DNA from: Candidatus Omnitrophota bacterium
GTDB lineage: Bacteria > Omnitrophota > Gorgyraeia > Gygaellales > Profunditerraquicolaceae
Assembly: GCA_041650795.1 (NCBI GenBank)
Contig: JBAZKK010000001.1
Span: forward strand, 10,608-74,607
Length of the DNA stretch: 64,000 nt
Direction of reading: 5' to 3'
The notes below the pieces were generated by a model. The model saw only the letters and a list, made by a program, of their open reading frames with translations, was not told the origin of the DNA and made no database searches. Shown one piece after another: positions 1-64,000 of the stretch. How positions within the stretch are numbered: the stretch's first letter is position 1; every line of letters begins with the position of its first letter. The position numbers and the translations under genes are program-made.

Positions 1-1
1 A

Positions 2-1642
2 GATAGCGACCTGGAGCAGATTATCAGTAAGCGCTTTGAGGTTATTTTAGGCGTTAGCGAGGGCGCAGGAATATTTCTATCTGCCGCGGGCAAAAGCTTT
101 TCTTTGGCTGCCATGACCCAGAAAGCGAAAGAAGTGCTTTCGCGCAGCGATATCCCTAAGACCGGTCACGACCTTAAGGGGATTAAGGTAACCCTGCAAA
201 AGAAGGGGATAAGCCTTGCAGGGCTGTATTTTGACACTATGGTTGCAGCCTATCTTATTAACCCCGGCAGGGGATCCTATGGGTTGGAGGATCTGGCCTG
301 GGAATACCTGCCCCAAACTCCTTTAAACAGGGGCATCGATAGTGCCGGCGCCCTGAGGATAATCCTTGAGCTTGAGCCCCTCCTGGAAGCCGAGCTTAAG
401 AAGAGGTCGCTTTTTGAGCTTTTCCGCAGCATTGAGATGCCGTTGGTGGATGTGCTGGCGGGAATGGAGATGACGGGGATAAAATTGAATCCGAAGGTGT
501 TGGAGGACCTTTCCAAAGAGCTGGAGAGAAGGCTCATCCGTCTCATCCGGGACATCTATAAGCTAAGCGGCGCGGAATTCAATATTAATTCCCCAAAACA
601 ATTGCGGACCATCCTTTTTGAAAAGCTGAAGCTGCCGGTGGTCAAGAGGACCAAAACCGGGCCATCTACCGATGAGGAGGTATTAAAATCCCTGTCGTCT
701 TCGCATGAGCTTCCGGCGCTGCTTTTAGAATACCGCCAGCTTACCAAGCTAAAGAATACCTATGTCGATACCCTACCTGCCCTCGTTGATCCTAAAACCG
801 GCAGGCTTCATACCTCGTTTAATCAGACTGTTACCGAGACCGGCAGGTTAAGCAGCAGCAATCCTAACCTGCAGAATATACCGACCAGGACCGATATCGG
901 CAGCAGGATCAGGCAGGCGATTGTAGCCTTTGACTCCGAGAGCTATCTTTTGGCGTATGACTATTCCCAGATTGAGTTAAGGATACTGGCGCACATCTCG
1001 GGTGACGAAAACCTGATTTCCGAATTCAGGCAGGATAAGGACGTGCATCGCGCTACTGCTGCGCTCATACACGGCTTAAGCGAATCAGAGGTAGACGAGC
1101 GGATGCGCGATACCGCCAAGAGGGTTAATTTCGGCATCATCTATGGTTTGACTTCATACGGCCTCTCCCGCGACCTCGCCATATCGTTCGACGAAGCGCA
1201 GGATTTTATCGACGCGTATCTGGCAAGATACCCCCGCGTCAAGGACTATATGCAGGAGCAGATTTCCAGGGCCGAGGAGGATGGTTTTGTCACTACTATC
1301 AGCGGCAGGAGGAGGTATATCCCCGAGATAAATGATAAAAATCAGGCAGTGCGGCAGTTTGCCCAGCGTAAGGCCATCAATACGCCTATCCAGGGTTCGG
1401 CGAGCGATTTGATAAAGATGGCCATGGTTGCGATAGAGCGGATGATAAAAGAGAAAGGGTTGGCCAGCCGCATGATAATGCAGGTCCACGACGAACTGGT
1501 TTTTAACGTACCTCGCCGGGAGCTTGATGCGGCTGCGGGGGTAATCCGGGATATAATGGAGCATGTCATGACATTAAGGGTTCCGGTAAAGGTTACTGTT
1601 AAAAAAGGAAATAACTGGCTGGATATGGTGTCCGTCAACTAA
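2..1642 (+). CDS. polA: DNA polymerase I, C-terminal part (5' end upstream of window)
   Basis: Frame is open from nt 2, with no stop before the listed Met at 104. Family-A polymerase motifs are present: DYSQIELRILAH (A), RDTAKRVNFGIIYG (B), QVHDELVF (C). Confidence 0.93.
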   Translation, partial: DSDLEQIISKRFEVILGVSEGAGIFLSAAGKSFSLAAMTQKAKEVLSRSDIPKTGHDLKGIKVTLQKKGISLAGLYFDTMVAAYLINPGRGSYGLEDLAWEYLPQTPLNRGIDSAGALRIILELEPLLEAELKKRSLFELFRSIEMPLVDVLAGMEMTGIKLNPKVLEDLSKELERRLIRLIRDIYKLSGAEFNINSPKQLRTILFEKLKLPVVKRTKTGPSTDEEVLKSLSSSHELPALLLEYRQLTKLKNTYVDTLPALVDPKTGRLHTSFNQTVTETGRLSSSNPNLQNIPTRTDIGSRIRQAIVAFDSESYLLAYDYSQIELRILAHISGDENLISEFRQDKDVHRATAALIHGLSESEVDERMRDTAKRVNFGIIYGLTSYGLSRDLAISFDEAQDFIDAYLARYPRVKDYMQEQISRAEEDGFVTTISGRRRYIPEINDKNQAVRQFAQRKAINTPIQGSASDLIKMAMVAIERMIKEKGLASRMIMQVHDELVFNVPRRELDAAAGVIRDIMEHVMTLRVPVKVTVKKGNNWLDMVSVN

Positions 1643-1657
1643 GAGGAGGTTTGGAGA

Positions 1658-3034
1658 ATGAAAGTCGTGATATGTGCTTCAGAGGTGGTTCCTTTTGCCA
1701 AGACCGGCGGCCTGGCTGACGTAGCAGGCGCTCTTCCGATAGCGCTGGAGGATACCGGTCAGGAAGTCGTGATAGTTATGCCTAAGTACAAGATGATACA
1801 GGATTCCAAGTTTAATATCCAGAGACTGAAGGAGGGCGTTTCTTATGCTACCGTCGGCAAGGATATCAAGGTTTATTTTATCGAGAACAGTAAATATTTT
1901 GACCGGGACGGCCTTTACGGAGACAAAAAAGGAGACTATCCGGATAATCTCGACAGGTTTTCATATTACTCCAGGAGAACCCTGGAGTTGCTGAAGGAAT
2001 TGAATTTCCGTCCGGATGTTATCCACGTGCATGACTGGCAGGCATGCCTTATCCCGGTATACCTAAAGAACAGCTACCGGCAAGAGGAGTTCTATGAGGA
2101 TACCCGTGTGCTCCTGACTATCCACAACATCGGCTACCAGGGGCTTTTTCCCAAGGAGGAGTATCCTAGGCTTGGGCTGGACTGGGGTCTCTTCAATATG
2201 CAGATGCTGGAGTTCTACGATAAGATTAGCCTCTTAAAAGGCGGGATAGTGTTTTCGGATGCCATCAATACCGTCAGCCCCACCTATAGCAGGGAGATTC
2301 AAACAAAGGAGTTTGGTTTTGGCCTTGAGGGGATCCTCACCAAGCGCCGCAATGAGCTCTTTGGCGTATTAAACGGCCTGGATTACTTTATCTGGAACCC
2401 CGCAACCGACAAGTTTATCTCGCAGAATTATTCGGTGCGAACCGCCAAGGATAAAATTAAGAATAAGCAAGACCTGCAGAAGCTCTGCGGGCTGCCGATT
2501 GATGGTAAGGTGCCGCTTTTCGGCATCGTCTCAAGGCTGGCCGAACAGAAGGGGTTTGATATACTCTCGGAGGCAATTGATAAGATATGCAGGATGAAGC
2601 TCCAATTAGTAATACTGGGCACGGGAGATTTGAAATACCATGAGGTCCTCGAGGGTATCGTCAGGAAATACCCGGGTGTTATCTCCCTGCACCTTAAGTT
2701 TGACAATACCCTGGCGCATAAAATATACGCCGGCTCCGACATATTCCTGATGCCCTCCAAATACGAACCGTGCGGGCTGGGGCAGATGATCAGCTTAAGT
2801 TACGGCACCATACCACTGGTTTTTAAGACCGGCGGCCTGGCTGATACCGTAACTGACTCCAATGGTTTTGTCTTTGACCAGTACAGTCCTAGCGCGCTGG
2901 AGGAGACAGTCGATAAATCCATCAAGGCTTTCAGGGATAAAAAGAAATGGGACCTTTTGATAAAGAAGGCAATGCAGTGTAATTTTTCCTGGGAGGTTTC
3001 CGCCAGGGAGTACCTTAAGCTTTACGAGAGATAA
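1658..3034 (+). CDS. glgA: glycogen (starch) synthase
   Basis: 458 aa. N-terminal AKTGGLADVAGALP signature of GlgA. GGAGG RBS lies just upstream. Confidence 0.9.
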   Translation: MKVVICASEVVPFAKTGGLADVAGALPIALEDTGQEVVIVMPKYKMIQDSKFNIQRLKEGVSYATVGKDIKVYFIENSKYFDRDGLYGDKKGDYPDNLDRFSYYSRRTLELLKELNFRPDVIHVHDWQACLIPVYLKNSYRQEEFYEDTRVLLTIHNIGYQGLFPKEEYPRLGLDWGLFNMQMLEFYDKISLLKGGIVFSDAINTVSPTYSREIQTKEFGFGLEGILTKRRNELFGVLNGLDYFIWNPATDKFISQNYSVRTAKDKIKNKQDLQKLCGLPIDGKVPLFGIVSRLAEQKGFDILSEAIDKICRMKLQLVILGTGDLKYHEVLEGIVRKYPGVISLHLKFDNTLAHKIYAGSDIFLMPSKYEPCGLGQMISLSYGTIPLVFKTGGLADTVTDSNGFVFDQYSPSALEETVDKSIKAFRDKKKWDLLIKKAMQCNFSWEVSAREYLKLYER

Positions 3035-3046
3035 GTCTGTTAGGCA

Positions 3047-3640
3047 ATGGTTTTAGGTATAACCGGGGTCTTAGGCAGCGGCAAGAGCACTGTTGCCAGG
3101 ATATTCAAGTCGCTGGCCAGGGGTAGGGGTGAGCTTCTTGATGCTGATGCCATTGCCCGCCGCCTGATGACAAAAGGCAGTAGTGTTTACCGTCGTATAG
3201 TGGCTGCCTTTGGGGGGCGCATCATCGGAAAGAACGGCGCGATTGAACGTCCTAAATTAGCAGCCCTGGTTTTTGATAATCCTCTGTTGCTGCGCCGGCT
3301 GAACCGGATAATACATCCCGAGGTCATAGGCGTTATGAAAAACCAGATAAAATCCAGCCGCGCCAAACTTCTCATCCTGGATGTGCCGCTTCTGTTGGAG
3401 GCAGGCATGGAGGATATGGTAGACAAGATTATCGTAGTAAAGATTAAGCGCCGGGAGCAGATCCGGAGATTGGCAGGCGCCAGAGGATTCAACAGGAAAG
3501 AGATACTGGAGAGGATGAATTCTCAGATGCCGCAGGGCGAGAAGATCCGCCTGGCGGACTTTGTAATAGATAACAGCAATAAAATAGAAGAAACAAGAAC
3601 TCAGGCAGTAAAAATATGGAGGTCTTTGTGGAAAAATTAG
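3047..3640 (+). CDS. coaE: dephospho-CoA kinase
   Basis: 197 aa. N-terminal P-loop [12 protein letters not shown] and CoaE-like length and layout. Confidence 0.85.
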
Positions 3641-4884
3641 ATATCAGTAAGCTCAAAGAAATGAAGATTAACGAACTCAATAAACTATCCAAGGAGCTTA
3701 GCGTTAACGGATTAAGCGGCCTTAGGAAACAGGACCTGATTTTTAAGATCCTGCAGGCCCAGGCGGAAAAAGAGGGGTTGATGTTCGGGGAAGGGGTCCT
3801 GGAGATACTGCCGGAGGGGTTCGGTTTTCTGCGTTCTCCCAATTACAATTACCTTCCGTGCCCCGACGATATCTACGTTTCTCCTTCGCAGATACGGAAG
3901 TTCGACCTGAAGACCGGCGATACCGTAAGCGGGGAGATCCGTCCTCCCAAGGAAGGGGAGAAATACTTTGCCCTCCTGAAGGTAGAGGCAGTCAACCACG
4001 AGCATCCGGAAGACGCGAAAGAAAAGGTGCTTTTTGACAACCTTACCCCGGTTTATCCCCACGAGCACTTTATACTTGAAACCGTTCCCACAGAGATCTC
4101 GATGCGCATCATGGATCTTCTGGCTCCTATCGGCAAGGGGCAGCGCGGCCTTATCGTGGCGCAGCCCTACAGCGGCAAGACCGTGTTATTGCAGAAGATT
4201 GCCAACGCCATCATGTCAAACCAGCCGGAGGTGATATTGATCGTCCTTCTTATCGACGAGAGGCCGGAAGAGGTCACCGATATGCAGCGTCACGTCAAGG
4301 GAGAGGTTATCTCTTCGACCTTTGACGAGCCGCCGGAGAGGCACGTGCAGGTGGCGGAGATTGTTTTGGAGAAAGCCAAGAGGCTGGTGGAGCATAAGAA
4401 GGACGTGGTGATACTGCTGGACAGCATTACGCGCCTGGCGCGCGCCTACAACTCGGTGGTGCCGCACAGCGGCAAGGTGCTTTCCGGAGGCATCGATTCC
4501 AACGCCTTGCAAAAGCCCAAGAGGTTCTTCGGAGCAGCCCGTGCCATAGAAGAAGGCGGCAGCCTTACTATTATTGCCACTGCCCTGGTTGATACCGGCA
4601 GCAGGATGGACGAGGTTATCTTTGAGGAATTCAAGGGGACCGGCAATATGGAGATACAGCTTGACCGTAACCTCTTCCAGCGCAGGATATACCCTGCCAT
4701 TGACATCAAGCGCTCCAATACCCGCCACGAGGAATTGCTCCTTAAGCCGGAGATACTGCAAAAGGCCTGGATACTCAGAAAGGTTTTGAACGAGCTTAAT
4801 AACGTGGAGGCGATGGAGCTTTTGATCGAGAAGTTGGCAAAGACCAAGAACAACACCGAGTTTTTAAACAGTATGAACCAGTAA
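3616..4884 (+). CDS. rho: transcription termination factor Rho
   Basis: 422 aa. Has a Rho N-terminal helical motif, Walker A (AQPYSGKT) and [13 protein letters not shown]. Confidence 0.95.
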
Positions 4885-4902
4885 GTGATACAGGAGGCAA
4901 AC

Positions 4903-5109
4903 ATGAAAGATAATATTCACCCCAAGTATCAGGACTGCGTAATTGTGTGCGCCTGCGGCAATACTATCCATACCCGTTCCACCAAGCCGAATATCCGGGT
5001 AGACGTGTGCTCGAGCTGTCACCCCTTCTTTACCGGCAAGCAGAAATTCGTGGATTCCGCCGGCAGGGTCGATAAGTTTATGAAGAAATACGGCAAGAAA
5101 CAGGGCTAA
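4903..5109 (+). CDS. rpmE: 50S ribosomal protein L31
   Basis: [10 protein letters not shown]-terminus and a Cys-pair zinc-type L31. AGGAGG lies 5 nt upstream of ATG 4903, so I prefer this start over the ORF-track GTG at 4885. Confidence 0.9.
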
Positions 5110-5121
5110 AGCCGCCAGGGC

Positions 5122-6192
5122 ATGATTAAACAGTTAGAGAAGCTGGAGAGCCGCTACCGGGAACTGGAGAACCTCCTGGCTTCGCCCGAGGTCATCTCGA
5201 ATAAGGAAGAGTATAACCGTTACGCCAAGGAGCTTTCGGATATGCGGGATGCGGTTTATCTTTTCCGGGAATACCTCCGTGTTTCACAGGAGATGGAGGG
5301 GCTCCAGCAGCTGATTAAAGGAAAAGCAGAGCAGGAGTTCTTGGAATTGGCCAGGACGGAACTCGCGGATTTGTCCGTTAAGAAGTCCAATCTTGAAGAG
5401 AAACTCAAGGAATGTATTGCCGCTGACGACGACGACCTCGGCAAGGACGTTATCGTAGAGATACGCCAGGGTACCGGAGGCATGGAGGCGGGGTTGTTTG
5501 CGGCAGACCTTTACCGGATGTACGCCAAGTACGCTGCGAGGAAAAACTGGATAGCGGAGGAGATGTCGGCTCATCCTACCGAGTTAGGAGGATTCAAGGA
5601 AATCATCTTCAGCGTCAAAGGCAGGGACGCCTACAAGCGCCTTAAATTTGAAAGCGGGGTGCACCGCGTGCAGCGCGTTCCAGAGACCGAGGCCCAGGGG
5701 AGGATCCATACCTCCACCATCACCGTGGCGGTGCTGGCCGAGCCCGAGGAGGTGGATATAAATATAGAACCCAAGGACCTCAAGATCGATACCTACCGTT
5801 CGTCCGGGCCAGGCGGTCAGCATATGCAGAAGACCGATTCCGCAGTCAGGATTACGCATATCCCGAGCGGAATGGTGGTGGCCTGCCAGGATGAGCGCTC
5901 GCAGCTCAAAAATAAAAATAAGGCGATGAGGATATTGCGCGCCCGGATCCTCGACATGAAGCAACAGGAGGAATTAAAGAAAATTTCATCGGACAGGAAA
6001 GCGCAGATCGGATCCGGGGATAGGAGCGAGAAAATACGCACCTATAATTTTCCCGATAGGCGCATTACCGACCACCGCATTAATTTTACGACATACAGGC
6101 TTGAGGAGGTATTAAACGGAGACCTCGATGAGATCTCGGATGCGTTGTTAAAAGCCGCCAGCGATAAAGAGAAGGGCATTGGAGATGAATGA
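5122..6192 (+). CDS. prfA: peptide chain release factor 1
   Basis: GGQ motif ([11 protein letters not shown]) and an RF1-type PxT tripeptide (PET). Followed by prmC, as in most bacteria. Confidence 0.93.
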
Positions 6193-6973
6193 AGCGGAAT
6201 TATTATTCTCGCAGGTATTGGGGGTCAGCCACACGCAGATGTATTTAAGAAGGCGTCAGCCGCTTGCTCCTGATGCCTCCTTGCGGATCGCCGCAGCCTT
6301 AAGAAGAAGGATCGCAGGGGAACCCCTGCATTATATCTTGGGGAACATCGAGTTTATGGGGCTGGATTTTAAGGTTGGGCCCAGCGTATTGATACCGCGC
6401 CAGGAGACCGAGCTTCTGGTGGAAGAGGCGCTTGCGCTCATCAGGCGCATCAATCGTTTTGGCATAAGGGTTCTAGACCTTGGCACCGGCTCAGGGTGTA
6501 TCGCGGTGTCAGTGGCTAAACTTGCGGCCGGGGTTCAGATAGACGCTATTGATATTTCAGACAAGGCACTTGAGGTAGCGCGCCTTAATGCCCTGCGGCA
6601 CAAGGTAGCGGTTAACTTCATAGAGAGTGATTTATTCGAATCCTGCTCTTCCGGAGCAGGCAGTTATGATATCATTCTTAGCAATCCTCCCTATGTTAGG
6701 GCTTCCGAGATTGATGGGTTGCCTTCTGAAGTGAAGCGAGAACCCCGCCTGGCATTGGAGGCCGGTATGGATGGCTTGTTTTTTTACCGGCGCATTGCCC
6801 GAGAATCAAGGCCTTATCTTAGAGAAGGCGGTTATTTAGGATTGGAGATGGGGTTTGGGCAACGTACGGAGGTAGAGGCCATATTTGAGGAAGCCGGTTT
6901 CAGGGGCGTAAAATTCATACGCGATTATCATGGCATAGGCAGGGTGATTATATTACAAAGGAAGGCAGGATAA
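6179..6973 (+). CDS. prmC: release factor glutamine N5-methyltransferase
   Basis: NPPY motif (ILSNPPYV) and SAM-binding [12 protein letters not shown]. The start is either TTG 6179 or ATG 6185; both overlap the prfA stop. Confidence 0.88.
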
Positions 6974-8235
6974 TGGACAGGCTGGTGGTTGAAGGGGGGG
7001 TAAGGCTAAAGGGCGCGGTCAGAATATCCGGTTCTAAGAATGCGGCGCTTCCGATACTGGCGGCAACCTTGCTTACTGAGGAACCGTGTATTATTAGAGG
7101 GGTACCCGATCTCTGCGATGTTATGACAATGCTCAAAATCCTTAAGTCCCTGGGGAAAAACACGGAATTCCATAACGGCACGGTAAGAGTTACGCAGGCA
7201 AGGCAGGCGAGCCTTGTGGCCGATTACAGGCTGGTTTCTACCATGCGCGCCTCATTCTGCGTATTAGGGCCGTTACTTGCCAGATTCAGGAAGGCCAAGG
7301 TTTCCTTGCCCGGCGGTTGCGTTATAGGCGTGCGGCCGGTGGACCTGCATCTTAAGGGTTTGAGGGCGCTGGGAGCGGATATCAGTATCGAGTCGGGGTA
7401 TGTGGTTGCTGCGGCAGGTCGCCTGCGCGGCAGCAATATGTATTTAGGGGGGATTTTCGGCTCCTCGGTTTTAGGCACCGATAATGTGATGATGGCGGCT
7501 ACCCTTGCCGGCGGCAAGACCGTTATCGAAAATGCCGCTTGTGAGCCGGAGGTTTCTGACCTGGCGGATTTTCTTGTTAAGATGGGTGCTCAGATACGGG
7601 GACAGGGCACCCCTACCATCGAGATACAGGGGGTGAAGAATTTAAGAGGCACAGAATATACCGTCATCCCGGATAGGATAGAGGCGGCTACATTTATGAC
7701 GGCAGCCCTTATTACGGGAGGGGATATTTTAATCAAGAACGCCTGCATTTACCATCTCGGTGCGGTGATTGATAAATTGACGGAAAGCGGCGCAGCCATT
7801 ACCAGGACTGACGGGGCGCTTCGGGTGCGGCCGCGGAGGCGCTTGTGCCCGGTTAACGTTACTACCCTGCCTTACCCCGGTTTTCCTACGGATATGCAGG
7901 CACAGATTATGAGTTTGATGGCGGTGACGCCCGGCATCAGCGTGATTACCGAGAAGATTTATCCGGACCGTTTCATGCATGTGGCGGAGCTTAACCGTAT
8001 GGGCGCGCACATACAGCGCGAAGGCCCCCACGCTATTGTCGAGGGGGTAAGGACGTTGTCCGGAGCTCCGGTGATGGCTTCGGACCTAAGGGCTTCAGCC
8101 TCGCTCTTATTGGCGGGGTTGATTGCCAAAGGCAAAACCATAATCTCTAGGATTTACCACCTTGACCGAGGATACGAGGATATCGAACGCAAGATGAGCG
8201 CATTGGGGGCGCGGATAAAGAGAGAGAAGGAGTAG
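6973..8235 (+). CDS. murA: UDP-N-acetylglucosamine 1-carboxyvinyltransferase
   Basis: 420 aa. GSKNAALPILAA motif and active-site Cys loop PGGCVIGVRPVDLH. Confidence 0.95.
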   Translation: MDRLVVEGGVRLKGAVRISGSKNAALPILAATLLTEEPCIIRGVPDLCDVMTMLKILKSLGKNTEFHNGTVRVTQARQASLVADYRLVSTMRASFCVLGPLLARFRKAKVSLPGGCVIGVRPVDLHLKGLRALGADISIESGYVVAAAGRLRGSNMYLGGIFGSSVLGTDNVMMAATLAGGKTVIENAACEPEVSDLADFLVKMGAQIRGQGTPTIEIQGVKNLRGTEYTVIPDRIEAATFMTAALITGGDILIKNACIYHLGAVIDKLTESGAAITRTDGALRVRPRRRLCPVNVTTLPYPGFPTDMQAQIMSLMAVTPGISVITEKIYPDRFMHVAELNRMGAHIQREGPHAIVEGVRTLSGAPVMASDLRASASLLLAGLIAKGKTIISRIYHLDRGYEDIERKMSALGARIKREKE

Positions 8236-8239
8236 GCTT

Positions 8240-8806
8240 ATGATACTGATGATTGATAACTACGACTCCTTTACCTATAACCTGGTGCAGTACCTGGCAA
8301 TGCTCGGAGAGAAAGTGGAGGTTTTTCGCAATGATAAAATCAGCATTGACAGGATAAAAAGATTATCCCCGGCAAGGATTGTTATTTCACCGGGGCCTGG
8401 TAGGCCGGAAGATGCCGGTATCTCATGCGACCTGATAAGGGAGTTCCAAAAAACCATTCCTATCCTTGGGGTCTGTCTCGGCCACCAGTGCATCGGTCAG
8501 GTTTACGGAGGACGCATTATCCCTGCAAAGAGACTAATGCATGGGAAGGCCTCGCGCATTTATCATAACGGCAGGGGCATCTTCCGCAGCATCGAGAACC
8601 CCTTCCTTGCCACGCGTTACCATTCCCTGGCAATAGAAAGAAAGAGCCTCCCGGGGTGCCTGGAGGTTACTGCTTGGACCAAGGAGGACTCCGAGATTAT
8701 GGGCGTAAAACACAGGCAACACTCTCTTTGGGGAGTGCAGTTTCATCCAGAGTCCATCCTGACCAAGTCCGGGTTTGAAATATTAAGGAATTTCCTAACG
8801 CTATGA
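8240..8806 (+). CDS. trpG: anthranilate synthase component II / aminodeoxychorismate synthase glutamine amidotransferase
   Basis: Class-I GATase triad context (GVCLGHQ, FHPES). Heads the trpDCFBA genes. Confidence 0.85.
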   Translation: MILMIDNYDSFTYNLVQYLAMLGEKVEVFRNDKISIDRIKRLSPARIVISPGPGRPEDAGISCDLIREFQKTIPILGVCLGHQCIGQVYGGRIIPAKRLMHGKASRIYHNGRGIFRSIENPFLATRYHSLAIERKSLPGCLEVTAWTKEDSEIMGVKHRQHSLWGVQFHPESILTKSGFEILRNFLTL

Positions 8807-9813
8807 TACAAAACGCTATAAGGATCCTGGCAGAGAAGAATGACCTCAGCGCCTCCCAGATGCAGGAGGTAATGCAGGAGATATTGACTGGCGCGACTGA
8901 TACCGCAGATATCGTCTCTTTTCTTACCTCGCTCAATGATAAAGGCGAGACAGTGGAAGAGCTTACCGCCGCGGTCACCGTGATGCTTAAATACGTTGAG
9001 CCGATTGTAGTGGATAGGACTAATATACTGGATACCTGCGGCACCGGAGGAGACAGGAAAGGGACATTCAACATCTCTACTGTTTCTGCTTTTGTCGCCA
9101 GCGGCGCAGGCGTTACGGTAGCCAAGCACGGCAATCGTTCCGTCTCGAGCAGATCCGGCAGCGCAGACATACTGGAATCCCTTGGCGTAAAAATAGATAT
9201 GGGGAGGGGTTTGATTAAAAAATGCCTGGAAGAGATAGGGATAGCTTTTTTGTTTGCCCCTAATTTGCATCCGGCCATGAAGCACGTGATGCCGGCACGC
9301 AGAAAGATTGCCGGCAAGACCATGTTCAATATCCTGGGGCCGCTGATAAACCCTGCCCGCGCTACCAATCAACTCATCGGGGTTTACAGCCCTCAGTGGG
9401 CCCCTATCCTTGTCCGGGTGCTGCACAATCTGGGGACGCGGCATGTGCTGGTGGTGCACGGTAATGACGGACTGGATGAGGTAACCACTACGGATAAGAC
9501 CTTTGTTTCCGAGGCGAACGCCGGGGTATTCCAAGATTTCGAGACGGCTCCGGAGGATTTCGGGTTTAAGAGGGCTAATCCGAATGACCTGCTTGCAGCA
9601 GATGCCGCTTCCAGTGCAAGGATGGCGATGGATGTCTTAAGCGGCAAAAAGGGTCCGCAGCGCGACATTGTTTTGTTCAATTCCGGATGCGCTATCTATG
9701 CCGCTGACCGGGCCGCTTCCATCCAGGAAGGGATAGGGTTGGCGACGGATTCGTTGGATTCCGGCCGGGCCATGGAGAAATTAACATTATTAAGGGAGTA
9801 TTCCAGGCGATGA
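8803..9813 (+). CDS. trpD: anthranilate phosphoribosyltransferase
   Basis: DTCGTGGDRKGTFNIST and KHGNRSVSS motifs. 4-nt overlap with trpG. Confidence 0.93.
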   Translation: MIQNAIRILAEKNDLSASQMQEVMQEILTGATDTADIVSFLTSLNDKGETVEELTAAVTVMLKYVEPIVVDRTNILDTCGTGGDRKGTFNISTVSAFVASGAGVTVAKHGNRSVSSRSGSADILESLGVKIDMGRGLIKKCLEEIGIAFLFAPNLHPAMKHVMPARRKIAGKTMFNILGPLINPARATNQLIGVYSPQWAPILVRVLHNLGTRHVLVVHGNDGLDEVTTTDKTFVSEANAGVFQDFETAPEDFGFKRANPNDLLAADAASSARMAMDVLSGKKGPQRDIVLFNSGCAIYAADRAASIQEGIGLATDSLDSGRAMEKLTLLREYSRR

Positions 9814-10601
9814 AGAAGAGCGACTTTCTGAAAGAGGTTATAGCCAGGAAGAAAGAAAAGACAGCTTTAAGTAAACAACAGTTTCCCGAGGAGGTCTTGA
9901 AGGAGCGCGTCAAGTCCCTGGCCCCTGCCAGGGATTTTGTCGGGGCAATTCAGAAGCCCCGCCAGATTTCCTTGATTGCCGAGATAAAGAAGGCATCGCC
10001 TTCCCGCGGGATAATCCGGCAGGATTTTAAGGTGCAGGACATCGCCCGCACCTATCAGGAGGCAGGGGTGCAGGCAATTGCGGTTCTGACCGAGGAGGAT
10101 TATTTTCAGGGCAACATATCTTACCTTAACGAGGTCCGTGGCATTACCGACCTGCCGCTGTTGCGCAAGGATTTTATCCTGGAGCCTTACCAGATTTACG
10201 AGTCGCGCTTCTTCGGAGCCGATGCCGTGCTCTTGATATCCGAGGTCCTCACCCAGGAGAGTATCTTGGAGATGAGTCAGCTCGCAGCCGAACTTGGTCT
10301 GGTTTCGCTGGTTGAGGTGCATAGCGAAAAGGAATTGAAGAAGGTGCTTAAGCTTAAGAATGTCGGGCTTATCGGCATCAATAACCGCGACCTGCATACC
10401 CTGGAGGTTGATTCCAGCACGACCCAGAAGCTGTTTACGCTTATCCCCAAAGACAAGGTAGTAGTGGTAGAGAGCGGTCTCAAGAGCCGCCAGGACGTCA
10501 TGTTCCTTAAGATACTGGGAGTGAGCGCGGTTTTAATAGGAGAGGCCTTTATGGCTGCCCCAGATATACGGCGTGAGATTGAAGAAATAATGGGATGGTA
10601 A
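9810..10601 (+). CDS. trpC: indole-3-glycerol phosphate synthase
   Basis: 263 aa. LIAEIKKASPSRG motif and operon position. Confidence 0.92.
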   Translation: MKKSDFLKEVIARKKEKTALSKQQFPEEVLKERVKSLAPARDFVGAIQKPRQISLIAEIKKASPSRGIIRQDFKVQDIARTYQEAGVQAIAVLTEEDYFQGNISYLNEVRGITDLPLLRKDFILEPYQIYESRFFGADAVLLISEVLTQESILEMSQLAAELGLVSLVEVHSEKELKKVLKLKNVGLIGINNRDLHTLEVDSSTTQKLFTLIPKDKVVVVESGLKSRQDVMFLKILGVSAVLIGEAFMAAPDIRREIEEIMGW

Positions 10602-11209
10602 AGGTAAAGATATGCGGTATCACGAATCTTGAGGATGCCCTGGCTGCGGTGATTTGCGGTTGTGATGCCCTGGGTTTTGTATTTTACCGCGAGAGCACGC
10701 GCTACATTACGCCGTCACGGGCCGCAGGTATTATCGGGCTCTTGCCTAAAAAAGTGCTGAAGGTCGGAGTATTCGTAGATGCCCCGGCTGCACGCATAAA
10801 AGATATTGCCAACAGATGCGGGCTTGATATGCTTCAGTTCCACGGTAGAGAGACGCCAGCATTCTGTAAAAAATTCAAGAATTGGCGCGTTATCAAGGCC
10901 TTCCGCGTAAAAGACAGGATAAGCCAGCGAGAGGTCTTAAGATACGATACCTTTGCTTATCTTTTTGACGCCTATTCGAAATCAGCAGCCGGAGGCACCG
11001 GCAGGACTTTTGACTGGCGACTGCTGGGGGAGTTGCGTTCGTTAAAAAGACCAATATTCCTTTCAGGCGGAATTAGCTCCGGGAATGTGCGCCGGGCAAT
11101 CAGGATAGCGCGGCCGGAGTGGATCGATGCCTCCAGTTTACTTGAAGCTGGTCCCGGCAGGAAAGACCACCGCAAGGTTTGCGGATTGATTAGAATAGTA
11201 AAATCATAA
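10595..11209 (+). CDS. trpF: phosphoribosylanthranilate isomerase
   Basis: 204 aa. KICGIT N-terminus typical of TrpF, plus operon position. Confidence 0.88.
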
Positions 11210-11219
11210 GGAGCTTACG

Positions 11220-12401
11220 ATGCTACCGGATAAAAAAGGTCATTTTGGCATATTCGGAGGGAGGTTTGTCCCGGAAACGCTCATCTGTGCCCTTGATGAA
11301 TTGAACAGGGAATACCTCGCAGCCCGAAAGGACGCGAGGTTCAAGAAAGAGCTTGATTATTATCTAAAGGAATACGCAGGCAGGCCCACGCCTTTATACC
11401 TGGCGCGTAACCTCAGCCGTTGTTTAGGCATTTCTAAGATTTACCTTAAAAGAGAGGACCTGCTGCATACCGGCGCGCACAAGATTAACAATACCCTTGG
11501 CCAGATTATCCTTGCCCGCAGGATGGGTAAGAAGCGCATTATTGCCGAGACTGGCGCCGGACAGCACGGCGTGGCTACCGCTACAGCGGCGGCATTGTTT
11601 GGCCTGGAATGCGTTGTATACATGGGGGAAGAGGACATCAGGAGGCAGGAATTGAATGTCTTCCGCATGAAGCTTTTGGGCGCACGGGTTGTCCCGGTTA
11701 AGAGCGGTTCCCGCACGCTCAAGGATGCCATGACCGAAGCCCTCAGGGATTGGGTTACCAACGTGCGCAAGACGCATTATATTATCGGTAGCGTTGCCGG
11801 CCCGCACCCCTATCCCGTAATGGTACGCGATTTTCAGGCGGTAATCGGCCGTGAGACAAAAACCCAGGTCCTAAAGAAGGAGGGAAGGCTTCCCGATTAC
11901 CTGGTGGCTTGCGTAGGCGGAGGAAGTAATTCCATGGGGCTGTTTCATCCGTTTTTCAAGGAATGTAGGGTTAAATTCATTGGAGTGGAGGCAGCCGGAT
12001 TAGGCCTCTCATCAGGAAGGCATTCCGCCACCCTAGTAGCAGGGCATACCGGGGTGTTGCACGGCTCCAAGTCCGAGCTCTTGGAGGACCGCGACGGCCA
12101 GGTGAGATTGGCTCATTCCATTGCTGCAGGATTGGATTATCCGGGGGTAGGCCCGGAACACTCTTATTATAAAGAAAGCGGCCGGGCGCAATATGTGGCA
12201 GTTAGCGACAGGGAGGCGCTGAAGGGCTTTGAGCTTTTATCGCGCACCGAAGGCATCATACCGGCGCTGGAGCCGTCACACGCTGTTTTTTATCTGACCA
12301 AGCTCAAGAAAAAAATTAAGAAGAATTCCATTGTTATCGTTTGCATCTCCGGGCGAGGAGATAAAGATACCCATACAGTAGCCGAAAGGTTAAGATTATG
12401 A
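11220..12401 (+). CDS. trpB: tryptophan synthase beta chain
   Basis: PLP-lysine motif HTGAHKINN and a GGGSN loop. 393 aa. Confidence 0.96.
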
Positions 12402-13183
12402 ACAGGCTCCAGGCAAGGTTTTGCGCTTTAAAGAAACAAGGCAAGAAGGCGTTTATTGCTTTTATCACTGCCGGTTACCCGTCTTTAAGCATTACCGAGA
12501 AATTGGCATTGAGGTTCGCCGCCGCAGGGGTCGATGTAATAGAGCTGGGGGTGCCTTTTTCCGACCCCATGGCTGACGGACCGGCAATACAGGAGGCGTC
12601 GCAGTTCGCTCTTGGAAAAGGAGTTAACCTTAAGAAGATCCTTCAGTCCGTCCGCAACATCCGACGCAGGAGCAATGTCCCCGTATGTCTTATGACTTAC
12701 TACAACCCTGTTTTTTGCTTCGGGGAAGAGAAGTTTGCGAAGGCAGCTTCTTCTTCGGGGGTGGACGGGGTTATCATACCCGACCTTCCTCCAGAGGAAG
12801 GGAGGTTTTTCTTGCGCGTCGCTTCTGGATACGGCATCAATGTAATATATTTTGTTTCTCCGACCACCAGCCCCGGCCGCATCAGGTACATTACGGATGT
12901 TGCGCGGGGTTTTATTTATTATGTTTCGCTTACCGGAGTAACCGGAGCGCGCAGCAAGCTCCCGGCGGGACTGGCAGGGGACCTGCGCAGGATTAAGAGC
13001 ATCACCTTCAAGCCGGTGTGCGTAGGTTTCGGGGTATCCAGCCGTCGTCAGGTGCGGGAGCTTTCGCGGGTGGCGGACGGCGTTATCGTCGGCAGCGCGA
13101 TAATCAATAAGATAAAAGAGAACATCGGCAGGAAGGATTTAGTAGGGGAGGTAACTGCCTTTGTGTCCAGGCTTAGAGGATAG
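12398..13183 (+). CDS. trpA: tryptophan synthase alpha chain
   Basis: [14 protein letters not shown] motif. 4-nt overlap with trpB. Confidence 0.93.
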
Positions 13184-13185
13184 AT

Positions 13186-14451
13186 ATGTACGAGAAGGCG
13201 ATTTTGAATAACGGCCTGCGCATAGTAGCGCATCCTATGACCGCGATGCAGTCGGTGGCACTGGGGATATGGATTAATGTCGGCGGCAGGTATGAGTCGC
13301 ACGAATTCAAGGGGATCAGCCATTACCTTGAGCACCTCCTTTTTAAGGGGAGCAGCAAATATTGCTGCCGCAAGATTAAAGAATCCATAGAAGGGGTCGG
13401 CGGGGCATTGAACGGATTTACCTCAGAGGAGCTTACATGTTACCTGGTTAAGATCCCAGCGCGCCACCTGGAGCTGGCCCTGGGTATATTGTCCGATATG
13501 GTAATCAATCCTCTCTTGACTCAGGAGGATATAGACAAGGAGCGCAGCGTCATTATCGAAGAGATAAAGATGTATAAGGACCACCCGCAGAGCTACGTCC
13601 ATGAGCTGCTGGATGAGCTGCTTTGGCCCGAGCAGCCGCTTGGGATGAGTATTGCCGGAACGACCGATTCGGTCAACAGGATCAACCGCAAGAACCTGGC
13701 ATTATACCAGGGGCACCATTACACTCCCCTGAATATGGTGGTGAGCGCATGCGGCAGGTTGAATTACAGCCGTCTTAAGAAAAGGATAGAAAATATTTTC
13801 AGAGACATTTCAGGCAGATCCCGCAACGTCTTCGTAGCAGCCGAAGAGAAGCAGCTTGAGCCGCAGTTTAAAATATTCTTCAAGGATACCGAACAGACGC
13901 ACCTGGCTTTGGGGTTTCACGGTTTTATGCGCGATCACCCCTTAAGGCACGCCATGGCGATATTGCATATCATCTTAGGCGCAAATATGTCCAGCCGCCT
14001 TTTTAACGAGGTAAGAGAGAAAAGGGGATTGGCTTACGAGATAGGCACACAGGTTAAGCATTTTCAGGATACCGGTTCCTTCCTGGTGCATGCCGGGGTT
14101 GACAACACTAAGACCACGGATGCCCTAACCGTGATATTAGGCGAATTGGCGAATATCAAGCGCAACCTGGCGGGGATTGACGAATTCAGGCGCGCCAAGG
14201 AGTTCTATCTGGGGCAGTTAAGGTTGAGCCTGGAGGATACCATGGACCACATGCTTTGGATAGGGGAATCCAGCGCCACTTTGAATAAGACCTATTCGCT
14301 GGCAGCGGTTGTCGGGGAGATCGAGAAGCTCAAGCGCGATGATGTGCGCCGGGTTGCCCGCATGATATTCAGGGAAAGCAACTTTAACCTTGCCCTTATC
14401 GGACCGCTTGGCGGGGCAGAGGAGAGGATGTTGAAGGGATTGTCTCTATGA
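13186..14451 (+). CDS. M16 family zinc metallopeptidase (pitrilysin-like)
   Basis: Inverted zinc motif HxxEH (HYLEHLLFKG). 421 aa with a two-domain M16 layout. Confidence 0.85.
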   Translation: MYEKAILNNGLRIVAHPMTAMQSVALGIWINVGGRYESHEFKGISHYLEHLLFKGSSKYCCRKIKESIEGVGGALNGFTSEELTCYLVKIPARHLELALGILSDMVINPLLTQEDIDKERSVIIEEIKMYKDHPQSYVHELLDELLWPEQPLGMSIAGTTDSVNRINRKNLALYQGHHYTPLNMVVSACGRLNYSRLKKRIENIFRDISGRSRNVFVAAEEKQLEPQFKIFFKDTEQTHLALGFHGFMRDHPLRHAMAILHIILGANMSSRLFNEVREKRGLAYEIGTQVKHFQDTGSFLVHAGVDNTKTTDALTVILGELANIKRNLAGIDEFRRAKEFYLGQLRLSLEDTMDHMLWIGESSATLNKTYSLAAVVGEIEKLKRDDVRRVARMIFRESNFNLALIGPLGGAEERMLKGLSL

Positions 14452-15470
14452 CGTTGGCGTCGCTTCCTTGGATACTTTTATTCCTTTTCTTTCTGGCAGT
14501 TTTTTCTTTCTTTTTTTCCGCTTCCGAAACCGCAATCATAGGTTTAAGCAAGATAAAACTACGCCATATGATTGCCAACGGGGTGAAGCGCGCCAGGACC
14601 GTCCAGGGGCTTCTTACCCGCCTGGATAAGTTTATCGCAGCTATCTTAATCGGCAATGACTTCGTCAATATCGCGATCTCGGCCATTGTTACCGCTATCA
14701 CGGTAGAGGTATTCGGCTATCGGCTGGGGGTAATAATAGCAACATTTGTATCCAGCTTCTTTGTGCTTATCATGTGCGAGGTAACCCCTAAGATACTGGC
14801 GACCAAGCACACCGAGAAGGTGGCGCTTTTCAGCGCCCCGCTAATGGCCATGTTTATCAGGGTTTTTAACCCCGTAATACTTATCTTTACTTTTATCAGC
14901 GGCGCTATCCTGAAGGTATTCGGCTTAGGTTCTTCCAAGAGGTCGCCGCTTATTACCGAAGAAGAACTGCGCACTATGATCGAGGTCGGCAAGGAAGAGG
15001 GGGTTCTAAGCGACGAGGAGAGAAAGATGCTGCACCGTATTTTTGAATTCGGAGATACCAGGGTTGGCGAGGTAATGGTCCCGAAAGAAAAAATGGTGGC
15101 TATTAGCGTCAACAGCACGCCCGAGGCGCTTTTGAATATATTCGTAGAGCAGGGGCACGCCCGTCTGCCGGTATACAGCGAATCCCCTGATAATGTCATC
15201 GGCATTATCTATGCCCACGACCTTCTTTATGTCCTGAGGGACAAGGGATTTTTCCTCTTGCAGGACCTCCTGCACCATCCTTATTGCGTGCCGCAGTCGA
15301 TGCGGGTAAACGAGCTCCTGCGGAAGTTCCAGACCGATAATGTCCAGATCGCCATTGTGGTAGATGCCAATAAGAAAACCCTGGGGCTGGTTACCCTGGA
15401 GGATCTTATCGAGGAAATAGTGGGCGAGATCGAGGAATCGCACCCCGCCCACCGTATAAATAAGCATTGA
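14448..15470 (+). CDS. CNNM/DUF21 transmembrane protein with CBS pair (hemolysin-family), no CorC_HlyC tail
   Basis: N-terminal multi-TM DUF21-like region followed by a CBS-pair region. It ends right after LEDLIEEIVGEIEE, where homologs usually continue into a CorC/HlyC domain. Confidence 0.8.
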   Translation: MTLASLPWILLFLFFLAVFSFFFSASETAIIGLSKIKLRHMIANGVKRARTVQGLLTRLDKFIAAILIGNDFVNIAISAIVTAITVEVFGYRLGVIIATFVSSFFVLIMCEVTPKILATKHTEKVALFSAPLMAMFIRVFNPVILIFTFISGAILKVFGLGSSKRSPLITEEELRTMIEVGKEEGVLSDEERKMLHRIFEFGDTRVGEVMVPKEKMVAISVNSTPEALLNIFVEQGHARLPVYSESPDNVIGIIYAHDLLYVLRDKGFFLLQDLLHHPYCVPQSMRVNELLRKFQTDNVQIAIVVDANKKTLGLVTLEDLIEEIVGEIEESHPAHRINKH

Positions 15471-15496
15471 CCCCCTATTTTTTTATTGTATAATAT
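15468..15496 (+). promoter_or_regulatory. putative sigma70-type promoter (TTGACC-17-TAATAT)
   Basis: TTGACC at 15468-15473 and TAATAT at 15491-15496. About 90 nt upstream of the small zinc-ribbon ORF. Confidence 0.4.
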
Positions 15497-15589
15497 CACT
15501 CTATGACGGCTGAGGTGGGAATCCGAAGAAGCGTTGACACGCCTCGCGGGGCGTGGTAAGATAAGAAAAATTGCAAAAAGGAGGATGCA

Positions 15590-15739
15590 ATGGCAGAAAA
15601 AGGATATTGCGTCAAATGCAAGAGCAAGAAAGACATGAAGGACGAGCAGAAGGTCACCATGAAAAACGGGCGGCTTGCAGTCAAGGGTAAGTGTCCGGAT
15701 TGCGGAACCGGTATGTATAAGATCTTAGGCAAAAAATAG
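15590..15739 (+). CDS. small zinc-ribbon protein (DUF5679-like), 49 aa
   Basis: Below the ORF-track size cutoff. AAAGGAGG RBS lies 5 nt before the ATG. Translation is MAEKGYCVKCKSKKDMKDEQKVTMKNGRLAVKGKCPDCGTGMYKILGKK, with two CxxC pairs and a KNGR core. Confidence 0.6.
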   Translation: MAEKGYCVKCKSKKDMKDEQKVTMKNGRLAVKGKCPDCGTGMYKILGKK

Positions 15740-15921
15740 CCAGCCGTTTAAGAAGACGGGCCGTTGCTTTAATAGAATTTAAAACATATGCCGGAGGAGG
15801 GGCTTCTCGTAAAAAGGCCCAGCCTCCGGCATCATTGAATAACGGCAGCTAAGTTAAAGACGGGAGAGAAACGATAGATACCAAGAAAATAGCTTTACGT
15901 ATTGCGGCAATCGCAAGGGGA

Positions 15922-16233
15922 ATGAAGGCACAGAAGATAACGGTGCTGGATATGCGCGCGGTTTCGAGTTTCTGTGATTATTTCGTGATAGCTAGCGCAA
16001 CCTCGCTTAGGCAGGTAAACGCGTTATCCCGCGCCATCGAGGAAGAGATGTCCAAGGAGCATTGTAAGCCACTTTCGAAGGCCTTGCCTAACGATGAGTC
16101 CGGATGGGTGGCATTGGATTATTCCGGGGTCGTCGCGCACATATTTTATAAGCCTTTGAGAGAATTTTATTGTCTGGAACGCCTCTGGTCCGATGCCAAG
16201 AAGGTAAGGGTCCCCAGAAAGGCAGCATATTAA
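15922..16233 (+). CDS. rsfS: ribosomal silencing factor RsfS (iojap-like)
   Basis: ITVLDMRAVSSFCDYFVIASATS and WVALDYSGVVAHIF motifs. The true start may be upstream (see findings). Confidence 0.85.
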   Translation: MKAQKITVLDMRAVSSFCDYFVIASATSLRQVNALSRAIEEEMSKEHCKPLSKALPNDESGWVALDYSGVVAHIFYKPLREFYCLERLWSDAKKVRVPRKAAY

Positions 16234-16281
16234 GTTTATATTTACTTCGAGTCCCGCATTAACGTCACCCCGCAACCAGCG

Positions 16282-17931
16282 ATGAAAGAGAAAATCAGCG
16301 CCTCGTTACTAAGATTAATAGTGGAATCCTTAAGCGACGTGCCGGAGGCAACAGGCGCCTTGGTTGGGTTAAAAGAAGAACTGTATCTGGAACTCCCCAA
16401 GGACAGCCGCTTCGGGGACCTGGCTACCAATATTGCCTTAAGGCTTGCCAAACCCCTTAAGAGGTCGCCCCCCGAATTGGCCCAGGACCTCGCGGAGAAA
16501 ATTAAAATCCGGCTGCAAAAATCAAATCTCGGTTTATACGTTAAGGAGGTAAAGGCAGCAGGAGGCTTTGTTAATTTTTCCCTCCGGGAGGAGTATTTTT
16601 ATAAGCACCTCTTAGGCGTCGTCAGAAACGGAAAGGGCGCCTTAAGGATGGATTTCGGATGCGGCAGGAAGGTACTCCTGGAATTTGTAAGCGCCAATCC
16701 CACCGGGCCGCTCTCCGTAGCGCACGCCCGCCAGGCAGCGGTAGGGGATGCCTTGGCAAGGGTCCTGTTTTTTTTAGGATTTAAGGTCAGGAAGGAATAC
16801 TATCTTAACGATGAAGGCAACCAGATTGATATCCTGGGCCGTTCCGTGGAATTAAGGCTCAGGGAATTGGAGGGCAAAGAGGTAGATTTCCCCGATGACC
16901 ATTATCAGGGCGACTATATATACGAGATTGCCAGGACCATCAAGGATAAGGGGCGCCGGGTCGGAGATTTCAAACTTTATGCCGTAGGCCATATCCTTAA
17001 GGTCATCAGGGAAGAGCTGCGCGATTTTGGAGTGCACTTTGATTGTTGGTATAGCCAGAAATCGCTGCGCAAAAGCGGAAGGATTAAAAAAACCTTGCAT
17101 CTCCTGGAGCGCCGGGGGCTGCTTTATCGCCAGGAGGGCGCTCTCTGGTTTAAGTCCACTCAATTCGGCGACGATAAGGACCGGGTAGTGGTAAAGAGCG
17201 ACGGTTCCTATACTTATCTGGCCCCGGACATCGCCTATCACCGCGAAAAGTACCGCCGGGGCTTTATGTGGCTCATTAATCTTTGGGGGCCCGACCACCA
17301 CGGTTACATCAACCGCCTTAAGGCCGCAGTGCAGGCGCTGGGAGAGAAAGCGGATTCCCTCTCCGTAATCATAGTGCAATTAGCTACGATATTCAGGGCC
17401 GGCCAGCAGGTGCTGATGTCTACTAGGCGCGGCCAGTATATCACCATGAGGGAGGTATTAGACGAGGTCGGCAGGGATGCCGCGCGTTTCTTTTTCGTGA
17501 TGCGCCGCACTGACAGCCATCTGGATTTCGACCTTGAGATTGCCAAGAAGAAAAATAGCGATAACCCCGTTTATTACGTTCAATATGCGCATGCCCGTAT
17601 CTGTAGCATATTGGCAAACAGCCCGGCAGGACGCTCGGCTAAGGAAGCGGATTTCTCCCTGCTTAAAGAAGCCGAAGAGCTTGCCTTAATCAGAAAACTC
17701 TGGGAATTATCCTACGTCTTGGAGGTCTGCCTCAAGACCGCCGATCCTTACATGCTTACAGTTTACCTGCAGGAATTAGCCGAGACCTTCCATAAATTTT
17801 ACGACCGCCATCGCGTCTTGGGGCAGGGCAAGGAACTCACCAGCGCAAGGCTTGCCCTGATAAGCGCGACGCGCACCGTGATAGCCACGGGGTTGGACCT
17901 GTTGGGTATCTCGGCTCCGGAAAAGATGTGA
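16282..17931 (+). CDS. argS: arginine--tRNA ligase
   Basis: 549 aa. Class-I signature region SANPTGPLSVAHAR and an ArgRS-like C-terminal anticodon-binding domain ending in M. Confidence 0.93.
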   Translation: MKEKISASLLRLIVESLSDVPEATGALVGLKEELYLELPKDSRFGDLATNIALRLAKPLKRSPPELAQDLAEKIKIRLQKSNLGLYVKEVKAAGGFVNFSLREEYFYKHLLGVVRNGKGALRMDFGCGRKVLLEFVSANPTGPLSVAHARQAAVGDALARVLFFLGFKVRKEYYLNDEGNQIDILGRSVELRLRELEGKEVDFPDDHYQGDYIYEIARTIKDKGRRVGDFKLYAVGHILKVIREELRDFGVHFDCWYSQKSLRKSGRIKKTLHLLERRGLLYRQEGALWFKSTQFGDDKDRVVVKSDGSYTYLAPDIAYHREKYRRGFMWLINLWGPDHHGYINRLKAAVQALGEKADSLSVIIVQLATIFRAGQQVLMSTRRGQYITMREVLDEVGRDAARFFFVMRRTDSHLDFDLEIAKKKNSDNPVYYVQYAHARICSILANSPAGRSAKEADFSLLKEAEELALIRKLWELSYVLEVCLKTADPYMLTVYLQELAETFHKFYDRHRVLGQGKELTSARLALISATRTVIATGLDLLGISAPEKM

Positions 17932-19622
17932 TGAGTGCGCATAAGATCCTCAAGATTGCCTCGCCCGAACCGTCCATTCAGGACAAGCTCAGCAGTAACT
18001 TAGGGATATCAAGGGTATTTTCACAGGTTCTGATTAACCGCGGGATCAGGGATGCCGGGGAAGCAAGGAGGTTCCTGGAAGCCGATGCGAGAGGGCTTCT
18101 GGATCCCTATTCCTTTGGAGATATGCACAAAGCCATAGCCATTATCAGAAAGGCGATTGCCGATAAAGAAAAGGTAATGGTCTTCGGCGACTATGACGTT
18201 GACGGCATCACCGCCATAGCAATACTAAAGATTACCCTTCAGCGCCTTGGCGCGGATGCGCTGCATTACATACCCCACCGCATAAAAGAAGGGTATGGTT
18301 TAACCAAGAGTATCCTGAGCCTAGCGCAGGAGCTGGGCGTCGGCGTCCTTATTACGGTAGATTGCGGCATCAACAGCCCCCGGGAAGTAGAGGCACTGGA
18401 GCGCAGCAATATCAGGGTGATTTTAACAGACCATCATGAGTTCGTCTCTTCCGGAGAGCTTCCGCCTGCCTCGGCGGTTATTAACCCCAAGGTTAAAGGG
18501 GAGACTTATCCATATCGCGACCTGGCAGGGGTGGGGGTTGCCTATAAATTATGCCAGGCCCTTACCGGCGGGGATTTAGGCGATTGCCTTGATATCGTAG
18601 CGCTGGGGACTGTCGCGGATGTCGTGCCTCTTACCGGAGAGAACCGTATTCTGGTGAAGGAAGGTCTTAAACGCATCAGTGATACCGTAAACATCGGCCT
18701 TGAGGCCCTGATGGAATCCAGCGGCATCAAGGGTAAGAATATCAGCCCCACCTTTCTTAGTTATATCTTAGGTCCGCGTATCAATGCCAGCGGAAGGATG
18801 GACAGCGCCGAGACAGCGCTGGAGCTTCTTTTAAGCAGGGACAAAAATAGGGCAGCAGAACTAGCTTCTTTGCTGGAAGGGTATAACCGTCAGCGCCAGA
18901 AGGTGGAGAGCAATATACTTGAGGAGGCCCAGGCGATTATAGACAGGGAGGTAAACTTTAAGGAGCATAAGATTATCGTTATCGCCAAAGAGGACTGGCA
19001 TCAGGGCGTGCTCGGAATCGTAGCCTCGAAGCTTGCCGACCGTTTTTACCGGCCGACCATACTGATATCTTTGAGCAAAGAGCTCTGCAAGGGCTCGGGA
19101 CGCTCCATCAAGAATTTTCATCTTTTTGATGCCCTGGCGGGTTGCAGAAAATACCTGGATTCTTTCGGGGGCCACAGCCATGCGGTAGGCCTGTTGATTC
19201 CGAGAGGCAACATCGCGGATTTTAAGCGCAGCATCAACCGCCTGGCGCAGGAGAAATTGTTATTACAGGATCTCCTGCCGACTATCGAGGTTGATATGGA
19301 ACTGGGATTTTACGATTTAAGCGAAGGGCTGGCCGATGAGCTTAGGTTACTGGAGCCGCTGGGCGCCGCAAACCCCGAGGCCCTATTTTACACCCGCAAC
19401 CTCACCCTCAAGAATACGCCGCAATCCCTGGGCAGGGATACCTTGAAATTCTGGGTTACCGACGGCAATATTACCTATCAGGCTATAGGTTTCGGTATGG
19501 CCAGTCTATGCGGGGAACTTAACCGGGCGTCAGCTTTTGATTTGATTTATACTCCGAGGATTGATACCTGGCAGGGGGAAAGCTCTTTTATCCTGGAAGT
19601 TGAGGATATCTTCTTTAAGTAA
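17928..19622 (+). CDS. recJ: single-stranded-DNA-specific exonuclease RecJ
   Basis: DHH-family motifs FGDYDVDGITA and LTDHHE, plus a DHHA1 GGHSHAVG-like motif. Confidence 0.92.
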   Translation: MMSAHKILKIASPEPSIQDKLSSNLGISRVFSQVLINRGIRDAGEARRFLEADARGLLDPYSFGDMHKAIAIIRKAIADKEKVMVFGDYDVDGITAIAILKITLQRLGADALHYIPHRIKEGYGLTKSILSLAQELGVGVLITVDCGINSPREVEALERSNIRVILTDHHEFVSSGELPPASAVINPKVKGETYPYRDLAGVGVAYKLCQALTGGDLGDCLDIVALGTVADVVPLTGENRILVKEGLKRISDTVNIGLEALMESSGIKGKNISPTFLSYILGPRINASGRMDSAETALELLLSRDKNRAAELASLLEGYNRQRQKVESNILEEAQAIIDREVNFKEHKIIVIAKEDWHQGVLGIVASKLADRFYRPTILISLSKELCKGSGRSIKNFHLFDALAGCRKYLDSFGGHSHAVGLLIPRGNIADFKRSINRLAQEKLLLQDLLPTIEVDMELGFYDLSEGLADELRLLEPLGAANPEALFYTRNLTLKNTPQSLGRDTLKFWVTDGNITYQAIGFGMASLCGELNRASAFDLIYTPRIDTWQGESSFILEVEDIFFK

Positions 19623-19634
19623 GAGGCCCGTTCT

Positions 19635-19862
19635 TTAGACCCTTACCACCTCGCCTTTTTTGATGCATTTAGCGCAGACATAGACTCGCCGTGGTTTATT
19701 ATCGAGCAATATCCGCATCTTCTGCAGGTTAGGCAGGAAGAGACGCTTGGTGCTGCGCACTATTTTGCTTCCGGTGCCGCCCTTGCTTTTGGCCAGGCCT
19801 TTACGCACTACACTCTTGCCTAGAAGAGGGTCCTTGCCGCAGATGGCGCAAATCTTAAGCAT
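19635..19862 (-). CDS. rpmB: 50S ribosomal protein L28
   Basis: 75 aa. CxxC...CxxC zinc-type L28 with a basic KSKGGTGSKIVRSTKRLFLPNLQ core. Confidence 0.88.
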   Translation of the reverse strand: MLKICAICGKDPLLGKSVVRKGLAKSKGGTGSKIVRSTKRLFLPNLQKMRILLDNKPRRVYVCAKCIKKGEVVRV

Positions 19863-19909
19863 ATTTATTTACCTCACGCAGATTTTATCTATTAAGGATT
19901 AGAGTATAC

Positions 19910-19938
19910 TTGAAAATCTCCCCTTGTCAAGCTAAAAT
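19910..19938 (+). promoter_or_regulatory. putative promoter TTGAAA-17-TAAAAT for the 19961 radical SAM gene
   Basis: TTGAAA at 19910-19915, a 17-nt spacer, then TAAAAT at 19933-19938. Confidence 0.45.
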
Positions 19939-19960
19939 AAATAGAGCAAATTGAACGATA

Positions 19961-20938
19961 ATGAATATAACTATAACTACTTATTGTAATTTGAAGTGCC
20001 CCTATTGTTTTGCCGCGGACTTATGGAAGGCATCTGGTAGCAGGAAATGCGATAGGGAAATAAGCCAGAGGAATTTGAGCAAGGTCATAAAATTCATGAA
20101 AAAATCAGGTCATGGTACTTTCCGTATCTTTGGCGGAGAGCCTACCTTGCACAGCAGGTTCGAAGAGGTCTATAACACAATTTCAAAAAATAACTTTTCT
20201 ACCGTGATTTTCTCAAACGGAGTTATACCCCGTCAGAGGATTGAATTCCTGAAGGCGCAACCTAATCTGCGACAAATCGTTGTTAATACGCAGCACCCCA
20301 GTGATTATAGGCCCTACCAATATGAACAATTTAAATTCAGTCTATTGCGTTTAGGCAGCCTCATAACCTTAGGATTCGTCGTTTACAAGACCAACTTTGA
20401 TAGTACCTTTATTGTCGATTTGATAGAAAGATACGGTCTGAATAGAAAGGTTAAGGTATCCATAGCAGCGCCTCTGTGCGGGGGCAAGAATAGTTACATT
20501 GAACTCAAAGACCATAAAAAGGTAATCAAAAGATTGGTCAGACAGTCCAGCGTATTCAAGCGGCATGGTATCAGATGGTATCCCGATACTACGTTTATGT
20601 GGTGCCTGTTTACGCAGGGACAATTAGCTGAATTATACGATAATGTGAGATTCAGCCCCATTAACTTGTGCACCCCCGTATTAGAGGTGGCCCCGAACCT
20701 GAGCGTCTATCGCTGTTATGGTGCGGCAAGCCTGAGTAACCCAAAACTAAAAATAACGGACTTCGGAAACGAAAAAGAGGCTTTCGGGTATTTCGCCAGA
20801 AAGGAAGCCCCTTTTAAGACGCTTGGAGTTTTTGCGAAATGTTTCAGATGCGATATGCGGGGACAAGCCTGCGGGGCAGGATGTATAGTGCACATATTGC
20901 AGTCCCTGCCTAAAAAGGATTACGGCTACATTTATTAG
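19961..20938 (+). CDS. radical SAM protein with C-terminal SPASM/twitch-like Cys cluster
   Basis: CxxxCxxC starts at residue 9 (YCNLKCPYCFA). C-terminal CFRCDMRGQACGAGC (C-x2-C-x6-C-x3-C). More AT-rich than its neighbours. Confidence 0.8.
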   Translation: MNITITTYCNLKCPYCFAADLWKASGSRKCDREISQRNLSKVIKFMKKSGHGTFRIFGGEPTLHSRFEEVYNTISKNNFSTVIFSNGVIPRQRIEFLKAQPNLRQIVVNTQHPSDYRPYQYEQFKFSLLRLGSLITLGFVVYKTNFDSTFIVDLIERYGLNRKVKVSIAAPLCGGKNSYIELKDHKKVIKRLVRQSSVFKRHGIRWYPDTTFMWCLFTQGQLAELYDNVRFSPINLCTPVLEVAPNLSVYRCYGAASLSNPKLKITDFGNEKEAFGYFARKEAPFKTLGVFAKCFRCDMRGQACGAGCIVHILQSLPKKDYGYIY

Positions 20939-20948
20939 CAATAATAAG

Positions 20949-23855
20949 ATGGATATGCTTGAAGGATTAAATAAAGAACAGGAGAAGGCGGTCACCCACC
21001 GCCAGGGGCACCTTCTTATTATTGCCGGAGCAGGCACGGGCAAGACTACAGTTATTACCAGGAGGGTTGCCTGGCTCTTATCGCAGGGCCTGGCGCGCAC
21101 CAGCGAAATCCTGGCGCTTACCTTTACTGACAAGGCAGCGCTGGATATGCTGGAGCGGGTAGATATACTGGTTCCGTACGGCTACACGGATATCTGGGTA
21201 TCTACGTTTCATGCCTTTGGCGACAGGATCTTGCGCGAGAATGCCCTGGTTGCGGGGCTTGACCCGGATTTCAAGGTTTTGACCAGGCCTGAGGCTGCGG
21301 TGTTCTTCAGGGAGCACCTTTTCGAATTCGACCTCTCTTATTACCGGCCTTTATCCGAACCCACACGTTTTATCGAAGCCCTGATTTCGGTTTTTAGCCG
21401 CGCCAAGGATGAGGATATTTCTCCACAGGACTATCTGGAATATGCCCGCCAGCTCAGTATCAGGGCAAGCCAGAATAACGATCCTGCTTTGCAGGAAGAA
21501 GCGCGTCAGCAGATGGAGGTAGCCCTGGCCTACAGCAGATTCCAGGAACTATTTGCCAGGCACGGGGTAGTGGATTTCGGAAATCAGTTCTACCTGGCGC
21601 TCGGGCTCTTACGGGAGCACCCCCTGGTTCTAAAAAGATATCAGGAGCAGTTTAAATATATACTCGTAGATGAATTCCAGGATACCAATTTTGCCCAGTT
21701 CCAGCTGGTGAAATTGCTGGCAGGCGCCACTGGCAATATCACGGTTGTTGCTGATGACGACCAATGCATTTACAGGTGGCGCGGCGCCGCCTACAGCAAT
21801 GTGATGAACTTTACCGAGAGCTTCCCGCAGGCAGACAGGATTAGCCTTATCAAAAACTATCGCTCCACCCAGGCTATCTTAGACAGCGCCTACCGCCTGA
21901 TTCAGAATAATAATCCCGAGCGCTTTGAGGTCAAGGCCGGCATCAATAAAAAGCTGGTCAGCGCCGATAAGGTTAAGGGGAAGCCGCCGCGGCATTTACA
22001 TTTCGACACGAATTCGGCGGAGGCGGACTGGGTGGCCGGTACTATCCAGAGCAAGGTTAAGGTCGGCGAGCTTAAATACCGGGATTTTGCAATCCTGGTG
22101 CGCTCCAATTCAGATGCCAAGGCATACCTGCAGGCCCTTAACATGCAGGGTCTCCCCTGGCAGTTCAGCGGCAATCAGGGGCTCTATTCCCGCGAGGAGG
22201 TAAAACTCTGCATCAGTTTTCTGCGCGCCCTGGCAAACCAGTCTGATTCCTTAAGCCTGTATTATCTGGCGACGAGCGAGGTATATTCGCTTGACCTCTC
22301 GGATGTAGGGCTGTGCATGCATTATGCCAGGCGCAGCAATAAATCGCTTTATGCGGTATTCGAAAACCTGGAGAATATAACGGAATTAGCAGGGATAAAA
22401 GAGTCCTCACGCAAAAAGATTAAAGGCATCCTGGAGGACCTTGGCAGATTCCTTAAGTTTTCGCGGCAGGAAACCACTGGCAGGCTCTTGTACAGCTTCC
22501 TGACCGACACCGGCTACCTCAAGAAGTTCACCAGGGATATGGACCTCGAGAAGGAAGGCAAGATCCAGAACGTTGCTAAGTTTTTCAATATCGTGCGTGA
22601 CTTTGAGCTGGTGGCAAAAGAAGACCGGGTGATTAATTTTATAGGTTACCTTGATCTTCTGATTGAAGCGGGGGACGACCCCGAGACCGCCGAGAGCGAC
22701 CCGAACGCAGACCTGGTAAACGTCCTTACCATCCATAAGGCCAAGGGGCTGGAGTTCAAAACGGTTTTCTTGGTTAGTTTGGTAAACGCTAAATTCCCCG
22801 TTTCGCACCGTAGGCAGTCCCTCGAACTCCCGGACGCCCTTATAAAAGAGATACTGCCGGAAGGGGATTTTCACACCCAGGAGGAACGCCGCCTCTTTTA
22901 TGTCGGGATGACCCGCGCCAAGGAAGAGCTCTATTTTACCTCTGCCGCGGATTACGGAGGGGCGCGCACCCGCCGCGTGAGTCAATTTGTATCCGAGGCC
23001 ATCGGACAAGAAAACAAAGATAAGGAAGGACAAAAGAGAAACGTGCTTGAAGCAATTCAGAGATTTGCGCCGAAGAAGGATTCGGTTAAACCAGTTCTCG
23101 CACCCATCGCCGAAGACAAAATCTTGGCCCTCAGCTTCTATCAGGTTGACGATTATATCACCTGTCCCTTAAAATACAAATATGTGCATATCCTGCGTGT
23201 GCCTATTATGGAGCACCACACCGTTATCTACGGCCGCGCCATGCATGAAGCGGTAACCAGATATTTTCAGTTTAAGATGGCAGACAGGAGGATGCAGCTG
23301 GGGGAGCTCCTGGAGGCATTCCGGCTCAATTTTGACCCGCGGGGTTTTATCAGCGAAAAACACCAGGAAGAGCGTTTCCGCATCGGACAGGAGGCGCTGG
23401 CGCGTTTTTACAATGCGGAGGAGAGGCGCAACTCCAAACCTCTATACATTGAAAAGGATTTTTCTTTTATGCTGGACAATAATAAAATCCGCGGCCGTTT
23501 TGACCGTATTGATAAAGATGATGACGGCGCGGTTATTATGGATTTTAAGACCTCTGAACTTAACAGGCAGGAGGATGCTGATAAACGCACCCGGGAGAGT
23601 CTCCAGTTGAGCATCTACGCCCTGGCCTATCAGAATATCTTCGGTGAGCTTCCGAAACTCGTACAGTTGTATTTCCTGGAGTCCGGCTTAATCGGAAGCG
23701 CTGAGAGAAATGAAAAAGACCTCCAGAAGCTCAAGGGCAAAATCAGTGATGTAGCCTGCGGCATCCGCAGCCGCGCCTTTGAGGCCAAGCCGGAATATAT
23801 GGCATGCAGGTACTGCGCCTACAACCAGATCTGCCCTTCGGCGATTGTAAGATGA
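20949..23855 (+). CDS. UvrD/PcrA-like superfamily-1 helicase fused to a C-terminal PD-(D/E)XK (AddB/Cas4-type, Fe-S) nuclease domain
   Basis: Walker A AGAGTGKTT, motif II VDEFQDTN, TIHKAKGLEF and VGMTRAK. C-terminal FDRIDKDDDGAVIMDFKTSE and QLSIYALAY. Cys set: C in YITCPLKY plus CRYCAYNQIC. Confidence 0.85.
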   Translation: MDMLEGLNKEQEKAVTHRQGHLLIIAGAGTGKTTVITRRVAWLLSQGLARTSEILALTFTDKAALDMLERVDILVPYGYTDIWVSTFHAFGDRILRENALVAGLDPDFKVLTRPEAAVFFREHLFEFDLSYYRPLSEPTRFIEALISVFSRAKDEDISPQDYLEYARQLSIRASQNNDPALQEEARQQMEVALAYSRFQELFARHGVVDFGNQFYLALGLLREHPLVLKRYQEQFKYILVDEFQDTNFAQFQLVKLLAGATGNITVVADDDQCIYRWRGAAYSNVMNFTESFPQADRISLIKNYRSTQAILDSAYRLIQNNNPERFEVKAGINKKLVSADKVKGKPPRHLHFDTNSAEADWVAGTIQSKVKVGELKYRDFAILVRSNSDAKAYLQALNMQGLPWQFSGNQGLYSREEVKLCISFLRALANQSDSLSLYYLATSEVYSLDLSDVGLCMHYARRSNKSLYAVFENLENITELAGIKESSRKKIKGILEDLGRFLKFSRQETTGRLLYSFLTDTGYLKKFTRDMDLEKEGKIQNVAKFFNIVRDFELVAKEDRVINFIGYLDLLIEAGDDPETAESDPNADLVNVLTIHKAKGLEFKTVFLVSLVNAKFPVSHRRQSLELPDALIKEILPEGDFHTQEERRLFYVGMTRAKEELYFTSAADYGGARTRRVSQFVSEAIGQENKDKEGQKRNVLEAIQRFAPKKDSVKPVLAPIAEDKILALSFYQVDDYITCPLKYKYVHILRVPIMEHHTVIYGRAMHEAVTRYFQFKMADRRMQLGELLEAFRLNFDPRGFISEKHQEERFRIGQEALARFYNAEERRNSKPLYIEKDFSFMLDNNKIRGRFDRIDKDDDGAVIMDFKTSELNRQEDADKRTRESLQLSIYALAYQNIFGELPKLVQLYFLESGLIGSAERNEKDLQKLKGKISDVACGIRSRAFEAKPEYMACRYCAYNQICPSAIVR

Positions 23856-23859
23856 AGTC

Positions 23860-25047
23860 ATGACTAATTTTGGCCCCTGGAAATCAATTTCCCCTGAGGC
23901 AAAATTATCTCTTCTCATAGCAAAGGCCTTAGTCAGCGATACTAAGGCCGGAGCCATCGAAGAATTCCTGAATCAGGAGCAGCTGGACTGGTATAAATTC
24001 AATAAAATTATCACCTGTCATGAATTATCGCCTTCCGCTTATATTTTCCTAAAAAAATACCCCGAGTTTATCCACCAGGATGAATTAAAATTATTAGAGC
24101 GGCATTTCTACGCTAATTTGCTACACTTAAACTTAATACAGCAGGAATTGATGAAAATCCTGCAGAGTTTTCAAGAGGAAAATATTATAGCACTACCTTT
24201 AAAAGGAGCGCATTTTCTTCTGGATACCAGTATCTATAGGGATAAGGCCTATTTAAGGCCGATGATAGATATTGATATTCTACTTAAGAAAGAAACCTAC
24301 CATCAAGCACAAAATATTTTAGAATCGCAAGGGTATAAAATGGAATTAAAGGGCAACAGGGAAGAATACTGGCTGAATAAAAATTGCAATATGGCCTTTA
24401 TTAAGATGCTCCAGGATAACTGTAGTTATATCGTAGAACTACACTGGGCCCTGGATTATCCAAGAGGCATCCGTTTACTTCCGCATCTCTGGAGTAGAAT
24501 AAAGAGAATAGAAGTAGAAGGGAATAACATTTATCTTTCTTCTCCGGAAGATGCTTTTTTTAGCCTAATCCTGCATCAGCGCCGCTTCGGAAATGCCCTT
24601 CCCCTCAAAAGGGCTTGCGACGCAGCAATATTATTGACCAGATACAAGGGGGAGCTGGATTGGGATTATATGATAGAAGAGGCAGCAAGAGGAAAGATGC
24701 GCACCATCCTTTATTTTGCACTCTCGCAGATAGAGACCCTGTTCGATATTAAAATCCCGCCTTCGGTCTTGAAAATATCAGGAGTCCCGGATTATAAAAA
24801 GAAATTAATCAGAAACCTTCTCTTGCGGGATACTTTTAAGTATAGTCTGAATTTAAACAGCGTTTATCTCAAAGCTCACTTTTTTCTTTATGATGATTTC
24901 AGGGAACCGGTAAAATCCATTTTGAATATTCCGCAAGAGCAGTTTGCTAAATTCTATAATTTAAAACCATACACCGCTAAAACAGATTTATTGTATAGAT
25001 GGCGCTACCTCCGTTATTTAAAAACCCTGATATTAAATAAATATTAA
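23860..25047 (+). CDS. NTP_transf_5-type (uncharacterised) nucleotidyltransferase family protein
   Basis: LPLKGAHFLLDTSIYRDKAYLRPMIDIDILLKKE matches the G...R..DxD nucleotidyltransferase core of this family. 395 aa and AT-rich. Confidence 0.7.
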   Translation: MTNFGPWKSISPEAKLSLLIAKALVSDTKAGAIEEFLNQEQLDWYKFNKIITCHELSPSAYIFLKKYPEFIHQDELKLLERHFYANLLHLNLIQQELMKILQSFQEENIIALPLKGAHFLLDTSIYRDKAYLRPMIDIDILLKKETYHQAQNILESQGYKMELKGNREEYWLNKNCNMAFIKMLQDNCSYIVELHWALDYPRGIRLLPHLWSRIKRIEVEGNNIYLSSPEDAFFSLILHQRRFGNALPLKRACDAAILLTRYKGELDWDYMIEEAARGKMRTILYFALSQIETLFDIKIPPSVLKISGVPDYKKKLIRNLLLRDTFKYSLNLNSVYLKAHFFLYDDFREPVKSILNIPQEQFAKFYNLKPYTAKTDLLYRWRYLRYLKTLILNKY

Positions 25048-25112
25048 ATAATGTATCAAACCATTTTCATTATTAAAACCCCTTAATTTCTATATCCCAA
25101 TATAACAATATA

Positions 25113-25121
25113 TGGTAAAAT
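25113..25121 (+). promoter_or_regulatory. putative extended -10 promoter element (TGgTAAAAT) upstream of the precursor ORF
   Basis: TG at 25113-25114 and TAAAAT at 25116-25121 in a very AT-rich 110-nt intergenic gap. There is no good -35. Confidence 0.35.
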
Positions 25122-25159
25122 ACTTTTTATAATAGGGAAAATCAGACAAGGAGGTGGAC

Positions 25160-25348
25160 ATGAAAAAGAGAAAGTGGAGCCGTCCTAAATTAATAATCTT
25201 GGTTCGCAATAACCCCGAAGAGGCGATATTATTAGGTTGCCTCTCTTGCAACTGGTGTAGTTTTAAACCAGGGCCCAGTCAAAATATAGCAGATTGCGAC
25301 CCTACTGAAACATGCAATTCAGCCTGTTCGAGGCAGACGGATACCTAA
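25160..25348 (+). CDS. candidate RiPP precursor peptide, 62 aa, six Cys
   Basis: AAGGAGG RBS lies 5 nt before ATG 25160. Translation is MKKRKWSRPKLIILVRNNPEEAILLGCLSCNWCSFKPGPSQNIADCDPTETCNSACSRQTDT. It sits immediately upstream of the modification genes. Confidence 0.6.
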   Translation: MKKRKWSRPKLIILVRNNPEEAILLGCLSCNWCSFKPGPSQNIADCDPTETCNSACSRQTDT

Positions 25349-25384
25349 TTTTTTGCAATCCAGTTAGCAATAAAATTCCCCCCG

Positions 25385-26443
25385 GTGTTAAAAATAACAG
25401 TGCCATTTAAAATGTCATCGGAAGTACTCCCTCTTATTGAAGAAGGGGCAGATGAGCTGTATTGCGGCTATCTTCCCGCAGAATGGGAAAAGAAATATAC
25501 TAACCTAGAGTTTGAGCGTAAGGGGGGAAGCAGCAATTTTACTAATATTAACGAGTTAAGGCTTGCCATAAAATTAGCCCATAGAAAAAATGTACCGGTA
25601 TTCGTTGCCTTAAACGGATTATATATCAGTGAACAGTACAGGATGTTATTGGATATAATTAATAGCCTTAACCGTATAGGCATAGACGGCTATATTGTAG
25701 CTGACCTTGGACTGCTACTTACTTTAAAGGGGCTAGGTTTTAATAAAGAAATACATATTTCTACCGGCGGGGCAGTATTCAACCAGGAGGCGGTTGATTT
25801 TTATAATAGATTAGGCGCCAAGCGTATAATCTTAGACCGGCAAACTAGCCTGGAGACAATAGATGCCCTATCATCTTATTATCCTAGAATGGAGTTCGAG
25901 GTATTTATCCTTAATACACTTTGTGTGTATATAGACGGCTTGTGCACCTTTATGCATAGCCCGCTGGATATGGCCAAGGATAGGCATAGCATGGCTGGAA
26001 GAAGCACAAATGTTTATACGACATATGACATAAACGCATATAAGGAAGCGTGTTCCCTGAAGTATTCTGTCAAGTCCTGCGATATATCGGGGAGGGGGCT
26101 GCAGCAGGCAAAGAAAATAGCGCCGGTATTCCATAAGCCCTTAACAGACGGCGTAGAATGTAATGCCTGTTCGCTGTATTATTTGAACAAGATGAATATC
26201 AAGGCAGCCAAGATAGTAGGCAGGCAATTGAGCGCACAGGCCAGGTTGAAGAGCATAAGGTTTATACGGGCCGTTTTAGATATACTTGATAGTAACAAAG
26301 GCATAAGCAAGAGAGACTTTATGCTCAAGACAAAGCGGTTATATCGTAACAGTTTTAACTATCATAAGCTATGCGAAGGGAACAATTGCTATCATCCCGA
26401 AGTGTTAAGATATGGAAAAGGCCATTTTAATCAACAGTCTTAG
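25385..26443 (+). CDS. peptidase U32 family protein (UbiU/RlhA/TrhP-type fold), long paralog
   Basis: N-terminal ...EEGADELYCGY and NVPVFVALNG...IDGYIVADLGLL layout. EFEVFILNTLCVYIDGLCTFMHS nearly matches the U32 signature E-x-F-x2-G-[SA]-[LIVM]-C-x4-G-x-C (recalled from memory). Confidence 0.78.
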   Translation: MLKITVPFKMSSEVLPLIEEGADELYCGYLPAEWEKKYTNLEFERKGGSSNFTNINELRLAIKLAHRKNVPVFVALNGLYISEQYRMLLDIINSLNRIGIDGYIVADLGLLLTLKGLGFNKEIHISTGGAVFNQEAVDFYNRLGAKRIILDRQTSLETIDALSSYYPRMEFEVFILNTLCVYIDGLCTFMHSPLDMAKDRHSMAGRSTNVYTTYDINAYKEACSLKYSVKSCDISGRGLQQAKKIAPVFHKPLTDGVECNACSLYYLNKMNIKAAKIVGRQLSAQARLKSIRFIRAVLDILDSNKGISKRDFMLKTKRLYRNSFNYHKLCEGNNCYHPEVLRYGKGHFNQQS

Positions 26444-27278
26444 CCAGCTGCGTGCGGTTAACAAGCAATACCGGCGGATCTACTACGGGGTTGAATTCTG
26501 CGAAAGATTAATGCCTACGCCTTACGATTTGTCTAAGGTCACAGATTTTATTCTAAGGAATAATTTAAAACTTTCCTTAGTAACTCCATATGTCACGCCC
26601 AGGGGGTTAGAAAATGCCGTTGCATTATTCGATTTTTTGAATTCGAGAAGATTACAACCAGAGGTTATCATCAACGATTGGGGGGTATTGAATGTATTGC
26701 GTCGTAAATACAAAAATCTTATCCCGGTATTAGGAAGGTTGCTTAATAAGCAAAAGAGGGGCCCTACCTTAATCACTTTGTTAAAGGAAAGAAAAAACTC
26801 CAGCCCTGTTTATCTATACGATCCCAAGCGGCGCAGCATTGTTTATCAGAATAAATTGCCAAAGGGCATTGAATATTATTATAAAACTTCAAATGTCCTC
26901 AGCATGCCGATTATCCAGGATTTTTTATATAATTTAGACATCAAAAGGATAGAATTGGATAATGTCGGTCAGGGTTTCCTGTCGGATTTGCCAAAGGGAA
27001 AGATTTCCGCATCGGTTTATGTCCCCTTTGTCTATATCACGACTACTTTCTACTGCCCTAGTGCCGGATGCGAGGATAATAATACCGCGTCTTTGAAGTT
27101 GAAGCCTTGCCATAAAGAATGCCAGAAATATATATTTAAATTGCGACATCCTGCGATGCCAAAGGTTATTTACCTAAAAGGTAATACCCAATTCTATAAA
27201 AATAGGTATTTATCTATAAACATGCTTAAGAGAGCGGGAGTCAATAGGGTTGTTTATGAACCGCGAGTACCGTCATAA
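26412..27278 (+). CDS. divergent peptidase U32 family protein, short paralog
   Basis: Layout RRIYYGVEFCERL...KLSLVTPYV...EVIINDWGVLNVL parallels the N-terminal half of U32 proteins. Cys pairs CPSAGC and CHKEC. Overlaps the preceding U32 gene by 32 nt. Confidence 0.62.
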   Translation: MEKAILINSLSQLRAVNKQYRRIYYGVEFCERLMPTPYDLSKVTDFILRNNLKLSLVTPYVTPRGLENAVALFDFLNSRRLQPEVIINDWGVLNVLRRKYKNLIPVLGRLLNKQKRGPTLITLLKERKNSSPVYLYDPKRRSIVYQNKLPKGIEYYYKTSNVLSMPIIQDFLYNLDIKRIELDNVGQGFLSDLPKGKISASVYVPFVYITTTFYCPSAGCEDNNTASLKLKPCHKECQKYIFKLRHPAMPKVIYLKGNTQFYKNRYLSINMLKRAGVNRVVYEPRVPS

Positions 27279-27381
27279 ATGGCAGTATCTTGGTGGCGGC
27301 GATGCTGGATAATCTCCAGGCGCAGCCCCCATTTATTATCAACAATCTGGTAATTTTTAGGTATACCAGAAACCCTTTGTT

Positions 27382-29343
27382 ATGTCTGGCGATAATTATA
27401 CAGAATTAAGCAATATAAATAATCGGATTCGCATTCCTTTGAGGGGGCATATAGATTTGACCTATCGTTGTAATAACAGTTGTCTGCATTGTTGGACGCA
27501 GGTCCCTCCATCTGCTGAAAAGAAAAATAAAGAATTATCCTTTAACGAATTTAAGGAAATAATAGAAGAGGCAAAATCCATGGGTTGCCATCAGTGGTCT
27601 ATCTCTGGGGGCGAGCCGATGTTAAGAGGAGATTTCTTAGAGCTCTTTGATTATATGACGCGAAATTCAACATCTTACTCTATTAACACGAACGGTAATT
27701 TTATAACCCCTAAGATCGCTAGGTTGATGAGAAGAAAAGGCAGGAAGATGGTAGTTTTATATGGCTCTACTGCTGCGGTCCACGACCATATAACGCGCAA
27801 TCCCGGCTCATTCGAAGCGGCATTGCGCGGCATTGGATATCTCAAAGAGGCAGGAGCGGGTTTTATTGTTCAGCTCGTTCTCATGAAGGACAACCACCAT
27901 GACTTCGGCAATATGGTTAGATTAGCGCAATCCCTGAGTCAAAACTACCGGGTCGGCGCGCCATGGCTGTTTCTTTCTGCTTGCGGTAACCGCCAGGTAA
28001 ATTGTCGAATAAAACGTCAAAGGCTCAAGCCCCAAGAGGTAATAGCGCTGGATGAGCCGGATTTATCTTACGAAGATTGGATGCATGAACATTATAAGGA
28101 GCTGCTCCGTAGGCCAGCGAAAGAGGAGTATTTATTTTCGGCCTGCATCAAGAATCGCCAGGAATTTCATATTGACCCTTATGGTGGAATGACCTTTTGC
28201 AATTTCATTAAAGCCTCTTATATGCGCTATGATTTAAGAAAAGGTAACTTTAAAGAAGGATGGGAGGTTTTTATCCCGTCCTTAGCCAAGGGTATTAAGG
28301 TCAATAAAGAGTATCAGGAGAATTGCGGCAACTGTGCATTACGTAAAGACTGCCGCTGGTGCGCGGTTTACGGGTATTTAGAACATCGTCGTTTTAGCGC
28401 TAGAGTTGAGTATCTTTGCGCCATAGCCAGAGAAAACAGGAAATTCAAGGATGGATGGCTTAAGAGTCACCGCAGATATTATAAGATTGCGGGCATAACC
28501 GTTCAGGTTGATTCGGATCTATCCATTCTTGAGAATACCTTCGATCACAAATTTAGACTATTTGAGGTAAACGGCCCATCTGAAGATGTGGTTAGCATAA
28601 GGCACCACTTTTCGCTCCCTGAGTTAAATCCTAAAGATCTCGGGAAAGAATTGTATCGCTTCGCTCCTTGGGTTATCTATCGTAAAGATAACTCTTGGAT
28701 TTATCTTACCGTATCATCAGGTAAACCTTCAAAAAAATCCTTGTGTCAGGTTGCGGTATTCAACCACGACCACAGCAGAGCGAGGATATATCATAATACG
28801 GATAAAACATTCTTAAAAGGCGGGCTGCATTCTTTGACGCTTTTGCCAACGGATCAGCTTTTCTTGTCTCAGATTCTAGCTGATCGAGGCGGTTTTATCT
28901 TGCATTCCTGCGGCATAAAGTTTGACGCTAAGGGTTTACTTTTTGTAGGCCATTCCGGAGCAGGTAAATCTACTATTGCCCGACTTCTTGAAGATAAATC
29001 TGAGATTTTATGCGATGACAGAATTATTGTGCGTGAAGGGCCAGGCGGATTCAAAATTTACGGCACTTGGAACCATGGGGACGTTTCAACGATATCGCCC
29101 AAGTCGGCCCCTTTAAGAGCGATTTTATTTCTGGATAAGGCTAAGGAAAATCTGCTGTTACCGATAGAGGATAAAGGAGATATCGCAAGAAATATTCTTG
29201 CTTGCGTCGTGAGGGCGCTGCCTACTTCATCTTGGTGGGAAAAAACATTGTTGCTGGTGGATAAAGTAGCGCAGGAGATACCCTGTTATATCCTTAAGTT
29301 TGATAAAAGCGGTAAAATAGCGGATAGATTAAGGGGATTATGA
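27382..29343 (+). CDS. radical SAM/SPASM enzyme fused to a C-terminal HPr-kinase-like P-loop domain
   Basis: LTYRCNNSCLHCW (CxxxCxxC) and SPASM CGNCALRKDCRWC. The C-terminal ~290 aa carry LLFVGHSGAGKSTIARLL...LCDDRIIV, like the HprK C-terminal domain. Confidence 0.82.
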   Translation: MSGDNYTELSNINNRIRIPLRGHIDLTYRCNNSCLHCWTQVPPSAEKKNKELSFNEFKEIIEEAKSMGCHQWSISGGEPMLRGDFLELFDYMTRNSTSYSINTNGNFITPKIARLMRRKGRKMVVLYGSTAAVHDHITRNPGSFEAALRGIGYLKEAGAGFIVQLVLMKDNHHDFGNMVRLAQSLSQNYRVGAPWLFLSACGNRQVNCRIKRQRLKPQEVIALDEPDLSYEDWMHEHYKELLRRPAKEEYLFSACIKNRQEFHIDPYGGMTFCNFIKASYMRYDLRKGNFKEGWEVFIPSLAKGIKVNKEYQENCGNCALRKDCRWCAVYGYLEHRRFSARVEYLCAIARENRKFKDGWLKSHRRYYKIAGITVQVDSDLSILENTFDHKFRLFEVNGPSEDVVSIRHHFSLPELNPKDLGKELYRFAPWVIYRKDNSWIYLTVSSGKPSKKSLCQVAVFNHDHSRARIYHNTDKTFLKGGLHSLTLLPTDQLFLSQILADRGGFILHSCGIKFDAKGLLFVGHSGAGKSTIARLLEDKSEILCDDRIIVREGPGGFKIYGTWNHGDVSTISPKSAPLRAILFLDKAKENLLLPIEDKGDIARNILACVVRALPTSSWWEKTLLLVDKVAQEIPCYILKFDKSGKIADRLRGL

Positions 29344-29344
29344 T

Positions 29345-30541
29345 ATGGACAGTCCTTATGTATCTAGATCGACCATAAATAAGGCGAGACTCTGGAAATC
29401 AAATAGGCCTGTTTTAAGGTGGTTAGATATTGAGCTCACCGAGCGTTGTAACAACAATTGCATTCATTGTTATATTAATTTACCTCCTGATGATTCAAAT
29501 GCGATGAAGATGGAGCTTTCAGGGAATGAGCTAAAGCGCATTCTTAAGGAGGCCGCATCTTTGGGGTGTCTAAAGGTGCGTTTTACAGGGGGTGAGCCGT
29601 TTCTGCGCAAAGACTTCGAAGAACTCTATGTTTTTAGCCGTAGGCTGGGGCTGAAAGTCGCGGTATTTACCAACGCTACGTTGTTAACTGAGAAGTTGGC
29701 GGCTGTATTCTCCAGGTTCCCCCCCATGGAAAAGATAGAAGTTAGCGTATACGGAATGAAAAAGTCTAGTTATGAATTCGTGACCAGGGTGCCTGGGTCT
29801 TACGAGGCAGCGAAAAAAGGCATAGGTATCTTATTAGATAAAAAGATTCCGTTTGCTGTAAAGAACACCTTAACCCCTTTTAATAAAAAAGAAGTTTCCA
29901 GATTTGATAATTGGGCCAAATCTATACAGGGGGGGGAGGGAGTCCCATATAATATCTTTTTTAATTTGCATTGCAGGAGAGATGAGCGAAAGAATCGTTT
30001 CATCAGGAAGTTCAGAGTTAGCCCCACGGAAGGGGTTAAATTTTTGATGCGCGATAAAAAGGCATATTCCAAGGCAATTCTTAATTTCTGCTCCAGGTTT
30101 ATTGGCCCGCCGGGAGATCGGCTTTTTTCTTGCGGTTCAGGAAAGGGGATAGGCTGTGTTGATGCTTATGGCAAGTTTCAACCCTGCATGTTGCTGAGGC
30201 ATCCGGATTGCGTTTATGATTTAAAAGGGGGCTCGCTTAAAGATGCGCTAGAAAATTTTTTCCCTAGATTAAGGGAAGCAAAGGCAATGAAATCCGACTA
30301 TCTTAACCGTTGCGCAGAGTGTTTCTTAAAAGACCTCTGCGAGCAGTGTCCGGGCGTGTCCTGGATGGAGCACGGGGTTCTGGATAGGCCCGTTGAGTAT
30401 TTTTGCAACATCGCACATACCCAGGCCAGGGCCATTGGCTTGTTGAATCCCGGAGAGATGGGGTGGGAAGTAAGCGGATGGAGGGAAAGGATTAGTAAAT
30501 GCGTGAAAAAAGGAGGTCGTGATTATGAAAACAAATATTAG
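29345..30541 (+). CDS. radical SAM/SPASM peptide-modifying enzyme (paralog 2)
   Basis: LTERCNNNCIHCY, SPASM CAECFLKDLCEQCPG, and HPDCVYDL and EYFCNIAH motifs shared with the paralogs. Confidence 0.85.
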   Translation: MDSPYVSRSTINKARLWKSNRPVLRWLDIELTERCNNNCIHCYINLPPDDSNAMKMELSGNELKRILKEAASLGCLKVRFTGGEPFLRKDFEELYVFSRRLGLKVAVFTNATLLTEKLAAVFSRFPPMEKIEVSVYGMKKSSYEFVTRVPGSYEAAKKGIGILLDKKIPFAVKNTLTPFNKKEVSRFDNWAKSIQGGEGVPYNIFFNLHCRRDERKNRFIRKFRVSPTEGVKFLMRDKKAYSKAILNFCSRFIGPPGDRLFSCGSGKGIGCVDAYGKFQPCMLLRHPDCVYDLKGGSLKDALENFFPRLREAKAMKSDYLNRCAECFLKDLCEQCPGVSWMEHGVLDRPVEYFCNIAHTQARAIGLLNPGEMGWEVSGWRERISKCVKKGGRDYENKY

Positions 30542-30827
30542 TATTGATAAAATTTATGTGCCTTCAAAGGATGTAGTCTCCAGGGAAGTGCAGGGTGAAT
30601 TTATCCTTATCCCTATCGTATCCGGAATGGATAAAAACAAAGAAGCGATATTTACCCTTAATGAAACCGGGAGATTAATCTGGGACAAACTGGCCAAAAA
30701 GAAGAGTATTAGAAAGATCGTATCTGAGCTATCTTTAGAGTTTGCTAGTCCTGCTAGGAAGATTCAAGAGAATGTGTTAGGGTTTCTTAAAGAACTCCTC
30801 AAGAGAAAGATGATAGTTTCATCTTAA
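30525..30827 (+). CDS. PqqD-family protein (stand-alone RiPP recognition element)
   Basis: About 100 aa with the pattern ...VVSREVQGEFILIP...IFTLNETGRLIWDKL...IRKIVSELSLEF...VLGFLKELLKRKMI, typical of PqqD. AGGAGG lies 8 nt before ATG 30525. Confidence 0.72.
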   Translation: MKTNISIDKIYVPSKDVVSREVQGEFILIPIVSGMDKNKEAIFTLNETGRLIWDKLAKKKSIRKIVSELSLEFASPARKIQENVLGFLKELLKRKMIVSS

Positions 30828-30845
30828 GGGCTACCCCTTAATTAA

Positions 30846-31889
30846 ATGCCTTGCCATAAACTTCGGTACAAGGAATTTTGTAGCCAGGTTAATAATTATC
30901 TTCCTTGCTGCGATACTAAAGAGAGGGTAAGGGCGCATCATCAACCGCTTTTTTTAAGAACTATTGATACGCCAGGGGTCATGCTACAGCTTTTTGAATT
31001 TAAAGAAACAATGATAAGAAGAAATATAGTCAAATTCTATGCTAAAGGGATTTGTATGTATCCTGCCGTACGGCCCGGAGATATCTTGCATCTAGAATGC
31101 AAAAAAATAGATGATATAAAGGTAGGAGATATCGCGGTTTATCGGCGCAATAATAATTTATTTGGCCACCGCGTTATTAATAAGGGATGTCAGGAAGGGG
31201 CAGCGTATCTTATAGTCAGCCCCGATAATTCAGGGGATGGTAGCGAAGGGCCGATTTTTAGCGATGATATTGCGGGTGTAATAGTCAACATTGAAAGAAA
31301 AAGAAGCAGCCGGGTAAATGTCGAATTTATAATTTTAATGAAAATTAAAAAATTTCTGAGCAAAAATTTTATTTATCCTATGGCGTTTATGCAATCTTCT
31401 TTACTCTATAAGCAAATCGCAAAAATCTTGTCTTTAAAAATAAAGAAAGATTTAACTTTTTCTATCACTATGCCTTTAAAGGGAAATATAAATTCCAGGT
31501 TTCGTAGAGTGGTATCTTCGGACGAGGTTTTTAATTTTAATAGAGATGAAAATTTATTATTAGAGTGGACGCTTGTCTTAAATATCTCTCGTAGGCCGGT
31601 AGCTTCTTTGTCATTTGTGCGCCATCCTAAGGATTGCTGTTTTTCAGGATGGTGGATATCGCAAGGTAAGATAATGAATTTATATCGCGGCAGCATAATA
31701 GAGGAAGAGATATTTAAGAAATCAGAAGAATTATTATCGGCCTTGGGGGCACAAGATGTCTCGGTAAGCATCGCCAAGAATGATTATTTAAATAGAATGA
31801 TTTTTGGAGGGTTAGGATTTAAGGCAAAGAGAAGTAACGATCGCCCAAATCCTGATTTTAGTGTGTTGGAGAGAAAGGTTAAAAAATAG
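30846..31889 (+). CDS. signal-peptidase-fold (S26B/S24-like) protein with Cys in the nucleophile position, plus a C-terminal domain of unknown (weakly GNAT-like) type
   Basis: KGICMYPAVRPGDILHL...DIKVGDIAVY...GHRVI...SPDNSGDG aligns with the SipW-type pattern SGSMEP..GD...GD...HR...GDNN. The start is uncertain (alternatives at 30981 and 31011). Confidence 0.55.
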   Translation: MPCHKLRYKEFCSQVNNYLPCCDTKERVRAHHQPLFLRTIDTPGVMLQLFEFKETMIRRNIVKFYAKGICMYPAVRPGDILHLECKKIDDIKVGDIAVYRRNNNLFGHRVINKGCQEGAAYLIVSPDNSGDGSEGPIFSDDIAGVIVNIERKRSSRVNVEFIILMKIKKFLSKNFIYPMAFMQSSLLYKQIAKILSLKIKKDLTFSITMPLKGNINSRFRRVVSSDEVFNFNRDENLLLEWTLVLNISRRPVASLSFVRHPKDCCFSGWWISQGKIMNLYRGSIIEEEIFKKSEELLSALGAQDVSVSIAKNDYLNRMIFGGLGFKAKRSNDRPNPDFSVLERKVKK

Positions 31890-31898
31890 AGATAACAT

Positions 31899-33014
31899 AT
31901 GCAAGAGAGCGCCACATCTAAAATCAATATGCCGAGGTTGGAAATATGGAAGGAGGCAAAAAGAGAGCGAAGGCCGCTTAGCTTTAGCCTAGAGTTCACC
32001 ACGCGTTGCAATAATAACTGCCGTCATTGTTATAATGGTCTTGCTGCCGATGACAAAAGCGCCATAGAAAAAGAGCTGCCTTTGGAGAAAATAAAAAATA
32101 TTGTAGATGAGGCTGTGTCTTTAGGCGTTTTGTGGTGTTTGATCACCGGCGGAGAGCCTCTTTTGAGGAGAGATTTTTTAGAGGTGTATTTGTATTTAAA
32201 GAGAAAAGGTCTTTTAGTTTCAGTATTTACTAACGCCAACCTTATCACTAAAAGGCATGTCAATATTTTTAAAAGATACCCCCCGCGGGATATAGAGGTA
32301 ACAGTATACGGTGTTACGAAGGAAACTTACGAAAAGATAACCAGGGTATCAGGTTCCTTCAATGCTTTTATGAATGGCGTAAAGCTTCTTTTGGATAACG
32401 GAATCAAGGTGCGTTTCAAGGCAATGGCCTTGCGTTCCAATCTCCATGAATTTTCTCAAATAGCGCGCTTCTGCCGCAAATATACTAAGGACTATTTTCG
32501 TTTTGACCCTTTTTTGCATTTGAGATTTGATATGGATTCATCCCGCAATGCCCAGATTAAATCCGAGAGATTATTGCCTGAAGAGGTTCTTTCCCTGGAA
32601 AGGAGCGACCACAAGCGTTTTAAAGTCATGAAGAGGGTTTCTGATAAAGCAAGGAGGGGGCAGTATTTAAGAACCGGTTGCAATCATCTTTTCCGTTGTG
32701 GGGCGGGGAATAACAATTTCTACGTAAGTTACGATGGAGATTTCCGCCTTTGTTCTTCTCTCTGCCATCCTGATTGTGTTTATAGTTTAAGGACTGGGAA
32801 TTTATCATATGCTTGGCTTAATTTTACCCCGCGTGTTAAAGATATGCGTTCAAATAGAGATGAATTTTTGGATAGATGCAGAGGATGCCGCTTAATAAAA
32901 TTTTGTTTTTGGTGCCCGGCTCGTGCTTATCTTGAAACTGGAGAATTAGATGCGCCCGTGGATTACTATTGCGAGATAGCCCATGCCAGAGCCCATTCTT
33001 TTAACTTTATATAG
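31899..33014 (+). CDS. radical SAM/SPASM peptide-modifying enzyme (paralog 3)
   Basis: FTTRCNNNCRHCY, SPASM CRGCRLIKFCFWCP, plus HPDCVYSL and DYYCEIAH. Confidence 0.85.
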   Translation: MQESATSKINMPRLEIWKEAKRERRPLSFSLEFTTRCNNNCRHCYNGLAADDKSAIEKELPLEKIKNIVDEAVSLGVLWCLITGGEPLLRRDFLEVYLYLKRKGLLVSVFTNANLITKRHVNIFKRYPPRDIEVTVYGVTKETYEKITRVSGSFNAFMNGVKLLLDNGIKVRFKAMALRSNLHEFSQIARFCRKYTKDYFRFDPFLHLRFDMDSSRNAQIKSERLLPEEVLSLERSDHKRFKVMKRVSDKARRGQYLRTGCNHLFRCGAGNNNFYVSYDGDFRLCSSLCHPDCVYSLRTGNLSYAWLNFTPRVKDMRSNRDEFLDRCRGCRLIKFCFWCPARAYLETGELDAPVDYYCEIAHARAHSFNFI

Positions 33015-33103
33015 TAATAAATAGTAAAATAATTCCTGGATTATCCCAAAGGACTCAAACAGGATTTAAGTGCAGAAGGCTATTATAACTGCTATTAAGC
33101 AAT

Positions 33104-33913
33104 ATGGATTGCACAATCAAGGTAACGGGTTTAACAAAGCAATTCTTTCCTTCTAGGGGTATCTATACCGCCCTGTTACATCCCCTTGAAAAGCCAAGGC
33201 CGATTTTAGCAATCGATGACATTACCTTTGAGGTTAAGAAAGGGGAATTCATATATCTGGTTGGTCCAAACGGAGCAGGTAAGACTACACTGATAAAGAT
33301 TATGTCGGTTGCCGTTCTGCCCACAAGCGGCAGAGCGATGGTCAATGGCTATGATGTTGTTAAAGACGAATCTAGGGTAAAGGCTTCCATCGGGTTAATA
33401 AGCGGGGATGAGCGCAGTTTCTATTGGAGGCTGACCATGCGGCAGAATCTGGATTTTTTTGCCGCGCTTTACAATCTTTCTGCAGTACAGGCACGCATAA
33501 AAATAGAAGAATTAGCTAATTTTCTAGATATAACATCTTATCTTGACCGGAGATTCCAGGAATGTTCTACAGGCATAAAGCAGAGACTGGCGATTGCCAG
33601 GGCGCTGCTCAATAATCCCTCTGTTTTATTTATGGACGAACCTACAAAAAGCCTTGACCCCCTGACAGCCAGGAACTTAAGGGATTTTATTAAAGACAGG
33701 TTAGTCAGGGAACAAAAAAAGACCGTTGTTTTTGTTACCCATAATCTTTCAGAGGTAGAGGATTTCGCCGACCGCATAGTTATTATGTATCAAGGGAGGA
33801 TAAAGGCTTGCGGGACAATCCCTGACTTGCGGCAAACCATAAATTCACCTCAGGCCAGCCTGGAAGAATTGTACGGTAAGATTATAAACAGTAATTCCGA
33901 TGCCGTTGCGTAA
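33104..33913 (+). CDS. ABC transporter ATP-binding protein
   Basis: Walker A GPNGAGKTT, signature STGIKQRL, Walker B LFMDEPT. Confidence 0.9.
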   Translation: MDCTIKVTGLTKQFFPSRGIYTALLHPLEKPRPILAIDDITFEVKKGEFIYLVGPNGAGKTTLIKIMSVAVLPTSGRAMVNGYDVVKDESRVKASIGLISGDERSFYWRLTMRQNLDFFAALYNLSAVQARIKIEELANFLDITSYLDRRFQECSTGIKQRLAIARALLNNPSVLFMDEPTKSLDPLTARNLRDFIKDRLVREQKKTVVFVTHNLSEVEDFADRIVIMYQGRIKACGTIPDLRQTINSPQASLEELYGKIINSNSDAVA

Positions 33914-34709
33914 AGTATTCGCCTTCATTAAGAAAGAATTTTTAGTTAAGTCCAGTTACTGGCTGGCATTTATATTCAGCTGGCTAGGTATCCTTGTCTC
34001 AGTTGCGACCTTTTACTTTATCTCTAAGTTGCTTAATCCGGAAAATATTATTTCGGTAAAAGAGTATGGGATAGGGTATTTCCCCTATGTCTTAATCGGG
34101 ATTGCTTTCGCAGGGTACTTTTCGACTGCCATGCATGCTTTTTCCGGGAAAATAAGGCATGAACAAGTTACCGGGACATTAGAGGCGATGCTCGTTACCC
34201 CCACGCGCTTATCCACCATTATTATTTCATTATCCTTGTGGGATTTTATTTTTACTTCTATAAATGCCTTTATCTATTTATTCTTCGGCGCGGTATTCTT
34301 CAAGGTCAGTTTTATGCAGATGAATATCCCGGCTGCCTTAGTGATTCTGATTTTAACGATCGTATCACTTAGCAGCATAGGCATCATCTCGGCCTCTTTT
34401 ATTATGGTTTTTAAAAAAGGCGACCCCATAAGTTGGCTGATGACGATGTCTTCGGGGTTCTTCAGCGGCGTATTCTTCCCGGTAGACATACTGCCGCTAG
34501 GATTACGGGTATTTTCCTATTTCTTTCCCCTTACCTATGCTCTTAGGGGTTTACGCCATGCTATCCTACAGGGATATGCTATCAGGATGCTCATGCCGGA
34601 TATCGCCGCCCTTGCCGTCTTTTGTATTATCCTCGTTCCGTTGAGCATGAAGCTGTTTGGATATGCGGTGAAGCGCGCGAAGATATCGGGGAGCCTTACC
34701 TATTACTGA
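33900..34709 (+). CDS. ABC-2 type transporter permease
   Basis: 269 aa with about six hydrophobic segments. Overlaps the ATPase gene by 14 nt. No C39 peptidase domain. Confidence 0.75.
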   Translation: MPLRKVFAFIKKEFLVKSSYWLAFIFSWLGILVSVATFYFISKLLNPENIISVKEYGIGYFPYVLIGIAFAGYFSTAMHAFSGKIRHEQVTGTLEAMLVTPTRLSTIIISLSLWDFIFTSINAFIYLFFGAVFFKVSFMQMNIPAALVILILTIVSLSSIGIISASFIMVFKKGDPISWLMTMSSGFFSGVFFPVDILPLGLRVFSYFFPLTYALRGLRHAILQGYAIRMLMPDIAALAVFCIILVPLSMKLFGYAVKRAKISGSLTYY

Positions 34710-34753
34710 CCCCTGCCCCCGTGCCCCCGAGAGAATATTTAATAATGAATATA

Positions 34754-34782
34754 TTGACTTACCATAGAAAGTAGCGTATAAT
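34754..34782 (+). promoter_or_regulatory. promoter TTGACT-17-TATAAT for rpsO-pnp
   Basis: TTGACT at 34754-34759, a 17-nt spacer, TATAAT at 34777-34782. AAGGAGG RBS lies downstream. Confidence 0.6.
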
Positions 34783-34811
34783 GTTTAAAAAAATGAAGGA
34801 GGTGAAGCAAG

Positions 34812-35081
34812 TTGGCGTTGGTTAAGGAGCAAAAAAAGCAGCTTATTGATGATTTTAAGGTCCATCCCAGGGATACCGGTTCTCCTGAGGTGCAGATTGC
34901 ATTGCTTACGAGCAGGATCAATAACCTGGGAGGCCATTTCAAAAATCATAAGAAGGATTTTCATTCCCGCCGCGGTCTCTTAATACTGGTAGGAAGAAGG
35001 CGCAGGCTTTTGGATTATCTCAAGACCAAAGACATCAAGAAGTATGAGGGTGTCCTGGAGAAACTCGACCTGAGGAAATAA
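34812..35081 (+). CDS. rpsO: 30S ribosomal protein S15
   Basis: 89 aa. [13 protein letters not shown] and [12 protein letters not shown] motifs. TTG start lies 9 nt after AAGGAGG. Confidence 0.92.
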
Positions 35082-35129
35082 GAACTTTCCGCTATTATCC
35101 TTATAAAATCATAACAATGAGGGGGAATA

Positions 35130-37208
35130 ATGCAAATTAAGTTCGGCGAGAGGGAATTAATTTTAGATACCGGTAAGGTTGCCCGTCAGGCCAACGGTTC
35201 GGTTGTCGTTACCTACGGGGGTACGGTAGTATTGGTTACTGCCTGTATGTCCAAGGAACCGCGCGAGGGGCAGGATTTTTTCCCTTTGACCGTGGAATAC
35301 CAAGAGAAGACCTATGCCGCAGGCAGGATACCCGGGGGGTTCTTCAAGCGCGAAGGAAGGCCTTCCGAAAGCGAGATATTGACATCGCGTCTGATAGACC
35401 GTCCTATCAGGCCGCTGTTCCCGAAGGGGATGTTTAATGATGTGCAGGTAATGGCAATTGTTATCTCCAGCGACGGAGAGAATGACCCCGACGTTCTGGC
35501 GGTCAATGGCGCCTCGGCGGCCTTGTCCATTTCAGACATACCTTTCGCAGGACCGCTCGCATGCTGCAGGGTAGGCAGGACGGACGGCAGGTTTGTGCTT
35601 AATCCCACCTACGCGCAGTTAGAAAATTCCGACCTTGACATCGTGGTGGTAATGAACAAAAAAGGCGTGGTAATGCTGGAGTCCAAGCTCAAGGAGGTAG
35701 GCGAGGATGTTTTTATAGAGGCGGTAAAGTTTGCCTGCGATAACCTGAAGGGGATTATTGCGATGCAGGAAGAGTTCGTTGGGAAATTCGCAAAGCCCAA
35801 AAACGAAACCGTTGCCTACCGAAAGATCGATTCTTCCCTGCAAAATAAGGTCGAGGAGCTCTCAGCCGGGAGATTCAAGTCTATTTATGACTTAAGCGAA
35901 AAGCAGGAGCGCGAGGAAGCAGTAGATATCCTTTCCAAGGAGCTCGAGGCCAAGCTTGCGGAAGATGGGTTTGAGTCCGCTGATATCAAAGCGGCCCTCT
36001 CAGAAGCAGAGGGAAAAGAGCTGCGTAAAAAAATATTGGAGGAGGGAATCCGCCCGGATAAAAGGGGTTTTAAGGATATCCGGCCCATTAACTGCGAGGT
36101 TGCGGTATTGCCGCGTACCCACGGCTCAAGTCTTTTTACCCGTGGGCAGACCCAGAGCCTGGCAGTTACTACGCTTGGTACCGGAGACGACGAGCAGTTA
36201 ATCGAGGCCCTGGAGGGCGAAAAATACAAAACCTTCATGTTGCATTACAGCTTTCCTCCTTTTAGCGTAGGAGAGACTGCTCCGGTGCGCGGCCCCGGAC
36301 GCCGTGAAATAGGCCACGGCGCCCTGGCAGAGAAGGCGCTGTCGGCAGTAATGCCTTCCAAGGAAAAATTCCCTTATACCATCCGGGTGGTATCCGAGAT
36401 CTTGGAATCCAACGGCTCCTCCAGTATGGCTACGGTATGTTCCGCAACCCTTTCTCTTATGGATGCCGGCGTGCCCATTAAAGAGGCAGTTGCGGGAATT
36501 GCCCTTGGTCTTGTAAAAGAGGGCGGTAAAGCGGTAATATTGAGCGATATCACGGGGGTGGAGGATCATTTCGGAGATATGGATTTTAAGGTTGCCGGCA
36601 CCAGAAGCGGCTTGACCGCGGTGCAGCTGGATTTGAAGATTGACGGCATCACCGCGGAACTCCTCGAGAAATGCCTGCTTCAAGGAAAAGAGGGCAGGGA
36701 TTTCATATTGAGCAAGATTAACGCCGCGCTCGCAGGTCCGCGTCAGGATCTATCCTCCTATGCCCCGCGCATCGAGGTGCTTAAGATTAACACTGAGAAG
36801 ATCGGAGAGCTTATCGGGCCTGGCGGAAAGAATGTCAAGGCTATCATCGCCGCTACCGGAGCCAGCGTAGACATCAAGGACGACGGCACGGTCCTGGTAG
36901 GTTCTACCGACTCAGCCGCTTCGGCAGAGGCAATCAAGATGATCAAGCTTATTGTAGAAGATGTTGAGGTGGGTCGTATATATTCCGCCAAGGTTAAGCG
37001 TATCATGGCCTTTGGGGCATTTTGCGAGATTGCCCCGCGCAAGGAAGGCCTAGTGCACGTTTCGGAATTAGCAAATCGTTTTGTCAAGAACGTCGAGGAC
37101 GAGGTCAAGGTCGGAGACGAGATTAAGGTAAAGGTCATCGGCATAGACGAGATGGGCAGGATTAACCTCAGCAAGAAACAGGCAGAAGAAAATAATAGTG
37201 AGAAGTGA
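35130..37208 (+). CDS. pnp: polyribonucleotide nucleotidyltransferase (PNPase)
   Basis: 692 aa. Two RNase PH domains, a KH domain (GELIGPGGKNVK) and an S1 domain (GRIYSAKVKRIMAFGAFCEI). Confidence 0.96.
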   Translation: MQIKFGERELILDTGKVARQANGSVVVTYGGTVVLVTACMSKEPREGQDFFPLTVEYQEKTYAAGRIPGGFFKREGRPSESEILTSRLIDRPIRPLFPKGMFNDVQVMAIVISSDGENDPDVLAVNGASAALSISDIPFAGPLACCRVGRTDGRFVLNPTYAQLENSDLDIVVVMNKKGVVMLESKLKEVGEDVFIEAVKFACDNLKGIIAMQEEFVGKFAKPKNETVAYRKIDSSLQNKVEELSAGRFKSIYDLSEKQEREEAVDILSKELEAKLAEDGFESADIKAALSEAEGKELRKKILEEGIRPDKRGFKDIRPINCEVAVLPRTHGSSLFTRGQTQSLAVTTLGTGDDEQLIEALEGEKYKTFMLHYSFPPFSVGETAPVRGPGRREIGHGALAEKALSAVMPSKEKFPYTIRVVSEILESNGSSSMATVCSATLSLMDAGVPIKEAVAGIALGLVKEGGKAVILSDITGVEDHFGDMDFKVAGTRSGLTAVQLDLKIDGITAELLEKCLLQGKEGRDFILSKINAALAGPRQDLSSYAPRIEVLKINTEKIGELIGPGGKNVKAIIAATGASVDIKDDGTVLVGSTDSAASAEAIKMIKLIVEDVEVGRIYSAKVKRIMAFGAFCEIAPRKEGLVHVSELANRFVKNVEDEVKVGDEIKVKVIGIDEMGRINLSKKQAEENNSEK

Positions 37209-39391
37209 GAGAAAAGCGATTAAACGAAATCAAAGGAGTCCTTCTCATTGCATTAGGGTTGATGCTGCTGGCGAGTCTCATCAGGCCGGAGCGCCTGGAC
37301 CTTCCTTTTTATACCTCATACCCCAATAATCCCCCTCTGAACCCCTTAGGTATTTTTGGAGCATATCTCGGCGGCATCCTGGTGCTCCTTATCGGCCGCA
37401 TCACCAGTTTTATCCTTCCCCTCTTGATTCTATTCCTGGGAATAAGCCTGTTTAGACAGAAGGAGCATGACCTGCGTTTTGCCCGTGTCCTGGGGGGATT
37501 GGTATTTTTTATATCTTTGAGCTCTCTGGTGGGAATGGTTTTTATGGGTAATGAAACAAGCGCTTTTTACCTGGCAGGGTTTCTGGGTTTTAGTCTATCC
37601 CGCCTTGTTACGACATACCTGGGCCGTCTCGGAGGCTATATCGTTTTTATAACCCTCGCCGTCCTTTCCTTCGTGTTGGTTACCGATATCCTTTTATCCA
37701 TGCTTATCTCGCATACCTTGGAGAAAGTCAGGAGTTTTAAGAGGCCGGTATTCCGCTTCAAGAAAAACGCAAGGACTGCAGCGGTCAAATCCGTTATCAT
37801 GGAAAACAACGGGTCGCGTCGGCAATCCCTGGTTTCAGAACCCAAGGTTATTGCCCGCGAATCCAAGGCTGCTTGCGATATCAGCCCCAAGCCAAAAATC
37901 CAGATTAAGCTGAAAGAACACAAAGAGCCGCAGCCGAAGGTCAAGGCGGTTGAGACAAAGGTCGGCGATTACCACTTACCTTCGTTTGAATTCTTGGATT
38001 CCCCCCCGCCGCTGGAGGCAAGGCAGATTAAGGAGGACCTTCAGGCGAGCGCCCGCATACTGGAAGAGACCTTGGAGGATTTCGGCATTTCCGCAAAGGT
38101 CACGGACATAGAGCGTGGTCCGGTCATCACGCGTTATGAATTGGAGCCGGCTCCCGGAGTGAAATTAAACCGGATTGTGGCTTTGGGTGACGATATCGCC
38201 TTGGCCATGAAGGCGCAATCAGTGCGTATCGTAGCGCCCATCCCCGGCAAAGGCAGGGTAGGGGTGGAGGTGCCCAATACCCAGAGCAGCTTTGTTTATT
38301 TAAAAGAGGTGCTTTCTTCGGCGCAGTTTCAGGACGCTAAGTCCAGGCTTGCCCTTGCGCTGGGCAAGGATATTTCAGGCCATCCCGTAGTTACCGACCT
38401 TTCCGACATGCCGCATATTTTAATTGCCGGCACCACCGGTTCAGGAAAGACCGTTTGCGTTAATTCCTTGATACTCTCCATGCTCTTTAAGAATACCCCC
38501 CAGGAATTGAAATTCCTGATGGTAGATCCCAAGATGGTAGAATTAATGCCTTTTAACGGCCTGCCGCATCTATTGTGTCCCGTAATCACCGATGCCAAAA
38601 AAGCCGCGGTAGCCCTGAATTGGGCCTTGGGTGAAATGGAAGAGCGCTATCGTTTATTTTCCAAGGTCAGCGCCCGCAACATTGATTCCTACAATCAAAA
38701 ACAGGAGAGGATCCCGTATATCGTTATCATTATTGACGAACTGGCTGACCTGATGATGGTTTCCCGCGACCAGATTGAGAATGCCATTACCAGGCTTGCG
38801 CAACTTTCCCGTGCCGTAGGCATACATTTGGTTTTGGCTACCCAGCGTCCCTCGGTAGACGTGGTTACGGGAGTCATCAAAGCTAATTTCCCCGCCCGTA
38901 TTTCGTTTAAGGTTGCCTCGAAGGTGGATTCCCGCACCGTGCTGGACATGAATGGTGCGGATAAGTTGCTGGGCAAGGGGGACATGCTTTTTCTGCGGCC
39001 GGGAGAGGCCAAGCTGGTGCGTGCCCAGGGGTGCCTTGTTACAGATAAAGAGATTGAGCGGCTGGTAGATTTTATAAAGGCTGAGGCCGAGCCCGTTTAT
39101 GACGAGGAGATACTGGCTGGGCAGGAGAAGGCCGAACTGCATGCCGGCGCCTACGAAAAAGACGAGCTTTATGACGATGCAGTACGCATTATTATGGAGA
39201 GTAACCAGGCTTCGGTCTCCATCCTGCAGAGGAGGTTGAGGCTGGGTTATACCCGCGCCGCGCGCATCATTGATGCCATGGAACAGGAAGGCATGATTGG
39301 CCCTTTTGAGGGCAGCAAACCGCGTAAGATCCTCGTTGACCGTGAAAACTGGCTTGAGGATAGGGTTATGCCGCAGGAAGAAGAGAGCTAA
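37205..39391 (+). CDS. ftsK: DNA translocase FtsK
   Basis: N-terminal TM segments, Walker A IAGTTGSGKT, Walker B IIIDELADLM, and a C-terminal gamma winged-helix (SILQRRLRLGYTRAARIID). Confidence 0.94.
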   Translation: MREKRLNEIKGVLLIALGLMLLASLIRPERLDLPFYTSYPNNPPLNPLGIFGAYLGGILVLLIGRITSFILPLLILFLGISLFRQKEHDLRFARVLGGLVFFISLSSLVGMVFMGNETSAFYLAGFLGFSLSRLVTTYLGRLGGYIVFITLAVLSFVLVTDILLSMLISHTLEKVRSFKRPVFRFKKNARTAAVKSVIMENNGSRRQSLVSEPKVIARESKAACDISPKPKIQIKLKEHKEPQPKVKAVETKVGDYHLPSFEFLDSPPPLEARQIKEDLQASARILEETLEDFGISAKVTDIERGPVITRYELEPAPGVKLNRIVALGDDIALAMKAQSVRIVAPIPGKGRVGVEVPNTQSSFVYLKEVLSSAQFQDAKSRLALALGKDISGHPVVTDLSDMPHILIAGTTGSGKTVCVNSLILSMLFKNTPQELKFLMVDPKMVELMPFNGLPHLLCPVITDAKKAAVALNWALGEMEERYRLFSKVSARNIDSYNQKQERIPYIVIIIDELADLMMVSRDQIENAITRLAQLSRAVGIHLVLATQRPSVDVVTGVIKANFPARISFKVASKVDSRTVLDMNGADKLLGKGDMLFLRPGEAKLVRAQGCLVTDKEIERLVDFIKAEAEPVYDEEILAGQEKAELHAGAYEKDELYDDAVRIIMESNQASVSILQRRLRLGYTRAARIIDAMEQEGMIGPFEGSKPRKILVDRENWLEDRVMPQEEES

Positions 39392-39395
39392 AGAT

Positions 39396-40187
39396 ATGGA
39401 ATCCATCGGTGCAAGGCTAAAAAGGATACGCCTGGAAAAAGGGTTCGCTCTTGAAGACGTTTACAAGGCTACCCGTATCCATATCAGCATACTAAGGGGC
39501 ATCGAGGAGGACGGTCTTATAAACATCAGCCCTATATACATAAGGGGTTTTTTGAAGAATTACTGCAAATTTTTAGGAGAAGACCCCGTCGACTATATCA
39601 CCGATTATAGAGAATCGCAGACGCCGCTGGTTGTCAAGACCGGCCATAAAGACAAAACAGGCTCCTTGTTTAGATATGCCTCCGCCAGCATCCTTTCCAT
39701 AAGGTCCCGTTTTAAGATTAAGATATTCCTGGCTGTTATTGCCGGCATATTCACGGTTATCATTATATTTAATCTAGGCAAGGCTATTGTAACGAGGATA
39801 AATTTATTTTTGCACCGCCCGCGCCAGGCGTCAGCCGTTGCTGTCAGGAGTGAAAAAAAGACCAGGCAGCCGGCAAGGGTAGTGAACTCCAGCCAGCGCG
39901 AGATCTCGCTGCCGGCCAATAGCGGCATCGGCGTAAAGCTCACTATTTATGCCAGAGAAAACTGTTTTCTGGAGGTAAGGTCTGACGGCAAGGTAATGTT
40001 TAAGGGAAGATTAAGGAAGGGCAGGTCAGAGATCTGGCGGGCTAAAAGCAAGATTGAACTCTCCTTGGGCAATGCCGGCGCAGTAGACCTGCAGATTAAC
40101 AGCAGGCATATCGCCAGCCTCGGCGCGAAAGGGCAGTCCCTCAAGAATATCGTCATCACCAAGGACAGTCTGGTTATACCGCGATGA
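39396..40187 (+). CDS. rodZ: RodZ-like HTH/transmembrane protein with DUF4115-type C-terminus
   Basis: N-terminal XRE-type HTH (IGARLKRIRLEKGFALEDVYKATRI), one TM segment, and a beta-rich C-terminus. I prefer ATG 39396 over the ORF-track start 39297, which overlaps ftsK. Confidence 0.75.
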   Translation: MESIGARLKRIRLEKGFALEDVYKATRIHISILRGIEEDGLINISPIYIRGFLKNYCKFLGEDPVDYITDYRESQTPLVVKTGHKDKTGSLFRYASASILSIRSRFKIKIFLAVIAGIFTVIIIFNLGKAIVTRINLFLHRPRQASAVAVRSEKKTRQPARVVNSSQREISLPANSGIGVKLTIYARENCFLEVRSDGKVMFKGRLRKGRSEIWRAKSKIELSLGNAGAVDLQINSRHIASLGAKGQSLKNIVITKDSLVIPR

Positions 40188-41443
40188 AACGCCACCCCGG
40201 CAACAAGATAGGGATTGTCAGCCTCGGCTGTCCCCGCAATCTGGTGGATGCGGAGGTTATGCTGGGCAGGTTACGGGAGAAGGGGTATTCGGTGGCGGAT
40301 ATACATAAGGCCGATGTCGGCATCGTCAATACCTGCGCCTTTATCGAAGATGCCAAGGCCGAATCTATCAAAGCCATCCTTGAGCTAATTGACCTGAAGA
40401 AAGAAGGAAAACTTAGGAAGATAATCGTCTCGGGGTGCCTTCCTCAACGCTATAAAAAAGAATTAATCAGGGAGTTGCCTGAGGTGGATGCCTTCATAGG
40501 CGCTCCTGCGCTTAACCATTCCACTCAGCGGTTTCCAATAACTCCGGCGCATTACGCTTATCTTAAGATCTGCGAGGGCTGTATCAGCAATTGCAGTTAT
40601 TGCGCTATACCGCGGATAAAAGGCAGGCTTAGAAGTCTTGAGCCCGCAGATGTCCTGGCAAAGGTAGAGGTATTAAACCGTCAGGGCATAGCAGAGCTTA
40701 ACGTTATCGGACAGGACATCACCGGCTACGGGACGGATCTCTACGGCTCGCCGCAGTTGGGGCGTATCCTTCGGGGGATAGTCAAAAAAAGCGCTGCTAT
40801 CGGATGGTTGAGGTTACTTTATCTTTACCCCAGCCGGGTCACCGAAGAGGTGCTTGATATTATAAGAGGAGAGGAGAGGGTTTGTAAGTACCTGGACCTG
40901 CCTCTGCAGCACGTCAACGACCGCATACTTAAGCTGATGCGCCGTAACACCAAGAAGAAGGATATCATGCGTTTGATAGAGAAGATACGCAGGCGCATAC
41001 CGGCCGTAGCGATACGCACTTCCCTGCTTGTAGGTTTTCCTTCGGAGACGGAGAGGGAATTCAAGGAACTGCTGGATTTTGTCAGGGAGGTAAAATTCGA
41101 GAGGCTGGGGGCTTTTGCTTATTCGCGCGAGGAAGGCACGGATGCGGCGAGGCGCAGAGGGCAGCTTTCAGAGAAGATAAAAGAAGAACGCCTGGGAGCG
41201 GTCATGTCGCTGCAACAGGGGGTTTCTTCGCAGCTGAACCGGGAATTTTTAGGCAGAACAATCAGGGTGCTAATCGACGAGAAGGATAGCAATGGTATCT
41301 ATCTCGGGCGCAGCCAGTACGATGCCCCTGAGGTTGACGGCCTGGTTTATGTAAAATCCAAGCAGCCCTTAAAAGCGGGCGGTTTCTGTGATGTCAGGGT
41401 TACGGATACCTTGGAGTACGATTTAACAGGGGAGGTTGTTTAA
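40184..41443 (+). CDS. rimO: ribosomal protein S12 methylthiotransferase RimO
   Basis: IGIVSLGCPRNLVDAEVMLG N-terminus, radical SAM CISNCSYC, and a C-terminal TRAM domain. Confidence 0.9.
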   Translation: MKRHPGNKIGIVSLGCPRNLVDAEVMLGRLREKGYSVADIHKADVGIVNTCAFIEDAKAESIKAILELIDLKKEGKLRKIIVSGCLPQRYKKELIRELPEVDAFIGAPALNHSTQRFPITPAHYAYLKICEGCISNCSYCAIPRIKGRLRSLEPADVLAKVEVLNRQGIAELNVIGQDITGYGTDLYGSPQLGRILRGIVKKSAAIGWLRLLYLYPSRVTEEVLDIIRGEERVCKYLDLPLQHVNDRILKLMRRNTKKKDIMRLIEKIRRRIPAVAIRTSLLVGFPSETEREFKELLDFVREVKFERLGAFAYSREEGTDAARRRGQLSEKIKEERLGAVMSLQQGVSSQLNREFLGRTIRVLIDEKDSNGIYLGRSQYDAPEVDGLVYVKSKQPLKAGGFCDVRVTDTLEYDLTGEVV

Positions 41444-41444
41444 G

Positions 41445-42023
41445 ATGAATATCGCAAACCGTCTTACCGTCTTAAGGATACTCCTGACTTTCGTATTCAT
41501 GTTTTTCCTGTTTTGCCACGGTCTCTGGGCCAAGGCCTTGAGCCTGCTTATTTTTATTCTTGCCGCGCTTTCCGATTTTTTTGACGGCAGGATAGCGCAG
41601 AAGAAAAACATGGTTACGGATTTCGGAAGGTTGATGGATCCCATTGCTGATAAAATCCTGGTGCTGGCGGCGTTTGCGGCATTCGTGCAGATGCAGCTTA
41701 TCGATGCCTGGATGTTTGTAATCATTATTTCGCGCGAAATCCTGATTACGTCGCTGAGGTTGTTTGCGCTTAATAAGGGCCGGGTATTGTCTGCCAGCAA
41801 GGCCGGCAAGCATAAGACATTCTCGCAGATGGCGGTGATTTTCTTTATCCTGCTTTTTGTAGTCTTAAAAGAAGTAATGCTGACTTTTTTTACCTGGAAT
41901 CCAGCCTGGGAGAGGCTCTTTAGCCAGAGCATCTATATCCTTATGCTCCTGACGGTGGCGCTGACGCTTTATTCCGGGCTGTCCTACCTATGGGAAAACC
42001 GCAAGGTTATCGCTAAATTCTAA
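41445..42023 (+). CDS. pgsA: CDP-diacylglycerol--glycerol-3-phosphate 3-phosphatidyltransferase
   Basis: CDP-alcohol phosphatidyltransferase motif DFFDGRIAQ...G...DPIADK. ATG 41445 lies 9 nt after GGAGG; the ORF-track TTG at 41436 is the alternative. Confidence 0.88.
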   Translation: MNIANRLTVLRILLTFVFMFFLFCHGLWAKALSLLIFILAALSDFFDGRIAQKKNMVTDFGRLMDPIADKILVLAAFAAFVQMQLIDAWMFVIIISREILITSLRLFALNKGRVLSASKAGKHKTFSQMAVIFFILLFVVLKEVMLTFFTWNPAWERLFSQSIYILMLLTVALTLYSGLSYLWENRKVIAKF

Positions 42024-42027
42024 CCAG

Positions 42028-42495
42028 ATGAGAATCGCGGCATACTTGGTAAAAGCAACAGCTACCTTTTTTGGCCTGGGGTATCTGCCGTTTATGCCTG
42101 GTACGTTTGCCAGCCTGGCCGGATTTCTGATATTTGTATTAATCGGAGCCAACAGCACCGTGTACGTTCTGGTCGCCGGTGCAGTATTAGTCGTAGGATT
42201 TCTAGCTTGCGGCAGGGCAGAAGAGATTTTTAAACGAAAAGATTCCTCTCGTATTGTGATAGATGAAGTGGGAGGAATGCTGGTAGCGCTGCTTTGTATG
42301 CCCTATGATTTGAAGATAGCGGTTCTCGCCTTTGTATTATTCAGGATATTAGATATTACCAAGCCTTTCCCTGCCAATGGTCTCCAGCGTTTTCGCGGCA
42401 GCCTCGGAGTTATGGCCGATGATATTGTATCCGGATTATACGCAAATCTCATACTTCAGCTAGCCTTGAGGTTTACTTTCTTGAGGGGTTCGTAG
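42028..42495 (+). CDS. pgpA: phosphatidylglycerophosphatase A
   Basis: 155 aa. LGYLPFMPGTFASL and DDIVSGLYA motifs. Confidence 0.85.
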   Translation: MRIAAYLVKATATFFGLGYLPFMPGTFASLAGFLIFVLIGANSTVYVLVAGAVLVVGFLACGRAEEIFKRKDSSRIVIDEVGGMLVALLCMPYDLKIAVLAFVLFRILDITKPFPANGLQRFRGSLGVMADDIVSGLYANLILQLALRFTFLRGS

Positions 42496-43028
42496 AGCGG
42501 CCCCTGCGGCGTGAGATTGCTTTTAATCAAGGAAACCCCCGAGGAACTAAATTGCAGTTTTGCCTCCCGAGGCATTAGCCGGCAGTCATTTAAGTATTGA
42601 ATAAGCGAGGTTATGTTAAGGCCGGACCTGGTTCTTGCGATGGTCAGGTGCGGGGAGAATTCTTTTTTTTCTTTCGGTATGCCCAGGAGAGAGAATTCTT
42701 CATCGAGTTGCCCTGCCAGCCGCGTCGCCTCTTCTCCCCCGCGGCTTAAACCTACCCAGATTATACGCGGAGAGGTTATCTCGGGGAATGCCCCCAGCTC
42801 ACCCAGCGCAATAATAAAGTCGTCATGAGAGGGGCAGACCCGCTGCATTATATCCGCAACTGCTTTTGCCTGTTTGTCTTGGATCTCTCCGAGGAATTTC
42901 AGGGTAAGATGGATGTTGCCGGGCGCTACCCACTTTACGTCCGCCCCGGATCTGCGCAGTTTATCCTGCAGGGTTTTCAGAAAATCCTTGATTTCCTCAG
43001 GGATTTCAATGGCAACAAAGGCACGCAT
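42456..43028 (-). CDS. thpR: RNA 2',3'-cyclic phosphodiesterase (2H family, LigT/ThpR)
   Basis: Two HxTx motifs (HLTLKF and HLTIAR). 190 aa. Confidence 0.88.
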   Translation of the reverse strand: MRAFVAIEIPEEIKDFLKTLQDKLRRSGADVKWVAPGNIHLTLKFLGEIQDKQAKAVADIMQRVCPSHDDFIIALGELGAFPEITSPRIIWVGLSRGGEEATRLAGQLDEEFSLLGIPKEKKEFSPHLTIARTRSGLNITSLIQYLNDCRLMPREAKLQFSSSGVSLIKSNLTPQGPLYEPLKKVNLKAS

Positions 43029-43498
43029 TATTTAACGATGGTCTCCAGGAGCTGGAGGGATTCCAGGGCCGCCATTTTTCTTATGGCGCCTCGGCTTTCG
43101 CGAAAAATAAATTTACGCCAGACTGTTTGTCCTTTGCCCGATACCGCAATAAATACTGTCCCTACCGGTTTGCCGCGGGTCGCTCCATCCGGCCCGGCAA
43201 TGCCGGTGATACCGATGCCGAAATCGGCCCCGATAAGCCTGCGTGCGTTCTGCGCCATCAGCACCGCTACTTCTTTTGAGACGGCGCCTTTTAGACAGAT
43301 AAGGCGGTGCGGGATACCAAGTAGGGTTTCTTTGGCTTTGTTACTGTAGGCGCTTACTCCCAGGAGGAAATATTTAGAACTGCCCGGATAGCGAGTGATT
43401 AGATAAGAAAGCAGACCTGCGGTGCATGATTCTGCGGCAGCCAGGGTTTGGTTATTTTTGAGGAGTAAGCTGTGTATCCTGCGGGTCGAGTCTCTCAT
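43028..43498 (-). CDS. pncC: CinA C-terminal domain protein / nicotinamide-nucleotide amidohydrolase
   Basis: LAAAESCTAGLLS motif. I prefer the Met at 43498 because the ORF-track start (43534) lies inside the + strand rib promoter. Confidence 0.82.
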   Translation of the reverse strand: MRDSTRRIHSLLLKNNQTLAAAESCTAGLLSYLITRYPGSSKYFLLGVSAYSNKAKETLLGIPHRLICLKGAVSKEVAVLMAQNARRLIGADFGIGITGIAGPDGATRGKPVGTVFIAVSGKGQTVWRKFIFRESRGAIRKMAALESLQLLETIVK

Positions 43499-43528
43499 GA
43501 GGAGTATTATAAGAGTTTTTAAAGGTAT

Positions 43529-43556
43529 TGACAAGCGCAGTTTTTCTGTTAAAATA
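43529..43556 (+). promoter_or_regulatory. promoter TTGACA-16-TAAAAT driving the FMN riboswitch and ribBA
   Basis: Consensus -35 TTGACA at 43529-43534, a 16-nt spacer, TAAAAT at 43551-43556. Confidence 0.7.
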
Positions 43557-43563
43557 CCTTCAT

Positions 43564-43833
43564 TGATCTTCGGGGCAAGGTGACCCGCCTTTCGTAGGCG
43601 GTTATTCCTGACCGGCGGTAGTGTAAAGACGCATACTAATCCATACGTTTGGATTAGGTATTAGCGTAGAAGCGCACGCCGATTCATCCTTTTGAATCTG
43701 GTGTTAGCGCAAAAGCACATTCCAGTCTATCCTTAGATTGGAGGGAAAGCCCGCGAGCCTCTGCAGCAACGCAAGCGGAGGCTGACCTGGCGGAATTCCA
43801 GGGCCGATGGTAAAGTCCAGATGGGAGAAGATT
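43564..43833 (+). ncRNA. FMN riboswitch (RFN element) aptamer with enlarged P2 and P3 regions
   Basis: Conserved RFN strings are present: ATCTTCGGGGCAAGGTGA, TTCCTGACCGGCGGTA, AAGCCCGCGAGCC, CTGGCGGAATTCCAGGGCCGATGGTAAAGTCCAGATGGGAGAAGAT. P1 pairs GATCTTC with GAAGAT. It lies upstream of ribBA. Confidence 0.88.
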
Positions 43834-43845
43834 AGGAGATTTTTT

Positions 43846-43873
43846 ACCCGAAGATTATCTCTTCGGGTTTTTT
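43846..43873 (+). terminator. intrinsic terminator (riboswitch expression platform)
   Basis: ACCCGAAG-attatct-CTTCGGGT followed by TTTTTT. Located 17 nt before the ribBA ATG. Confidence 0.8.
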
Positions 43874-43889
43874 AATAGGCAGGTGGTAA

Positions 43890-45098
43890 ATGTTAAGCCC
43901 CGTAACCGAAATAATCAATGATTTAAAAGAAGGCAGGATGGTAATTGTGGTTGACGACGAAGACCGCGAGAATGAGGGCGACCTTTTGATGGCCTCCTCG
44001 TTCATACGCGCCGAAGACGTCAACTTTATGGCCAAATTTGGTCGCGGCCTGATCTGCGTCCCCATGGAGGAGGAAAGGCTTAAAGCCCTTAAGCTCCATC
44101 CGATGTCAGAGGGCAATCCGCCTGTCGCGGGTAAAGACCCTTTTTCTACCGCTTGGATGATATCGGTCGATGCCGCGCGCGGGATTACTACCGGTATCTC
44201 TGCCTATGACCGCGCCCGCACCATCGAGGTTTTGATTAATCCTAATTCCCTCCCCGAAGACCTCCTGCGGCCCGGGCACATATTCCCGCTTAAGGCCCTT
44301 GACGGAGGGGTGTTGGTGCGCGCCGGCCATACCGAGGCCGCAGTGGACCTTATGAAGCTTGCGGGATTGTATCCGGCAGGGGTGATATGCGAGATTATGA
44401 ACGATGACGGCACTATGTCGCGGCTGCCTCAACTTAGGGAGTTTGCCCAAAAGCACCGGCTTAAGATATGCTCCATTGCCGACCTTATTGAATATCGCCG
44501 GCGTTCCGAAAAGCTTATCGAGCGGGTATCGGAGACTATCCTGCCTACGGAGTTCGGCACTTACAGGTTTATCATTTACCGCGACCTCATCAGCCGCCAG
44601 ATGCACGTGGCGCTTGCCATGGGGGAGTGGCGCGATGAACCGGTATTGGTGAGGGTACATTCGGAATGCCTGACCGGAGACGTATTCGGTTCACAGCGCT
44701 GCGATTGCGGCAAGCAGCTTAAAAAGGCGATGCAGATTATAGAAAAAGAAGGCAGGGGAGTTATCCTTTATATGAGCCAGGAAGGACGCGGCATAGGATT
44801 GATTGATAAGATACGCGCTTACAGCTTGCAGGATAAAGGGCTTGATACCGTCCAGGCGAACGAGGCATTAGGGTATCAGGCAGACCTGAGGGATTACGGT
44901 ATCGGCGCCCAGATATTGGCTGAGCTGGGCCTTAAGAGCATACGGCTCCTTACCAATAATCCGCGTAAGATTGTAGGTCTGGAGGGGTATAGCCTTAAGG
45001 TTGTGGAGCGTGTCCCTTTAGAGGTAGAACCTAACAGTATTAACTACCGCTATCTGAAGACGAAGAAGGATAAACTCGGTCACAACCTAAACATTTGA
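43890..45098 (+). CDS. ribBA: bifunctional 3,4-dihydroxy-2-butanone-4-phosphate synthase / GTP cyclohydrolase II
   Basis: [12 protein letters not shown] (DHBPS) and [15 protein letters not shown] (GCH II zinc site). 402 aa. Confidence 0.95.
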
Positions 45099-45106
45099 CG
45101 GTCCGG

Positions 45107-45276
45107 AGTTGTTTAACTAACTTTACGCCCAACGCTAAGATGTACCTGGCGCTAAGCGATATACCCGGCCTAAACGGATAGGCCGGTATCCGCCCTCTGG
45201 CGGAATTGCGTTGGCGTTGTTTAACTAACTTTACGCCCAACGTTAAGTGGAATTGCGTTGGCGTTGTTTAACTAAC
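45107..45276 (+). repeat. intergenic direct and inverted repeat array between ribBA and ribH
   Basis: GTTGTTTAACTAAC occurs three times (45109, 45217, 45263). TTTACGCCCAACG[C/T]TAAG occurs twice (45123, 45230). GGAATTGCGTTGGC occurs twice (45202, 45249). GCGTTGGC is near-complementary to GCCCAACGC. Confidence 0.8.
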
Positions 45277-45289
45277 AAAGGAGGGAAAG

Positions 45290-45757
45290 ATGGTAAAGAT
45301 TATTGAAGGAAACCTTATTGCCAAAGGCAGGAGATTTGCGATTGTGGCTTCGCGTTTCAATGATTTTATCACTAAGGAATTGGTCGCGGGTTGCCTTGAT
45401 GCGCTTACCCGCCACGGGGCAGAGGATAACGCCATTTCGCTTACCTGGGTCCCGGGTGCATTCGAGATCCCCGTTGTAGCAGCTAGGCTTGCAAAATCTA
45501 AATCATACGATGCCTTGATATGCCTGGGTACCGTAATACGCGGAGCAACCCCGCATTTTGAATACGTGGCGTCCGAGGTTTCCAAGGGTGTGGCGCGTTT
45601 GTCACAGGATACTGGATTGCCGGTTATTTTCGGCGTTATTACCGCTGATACCATCGAGCAGGCGATTGAGCGCGCCGGAACAAAAGACGGGAATAAGGGC
45701 CGTGATGCCGCACTTAACGCCATAGAGATGGCAAACCTTATGGATAAGGTGAAATAA
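45290..45757 (+). CDS. ribH: 6,7-dimethyl-8-ribityllumazine synthase
   Basis: 155 aa. WVPGAFEIP and GVITADT motifs. GGAGGG RBS. Confidence 0.94.
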
Positions 45758-46171
45758 ATGCGTAAACGCACCCAGTCCCGCGAATTCGCTTTGCAGATTC
45801 TTTATCAGATGGATATCAGCGGCGACAGAGATTGCGATGCTGCCTTGGATAGCTTCTGGCAAAGGCAGGATAAGGAGGTAGCCGCTGATGTGAGGGATTT
45901 TACAGCCGAACTCTCCAGGGGCGTGGTCGCAAATCTTAAAGAGATAGATTCCAGTATTGCGCAATACGCCAGTAATTGGCAGATCGGGCGCATGGCAGTG
46001 GTGGACCGCAATATTCTGCGTCTTGCCAGCTACGAGCTTATCTTCCGCGACGATATCCCCCCCAAGGTTTCCATAAACGAAGCGATTGAGCTGGCAAAGA
46101 AGTATTCTGGTCTGGAGGCCGCTAAGTTTGTCAACGGTATCCTGGACAAGGTCAAGGCGGAGAAGAAATGA
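45758..46171 (+). CDS. nusB: transcription antitermination factor NusB
   Basis: 137 aa. SREFALQILYQ N-terminus and INEAIELAKKY motif. Confidence 0.9.
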   Translation: MRKRTQSREFALQILYQMDISGDRDCDAALDSFWQRQDKEVAADVRDFTAELSRGVVANLKEIDSSIAQYASNWQIGRMAVVDRNILRLASYELIFRDDIPPKVSINEAIELAKKYSGLEAAKFVNGILDKVKAEKK

Positions 46172-47001
46172 TGAGGACAGCCGACCTGCACCTGCACACC
46201 TGTTTTTCCGACGGTACCTATACTCCCGAGGAACTCGTGGAAGAGGCTATCAGGAATGACCTTTCCTGCATAGCGATAGCGGATCACGATACCGTTGAAG
46301 CCATAGAGCCGGCCTTGGTAGCGGTTAAATCCCGGGGCCTGGAGATTATCTCTGCGATAGAGCTGACCGCTGACTACGGAGGCAGCGAGATACATATCCT
46401 GGGTTACCTTCTTGACCATAAGAATAAGTTCCTGCAGGAGAGGCTTTCTTGCTTCAAGCTTGACCGCGCCGAGAGGGTAGAGAAGATTATTTCCAAATTG
46501 CGCGATAGCGGGGTAATCTTAGAGGCAGAGGACGTCTTCAATTTTTCGCAGGTCGGCACAGTCGGAAGGCTGCATATTGCGCAGGCAATGGTAAGGCGGG
46601 GTATCGTGAATTCTACGCAGGAGGCCTTTCAGAGGTATATCGGGGATAAATCGCCGGCCTATATCTCGGGGTTCCGCTCTTCGCCGCAGGAGGCAATCGC
46701 ACTCATACGCAAGACCGGAGGCATCTCAGTATTGGCGCATCCCTACACCTTAAGCCGCGATGAGGTACTGACGCAGCTTGTTGAATGGGGGCTCCAGGGC
46801 CTGGAGGCATATTATCCAGAACACAGCCAGTCTCAGGTTAACTTTTACCTTAGATACGCCCAGGAGCACAATCTTATCGTTACGGGAGGTTCGGATTGTC
46901 ACGGGAATGCCAAGCCCGCAGCGCGTATCGGTACGTTTAGAATTCCTTACGCATTGGTAGAAAAATTAAAAGAGTCTAAGAGGTTATCTAATGGTGAGTA
47001 A
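46168..47001 (+). CDS. PHP domain phosphoesterase (TrpH/YciV-like)
   Basis: DLHLHTCFSDG and AIADHDT motifs, with C-terminal GGSDCHG. Confidence 0.82.
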   Translation: MMRTADLHLHTCFSDGTYTPEELVEEAIRNDLSCIAIADHDTVEAIEPALVAVKSRGLEIISAIELTADYGGSEIHILGYLLDHKNKFLQERLSCFKLDRAERVEKIISKLRDSGVILEAEDVFNFSQVGTVGRLHIAQAMVRRGIVNSTQEAFQRYIGDKSPAYISGFRSSPQEAIALIRKTGGISVLAHPYTLSRDEVLTQLVEWGLQGLEAYYPEHSQSQVNFYLRYAQEHNLIVTGGSDCHGNAKPAARIGTFRIPYALVEKLKESKRLSNGE

Positions 47002-48091
47002 GCCCAGCCGCATCCACGAAAGATATATGGAGTTAGCCTTAAGATTAGCGCTTAAGGCCAAAGGCATGACCAGCCCTAATCCTATGGTAGGGGCCCTGAT
47101 AGTGAAGAATAAGCGCGTTATCTCCGGAGGTTACCATGAAAAAGCAGGACTGGCGCACGCCGAGATTGTGGCTTTGGATAAGGCAGGCGAGAAGGCCCGC
47201 GGCGGGAGCCTTTATGTTACACTGGAGCCATGCACCCATTTTGGCAAGACGCCTCCCTGCGTGGACAGGATTATCAAGAGCGGCATCAAAGAGGTTTTTA
47301 TAGGCATGATTGACCCTAATCCTTTGAATAACGGCAGGGGGACAGAGATACTCAGGCAGCACCGTATCAAGGTCCACACAGGGATATTGGAGGAGAGGAT
47401 CAAAAAAACAAACGAGGTCTTTATAAAATATATCACTAAAAAGCTCCCCTTTGTTACTGTCAAGGTCGCAGAATCGCTTGACGGCAGGATTGCCACCCGC
47501 AGCGGAGATTCTAAATGGATAACCTCAGATAAGGCCAGGTTGTATGCCCACCGTATGAGGGGGGCTTACGATGCCGTGGCAATGGGGGTGAATACCGTCT
47601 TGCGCGATAACCCTAAGATGGATGCCTGGTTTTTTAAAAGGCAGCCTGTCAAGGTCGTGGTGGATAGTCAGTTAAGCACCCCGCAGGATGCCGATATCTT
47701 TTTGCGTTCCGCAGAGGTTATCATCGTAACCCTGGCGGTAAGGTCAGGCCAGGAGACCGAAAACAGAAAGATACTCTCCAACCGGGCCAGGATACTCGAA
47801 GTCAGGGAGAAGGAAGGGCAGGTTAACCTCAAGGATATGATGAAGAAACTTGCCAGGATCGGGATAACCAATATCCTGGTAGAAGGCGGAGGGACGCTGA
47901 TCGGTTCATTATTTGACGAGGGACTGGTGGACAAGGTGTTGTTTTTTATCAGCCCCAAGATTATCGGAGGCAAGGATGCCATCGGCTCCGTAATGGGCCG
48001 CGGCGTGAGCCGTATTGATAAGGCTTTAAGATTGCGGGATGTCAGTCTCAGGCGCATAGGGGCAGATTTTCTGGTGGAGGGGTATGTTTAG
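46991..48091 (+). CDS. ribD: bifunctional diaminohydroxyphosphoribosylaminopyrimidine deaminase / 5-amino-6-(5-phosphoribosylamino)uracil reductase
   Basis: Deaminase zinc motifs HAEIVAL and TLEPCTHFGKTPPC, plus a C-terminal reductase domain. Confidence 0.94.
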   Translation: MVSKPSRIHERYMELALRLALKAKGMTSPNPMVGALIVKNKRVISGGYHEKAGLAHAEIVALDKAGEKARGGSLYVTLEPCTHFGKTPPCVDRIIKSGIKEVFIGMIDPNPLNNGRGTEILRQHRIKVHTGILEERIKKTNEVFIKYITKKLPFVTVKVAESLDGRIATRSGDSKWITSDKARLYAHRMRGAYDAVAMGVNTVLRDNPKMDAWFFKRQPVKVVVDSQLSTPQDADIFLRSAEVIIVTLAVRSGQETENRKILSNRARILEVREKEGQVNLKDMMKKLARIGITNILVEGGGTLIGSLFDEGLVDKVLFFISPKIIGGKDAIGSVMGRGVSRIDKALRLRDVSLRRIGADFLVEGYV

Positions 48092-48665
48092 CGGGATTAT
48101 AGAAGAGTTAGGGGAGGTAAAGGGACTATCAGCCGCAGAAAAGATCGCTACCCTTGAGGTTACTGCCCGCATAGCTTCCCAAGATGTTAAGATAGGCGAC
48201 AGCGTTGCGGTCAATGGGGTTTGTTTAACGCTGGTAGAGAAGCTCCGCAATTCCCTGGTGTTCCAGCTAATGCCCGTGACCTTAAGGACTACAAACCTCA
48301 GGTATTTGAAAAGGGGCGATAAGGTTAATTTAGAGCGGGCGTTACGGTTAGGAGACAGGGTTTCCGGGCACTTTGTATTAGGGCATATAGACTGTGTTGG
48401 AGCCATACGCCGTAAGGGATACCGGGAGAATAACCTTTGTTTCCAGATCGCGGTCCCGCCGGTTTTGGCGCGGTATGTGCTGCCGAAGGGCTCCATTGCA
48501 GTTGACGGCATAAGCCTCACCGTAGCAGAGAAGAAATCAACTATTTTTAGCGTTTATATTATTCCGCACACCGCAAAAAATACGACGTTGGGATTCAAGG
48601 GGTCATCTGGCCTGGTTAACGTCGAATTTGATATTCTCGCCAAGAAATCCGAAAGCGCACCTTGA
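48084..48665 (+). CDS. ribE: riboflavin synthase (alpha chain)
   Basis: MFSGIIEELG N-terminus and duplicated lumazine-binding barrels (NGVCLT, DGISLT). Confidence 0.93.
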   Translation: MFSGIIEELGEVKGLSAAEKIATLEVTARIASQDVKIGDSVAVNGVCLTLVEKLRNSLVFQLMPVTLRTTNLRYLKRGDKVNLERALRLGDRVSGHFVLGHIDCVGAIRRKGYRENNLCFQIAVPPVLARYVLPKGSIAVDGISLTVAEKKSTIFSVYIIPHTAKNTTLGFKGSSGLVNVEFDILAKKSESAP

Positions 48666-48684
48666 AGTTATGTTAACTTAGGGA

Positions 48685-48713
48685 TTGCGCACCCACCTTA
48701 TTTTTGTTATACT
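48685..48713 (+). promoter_or_regulatory. putative promoter TTGCGC-17-TATACT for tRNA-Pro
   Basis: TTGCGC at 48685-48690, a 17-nt spacer, TATACT at 48708-48713. The tRNA starts at 48730. Confidence 0.5.
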
Positions 48714-48729
48714 AATCTAGATAAGCAAT

Positions 48730-48807
48730 CGGGGCGTGGCTCAGTTTGGCTAGAGCGCAGCGTTCGGGACGCTGAGGTCGGTGGTTCAAGTCCACTCGCC
48801 CCGACCA
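48730..48807 (+). tRNA. tRNA-Pro (anticodon CGG), CCA encoded
   Basis: Hand-folded cloverleaf. Acceptor stem CGGGGCG/CGCCCCG with C1-G72, D stem GCTC/GAGC, anticodon stem CAGCG/CGCTG with loop TTCGGGA, T arm GGTGG-TTCAAGT-CCACT, discriminator A plus CCA. Confidence 0.9.
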
Positions 48808-48814
48808 CCTTAAG

Positions 48815-48850
48815 AGAAACACTTTCCCGATTGGCGCGGAAAGTGTTTCT
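48815..48850 (+). terminator. perfect 13-bp hairpin after tRNA-Pro (probable terminator or processing element)
   Basis: AGAAACACTTTCC - cgattggcgc - GGAAAGTGTTTCT. The 3' arm is duplicated at 48861-48873. Confidence 0.55.
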
Positions 48851-48879
48851 GCTTTGGGTTGGAAAGTGTTTCTGTAAGA

Positions 48880-49148
48880 ATGAGACAGGTGCATGTTTAT
48901 TATAGCGGCAGGGTGCACGGAGTGGGTTTTCGTTTTACCGCCAGGAGTATCGCCGCTGAACTGGGCGTTAAGGGTTGGGTTAAGAATGTTTCCGGCGGCA
49001 GGGTAGAGGTCCTGGCAGAGGCAGAGGAGAAAACCCTGCAGGAATTCCTGCAAAGGATCGGCAGGGAATTTTCGCATTGCATCCAGGATACTGATATTGA
49101 TTGGAAGCCTGCCAGCGGTAATTTTAAAGATTTCGCAGTTTCTTTCTG

Positions 49149-49149
<1 letters not shown>
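48880..49149 (+). CDS. acyP: acylphosphatase
   Basis: VYYSGRVHGVGFRFTA and GWVKNVSGGRVEV motifs. I prefer ATG 48880 over the TTG at 48859, which lies in the repeat. Confidence 0.85.
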
Positions 49150-51871
<2,722 letters not shown>

Positions 51872-51898
51872 ACGGCAGGCAAGGAAGGAGAGTTTTAC

Positions 51899-52399
51899 AT
51901 GCAGGGATTAATCCGGAGATCACTGGTTGTTTGTTTGATAGGCGTACTCGCAGGCTGGATTTGCGGATGTGAGGCGGTTGCGCGTAAATTTACCAGAAAA
52001 TCCAAAAAGGAAGCTCCTCGGGAGGAGATGATCCTGGCGCCCGAGGAATACCATGGCCCCAAGATGAGCAAGGAGGAGATCTACCGGCAGTATTTTCTTT
52101 ACTGGAAATCCTGGCATGGCGAGTTAATCCAGTCATTGACAGACGGCAAGAACCGCAAGAAGCAGATTGACTGCGTTGGGGAGGAGCTCAAAAACCTCTA
52201 TCAGTTAAGGTCGATGCTCAATTCAGATATGCAGGGACGGCTCGATACGTACATCAACAAGGTCCAAGATTTAAAAAGTTCGCTTATGCGGGATATCTAC
52301 GGCAGCAAACTGGAGGATAACCGCCAGCGCGCCGAACGCATCCGCATGGATATATTAAGGGATTTTTCTTATATCAGGATAAAGGACAGCTTACGATGA
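51899..52399 (+). CDS. hypothetical secreted protein or lipoprotein
   Basis: N-terminal hydrophobic signal-like segment ending in ...LAGWICGC. I recognise no other motif. Confidence 0.45.
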   Translation: MQGLIRRSLVVCLIGVLAGWICGCEAVARKFTRKSKKEAPREEMILAPEEYHGPKMSKEEIYRQYFLYWKSWHGELIQSLTDGKNRKKQIDCVGEELKNLYQLRSMLNSDMQGRLDTYINKVQDLKSSLMRDIYGSKLEDNRQRAERIRMDILRDFSYIRIKDSLR

Positions 52400-53019
52400 T
52401 ACTGGAGACGGTTACCGTCGGTCCGTACCAGGTGAATTGTTATATCCTGGCAGAGGCCCCGGGAGCCGGGGCAGTCATTATTGACCCGGGTGGAAATGAA
52501 GATATGATACGCCGGGCGCTTTCCAAGCATAGGCTAAAAGCCCAGGCAGTCATTAATACCCACGGACATTTTGACCATATCGGATGCGACGACGCCTTTG
52601 ATGTTCCGGTTTACATCCACCGGCTGGATGAAGCGCTGTTAAAGGATTCCAAGCTTAACCTTTCCTATTTTTTCTCCGAGCCCTACACCGTAGGCAAGGC
52701 AACGATAAAGACCGTAGGAGACGGCGATTGCATTGAGATAGGCGCTATACGGTTGGAGGTGATCGCTACCCCCGGACACAGCGCCGGGGGCATCTGCCTG
52801 CTACTGAATAAACCCGGAGACAACATGCTTTTTAGCGGCGATACCCTGTTCTTCCACGGGATAGGAAGGACAGATTTCCCGGGCGCAAAAGAGGATGACC
52901 TTATAATGTCCATCAAGGAAAAACTCCTTGGATTAAGAGAAGATACCTTGGTTTATCCGGGGCACGGCCCTTCTTCCACCATAGGAAAGGAGAAGGCCGG
53001 CAACCCTTTTTTAAGCTGA
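52396..53019 (+). CDS. MBL-fold metallo-hydrolase
   Basis: THGHFDH zinc motif and a later TPGHS. 207 aa. Confidence 0.85.
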   Translation: MILETVTVGPYQVNCYILAEAPGAGAVIIDPGGNEDMIRRALSKHRLKAQAVINTHGHFDHIGCDDAFDVPVYIHRLDEALLKDSKLNLSYFFSEPYTVGKATIKTVGDGDCIEIGAIRLEVIATPGHSAGGICLLLNKPGDNMLFSGDTLFFHGIGRTDFPGAKEDDLIMSIKEKLLGLREDTLVYPGHGPSSTIGKEKAGNPFLS

Positions 53020-53020
53020 T

Positions 53021-53908
53021 ATGCGCGAATTCATCGAGACCTTTCTTAATTATTTATCGGTAGAGCGGGGGCTCTCCCGTAATACCATTATTTCTTACCA
53101 GGAGGATTTGCATTATTACATGGATTATCTGGAATCAAAAAACATCAATAGCCTTTCGCGTACCACCAGGGATGATATTTCCAATTTCATGTTTTTCCAG
53201 AAGGACAAGGGGCTGTCTGCCAATTCAGTGGCTCGCCGGCTTGCGGCGATCAAGGCCTTTTACCGTTTTCTGGTAAAAGAAAGGATACTAAAATCCGATC
53301 CCAGCAGCCTCATCGATTCCCCGAAGCTTTGGAAGAAGATACCGGATGCCTTATCCGTCAATGAGGTTACGAAGCTCTTGGATCAGCCTAATATCCGCGA
53401 GTTGCAGGGGATAAGGGATAAGGCAGTGCTGGAGGCGCTCTACGCTACGGGCATGCGCGTATCCGAAGCCGCAAATCTCAAAAAAGACAACGTGAACCTC
53501 CAGGTAGGATTCTTGCGTTGTATCGGCAAGGGCAACAAGGAGCGCGTCATCCCTCTCGGCAAGAAGTCGATTAAGAGCATTGAGAGATACCTTGCCGTTG
53601 GGCGCCCTAAAATATTAAAAGGGAGAGAGAGCGAATATCTTTTTTTAAGCCGCCTCGGCAGAAGGATATCCAGACAGTCCATCTGGAAGATTATCAGGAG
53701 GTATGCCCGCCAGGCAGGGATTAAAAAGCCCATTAGGCCGCACATCCTGCGGCATTCCTTTGCCACGCACCTTCTGGAACGCGGGGCAGACCTGCGTTCG
53801 GTCCAGGAGATGTTAGGGCATAGTAATATTTCTACTACCCAGATATACACGCATATTAATAAGGACAGGCTTAAGACTATCCACCGGATGTTTCACCCGC
53901 GGCCGTAA
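53021..53908 (+). CDS. xerD: site-specific tyrosine recombinase XerD/XerC family
   Basis: The N-terminal SAM-like domain matches the family. Catalytic region has RPHILRHSFATHLL and LGHSNISTTQIYTH. Confidence 0.85.
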   Translation: MREFIETFLNYLSVERGLSRNTIISYQEDLHYYMDYLESKNINSLSRTTRDDISNFMFFQKDKGLSANSVARRLAAIKAFYRFLVKERILKSDPSSLIDSPKLWKKIPDALSVNEVTKLLDQPNIRELQGIRDKAVLEALYATGMRVSEAANLKKDNVNLQVGFLRCIGKGNKERVIPLGKKSIKSIERYLAVGRPKILKGRESEYLFLSRLGRRISRQSIWKIIRRYARQAGIKKPIRPHILRHSFATHLLERGADLRSVQEMLGHSNISTTQIYTHINKDRLKTIHRMFHPRP

Positions 53909-53943
53909 GAAACACCTTCCGGGCGAATCGGGAGAGTGTTTCT
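53908..53943 (+). terminator. imperfect hairpin related to the 48815 element
   Basis: AGAAACACCTTCCGGG-cgaat-CGGGAGAGTGTTTCT. It shares the AGAAACAC...GTGTTTCTG arms with the hairpin after tRNA-Pro. Confidence 0.45.
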
Positions 53944-53980
53944 GCATAATAGAAGGTCTAAGGATTATCCGAGAGAAGTA

Positions 53981-55270
53981 ATGGAGAGCCAGATGCATAA
54001 ATATCTTAAGAAGATACCGCAAGAGTTGCGGGGTCTTATTGCGTTAGCCGGAGAGACCGCCGAAGAACTGGGGATGTCGGCGTATCTGGTAGGAGGATTC
54101 GTGCGCGACCTTATCATGGGTGCCAGAAACCTGGATTCGGATATCGTAATAGAGGGGGACGGCATAAAATTCTCTGAAGCCCTGGCAGCCAAGACGTCAG
54201 CCAGGCTGACAAGGCACCGCAGGTTCGCAACCGCGACGGTTGCCTTCGGCCCGCATCTAAAATTTGATATCTCTACCGCACGCAGGGAAACCTATCCTTT
54301 CCCGGCGGCCCTGCCGGTCGTAGAAGCCGGGATTATAAAGGAAGATTTAGGGCGGCGCGATTTTACCATCAATGCCATGGCAGTCAGCATCAATCGGGGG
54401 ATCTTCGGGAGGTTGACGGATATCTATGGCGGAAGGCGCGACATCGCCGGCAGGCGTATCCGTGTCTTGCATAATTTGAGCTTTATTGATGATCCCACCC
54501 GCATGCTTCGGGCAGTGCGTTTTAGCAGGCGTTATAATTTTAAGATTGAACCGCGCACCATGCGTCTGCTCAAAGAGGCGGCGCGCCTGAGGATGCTTGA
54601 GAGGGTGCATCCTCACCGCGTGCGCGATGAGCTGGTATTGATTTTAAAGGAAGACGAGCCGCTTAAGCCCCTTAAGGCGATTCAAGAGCTGATGGGGTTT
54701 GGGTTCATAGATAAAAAATTGAAGATCTCAAGATCCACCGAGAGCCTCATGCGTGCGCTCAAAAGAGAAATCGACTGGTTCAGGGGCGCTTATCCGCGGC
54801 GCCGGCACCTGGATGCCTGGGTGATTTATTTCACCGCGCTGCTTGAATCCCTGGATGCAGCCACAACCAGGAGAATAGCGAAGAAATTTGCCCTTTCAAA
54901 AGGCGAGACCAAAAGGATACTTAGCGCCAAGGGCTTTAAGCCGGCTTTCCTGCGTAGTTTATTCTCTGCCGACACAAAGCCAAGCCGTATCTACCACATC
55001 CTTGAGCCGTTGAGTTACGAGGCAATCATTATGCTAAGGGCAAAATATCCCGATAAGAATCTCTTAAGACATATCGATGATTTCTTCGGTATTTATAACG
55101 GTACGCGCATTGCCGTTTCAGGTCATGACCTGCATAAGCTTGGCCTTGCGCCCGGTCCGCGTTACCAGAAGATATTGCGCAGGATACTGGATGCCCGCTT
55201 GAACGGCGTCGCCACCACAAGGGAAGAGGAGATTGCCTTGGCAGAGAGCTTAGCCGGGGCATTAGCTTAG
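53981..55270 (+). CDS. tRNA nucleotidyltransferase / poly(A) polymerase family protein (CCA-adding-like)
   Basis: GGFVRDLIMG...DSDIVIEGD nucleotidyltransferase head and an RRDFTINAMA motif. I prefer ATG 53981 over the GTG at 53936, which lies inside the hairpin. Confidence 0.82.
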   Translation: MESQMHKYLKKIPQELRGLIALAGETAEELGMSAYLVGGFVRDLIMGARNLDSDIVIEGDGIKFSEALAAKTSARLTRHRRFATATVAFGPHLKFDISTARRETYPFPAALPVVEAGIIKEDLGRRDFTINAMAVSINRGIFGRLTDIYGGRRDIAGRRIRVLHNLSFIDDPTRMLRAVRFSRRYNFKIEPRTMRLLKEAARLRMLERVHPHRVRDELVLILKEDEPLKPLKAIQELMGFGFIDKKLKISRSTESLMRALKREIDWFRGAYPRRRHLDAWVIYFTALLESLDAATTRRIAKKFALSKGETKRILSAKGFKPAFLRSLFSADTKPSRIYHILEPLSYEAIIMLRAKYPDKNLLRHIDDFFGIYNGTRIAVSGHDLHKLGLAPGPRYQKILRRILDARLNGVATTREEEIALAESLAGALA

Positions 55271-55271
55271 G

Positions 55272-55553
55272 GTGACGATCGGGATTTTGAGGTTATCCTT
55301 GTTTATAGCAGAAAGCAATTCCCTTAAGGACAGAAGGATGGTTCTCCATAGTCTCAAGGCCAGATTGCATAATTCCTTTAATATAGCAGTTGCCGAGGTT
55401 GACGAAGAAGATAAGTGGCGCAAGGCTACCCTGGCAGTGGTGGGGGTGGGTAAGAATGCCACCGGAGTAAACAGCACCCTTTCGGAGGTAGTTAATTTTA
55501 TAGAGGGCTTTCACGGCGCAGAGTTGCTGGATTATGAAATGGAGATGATCTGA
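55272..55553 (+). CDS. DUF503 (YlxP-like) protein
   Basis: 93 aa. The pattern L.L.I..S.SLKDRR...SLK.RL...FN..VAEVD is typical of DUF503. It precedes rbfA. Confidence 0.75.
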   Translation: MTIGILRLSLFIAESNSLKDRRMVLHSLKARLHNSFNIAVAEVDEEDKWRKATLAVVGVGKNATGVNSTLSEVVNFIEGFHGAELLDYEMEMI

Positions 55554-55556
55554 CAT

Positions 55557-55937
55557 ATGGCAAGAGCCGAGAAGGTGGCGCATAACCTGAAGAAAGAGAT
55601 AAGCAGCATATTACACGATGAGCTCAATGATCCGCGTTTAGGGTTTATCACCATCACGCGCGTAGATTTGACGCCGGACCTGCGTTACGCCAGGATTTTT
55701 TACAGCGTCCTGGGGGGAGACGAGGAATACGTCCGTACCAGAGAGGCCCTGGATTCCGCTCTGGGGTTTATCCGCAGGATGATCGGGCAGCGCATCAGGT
55801 TGAGGTTTACGCCCGAGCTTGTCTTTAAGGAAGACCGCTCCAGCGAGTACAGCATTAAGATCGAAGAAGTGCTTAACGAGATAAGGGGGTTAGATGAGCC
55901 TAAAAAAAATAATCGCCGCCATAAAAAAACAAAATAA
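55557..55937 (+). CDS. rbfA: ribosome-binding factor A
   Basis: 126 aa. Core motifs LNDPRLGFITITRVDLTPDLRYARIFYS. Confidence 0.9.
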   Translation: MARAEKVAHNLKKEISSILHDELNDPRLGFITITRVDLTPDLRYARIFYSVLGGDEEYVRTREALDSALGFIRRMIGQRIRLRFTPELVFKEDRSSEYSIKIEEVLNEIRGLDEPKKNNRRHKKTK

Positions 55938-56862
55938 TTTTCTGGTTACTGCCCACACCAACCTGGAAGGCGATGCTATCGGCTCTGAGATGGCCTTTTA
56001 CATGCTTTTGAAATATCTCGGCAAGAACGCTATCGTCACCAACAGCGACCGCGTACCGGCGGCCTACCGTTTTTTGCCGCTCCTAGAAAATATCCGGAAG
56101 TTTCGCAAAGGGCGCTTCGTACCATTTGACTGCCTGGTGCTTCTGGATTGCTCGGACCTGCACCGGGCAGGCGGGGTAGGGAGGCTCAATCTTGAGGGCA
56201 AGTCGGTTATCAATATCGACCACCATACGAGCAACGGGTATTTCGGAGACGTCAATTGGGTATTGCCCCATATTTCATCGGCATCCGAGATGGTCTATAT
56301 CTTATACCGCAAATTAGGAGTTCCCTTCAACCGCGATATTGCGACCCTGCTTTATGCCGGCATGGTCAGCGATACCGGTTCCTTTCGTTATTCCAACACC
56401 ACTTCTTCCACGCATAAGGCCGCGGCAGAACTTATAGACTACGGCCTGGACGTAAGGAACATCTACCGCCGCATATACGAGGATATAAATTTTAATGATA
56501 TGCGCCTTTTAAATAAAATAGCTCTTTCTATAAAACGGGATACCTCCGGTAAAATTGTCTGGTGCCTTATACCCATGGCCTTGGTAAAGAAAAATTCATC
56601 GCTGGATTTAAGCGAGCAGGTCTTAGGGTTCTGCCGTGCCGTCAAGGGCGCGGAGGTGGCAGTATTATTCAAGGAGAATCTCGGTACCGCCAAGGAGGTT
56701 CGCGTAAACCTGCGTTCGCAGGGCAAGGTCGATGTCAATGCTATCGCTGCCTTTTTTGGCGGGGGAGGACATAAGACCGCCAGCGGATGCACCATGAAGG
56801 GGCGCACCGAGTCCATAATGAAGAAGGTCCTGGCAAAGGTCAGGCAGGCCCTGGTGAGATGA
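55894..56862 (+). CDS. nrnA: DHH-family phosphoesterase (NrnA-like oligoribonuclease/pAp phosphatase)
   Basis: DGD, DCSD, IDHH and GGGHKTASG (DHHA1) motifs. 322 aa. Confidence 0.85.
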   Translation: MSLKKIIAAIKKQNNFLVTAHTNLEGDAIGSEMAFYMLLKYLGKNAIVTNSDRVPAAYRFLPLLENIRKFRKGRFVPFDCLVLLDCSDLHRAGGVGRLNLEGKSVINIDHHTSNGYFGDVNWVLPHISSASEMVYILYRKLGVPFNRDIATLLYAGMVSDTGSFRYSNTTSSTHKAAAELIDYGLDVRNIYRRIYEDINFNDMRLLNKIALSIKRDTSGKIVWCLIPMALVKKNSSLDLSEQVLGFCRAVKGAEVAVLFKENLGTAKEVRVNLRSQGKVDVNAIAAFFGGGGHKTASGCTMKGRTESIMKKVLAKVRQALVR

Positions 56863-57803
56863 AGGTTATTTACGGTATCAGCAATATCAAGCATTACCGC
56901 AGGCCGGTAGTAGCCCTGGGTGTTTTTGACGGGATGCACCGCGGACATCGCCGCATACTTAAAGAGGCGGCAGCCAAGGCCAGGCGCATAAAGGGCAGGA
57001 GCGTGGTCCTGACGTTCTGGCCGCACCCCCAGAAGGAGGCCAGCCTCTATTCGTTGAAGCACCGTTTAAAACTGATTCAAGAACTCGGCATCGATATCTG
57101 TATCGTGGTGCATTTTGACGCCTCCTTCTCGCGCATCAGCCCGGAGGTCTTTGTAAGAGAGGTGTTGGAGAAGAAGCTCGGCGCAGCCTATGTATATGTA
57201 GGTAGGAATTTCAGGTTCGGACGCAGAGGACTGGGCAATCCGCACCTCCTTGAAAGATTAAGCCGGGAATCCCGCTTTGCTTTAAGGTTGTTCGATATCA
57301 TGCGCGTTAACGGCGCGCCTATCAGCAGCAGCCGCATCCGTCGTCTTATCGTAAACGGCAGTCTCGTATCCGCCGAGCGGCTCTTGTTGAAGCCTGTGAC
57401 GGTATTGGGAACAGTGGTAAGGGGCGACTCATTTGCCTCCACAAAACTGGGGTTTCCCACCGCTAATATTAATCCGCATCACGAGATCCTTCCTCCGGCG
57501 GGCATATACGCCGTGCGCGTTATTATCGGCAGAGAAGTTTTTCAGGGCGCATGTTATATCGGAGCAAGGCCGACTATCGGCAAAAAGGTGCAAAAAGGCA
57601 GAGACAGAAACATTGAGGTGCATATCATTGATTTTAACAGGAATATCTATGGCCGCGAAATAGAGGTGCAGTTTTTAAGAAAGCTTAGAAACGAGAAAAA
57701 ATTTTCCACCCCGCGGGATTTAGCGCGGCAGATTAAAATCGACATCCTGCAGGCAAGGTCTGTTTTCCCTTCCACCAAAACTACCACAACATCTAGAAAT
57801 TAA
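56859..57803 (+). CDS. ribF: bifunctional riboflavin kinase / FAD synthetase
   Basis: GVFDGMHRGH motif and a C-terminal riboflavin kinase domain (PTANI...GIYAV). ATG 56859 forms an ATGA overlap with the nrnA stop, so I reject the ORF-track start 56787. Confidence 0.9.
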   Translation: MKVIYGISNIKHYRRPVVALGVFDGMHRGHRRILKEAAAKARRIKGRSVVLTFWPHPQKEASLYSLKHRLKLIQELGIDICIVVHFDASFSRISPEVFVREVLEKKLGAAYVYVGRNFRFGRRGLGNPHLLERLSRESRFALRLFDIMRVNGAPISSSRIRRLIVNGSLVSAERLLLKPVTVLGTVVRGDSFASTKLGFPTANINPHHEILPPAGIYAVRVIIGREVFQGACYIGARPTIGKKVQKGRDRNIEVHIIDFNRNIYGREIEVQFLRKLRNEKKFSTPRDLARQIKIDILQARSVFPSTKTTTTSRN

Positions 57804-57856
57804 GCCTTCTTTATACACTATCCATTGTATTTGAGCAAGTTAGGAAAAATTTTATC

Positions 57857-57885
57857 TTGACAAAATCTTTGATTTTATCTATACT
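57857..57885 (+). promoter_or_regulatory. dcw cluster promoter (Pmra-like) TTGACA-17-TATACT
   Basis: TTGACA at 57857-57862, a 17-nt spacer, TATACT at 57880-57885. Confidence 0.65.
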
Positions 57886-57893
57886 TGATTACA

Positions 57894-57920
57894 AAGTGGA
57901 TAGAAGTGGAGTAAAGTGGA
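57894..57920 (+). promoter_or_regulatory. putative MraZ operator: three AAGTGGA direct repeats with 10-nt period
   Basis: AAGTGGA at 57894-57900, 57904-57910 and 57914-57920. They lie between the -10 element and the mraZ start. Confidence 0.6.
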
Positions 57921-57932
57921 AAGGATAGTTTC

Positions 57933-58370
57933 ATGTTTTACGGCGAATATATTCACTCCATAGACCGTAAAGGCCGCCTTATATTGCCATCCAAATTCAG
58001 GGAAGTCAGCAAAGCCCATTTTATAGAGAAATTCTTTGTAACCCGCGGTTTGGATAACTGTCTCTTTATGTTTTCCGAAGAGGAGTGGCACGCTCAAGAA
58101 AATAAATTCAAGGCCATGTCTTTTACGAAGCAGCAGTCTCGCACATTTAACCGTCTTTATTTCTCGGGGGCTGTGGAGATAACAGCGGACAGGCAAGGAA
58201 GGATACTCCTGCCGCAATACCTTAAGGATTATGCCGGGATTAAACGCGAGTTGGTGCTGGTCGGCGTATCAAATAGGATTGAGATCTGGGCCAGGGAGAG
58301 CTGGGATAAATTTTACGGCAGCTGTCGGCAGTCTTTCGAGGAGATCGCCGAGAAGCTCATGGATATATAA
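57933..58370 (+). CDS. mraZ: transcriptional regulator MraZ
   Basis: Duplicated DxxxR-containing SpoVT/AbrB-like halves (SIDRKGRLILPSKF and TADRQGRILLPQYL). Confidence 0.93.
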   Translation: MFYGEYIHSIDRKGRLILPSKFREVSKAHFIEKFFVTRGLDNCLFMFSEEEWHAQENKFKAMSFTKQQSRTFNRLYFSGAVEITADRQGRILLPQYLKDYAGIKRELVLVGVSNRIEIWARESWDKFYGSCRQSFEEIAEKLMDI

Positions 58371-58374
58371 CAAT

Positions 58375-59295
58375 ATGTTGGGAGTTCTGGCGCAAGACAC
58401 CATGCTTAATAAATATCATATGCCGGTAATGCTAGGGGGGGTTATGCGTTATCTGGAGCCCCGGCCCGGAAAGGTTATCGTTGATGCTACTGTAGGCACG
58501 GCGGGCCACAGCCTCGAGATTGTCGGACAGATTGCCCCATCCGGGAGATTAATCGCCATTGACCGTGACCGGCAGTCTCTTTCTGTCGCCAGCGAGAGGC
58601 TTTCTTCGTCCGGGGTAAATTGCGAATTCGTACACGCCAATTTCATGGAGCTGGATTCCGTATTGTCGGGCTTGAACGTCTCCAGGATTGACGGCATACT
58701 TTTCGACCTGGGGATCTCTTCCTACCAGCTTGAGGATGCCCAGAGGGGCTTTAGTTTTCAGAGCCGAGGGCCGCTCGATATGCGCCTCGATACCGACAGC
58801 TACATCTCTGCCTATGACCTGGTGAACAACCTTAACGAAGAGGAGATATCCGCGATGCTTTGGAATTTCGGGCAGGAGCGCTGGCATAACCGCATTGCGC
58901 ACCTCCTGGTGAAAGAAAGGCAGAGGCGTCCTATCAGCACCACCGCGGAGTTATCCGATATCGTATTGCGGGCCATACCGCACCGTTACCGCTCTTACCG
59001 TATACATCCGGCTACGCGTACCTTTCAGGCCGTGCGTATTGCCGTTAACCGCGAGCTGGAGGCTTTGGGCGCGGCAATAGAGAAGGCGATTGCTTTATTG
59101 GACAAAGGCGGCAGGATATGCGTTATTTCATTTCACTCACTGGAGGACCGCATTGTGAAGCTGAGTTTCCGCAAGGCAGCCCTGGATGGGGCGTTGAAGA
59201 TTATTACCCTCAAACCGCTGTATCCTTCCCGCGAGGAGCTGGAGGACAACCCTTCCAGCCGTAGCGCAAAGCTAAGAGTAGGAGAGAGGTTATAA
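58375..59295 (+). CDS. rsmH: 16S rRNA (cytosine1402-N4)-methyltransferase
   Basis: HMPVMLGGVMRYL and DATVGTAGHS motifs. I prefer ATG 58375 (or 58402); ORF-track start 58231 overlaps mraZ. Confidence 0.9.
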   Translation: MLGVLAQDTMLNKYHMPVMLGGVMRYLEPRPGKVIVDATVGTAGHSLEIVGQIAPSGRLIAIDRDRQSLSVASERLSSSGVNCEFVHANFMELDSVLSGLNVSRIDGILFDLGISSYQLEDAQRGFSFQSRGPLDMRLDTDSYISAYDLVNNLNEEEISAMLWNFGQERWHNRIAHLLVKERQRRPISTTAELSDIVLRAIPHRYRSYRIHPATRTFQAVRIAVNRELEALGAAIEKAIALLDKGGRICVISFHSLEDRIVKLSFRKAALDGALKIITLKPLYPSREELEDNPSSRSAKLRVGERL

Positions 59296-59297
59296 CT

Positions 59298-59663
59298 ATG
59301 AGGCCTTCCAGATTTTTATCCTTTATCCTGATGGCTACCTTTCTGTGCGTTATCTATGTCTATCAGCAAACGGAGATCTTCCGTTTCGGTTACCTCGGGC
59401 AGAAGAGATTGAACGAGTTCCGCGAATTGCAGGACAGGAATGCCACCTTAAGATACAGCATTGAGAAAGGAGCTTCATTGATCCGGGTAGGAGACAAGAT
59501 TTCCAGCAACATGGATTTTCAGATGCCGGACAGTTATCGACTGGTTAAACTCGACTCTAATCAACCAACAGTAAGGGGCGGTATTTTCTACCGGACTGAC
59601 GCCCTCTTCTCCCGTATCTTTGGAGTCAGAAGAGAAGCTCAGGCAAAAACCGTCAACCCCTAA
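59298..59663 (+). CDS. ftsL: FtsL-like cell division protein
   Basis: 121 aa with a single N-terminal TM segment followed by a coiled-coil-like segment. It sits between rsmH and ftsI. Confidence 0.55.
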   Translation: MRPSRFLSFILMATFLCVIYVYQQTEIFRFGYLGQKRLNEFRELQDRNATLRYSIEKGASLIRVGDKISSNMDFQMPDSYRLVKLDSNQPTVRGGIFYRTDALFSRIFGVRREAQAKTVNP

Positions 59664-59675
59664 AAGCCTATAGTT

Positions 59676-61400
59676 GTGTATATCAGTGACTATCGCCGCA
59701 AAGCCAAAGCGGTTTTTTTGTTTTTCCTTCTGTTCCTGGTTCTTTGTATCGCCCGCCTTTTCTATATTCAGTTTTTCCGTTGGAGCTATCTTGCGGAGAT
59801 CGCCCGTAAGCAACACAGCCTGTTGGTGGAATTGGAGCCGCGTCGCGGCACCATCTATGATTCAAATCTGAAGCCGCAGGCGGCCAACATTGCCGCGGAT
59901 TCTGTCTACGCCTGCCCCAATGAGATCAAGGATAAGGATAAAGAGGCGGTTATACGGCAGCTTATGCCGATACTCGGCTTTGATTACGACTATCTCAAGG
60001 ACAGGCTTTATCGCAGGAAGTCTTTCATATGGCTTGCCAGGAAGATTACCCCGGAGCAAAGCGATGCGATTAAAAAATTAAACATCAAGGGGATTGATTT
60101 TATCAAAGAGAGCAGGCGCTCCTATCCTAATGCCTACCTGGCCAGCCACCTGTTGGGTTTTGCCGGGCTAGATAATAACGGCTTGGAGGGGCTGGAGCTT
60201 TATTGCGATAAATACTTGAAAGGCAAGAAGGGGTGGGCCCTTGTGCTCAGGGATGCCAGGCAGAAGAAGCTGGATATCTCCGACAAGACGGTTGTGGCCG
60301 AGGACGGTTATGACCTGGTGCTTACCATTGATGAGGTTATCCAGTATATTGCGGAAAGGGAATTGGATAAGGTCTACCGCGCCTACCATGCCAAAGGCGC
60401 CAGCATTGTGGTGCTTGACCCGCATACCGGAGCGATACTGGCGATGGCCAATCGTCCGACGTTTGACTTGAATAATCCCGCTGTCGCTTCAAAAGACCAG
60501 ATGCGCAACCGTGCTATCTGCGATTTATTTGAGCCTGGTTCGGTATTCAAGATTGTCACTGCTTCCGCTGCTTTAGATGAGAACAAGGTAAAGGAGGAGG
60601 ATAAATTCTTTTGCGAAAACGGCTCGTATAAGGTCGCCACGCACATCCTTCATGACCACCGTCCGCACGGGGAGCTTTCCTTTCGCGAGGTTATTGAGCA
60701 GTCCAGCAATATCGGCGTAGCCAAGGTCGCACAGTTATTGGGGCCAGGGGTTATCTATCGTTACGGCTGCTTATTCGGGTTCGGTCAGAAGAGCGGGGTA
60801 GACCTGCCGGGCGAGATATCCGGCGTCTTCAAAGAGCCCCGTTCGTGGTCCAAGGTTTCTATCGCTACCGTGCCGATGGGGCAGGAGGTCGGCGTTACCG
60901 CCATCCAGTTAGCCGATGCCATATCGGTTATTGCCAACGGCGGACAGCTCATGCGTCCTTACCTCGTAAGCGAGATCCGCGATAATCGCGGATACATCAT
61001 CAAGAAATCCCAGCCCAGGATGGTTGCCAAGGTTATCTCGCTGGATACCTCTGCGCGGATGAAAAAGATATTAATCGGCGTAGTGGAGGGCGGTACCGGA
61101 AAGCTCGCGAGGCTCAAGGATTTTAGCGCCGCAGGCAAGACCGGGACAGCCCAGAAGATAGAGCCTAACGGTACCTATTCTCACACCAAGTTTATGGCCT
61201 CTTTCATCGGGTTTGCGCCTGCGGAGGATCCTTTGGTGGCGATTGCCGTGGTAGTGGATGAACCTAGGCCTGTTTATTACGGAGGGGTGGTAGCGGCTCC
61301 GGCATTTAAAAATGTAGCCGGTGATGTCTTGAAATATCTTAAGGCCAGAGAGCCGCTTAAAGAAACAGCGGCATTCCATGAGACTATTTCGCTTAATTAA
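59676..61400 (+). CDS. ftsI: penicillin-binding protein (peptidoglycan D,D-transpeptidase FtsI/PBP2 class)
   Basis: SxxK (GSVFK), SxN (SSN) and KTG (KTGTA) motifs, plus an N-terminal TM anchor. GTG start. Confidence 0.9.
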   Translation: MYISDYRRKAKAVFLFFLLFLVLCIARLFYIQFFRWSYLAEIARKQHSLLVELEPRRGTIYDSNLKPQAANIAADSVYACPNEIKDKDKEAVIRQLMPILGFDYDYLKDRLYRRKSFIWLARKITPEQSDAIKKLNIKGIDFIKESRRSYPNAYLASHLLGFAGLDNNGLEGLELYCDKYLKGKKGWALVLRDARQKKLDISDKTVVAEDGYDLVLTIDEVIQYIAERELDKVYRAYHAKGASIVVLDPHTGAILAMANRPTFDLNNPAVASKDQMRNRAICDLFEPGSVFKIVTASAALDENKVKEEDKFFCENGSYKVATHILHDHRPHGELSFREVIEQSSNIGVAKVAQLLGPGVIYRYGCLFGFGQKSGVDLPGEISGVFKEPRSWSKVSIATVPMGQEVGVTAIQLADAISVIANGGQLMRPYLVSEIRDNRGYIIKKSQPRMVAKVISLDTSARMKKILIGVVEGGTGKLARLKDFSAAGKTGTAQKIEPNGTYSHTKFMASFIGFAPAEDPLVAIAVVVDEPRPVYYGGVVAAPAFKNVAGDVLKYLKAREPLKETAAFHETISLN

Positions 61401-62850
61401 GACATTAGGGGATTGCCGCATCAGCGGGAGTTTTGAGGATTTCCCGCTGCGGGGGGTAAGCTCTGATTCCAAGGACGTAGGAAAGGATTTTATTTTCGTG
61501 GCAATAAAAGGGGTGCGTCGGGACGGCGGGGCTTTTATAAAAGAAGCCATTGAGAAAGGGGCGAGGGTTATCGTAACGGGAGACAAGGATATCGGGCTGC
61601 GGGATTATCCCGGCGTGACGTTTATTACCGTGGATGATGACCGCTTTTCCCTGGCAAGGCTCGCCGATGCATTCTACGGTCACCCTTCCTCAAAGGTAAA
61701 GGTCATTGGAATAACCGGTACCAACGGTAAGACCACGATACTCTATTTATTGGAGGCGTTATTGAAGCAGGGAGGTTTTAGCAGCGGGGTTATCGGTACC
61801 GTTAATTACCGTTTCAAGGGCAAGGTTATGAATTCCAAAAACACTACCCCCGGCCCGCTCGAATTGCAGTCTCTCCTAGACGGGATGAGAAAAAGCGGAG
61901 TTGATTTTGCGGTAATGGAGGTCTCTTCGCATGCCCTCCAGCAGCATAGGGTGGGAGGGATCGTTTTCCACAGTGCGATATTTACCAATTTAACGCAGGA
62001 TCACCTGGATTATCACGGAACCATGGAGGATTATTTTCTGGCCAAGGCCAGGCTATTTGAAGGGCTCGCTCCTTCTGCCCTGGCAGTCCTCAATAACGAC
62101 GATGAGTATGGTCGCAGGTTAAGGGGGTTGACGGATGCCACGGTAGTCACCTACGGCATAGATAACCCGTCCGATGTAACGGCAGGGGATATCAGGATGG
62201 AGCTGGGCCAGACTAATTTTATTTTTAAATATGCCGCAGGTAAAATACCTATCCGCACTCCGCTTATCGGCAGGCACAATGTTTACAATATCCTGGCCCT
62301 GGCCGCCTGGGGGATAGCGGCAGGGTTTAAACCGGAGCAGCTGAAAGCCGCACTGGAGATGTTTACGGTTGCCCCGGGGAGGTTGGAGAGAATTGAGAAT
62401 AACAGGGGCATAAGCATCTTTGTTGATTATGCCCACACCGAGGATGCCCTCCGCAACGTAATCAGTTCCCTAAGGCAGGTTGCCGCTAAGTCTGCGAGAA
62501 TCCTGGTAGTCTTCGGTTGCGGAGGAGAAAGAGACAAGACGAAAAGGCCGAAGATGGGTAAGGTCGTCTCGGAGCTGGCGGATTACGCCGTTATTACCAG
62601 CGATAACCCCCGCTCGGAGGACCCGGCGTTGATAGTAGAGGATATTAAAAAAGGCATAGCCGGCAATAATTACGAGGTGGTCCTGGAACGGCGCGCGGCC
62701 ATTGCTAGGATTTTATCTCTGGCTGGAGCGGGTGATGTGGTTCTGCTTGCCGGTAAAGGCCATGAGATTTCTCAGATATACTCTGATTCCAGCGTAGATT
62801 TCGACGATAGAGAGGTTGCGAGGCAATGTTTAAGACAGGGGAAATCCTAA
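61378..62850 (+). CDS. murE: UDP-N-acetylmuramoyl-L-alanyl-D-glutamate--2,6-diaminopimelate ligase
   Basis: GITGTNGKTT P-loop and the DNPR motif (DNPRSEDP) associated with meso-DAP-adding MurE. Confidence 0.92.
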   Translation: MRLFRLIKTLGDCRISGSFEDFPLRGVSSDSKDVGKDFIFVAIKGVRRDGGAFIKEAIEKGARVIVTGDKDIGLRDYPGVTFITVDDDRFSLARLADAFYGHPSSKVKVIGITGTNGKTTILYLLEALLKQGGFSSGVIGTVNYRFKGKVMNSKNTTPGPLELQSLLDGMRKSGVDFAVMEVSSHALQQHRVGGIVFHSAIFTNLTQDHLDYHGTMEDYFLAKARLFEGLAPSALAVLNNDDEYGRRLRGLTDATVVTYGIDNPSDVTAGDIRMELGQTNFIFKYAAGKIPIRTPLIGRHNVYNILALAAWGIAAGFKPEQLKAALEMFTVAPGRLERIENNRGISIFVDYAHTEDALRNVISSLRQVAAKSARILVVFGCGGERDKTKRPKMGKVVSELADYAVITSDNPRSEDPALIVEDIKKGIAGNNYEVVLERRAAIARILSLAGAGDVVLLAGKGHEISQIYSDSSVDFDDREVARQCLRQGKS

Positions 62851-64000
62851 AGGCTACGGGGGGTAAATTGCTTGCCGGTTCGCCTGAGTCTGTGCTGGGG
62901 GGCGTATCCCTGGACAGCCGCACTATTAAGAAGGGCGGGATCTTTATTGCCATCAATGGCAGGAATTTTGACGGCCACGATTTTATAGATAAGGCAATAC
63001 AGAAGGGTGCGGCGTGTGTTGTCAGCGAAAGAGGAATGCGGCTGGACAGGATTAAAGGTGCGGCTTTTATTAAAGTCAATAACAGCCAGAAGGCGTTAGG
63101 CGGCATCGCTTCCTACCATCGCATGAGGTTTGACCTGCCTTTTATCGCGGTTACCGGTTCCAACGGCAAGACTACTCTTAAGGATATGGTCGCCTGGGTT
63201 TTATCGGCGCGCTACCAGGTCATAAAGAATGAAGGCACAAAGAACAACCAGATCGGCCTGCCGCTCGCCCTGCTGGGTCTTAACGACAAACATCAGGCAG
63301 CGGTCCTGGAGATAGGCACCAATCATCCAGGCGAGGTCGGCTATCTCGCCGGCATCTACAAGCCCAATATCGGGATTATTACGAATATCGGGCCTTCGCA
63401 CCTTGAGCATTTTGGCAATCTTGAATCCGTATTTAAGGAAAAGTTTAGCCTTATCCGGAATCTCTCCCGTCCGCACCTGGCTATCCTTAACCGCGACGAT
63501 AAGTTCCTGGGGCCTGCTGTGAAGAAAAGCGGCGGGAGGGTGTTTAGAGTAAGTTTCGGTTTTGACAACCGCAGTGATTTTATGGCTTCGGATGTCAAAG
63601 AGTTAGGTAACGGCTTGGGGTTTAGGGTAAACGGGCATCAGGGCATAGTTTTAAATACCTTCTGCAGGCATAATATCTATAATGCCCTTTGCGCAGTCGC
63701 GGTGGCGCGTATCCTGGGTATGGATTATAGGGGGATCGCCTTGAGGCTGAGGTCTTTCGATTTCCCGCGTGGCAGGTTCAAGCCTTTAAGGCGCAATAAG
63801 GTTAATTTTATCGATGATACTTATAATTCCAACCCGTTGTCTCTGAAATCAGCTTTGGATACCTTCGGTAATTTAGCCTGCCACGGAAGGAAAATATTTA
63901 TTATGGGCGATATGCTTGAGTTGGGCGGGAAGGAAAAGGCCTTTCACTGCCAGGCAGGCAGGGATGCTGCCCGCGTATCAGACGTTATGATTTTTACTGG
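62826..64000 (+). CDS. murF: UDP-N-acetylmuramoyl-tripeptide--D-alanyl-D-alanine ligase, 5' part (runs off the window)
   Basis: Not in the ORF track because there is no stop in the window. ATG 62826 gives MFKTGEILKATGGKLL... The frame stays open to nt 64000 and contains VTGSNGKTT at about 63146. Confidence 0.88.
   Translation, partial: MFKTGEILKATGGKLLAGSPESVLGGVSLDSRTIKKGGIFIAINGRNFDGHDFIDKAIQKGAACVVSERGMRLDRIKGAAFIKVNNSQKALGGIASYHRMRFDLPFIAVTGSNGKTTLKDMVAWVLSARYQVIKNEGTKNNQIGLPLALLGLNDKHQAAVLEIGTNHPGEVGYLAGIYKPNIGIITNIGPSHLEHFGNLESVFKEKFSLIRNLSRPHLAILNRDDKFLGPAVKKSGGRVFRVSFGFDNRSDFMASDVKELGNGLGFRVNGHQGIVLNTFCRHNIYNALCAVAVARILGMDYRGIALRLRSFDFPRGRFKPLRRNKVNFIDDTYNSNPLSLKSALDTFGNLACHGRKIFIMGDMLELGGKEKAFHCQAGRDAARVSDVMIFT

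Follow-up and report, generated by a model that had tools for sequence, protein, structure and literature searches.

Closest described systems

The SynChlorMet (SCM) cassette is a bioinformatically defined radical SAM (rSAM) peptide-modification system of NCBIfam/TIGRFAMs, and we know of no characterised product of it. Sacti- and ranthipeptides (subtilosin/AlbA, SkfB, SCIFF/CteB, freyrasin/PapB and QhpD are compared here) typically combine Cys-rich cores with SPASM/PqqD machinery. In the PQQ system (PqqA/PqqD/PqqE) the small peptide PqqA has W-x-K-P at its start and then hydrophobic residues and an Arg. Phosphorylated lasso peptides are represented by paeninodin (PadeA/PadeK), ThcoA/K, SyanA/K and pseudomycoidin (PsmK, PsmN): HprK homologues phosphorylate the C-terminal Ser of the precursors, and PsmN, of the NTase family, hexosylates (PMC9266682, PMC6993621, PMC8498205).

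Here we compare these systems with a locus found in a 64,000-nt stretch of a Candidatus Omnitrophota contig (the window). A small gene in this locus (Table 1) is likely to code for the substrate of a radical-SAM RiPP pathway, its precursor peptide. The family it comes from is very large, has been neither named nor characterised, and is spread over hundreds of anaerobes, both bacterial and archaeal. No description of the precursor family was found in the literature on SynChlorMet/ScmC, PF14907, SPASM enzymes with HPr kinase, ranthipeptides with a kinase, and the RiPPs of Omnitrophota and Methanothrix.

Table 1. Features of the locus (positions in the window)
Feature	Position	Strand	Details
NTP_transf_5 nucleotidyltransferase-family protein	23860..25047	+	PF14907 E=1.8e-38; frequent accessory gene
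AT-rich intergenic gap, 112 nt	25048..25159	+	AAGGAGG 25148-25154, 5 nt before ATG
Putative precursor peptide ORF	25160..25348	+	ATG 25160, stop 25346-25348; 62 aa
Putative leader, residues 1-26 (MKKRKWSRPKLIILVRNNPEEAILLG)	25160..25237	+	W6, P9, L11, R16, E20/E21, L24
Putative core, residues 27-62 + stop	25238..25348	+	C27, C46-x5-C52-x3-C56, tail SRQTDT, Thr62 last
Peptidase_U32 family protein (UbiU/TrhP-like)	25385..26443	+	PF01136 E=2.7e-27; rare accessory gene
288-aa protein travelling with U32 gene	26412..27278	+	no Pfam/NCBIfam match; with U32 in L007
Radical SAM/SPASM domain of fusion enzyme	27382..28473	+	PF04055 E=4.7e-20; CxxxCxxC residues 30-37
ScmC/HprK-like P-loop kinase domain of fusion enzyme	28474..29343	+	GHSGAGKST; precomputed PF27840 ScmC
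Second radical SAM/SPASM enzyme, 398 aa	29345..30541	+	PF04055 E=2.5e-18
Stand-alone PqqD-family peptide-recognition protein (RRE)	30525..30827	+	PF05402 49.2 bits, cut-off 23.4
ER/archaeal-type signal-peptidase-like domain, candidate leader peptidase	30846..31340	+	TIGR02228 E=1.1e-8
C-terminal domain, about 180 aa, fused to peptidase	31341..31889	+	no Pfam match; fused in about 15 loci
Third radical SAM/SPASM enzyme, 371 aa	31899..33014	+	PF04055 E=2.3e-23
ABC exporter: ATPase 33104-33913, ABC-2 permease 33900-34709	33104..34709	+	Pfam annotations, identical genes in L001/L002

A conserved small gene

The predicted peptide has 62 residues (MKKRKWSRPKLIILVRNNPEEAILLGCLSCNWCSFKPGPSQNIADCDPTETCNSACSRQTDT; 25160-25348, forward strand). 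An earlier sequence-only reading of this DNA had described the ORF, its AAGGAGG with a 5-nt spacer, the AT-rich gap upstream, six Cys (27, 30, 33, 46, 52 and 56) and the residues W6, P9 and L11, and all of these were verified. That reading had also called the ribosome-binding site the best of the cluster: the motif and the spacer stand, but the site is joint best rather than unique, because AAGGAGG also precedes the PqqD gene (ATG 30525; spacer 8 nt); the remaining cluster genes have a weak Shine–Dalgarno sequence or none. GC content is 0.23-0.27 in the upstream gap versus about 0.35-0.45 in the flanking genes. Around the ORF, a promoter and terminator scan gave counts like those of shuffled sequences, with no sigma-70-like promoter and no terminator standing out, a search of Rfam matched no family, and the RNA fold 3′ of the ORF is not stable (z=0.04); there is no evidence for an attenuator or a riboswitch near this gene.

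The ORF is short, has no Pfam or NCBIfam match of its own (NCBIfam E≤0.01), and a word-indexed search of proteins with this one peptide as query returned identical copies only, all of which could fit a chance intergenic ORF without a product; the last search is silent on conservation, however, because identical copies alone came back. Identical contigs occur in the sequencing runs SRR13427965, SRR13427970, SRR13427971 and SRR8542065. Related loci were sought by a genome scan with an alignment of the fusion enzyme (a single-protein query confirmed none), and 120 small homologous ORFs from other genomes, but not the window peptide itself, went into a leave-one-out HMM. Among 1,671 ORF variants of the window, this model scores the peptide ORF at 51 bits (E=9.6e-15), and the runner-up has an E-value of 0.46. 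The signal sits in the leader: a leader-only HMM from other genomes gives the window peptide 48.9 bits (E=3.4e-14), and the corresponding core-only HMM fails to recover the window core, as expected because the core is hypervariable. Since the core-only model is blind to the window core, conserved core sequence is unusable as a criterion, and only the spacing of the Cys and of the tail can be used.

Family members were found in 63 of the 80 loci of other genomes that encode the rSAM/ScmC fusion enzyme, with 1-11 small ORFs each. These are the small ORFs with a K-W-x-x-P-x-L leader beside homologous rSAM genes that the sequence-only reading had predicted. The 63 loci hold 127 family genes, at a median distance of 276 bp from a core gene; 119 of them share the strand of the core gene closest to them. 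Some loci have multi-copy arrays with variable cores (e.g. 11 genes in locus L014 and eight in locus L060). Five loci with ample flanks have no recognisable precursor, which counts against the precursor assignment. Homologues of about 30% identity in syntenic loci that span phyla, the leave-one-out E-value, the strong Shine–Dalgarno sequence and the size of the family (at least 3,400 clusters at 50% identity in public data; 3,419 representatives at E≤1e-3) together refute a chance ORF, to which we leave practically no probability.

What surrounds the family is a fixed set of enzyme genes: three rSAM/SPASM enzymes (one of them HprK/ScmC-fused) and a PqqD protein, joined in most cases by a signal-peptidase-like protease. 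An adjacent, co-oriented ORF with a conserved leader and a variable core, next to an RRE/rSAM-SPASM set, has the features generic to the precursors of RaS-RiPPs.

The putative precursor family

The leader (26 residues) is strongly conserved, with the consensus KKxW-x-x-P-x-L-x-V-L-x-R-x-x-P-E-E-x-V-L-x-x. Next come C-K and a core that is hypervariable and about 35 residues long. In an alignment of 87 sequences W6, P9, C27, C46, C52 and C56 are invariant, and 106 of 121 members have a distance of 21 from W to the first Cys (C1). The only fixed features of the core are C1-K (Lys follows C1 in 110 of 121), three further Cys (C..C-x2/3-C; the total is four Cys in 95 of 121 members) and a tail of six residues (89 of 111 members) that ends in Ser or Thr (117 of 121, 97%; Ser in most). 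The family statistics were repeated on 142 metagenome representatives. A one-genome-per-species collection yielded 312 matches. Hosts of the cluster include Omnitrophota, Desulfobacterota, Aminicenantes, Chlorobiaceae, Methanothrix, syntrophs, methanogens and other uncultivated anaerobes; the copies in public data are all annotated ‘hypothetical’.

Several proposals made from the one sequence can be judged against this alignment. As had been expected, the leader is conserved, the cores vary and the Cys spacing is maintained; the conserved block ends at the proposed leader/core boundary, G26/C27; and the C-terminal C-x5-C-x3-C, with its six-residue tail, turns out to be the family scaffold. The N-terminal C-x2-C-x2-C is peculiar to the window member; of its three Cys, only C27 is conserved in the family. 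The window peptide departs from the family mode in its extra C30 and C33 and in having Leu after C27, where Lys is usual; it also ends in Thr, a minority case (seven of 121 members) that counts against the preferred assignment. Asp and Thr had been suggested as acceptors between the C-terminal Cys, an argument that finds no comparative support because inter-Cys residues are hypervariable, and position-wise family statistics gave no conserved acceptor residue.

The leader motif had been likened to that of lasso peptides. W6-x-x-P9-x-L11 is indeed present, but not at the equivalent position: the family has W rather than Y, and its WxxPxL lies at −21 to −16, four residues further from the core than the YxxPxL of lasso leaders at −17 to −12 (PMC10368454). 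Other features shared with the phosphorylated lasso systems are the near-invariant C-terminal Ser (Ser/Thr here), a stand-alone PqqD/B1-type RRE, an HprK-family kinase, an uncharacterised nucleotidyltransferase-family enzyme (here NTP_transf_5) and an ABC exporter; moreover, the lasso precursor model NF033524 is weakly matched by nine of 87 family members (best E 0.009), and the top NCBIfam match of the PqqD protein is lasso_PqqD_Bac. The latter match, however, reaches 37 bits against a cut-off of 80, the window peptide matches none of the lasso precursor models, and the core is rich in Cys, four of them fixed. Neither a lasso cyclase (asparagine-synthetase-like C protein) nor a B2 transglutaminase-like protease is found among the ORFs between 19.9 and 34.7 kb or in the conserved set of the 81 loci; three rSAM/SPASM enzymes stand in their place, and the kinase is a domain of one of them. 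A lasso precursor of the phosphorylated paeninodin type is refuted because the defining enzymes are absent, and we regard it as highly improbable.

Kinase domain and the SCM cassette

The kinase domain of the fusion enzyme has NCBIfam matches to TIGR04249 (40.5 bits, E=1.9e-10; cut-off 125), HprK_rel_B (1.5e-8) and hpr-ser (6.5e-5). When this domain was searched against PDB sequences, nothing but P-loop noise came back (HprK at E about 0.6), so that structure prediction and a fold search were needed: Foldseek of the AF2 model (pLDDT 85) returned PEP carboxykinase and HPr kinase/phosphatase with probability 1.00, an HprK/PEPCK fold. Four residues of the domain, H508, K529, D545 and D546, are invariant in the alignment of fusion enzymes, and they match the His-Lys-Asp-Asp residues described for lasso kinases (PMC9266682). 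The Ser or Thr that ends nearly all family members sharpens the earlier suggestion of the peptide's C-terminus as the target of the HprK-like domain.

The ‘ScmC’ annotation raises the question of whether the cluster is a member of the SCM cassette, with ScmA (TIGR04252), ScmC (TIGR04249), ScmD (TIGR04248; PqqD) and the rSAM/SPASM enzymes ScmE (TIGR04250) and ScmF (TIGR04251), and the peptide a divergent ScmA. Both combine the same types of component: a small precursor, a protein of the PqqD family, rSAM/SPASM enzymes resembling PqqE, and an ScmC module related to HprK, for which the fusion enzyme carries the precomputed Pfam annotation PF27840. ScmE and ScmF are among the better matches of the rSAM enzymes, one family member matches the ScmA model (E=0.014), and the host range is similar, as the Chlorobiaceae (green sulfur bacteria), syntrophs and methanogens listed above illustrate. 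All five curated models, however, stay far below their cut-offs in the window cluster (ScmF 78-93 versus 400 bits, ScmE 74-85 versus 400, ScmC 40.5 versus 125 and ScmD 26.7 versus 100), with the ScmA model matching one of 87 family members and not the window peptide. In addition, there are three rSAM enzymes here rather than two, the ScmC module is fused to one of them, and a signal-peptidase-like protease belongs to the conserved set. Membership in the SCM cassette is, in our view, unlikely.

rSAM/SPASM enzymes and PqqD protein

The PqqD protein and three rSAM enzymes named in the sequence-only reading are all in the cluster; PqqD homologues occur in 65 of 80 related loci. The fusion enzyme has more than 1,800 homologues. 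Seven C-terminal Cys are invariant in the alignment of fusion enzymes (C255, C273, C315, C318, C324, C327 and C346). The second rSAM enzyme has a homologue (50-63% identical) in nearly all related loci, with BlsE, SkfB, MoaA and PqqE as its nearest solved relatives, all remote; homologues of the third are 50-62% identical in related loci, and its nearest solved relatives, SkfB and PqqE, are also remote. No protein of the cluster matches the Pfam SPASM model at E≤0.01. All three enzymes have SPASM-type Cys motifs, lack an N-terminal recognition domain (RRE) and fall below every NCBIfam cut-off, and their best PDB relatives (BlsE, SkfB, PqqE and MoaA) have E-values of about 1e-8 to 1e-11. That three distinct rSAM enzymes are universally conserved suggests more than one type of reaction.

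With sacti- and ranthipeptides the locus shares the Cys-rich core, the SPASM-type auxiliary-cluster Cys, RRE/PqqD-dependent leader recognition (predicted here) and SkfB as one of the nearest solved relatives. The differences are that PapB, StsB, AlbA and SkfB (TIGR04403) models score 5-10 times under their cut-offs (best scores 57.6 versus 340 for PapB, NF047865; 79.9 versus 625 for StsB, NF045574; 69.7 versus 850 for AlbA, NF012164), that those systems have one maturase (two paralogues at most) in place of three distinct conserved ones, that a conserved acceptor residue is absent here, and that nothing there corresponds to the conserved C-terminal Ser/Thr or to the kinase domain. The PQQ system is alike in that its rSAM/SPASM enzyme, which has no RRE of its own, receives a small peptide from a stand-alone PqqD chaperone, as proposed here. 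It differs in its model scores (PqqE 63-66 bits versus a cut-off of 381; PqqD 30 versus 46; no match to PqqA), in the absence of PqqB and PqqC from the window cluster, and in the cores, which are hypervariable, Cys-rich and multi-copy here versus a conserved Glu/Tyr pair in PqqA.

Because the rSAM enzymes are remote from characterised maturases, thioether formation is a guess among several rSAM chemistries. The peptide may be a true precursor whose conserved Cys are not thioether donors, with C–C crosslinks, epimerisation or Cys oxidation/excision as the modification, or with the Cys as metal/Fe-S ligands of a small redox peptide or cofactor instead of an exported natural product. The distance of the enzymes from all characterised thioether synthases, the lack of a conserved acceptor, the presence of three different conserved rSAM enzymes and the conserved Lys after C1, a possible crosslink partner or recognition residue, all fit such a reading. 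A Cys-rich core with SPASM/PqqD machinery is, on the other hand, the typical pattern of sacti- and ranthipeptides. Hypervariable cores and multi-copy arrays speak against the cofactor variant, as known cofactor precursors (PqqA, MftA) are conserved and usually single-copy, and the frequent ABC exporters of the loci also count against this reading. We consider non-thioether chemistry possible, if rather doubtful.

The candidate leader peptidase

In the signal-peptidase-like domain Cys70 takes the place of the Ser that usually serves as nucleophile, both H108 and D127 are there, and the catalytic residues are conserved. The domain is found in 53 of 81 loci (about 65%), and this incomplete presence counts against the precursor pathway. 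A GNAT acetyltransferase was considered as the gene family shared by these 53 loci, a reading that arose because the clustering was single-linkage; domain-wise searches identify the family as the signal-peptidase-like domain, and true GNATs occur in eight loci.

Proposed pathway and its significance

For the rSAM RiPP precursor that we favour, the following pathway may be drawn. The PqqD protein would bind the leader via W-x-x-P-x-L...R..PEE.VL and present the core to the three rSAM enzymes, which would modify the four conserved Cys, most likely by intramolecular thioethers (of sactionine or ranthionine type) to variable acceptor residues. The fused kinase domain would phosphorylate the C-terminal hydroxyl (that of Thr62 here, mostly of Ser elsewhere), as PadeK, ThcoK and PsmK do on lasso precursors, and the NTP_transf_5 enzyme may extend the C-terminal phosphate, like PsmN. 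The signal-peptidase-like protease probably cuts off the leader at L-x-G/C (G26/C27), and the ABC transporter probably exports the product. We infer this chemistry (PqqD binding, thioethers and phosphorylation) by analogy with the systems above. Since YxxPxL residues are dispensable for phosphorylation in one lasso system (PMC10368454), motif-dependent recruitment is not assured.

Tentatively, the family may define a distinct, unnamed RiPP class, a reading we hold at somewhat below an even chance, in which three rSAM/SPASM enzymes build a crosslinked four-Cys scaffold, the fused kinase O-phosphorylates the C-terminal Ser/Thr and NTP_transf_5 sometimes elaborates the phosphate. If so, it would be the first non-lasso RiPP with C-terminal phosphorylation of HprK type, possibly with at least one rSAM reaction of an unprecedented kind, and would be spread over hundreds of uncultivated anaerobic bacterial lineages and Methanothrix archaea. 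The combination of lasso-type logic (aromatic-xxPxL, PqqD, HprK kinase, nucleotidyltransferase and C-terminal Ser) with rSAM/SPASM enzymes suggests an exchange of modules between RiPP pathways.

A substrate can now be assigned to a gene cluster that is common in uncultivated anaerobes. Now that the precursor, its boundary between leader and core, its four fixed Cys and its C-terminal Ser/Thr are known, the pathway is directly testable by heterologous expression; the three conserved rSAM enzymes, themselves uncharacterised, may hold new chemistry; and the family features provide a simple mining rule for thousands of natural core variants.

Accessory genes

Homologues of the NTP_transf_5 gene are found in about 33 of 80 related loci (∼40%), an incomplete presence that counts against the pathway as drawn. 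The U32 protein scores 87.9 bits against the UbiU model (cut-off 440), and among the 81 loci its gene is present only in the window and in locus L007. A UbiU/UbiV-like paralogue pair is unsupported by sequence: the 288-aa protein and the U32 protein showed no similarity in BLASTP. This rare U32-type pair is a further departure of the window cluster from the family mode. The ABC ATPase, in turn, has homologues in about 34 related loci.

Precursor gene and its relatives

The small ORF of the cluster encodes a 62-residue product (MKKRKWSRPKLIILVRNNPEEAILLGCLSCNWCSFKPGPSQNIADCDPTETCNSACSRQTDT) and has the start, stop and length that a sequence-only reading had given it; it is the precursor of an rSAM-modified, SynChlorMet-like RiPP system. 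Its AAGGAGG, 5 bases ahead of the ATG, had been taken for the best ribosome-binding site of the cluster: it is only joint best, because the PqqD gene has an identical Shine–Dalgarno sequence (8-nt spacer), those of the remaining genes being weak or absent. The 112-nt gap upstream of the ORF has 23–27% G+C, as compared with ~35–45% in the flanking genes. Promoter- or terminator-like sites around the ORF were no more frequent than in shuffles, the ORF region has no Rfam match, and no stable RNA fold was found 3' of the stop codon.

Used alone as the query of a word-based search, the peptide retrieved nothing but identical copies, which lie on five Logan contigs. Related loci were found via the fusion enzyme (rSAM/SPASM plus a ScmC/HprK-like domain), which has >1,800 homologues at ~60% identity, mostly labelled Candidatus Omnitrophota; with an alignment of its homologues, a one-genome-per-species collection yielded 312 matches, from which 80 loci were taken for comparison. 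The sequence-only reading had predicted small ORFs with the same leader beside homologous rSAM genes, and these are found in 63 of the 80 loci (127 genes, 1–11 per locus); 119 of the 127 are co-oriented with the closest core gene, and the median separation is 276 bp. Among the 17 loci without such an ORF, 12 are truncated less than 1.5 kb from the core genes. In L030, L039, L044, L052 and L054 (related loci with the enzyme set and flanks of 3 kb or more on each side), neither the family HMM (E<=10) nor a Cys-pattern search recognised a precursor, which may be encoded elsewhere or be of another family.

An HMM built from 120 family peptides, with the window peptide left out, scores that peptide at 51 bits (E=9.6e-15) among the window ORFs (runner-up: E=0.46). 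When 1.84 billion representative proteins were searched with a profile, 3,419 relatives scored E<=1e-3 and 995 of them E<=1e-10; the sampled members are without exception annotated as "hypothetical protein" or unnamed.

Features of the peptide family

Family statistics were derived from 121 members and an 87-sequence alignment, and repeated on 142 metagenome representatives. The leader consists of two to four Lys/Arg followed by W-x-[K/T/R]-P-x-L-[I/V]-V-L-x-R-x-x-P-E-E-x-V-L-x-x, with L/I/V/M at W+5 (120/121 members), Arg at W+10 (85%), Glu at W+15 (89%) and Leu at W+18 (88%). Of the 121 members, 106 have the first Cys exactly 21 residues after the Trp, and in 110 the residue after this Cys is Lys. 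The hypervariable core is Gly-, Ser- and Cys-rich. Exactly four Cys are present in 95 of the 121. Between the final two Cys lie 2 residues (56 members) or 3 (40), and the gap before them is mostly 4–8 residues. The tail after the last Cys has exactly six residues in 89 of 111 members, and the C-terminal residue is Ser (110/121) or Thr (7/121). W6, P9, C27, C46, C52 and C56 (window numbering) are invariant in the alignment; the C-terminal Cys triad, noted earlier as C-x5-C-x3-C, is the family signature, and the window peptide, with six residues after C56, fits the scaffold. It departs from the family by Leu after C27, extra C30 and C33, and a terminal Thr, so that C-x2-C-x2-C, previously listed as a core feature, is peculiar to it.

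The residues ahead of the first Cys, L(99%)-x-[A/G/V/T], plausibly offer a cleavage site with a small residue at -1; the leader/core junction would then fall at G26|C27, in agreement with the sequence-only reading. As would be expected of an active ER-type signal peptidase with Ser/His/Asp, the signal-peptidase-like protein conserves the motif G-x-[S/C]-M-x-P together with His-Arg and an Asp. The window enzyme carries Cys70 (GICMYPA) where 41 of 56 homologues carry the nucleophilic Ser; the Cys form was seen in 15 proteins, all of them long versions with an extra ~180-aa domain (window residues 166–347, no family match), and the window His108 and Asp127 are conserved. Residues L24-L25-G26-C27-L28 (family positions -3 to +1, L-x-[A/G]-C) look like a lipoprotein lipobox, probably by coincidence; the segment ahead is charged (R..PEE), and there is therefore no signal peptide.

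Gene cluster and partner genes

The genes between 23860 and 34709 are all on the + strand.

Features of the cluster and their occurrence in related loci
Feature	Position	Strand	Size or match	Occurrence
Fourth rSAM protein and UvrD-like helicase, directly upstream of cluster	19961-23855		325 aa; 968 aa	Relatives of each in only 2 loci
NTP_transf_5, first gene	ahead of peptide	+	PF14907	About 33 related loci
Shine–Dalgarno AAGGAGG	25148-25154
Precursor peptide	25160-25348 (ATG 25160, stop 25346-25348)	+	62 aa	63/80
Lipobox-like residues	25229-25243
Peptidase_U32 protein, then 288-aa unknown	25385-27278	+		Only window and L007 (81 loci)
rSAM enzyme fused to ScmC/HprK-like domain	27382-29343	+	653 aa	Essentially every related locus with enough sequence
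Second rSAM enzyme	after fusion enzyme	+	398 aa	As above
PqqD	ATG 30525	+	PF05402, 49 bits (above cut-off)	65/80
Protein with archaeal/ER-type signal-peptidase-like N-half	30846-31889	+	347 aa; TIGR02228, E=1e-8	Domain in 53/81
Third rSAM enzyme	after signal-peptidase-like gene	+	371 aa	As for the other two
ABC-2 exporter	last of cluster	+		ABC ATPase in about 34

In all three rSAM enzymes CxxxCxxC begins at about residue 30–37, leaving no room for an N-terminal recognition domain, and SPASM-type Cys motifs are found at the C-terminus (seven such Cys never vary across the alignment of fusion enzymes). None reaches a curated NCBIfam cut-off, and their nearest solved relatives (BlsE, SkfB, PqqE and MoaA) are all remote.

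The U32 (UbiU/TrhP-like) gene and the overlapping 288-aa gene, shared with the related locus L007, lie between precursor and maturases. Because U32 proteins include O2-independent hydroxylases, these two genes may contribute an additional, rare modification; the 288-aa protein and the U32 protein show no similarity in sequence. The fourth, shorter rSAM protein (weak viperin/MoaA-like matches, below cut-off) and the helicase are outside the conserved gene set.

Kinase domain and C-terminal Ser/Thr

Residues ~365–653 of the fusion enzyme match ScmC (E=1.9e-10), HprK-related kinase B (1.5e-8) and HPr(Ser) kinase/phosphatase (6.5e-5), and an AlphaFold2 model of the domain (pLDDT 85) matches PEP carboxykinase and HPr kinase/phosphatase structures with probability 1.00. 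H508, K529 (P-loop GHSGAGKST), D545 and D546 are invariant. This His-Lys-Asp-Asp motif is common to the HprK-family lasso-peptide kinases, which phosphorylate the hydroxyl of an "extremely conserved" C-terminal Ser on the linear precursor; for pseudomycoidin, the nucleotidyltransferase-family PsmN puts hexoses on that phosphate (PMC9266682, PMC6993621, PMC8498205). Four traits of the present family match these systems: the leader has an aromatic-xxPxL motif, the C-terminal Ser/Thr is near-invariant (here with a fixed spacing to the last Cys), the fusion enzyme contains an HprK-like domain, and NTP_transf_5 is often part of the cluster. Weak matches to the paeninodin precursor model are seen for 9 of 87 members, and the best NCBIfam match of the window PqqD is the Bacillota lasso B1 model. 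From these likenesses we infer C-terminal O-phosphorylation in this peptide family.

Putative pathway and relation to known systems

The comparisons establish which ORF is the precursor, its family, the synteny, the domain content and the residues that are conserved; the steps below are a model built on them. PqqD would bind the leader and present the core, and the three rSAM/SPASM enzymes would act on the four Cys, most likely forming thioether crosslinks, because Cys-rich cores with SPASM/PqqD machinery are the hallmark of sacti- and ranthipeptides. The thioether step is weakened by the remoteness of the maturases from every characterised one, by the absence of a conserved acceptor residue and by the universal retention of three different rSAM enzymes, a hint that more than one type of reaction is involved. 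The kinase domain would phosphorylate Thr62, NTP_transf_5 may extend the phosphate, the signal-peptidase-like enzyme would cut off the leader and the ABC-2 transporter would export the product.

SynChlorMet (ScmA/C/D/E/F) is the nearest catalogued system, alike in component types, host range and the Pfam ScmC domain annotated on the fusion enzyme. However, all five NCBIfam models are far below cut-off, the rSAM enzymes number three instead of two, and the ScmA model does not recognise the window precursor; the cluster is therefore treated as a sister system, not a member. A lasso system is ruled out (cyclase and B2 protease are absent from the ORFs at 19.9–34.7 kb and from the conserved gene set of 81 loci), as is membership of a characterised sacti- or ranthipeptide maturase family or of the PQQ pathway, by NCBIfam model comparison. 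A full-text search, which does not cover most subscription journals and so gives absence of evidence only, found no paper describing the family. What makes the system notable is that it is abundant, occurs in both bacteria and archaea, and has a lasso-like leader/kinase/C-terminal-Ser module and three rSAM enzymes that are uncharacterised.

Distribution and precursor arrays

The complete system, including precursors, is found in Methanothrix (archaeal) MAGs (loci L038, L040, L045, L061 and L067) and in many bacterial phyla, implying inter-domain transfer. Arrays of precursors with near-identical leaders and differing cores resemble a natural combinatorial library: there are 11 in L014 (11586–19221) and eight in L060 (5296–15836), two of the related loci. 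The Methanothrix loci L038 and L040 have six precursor genes each. P0153, a metagenome representative of 180 aa, has two tandem precursor-like units in one called ORF, each with leader, CK and Cys triad; it represents either two fused precursors or read-through in the gene calling.
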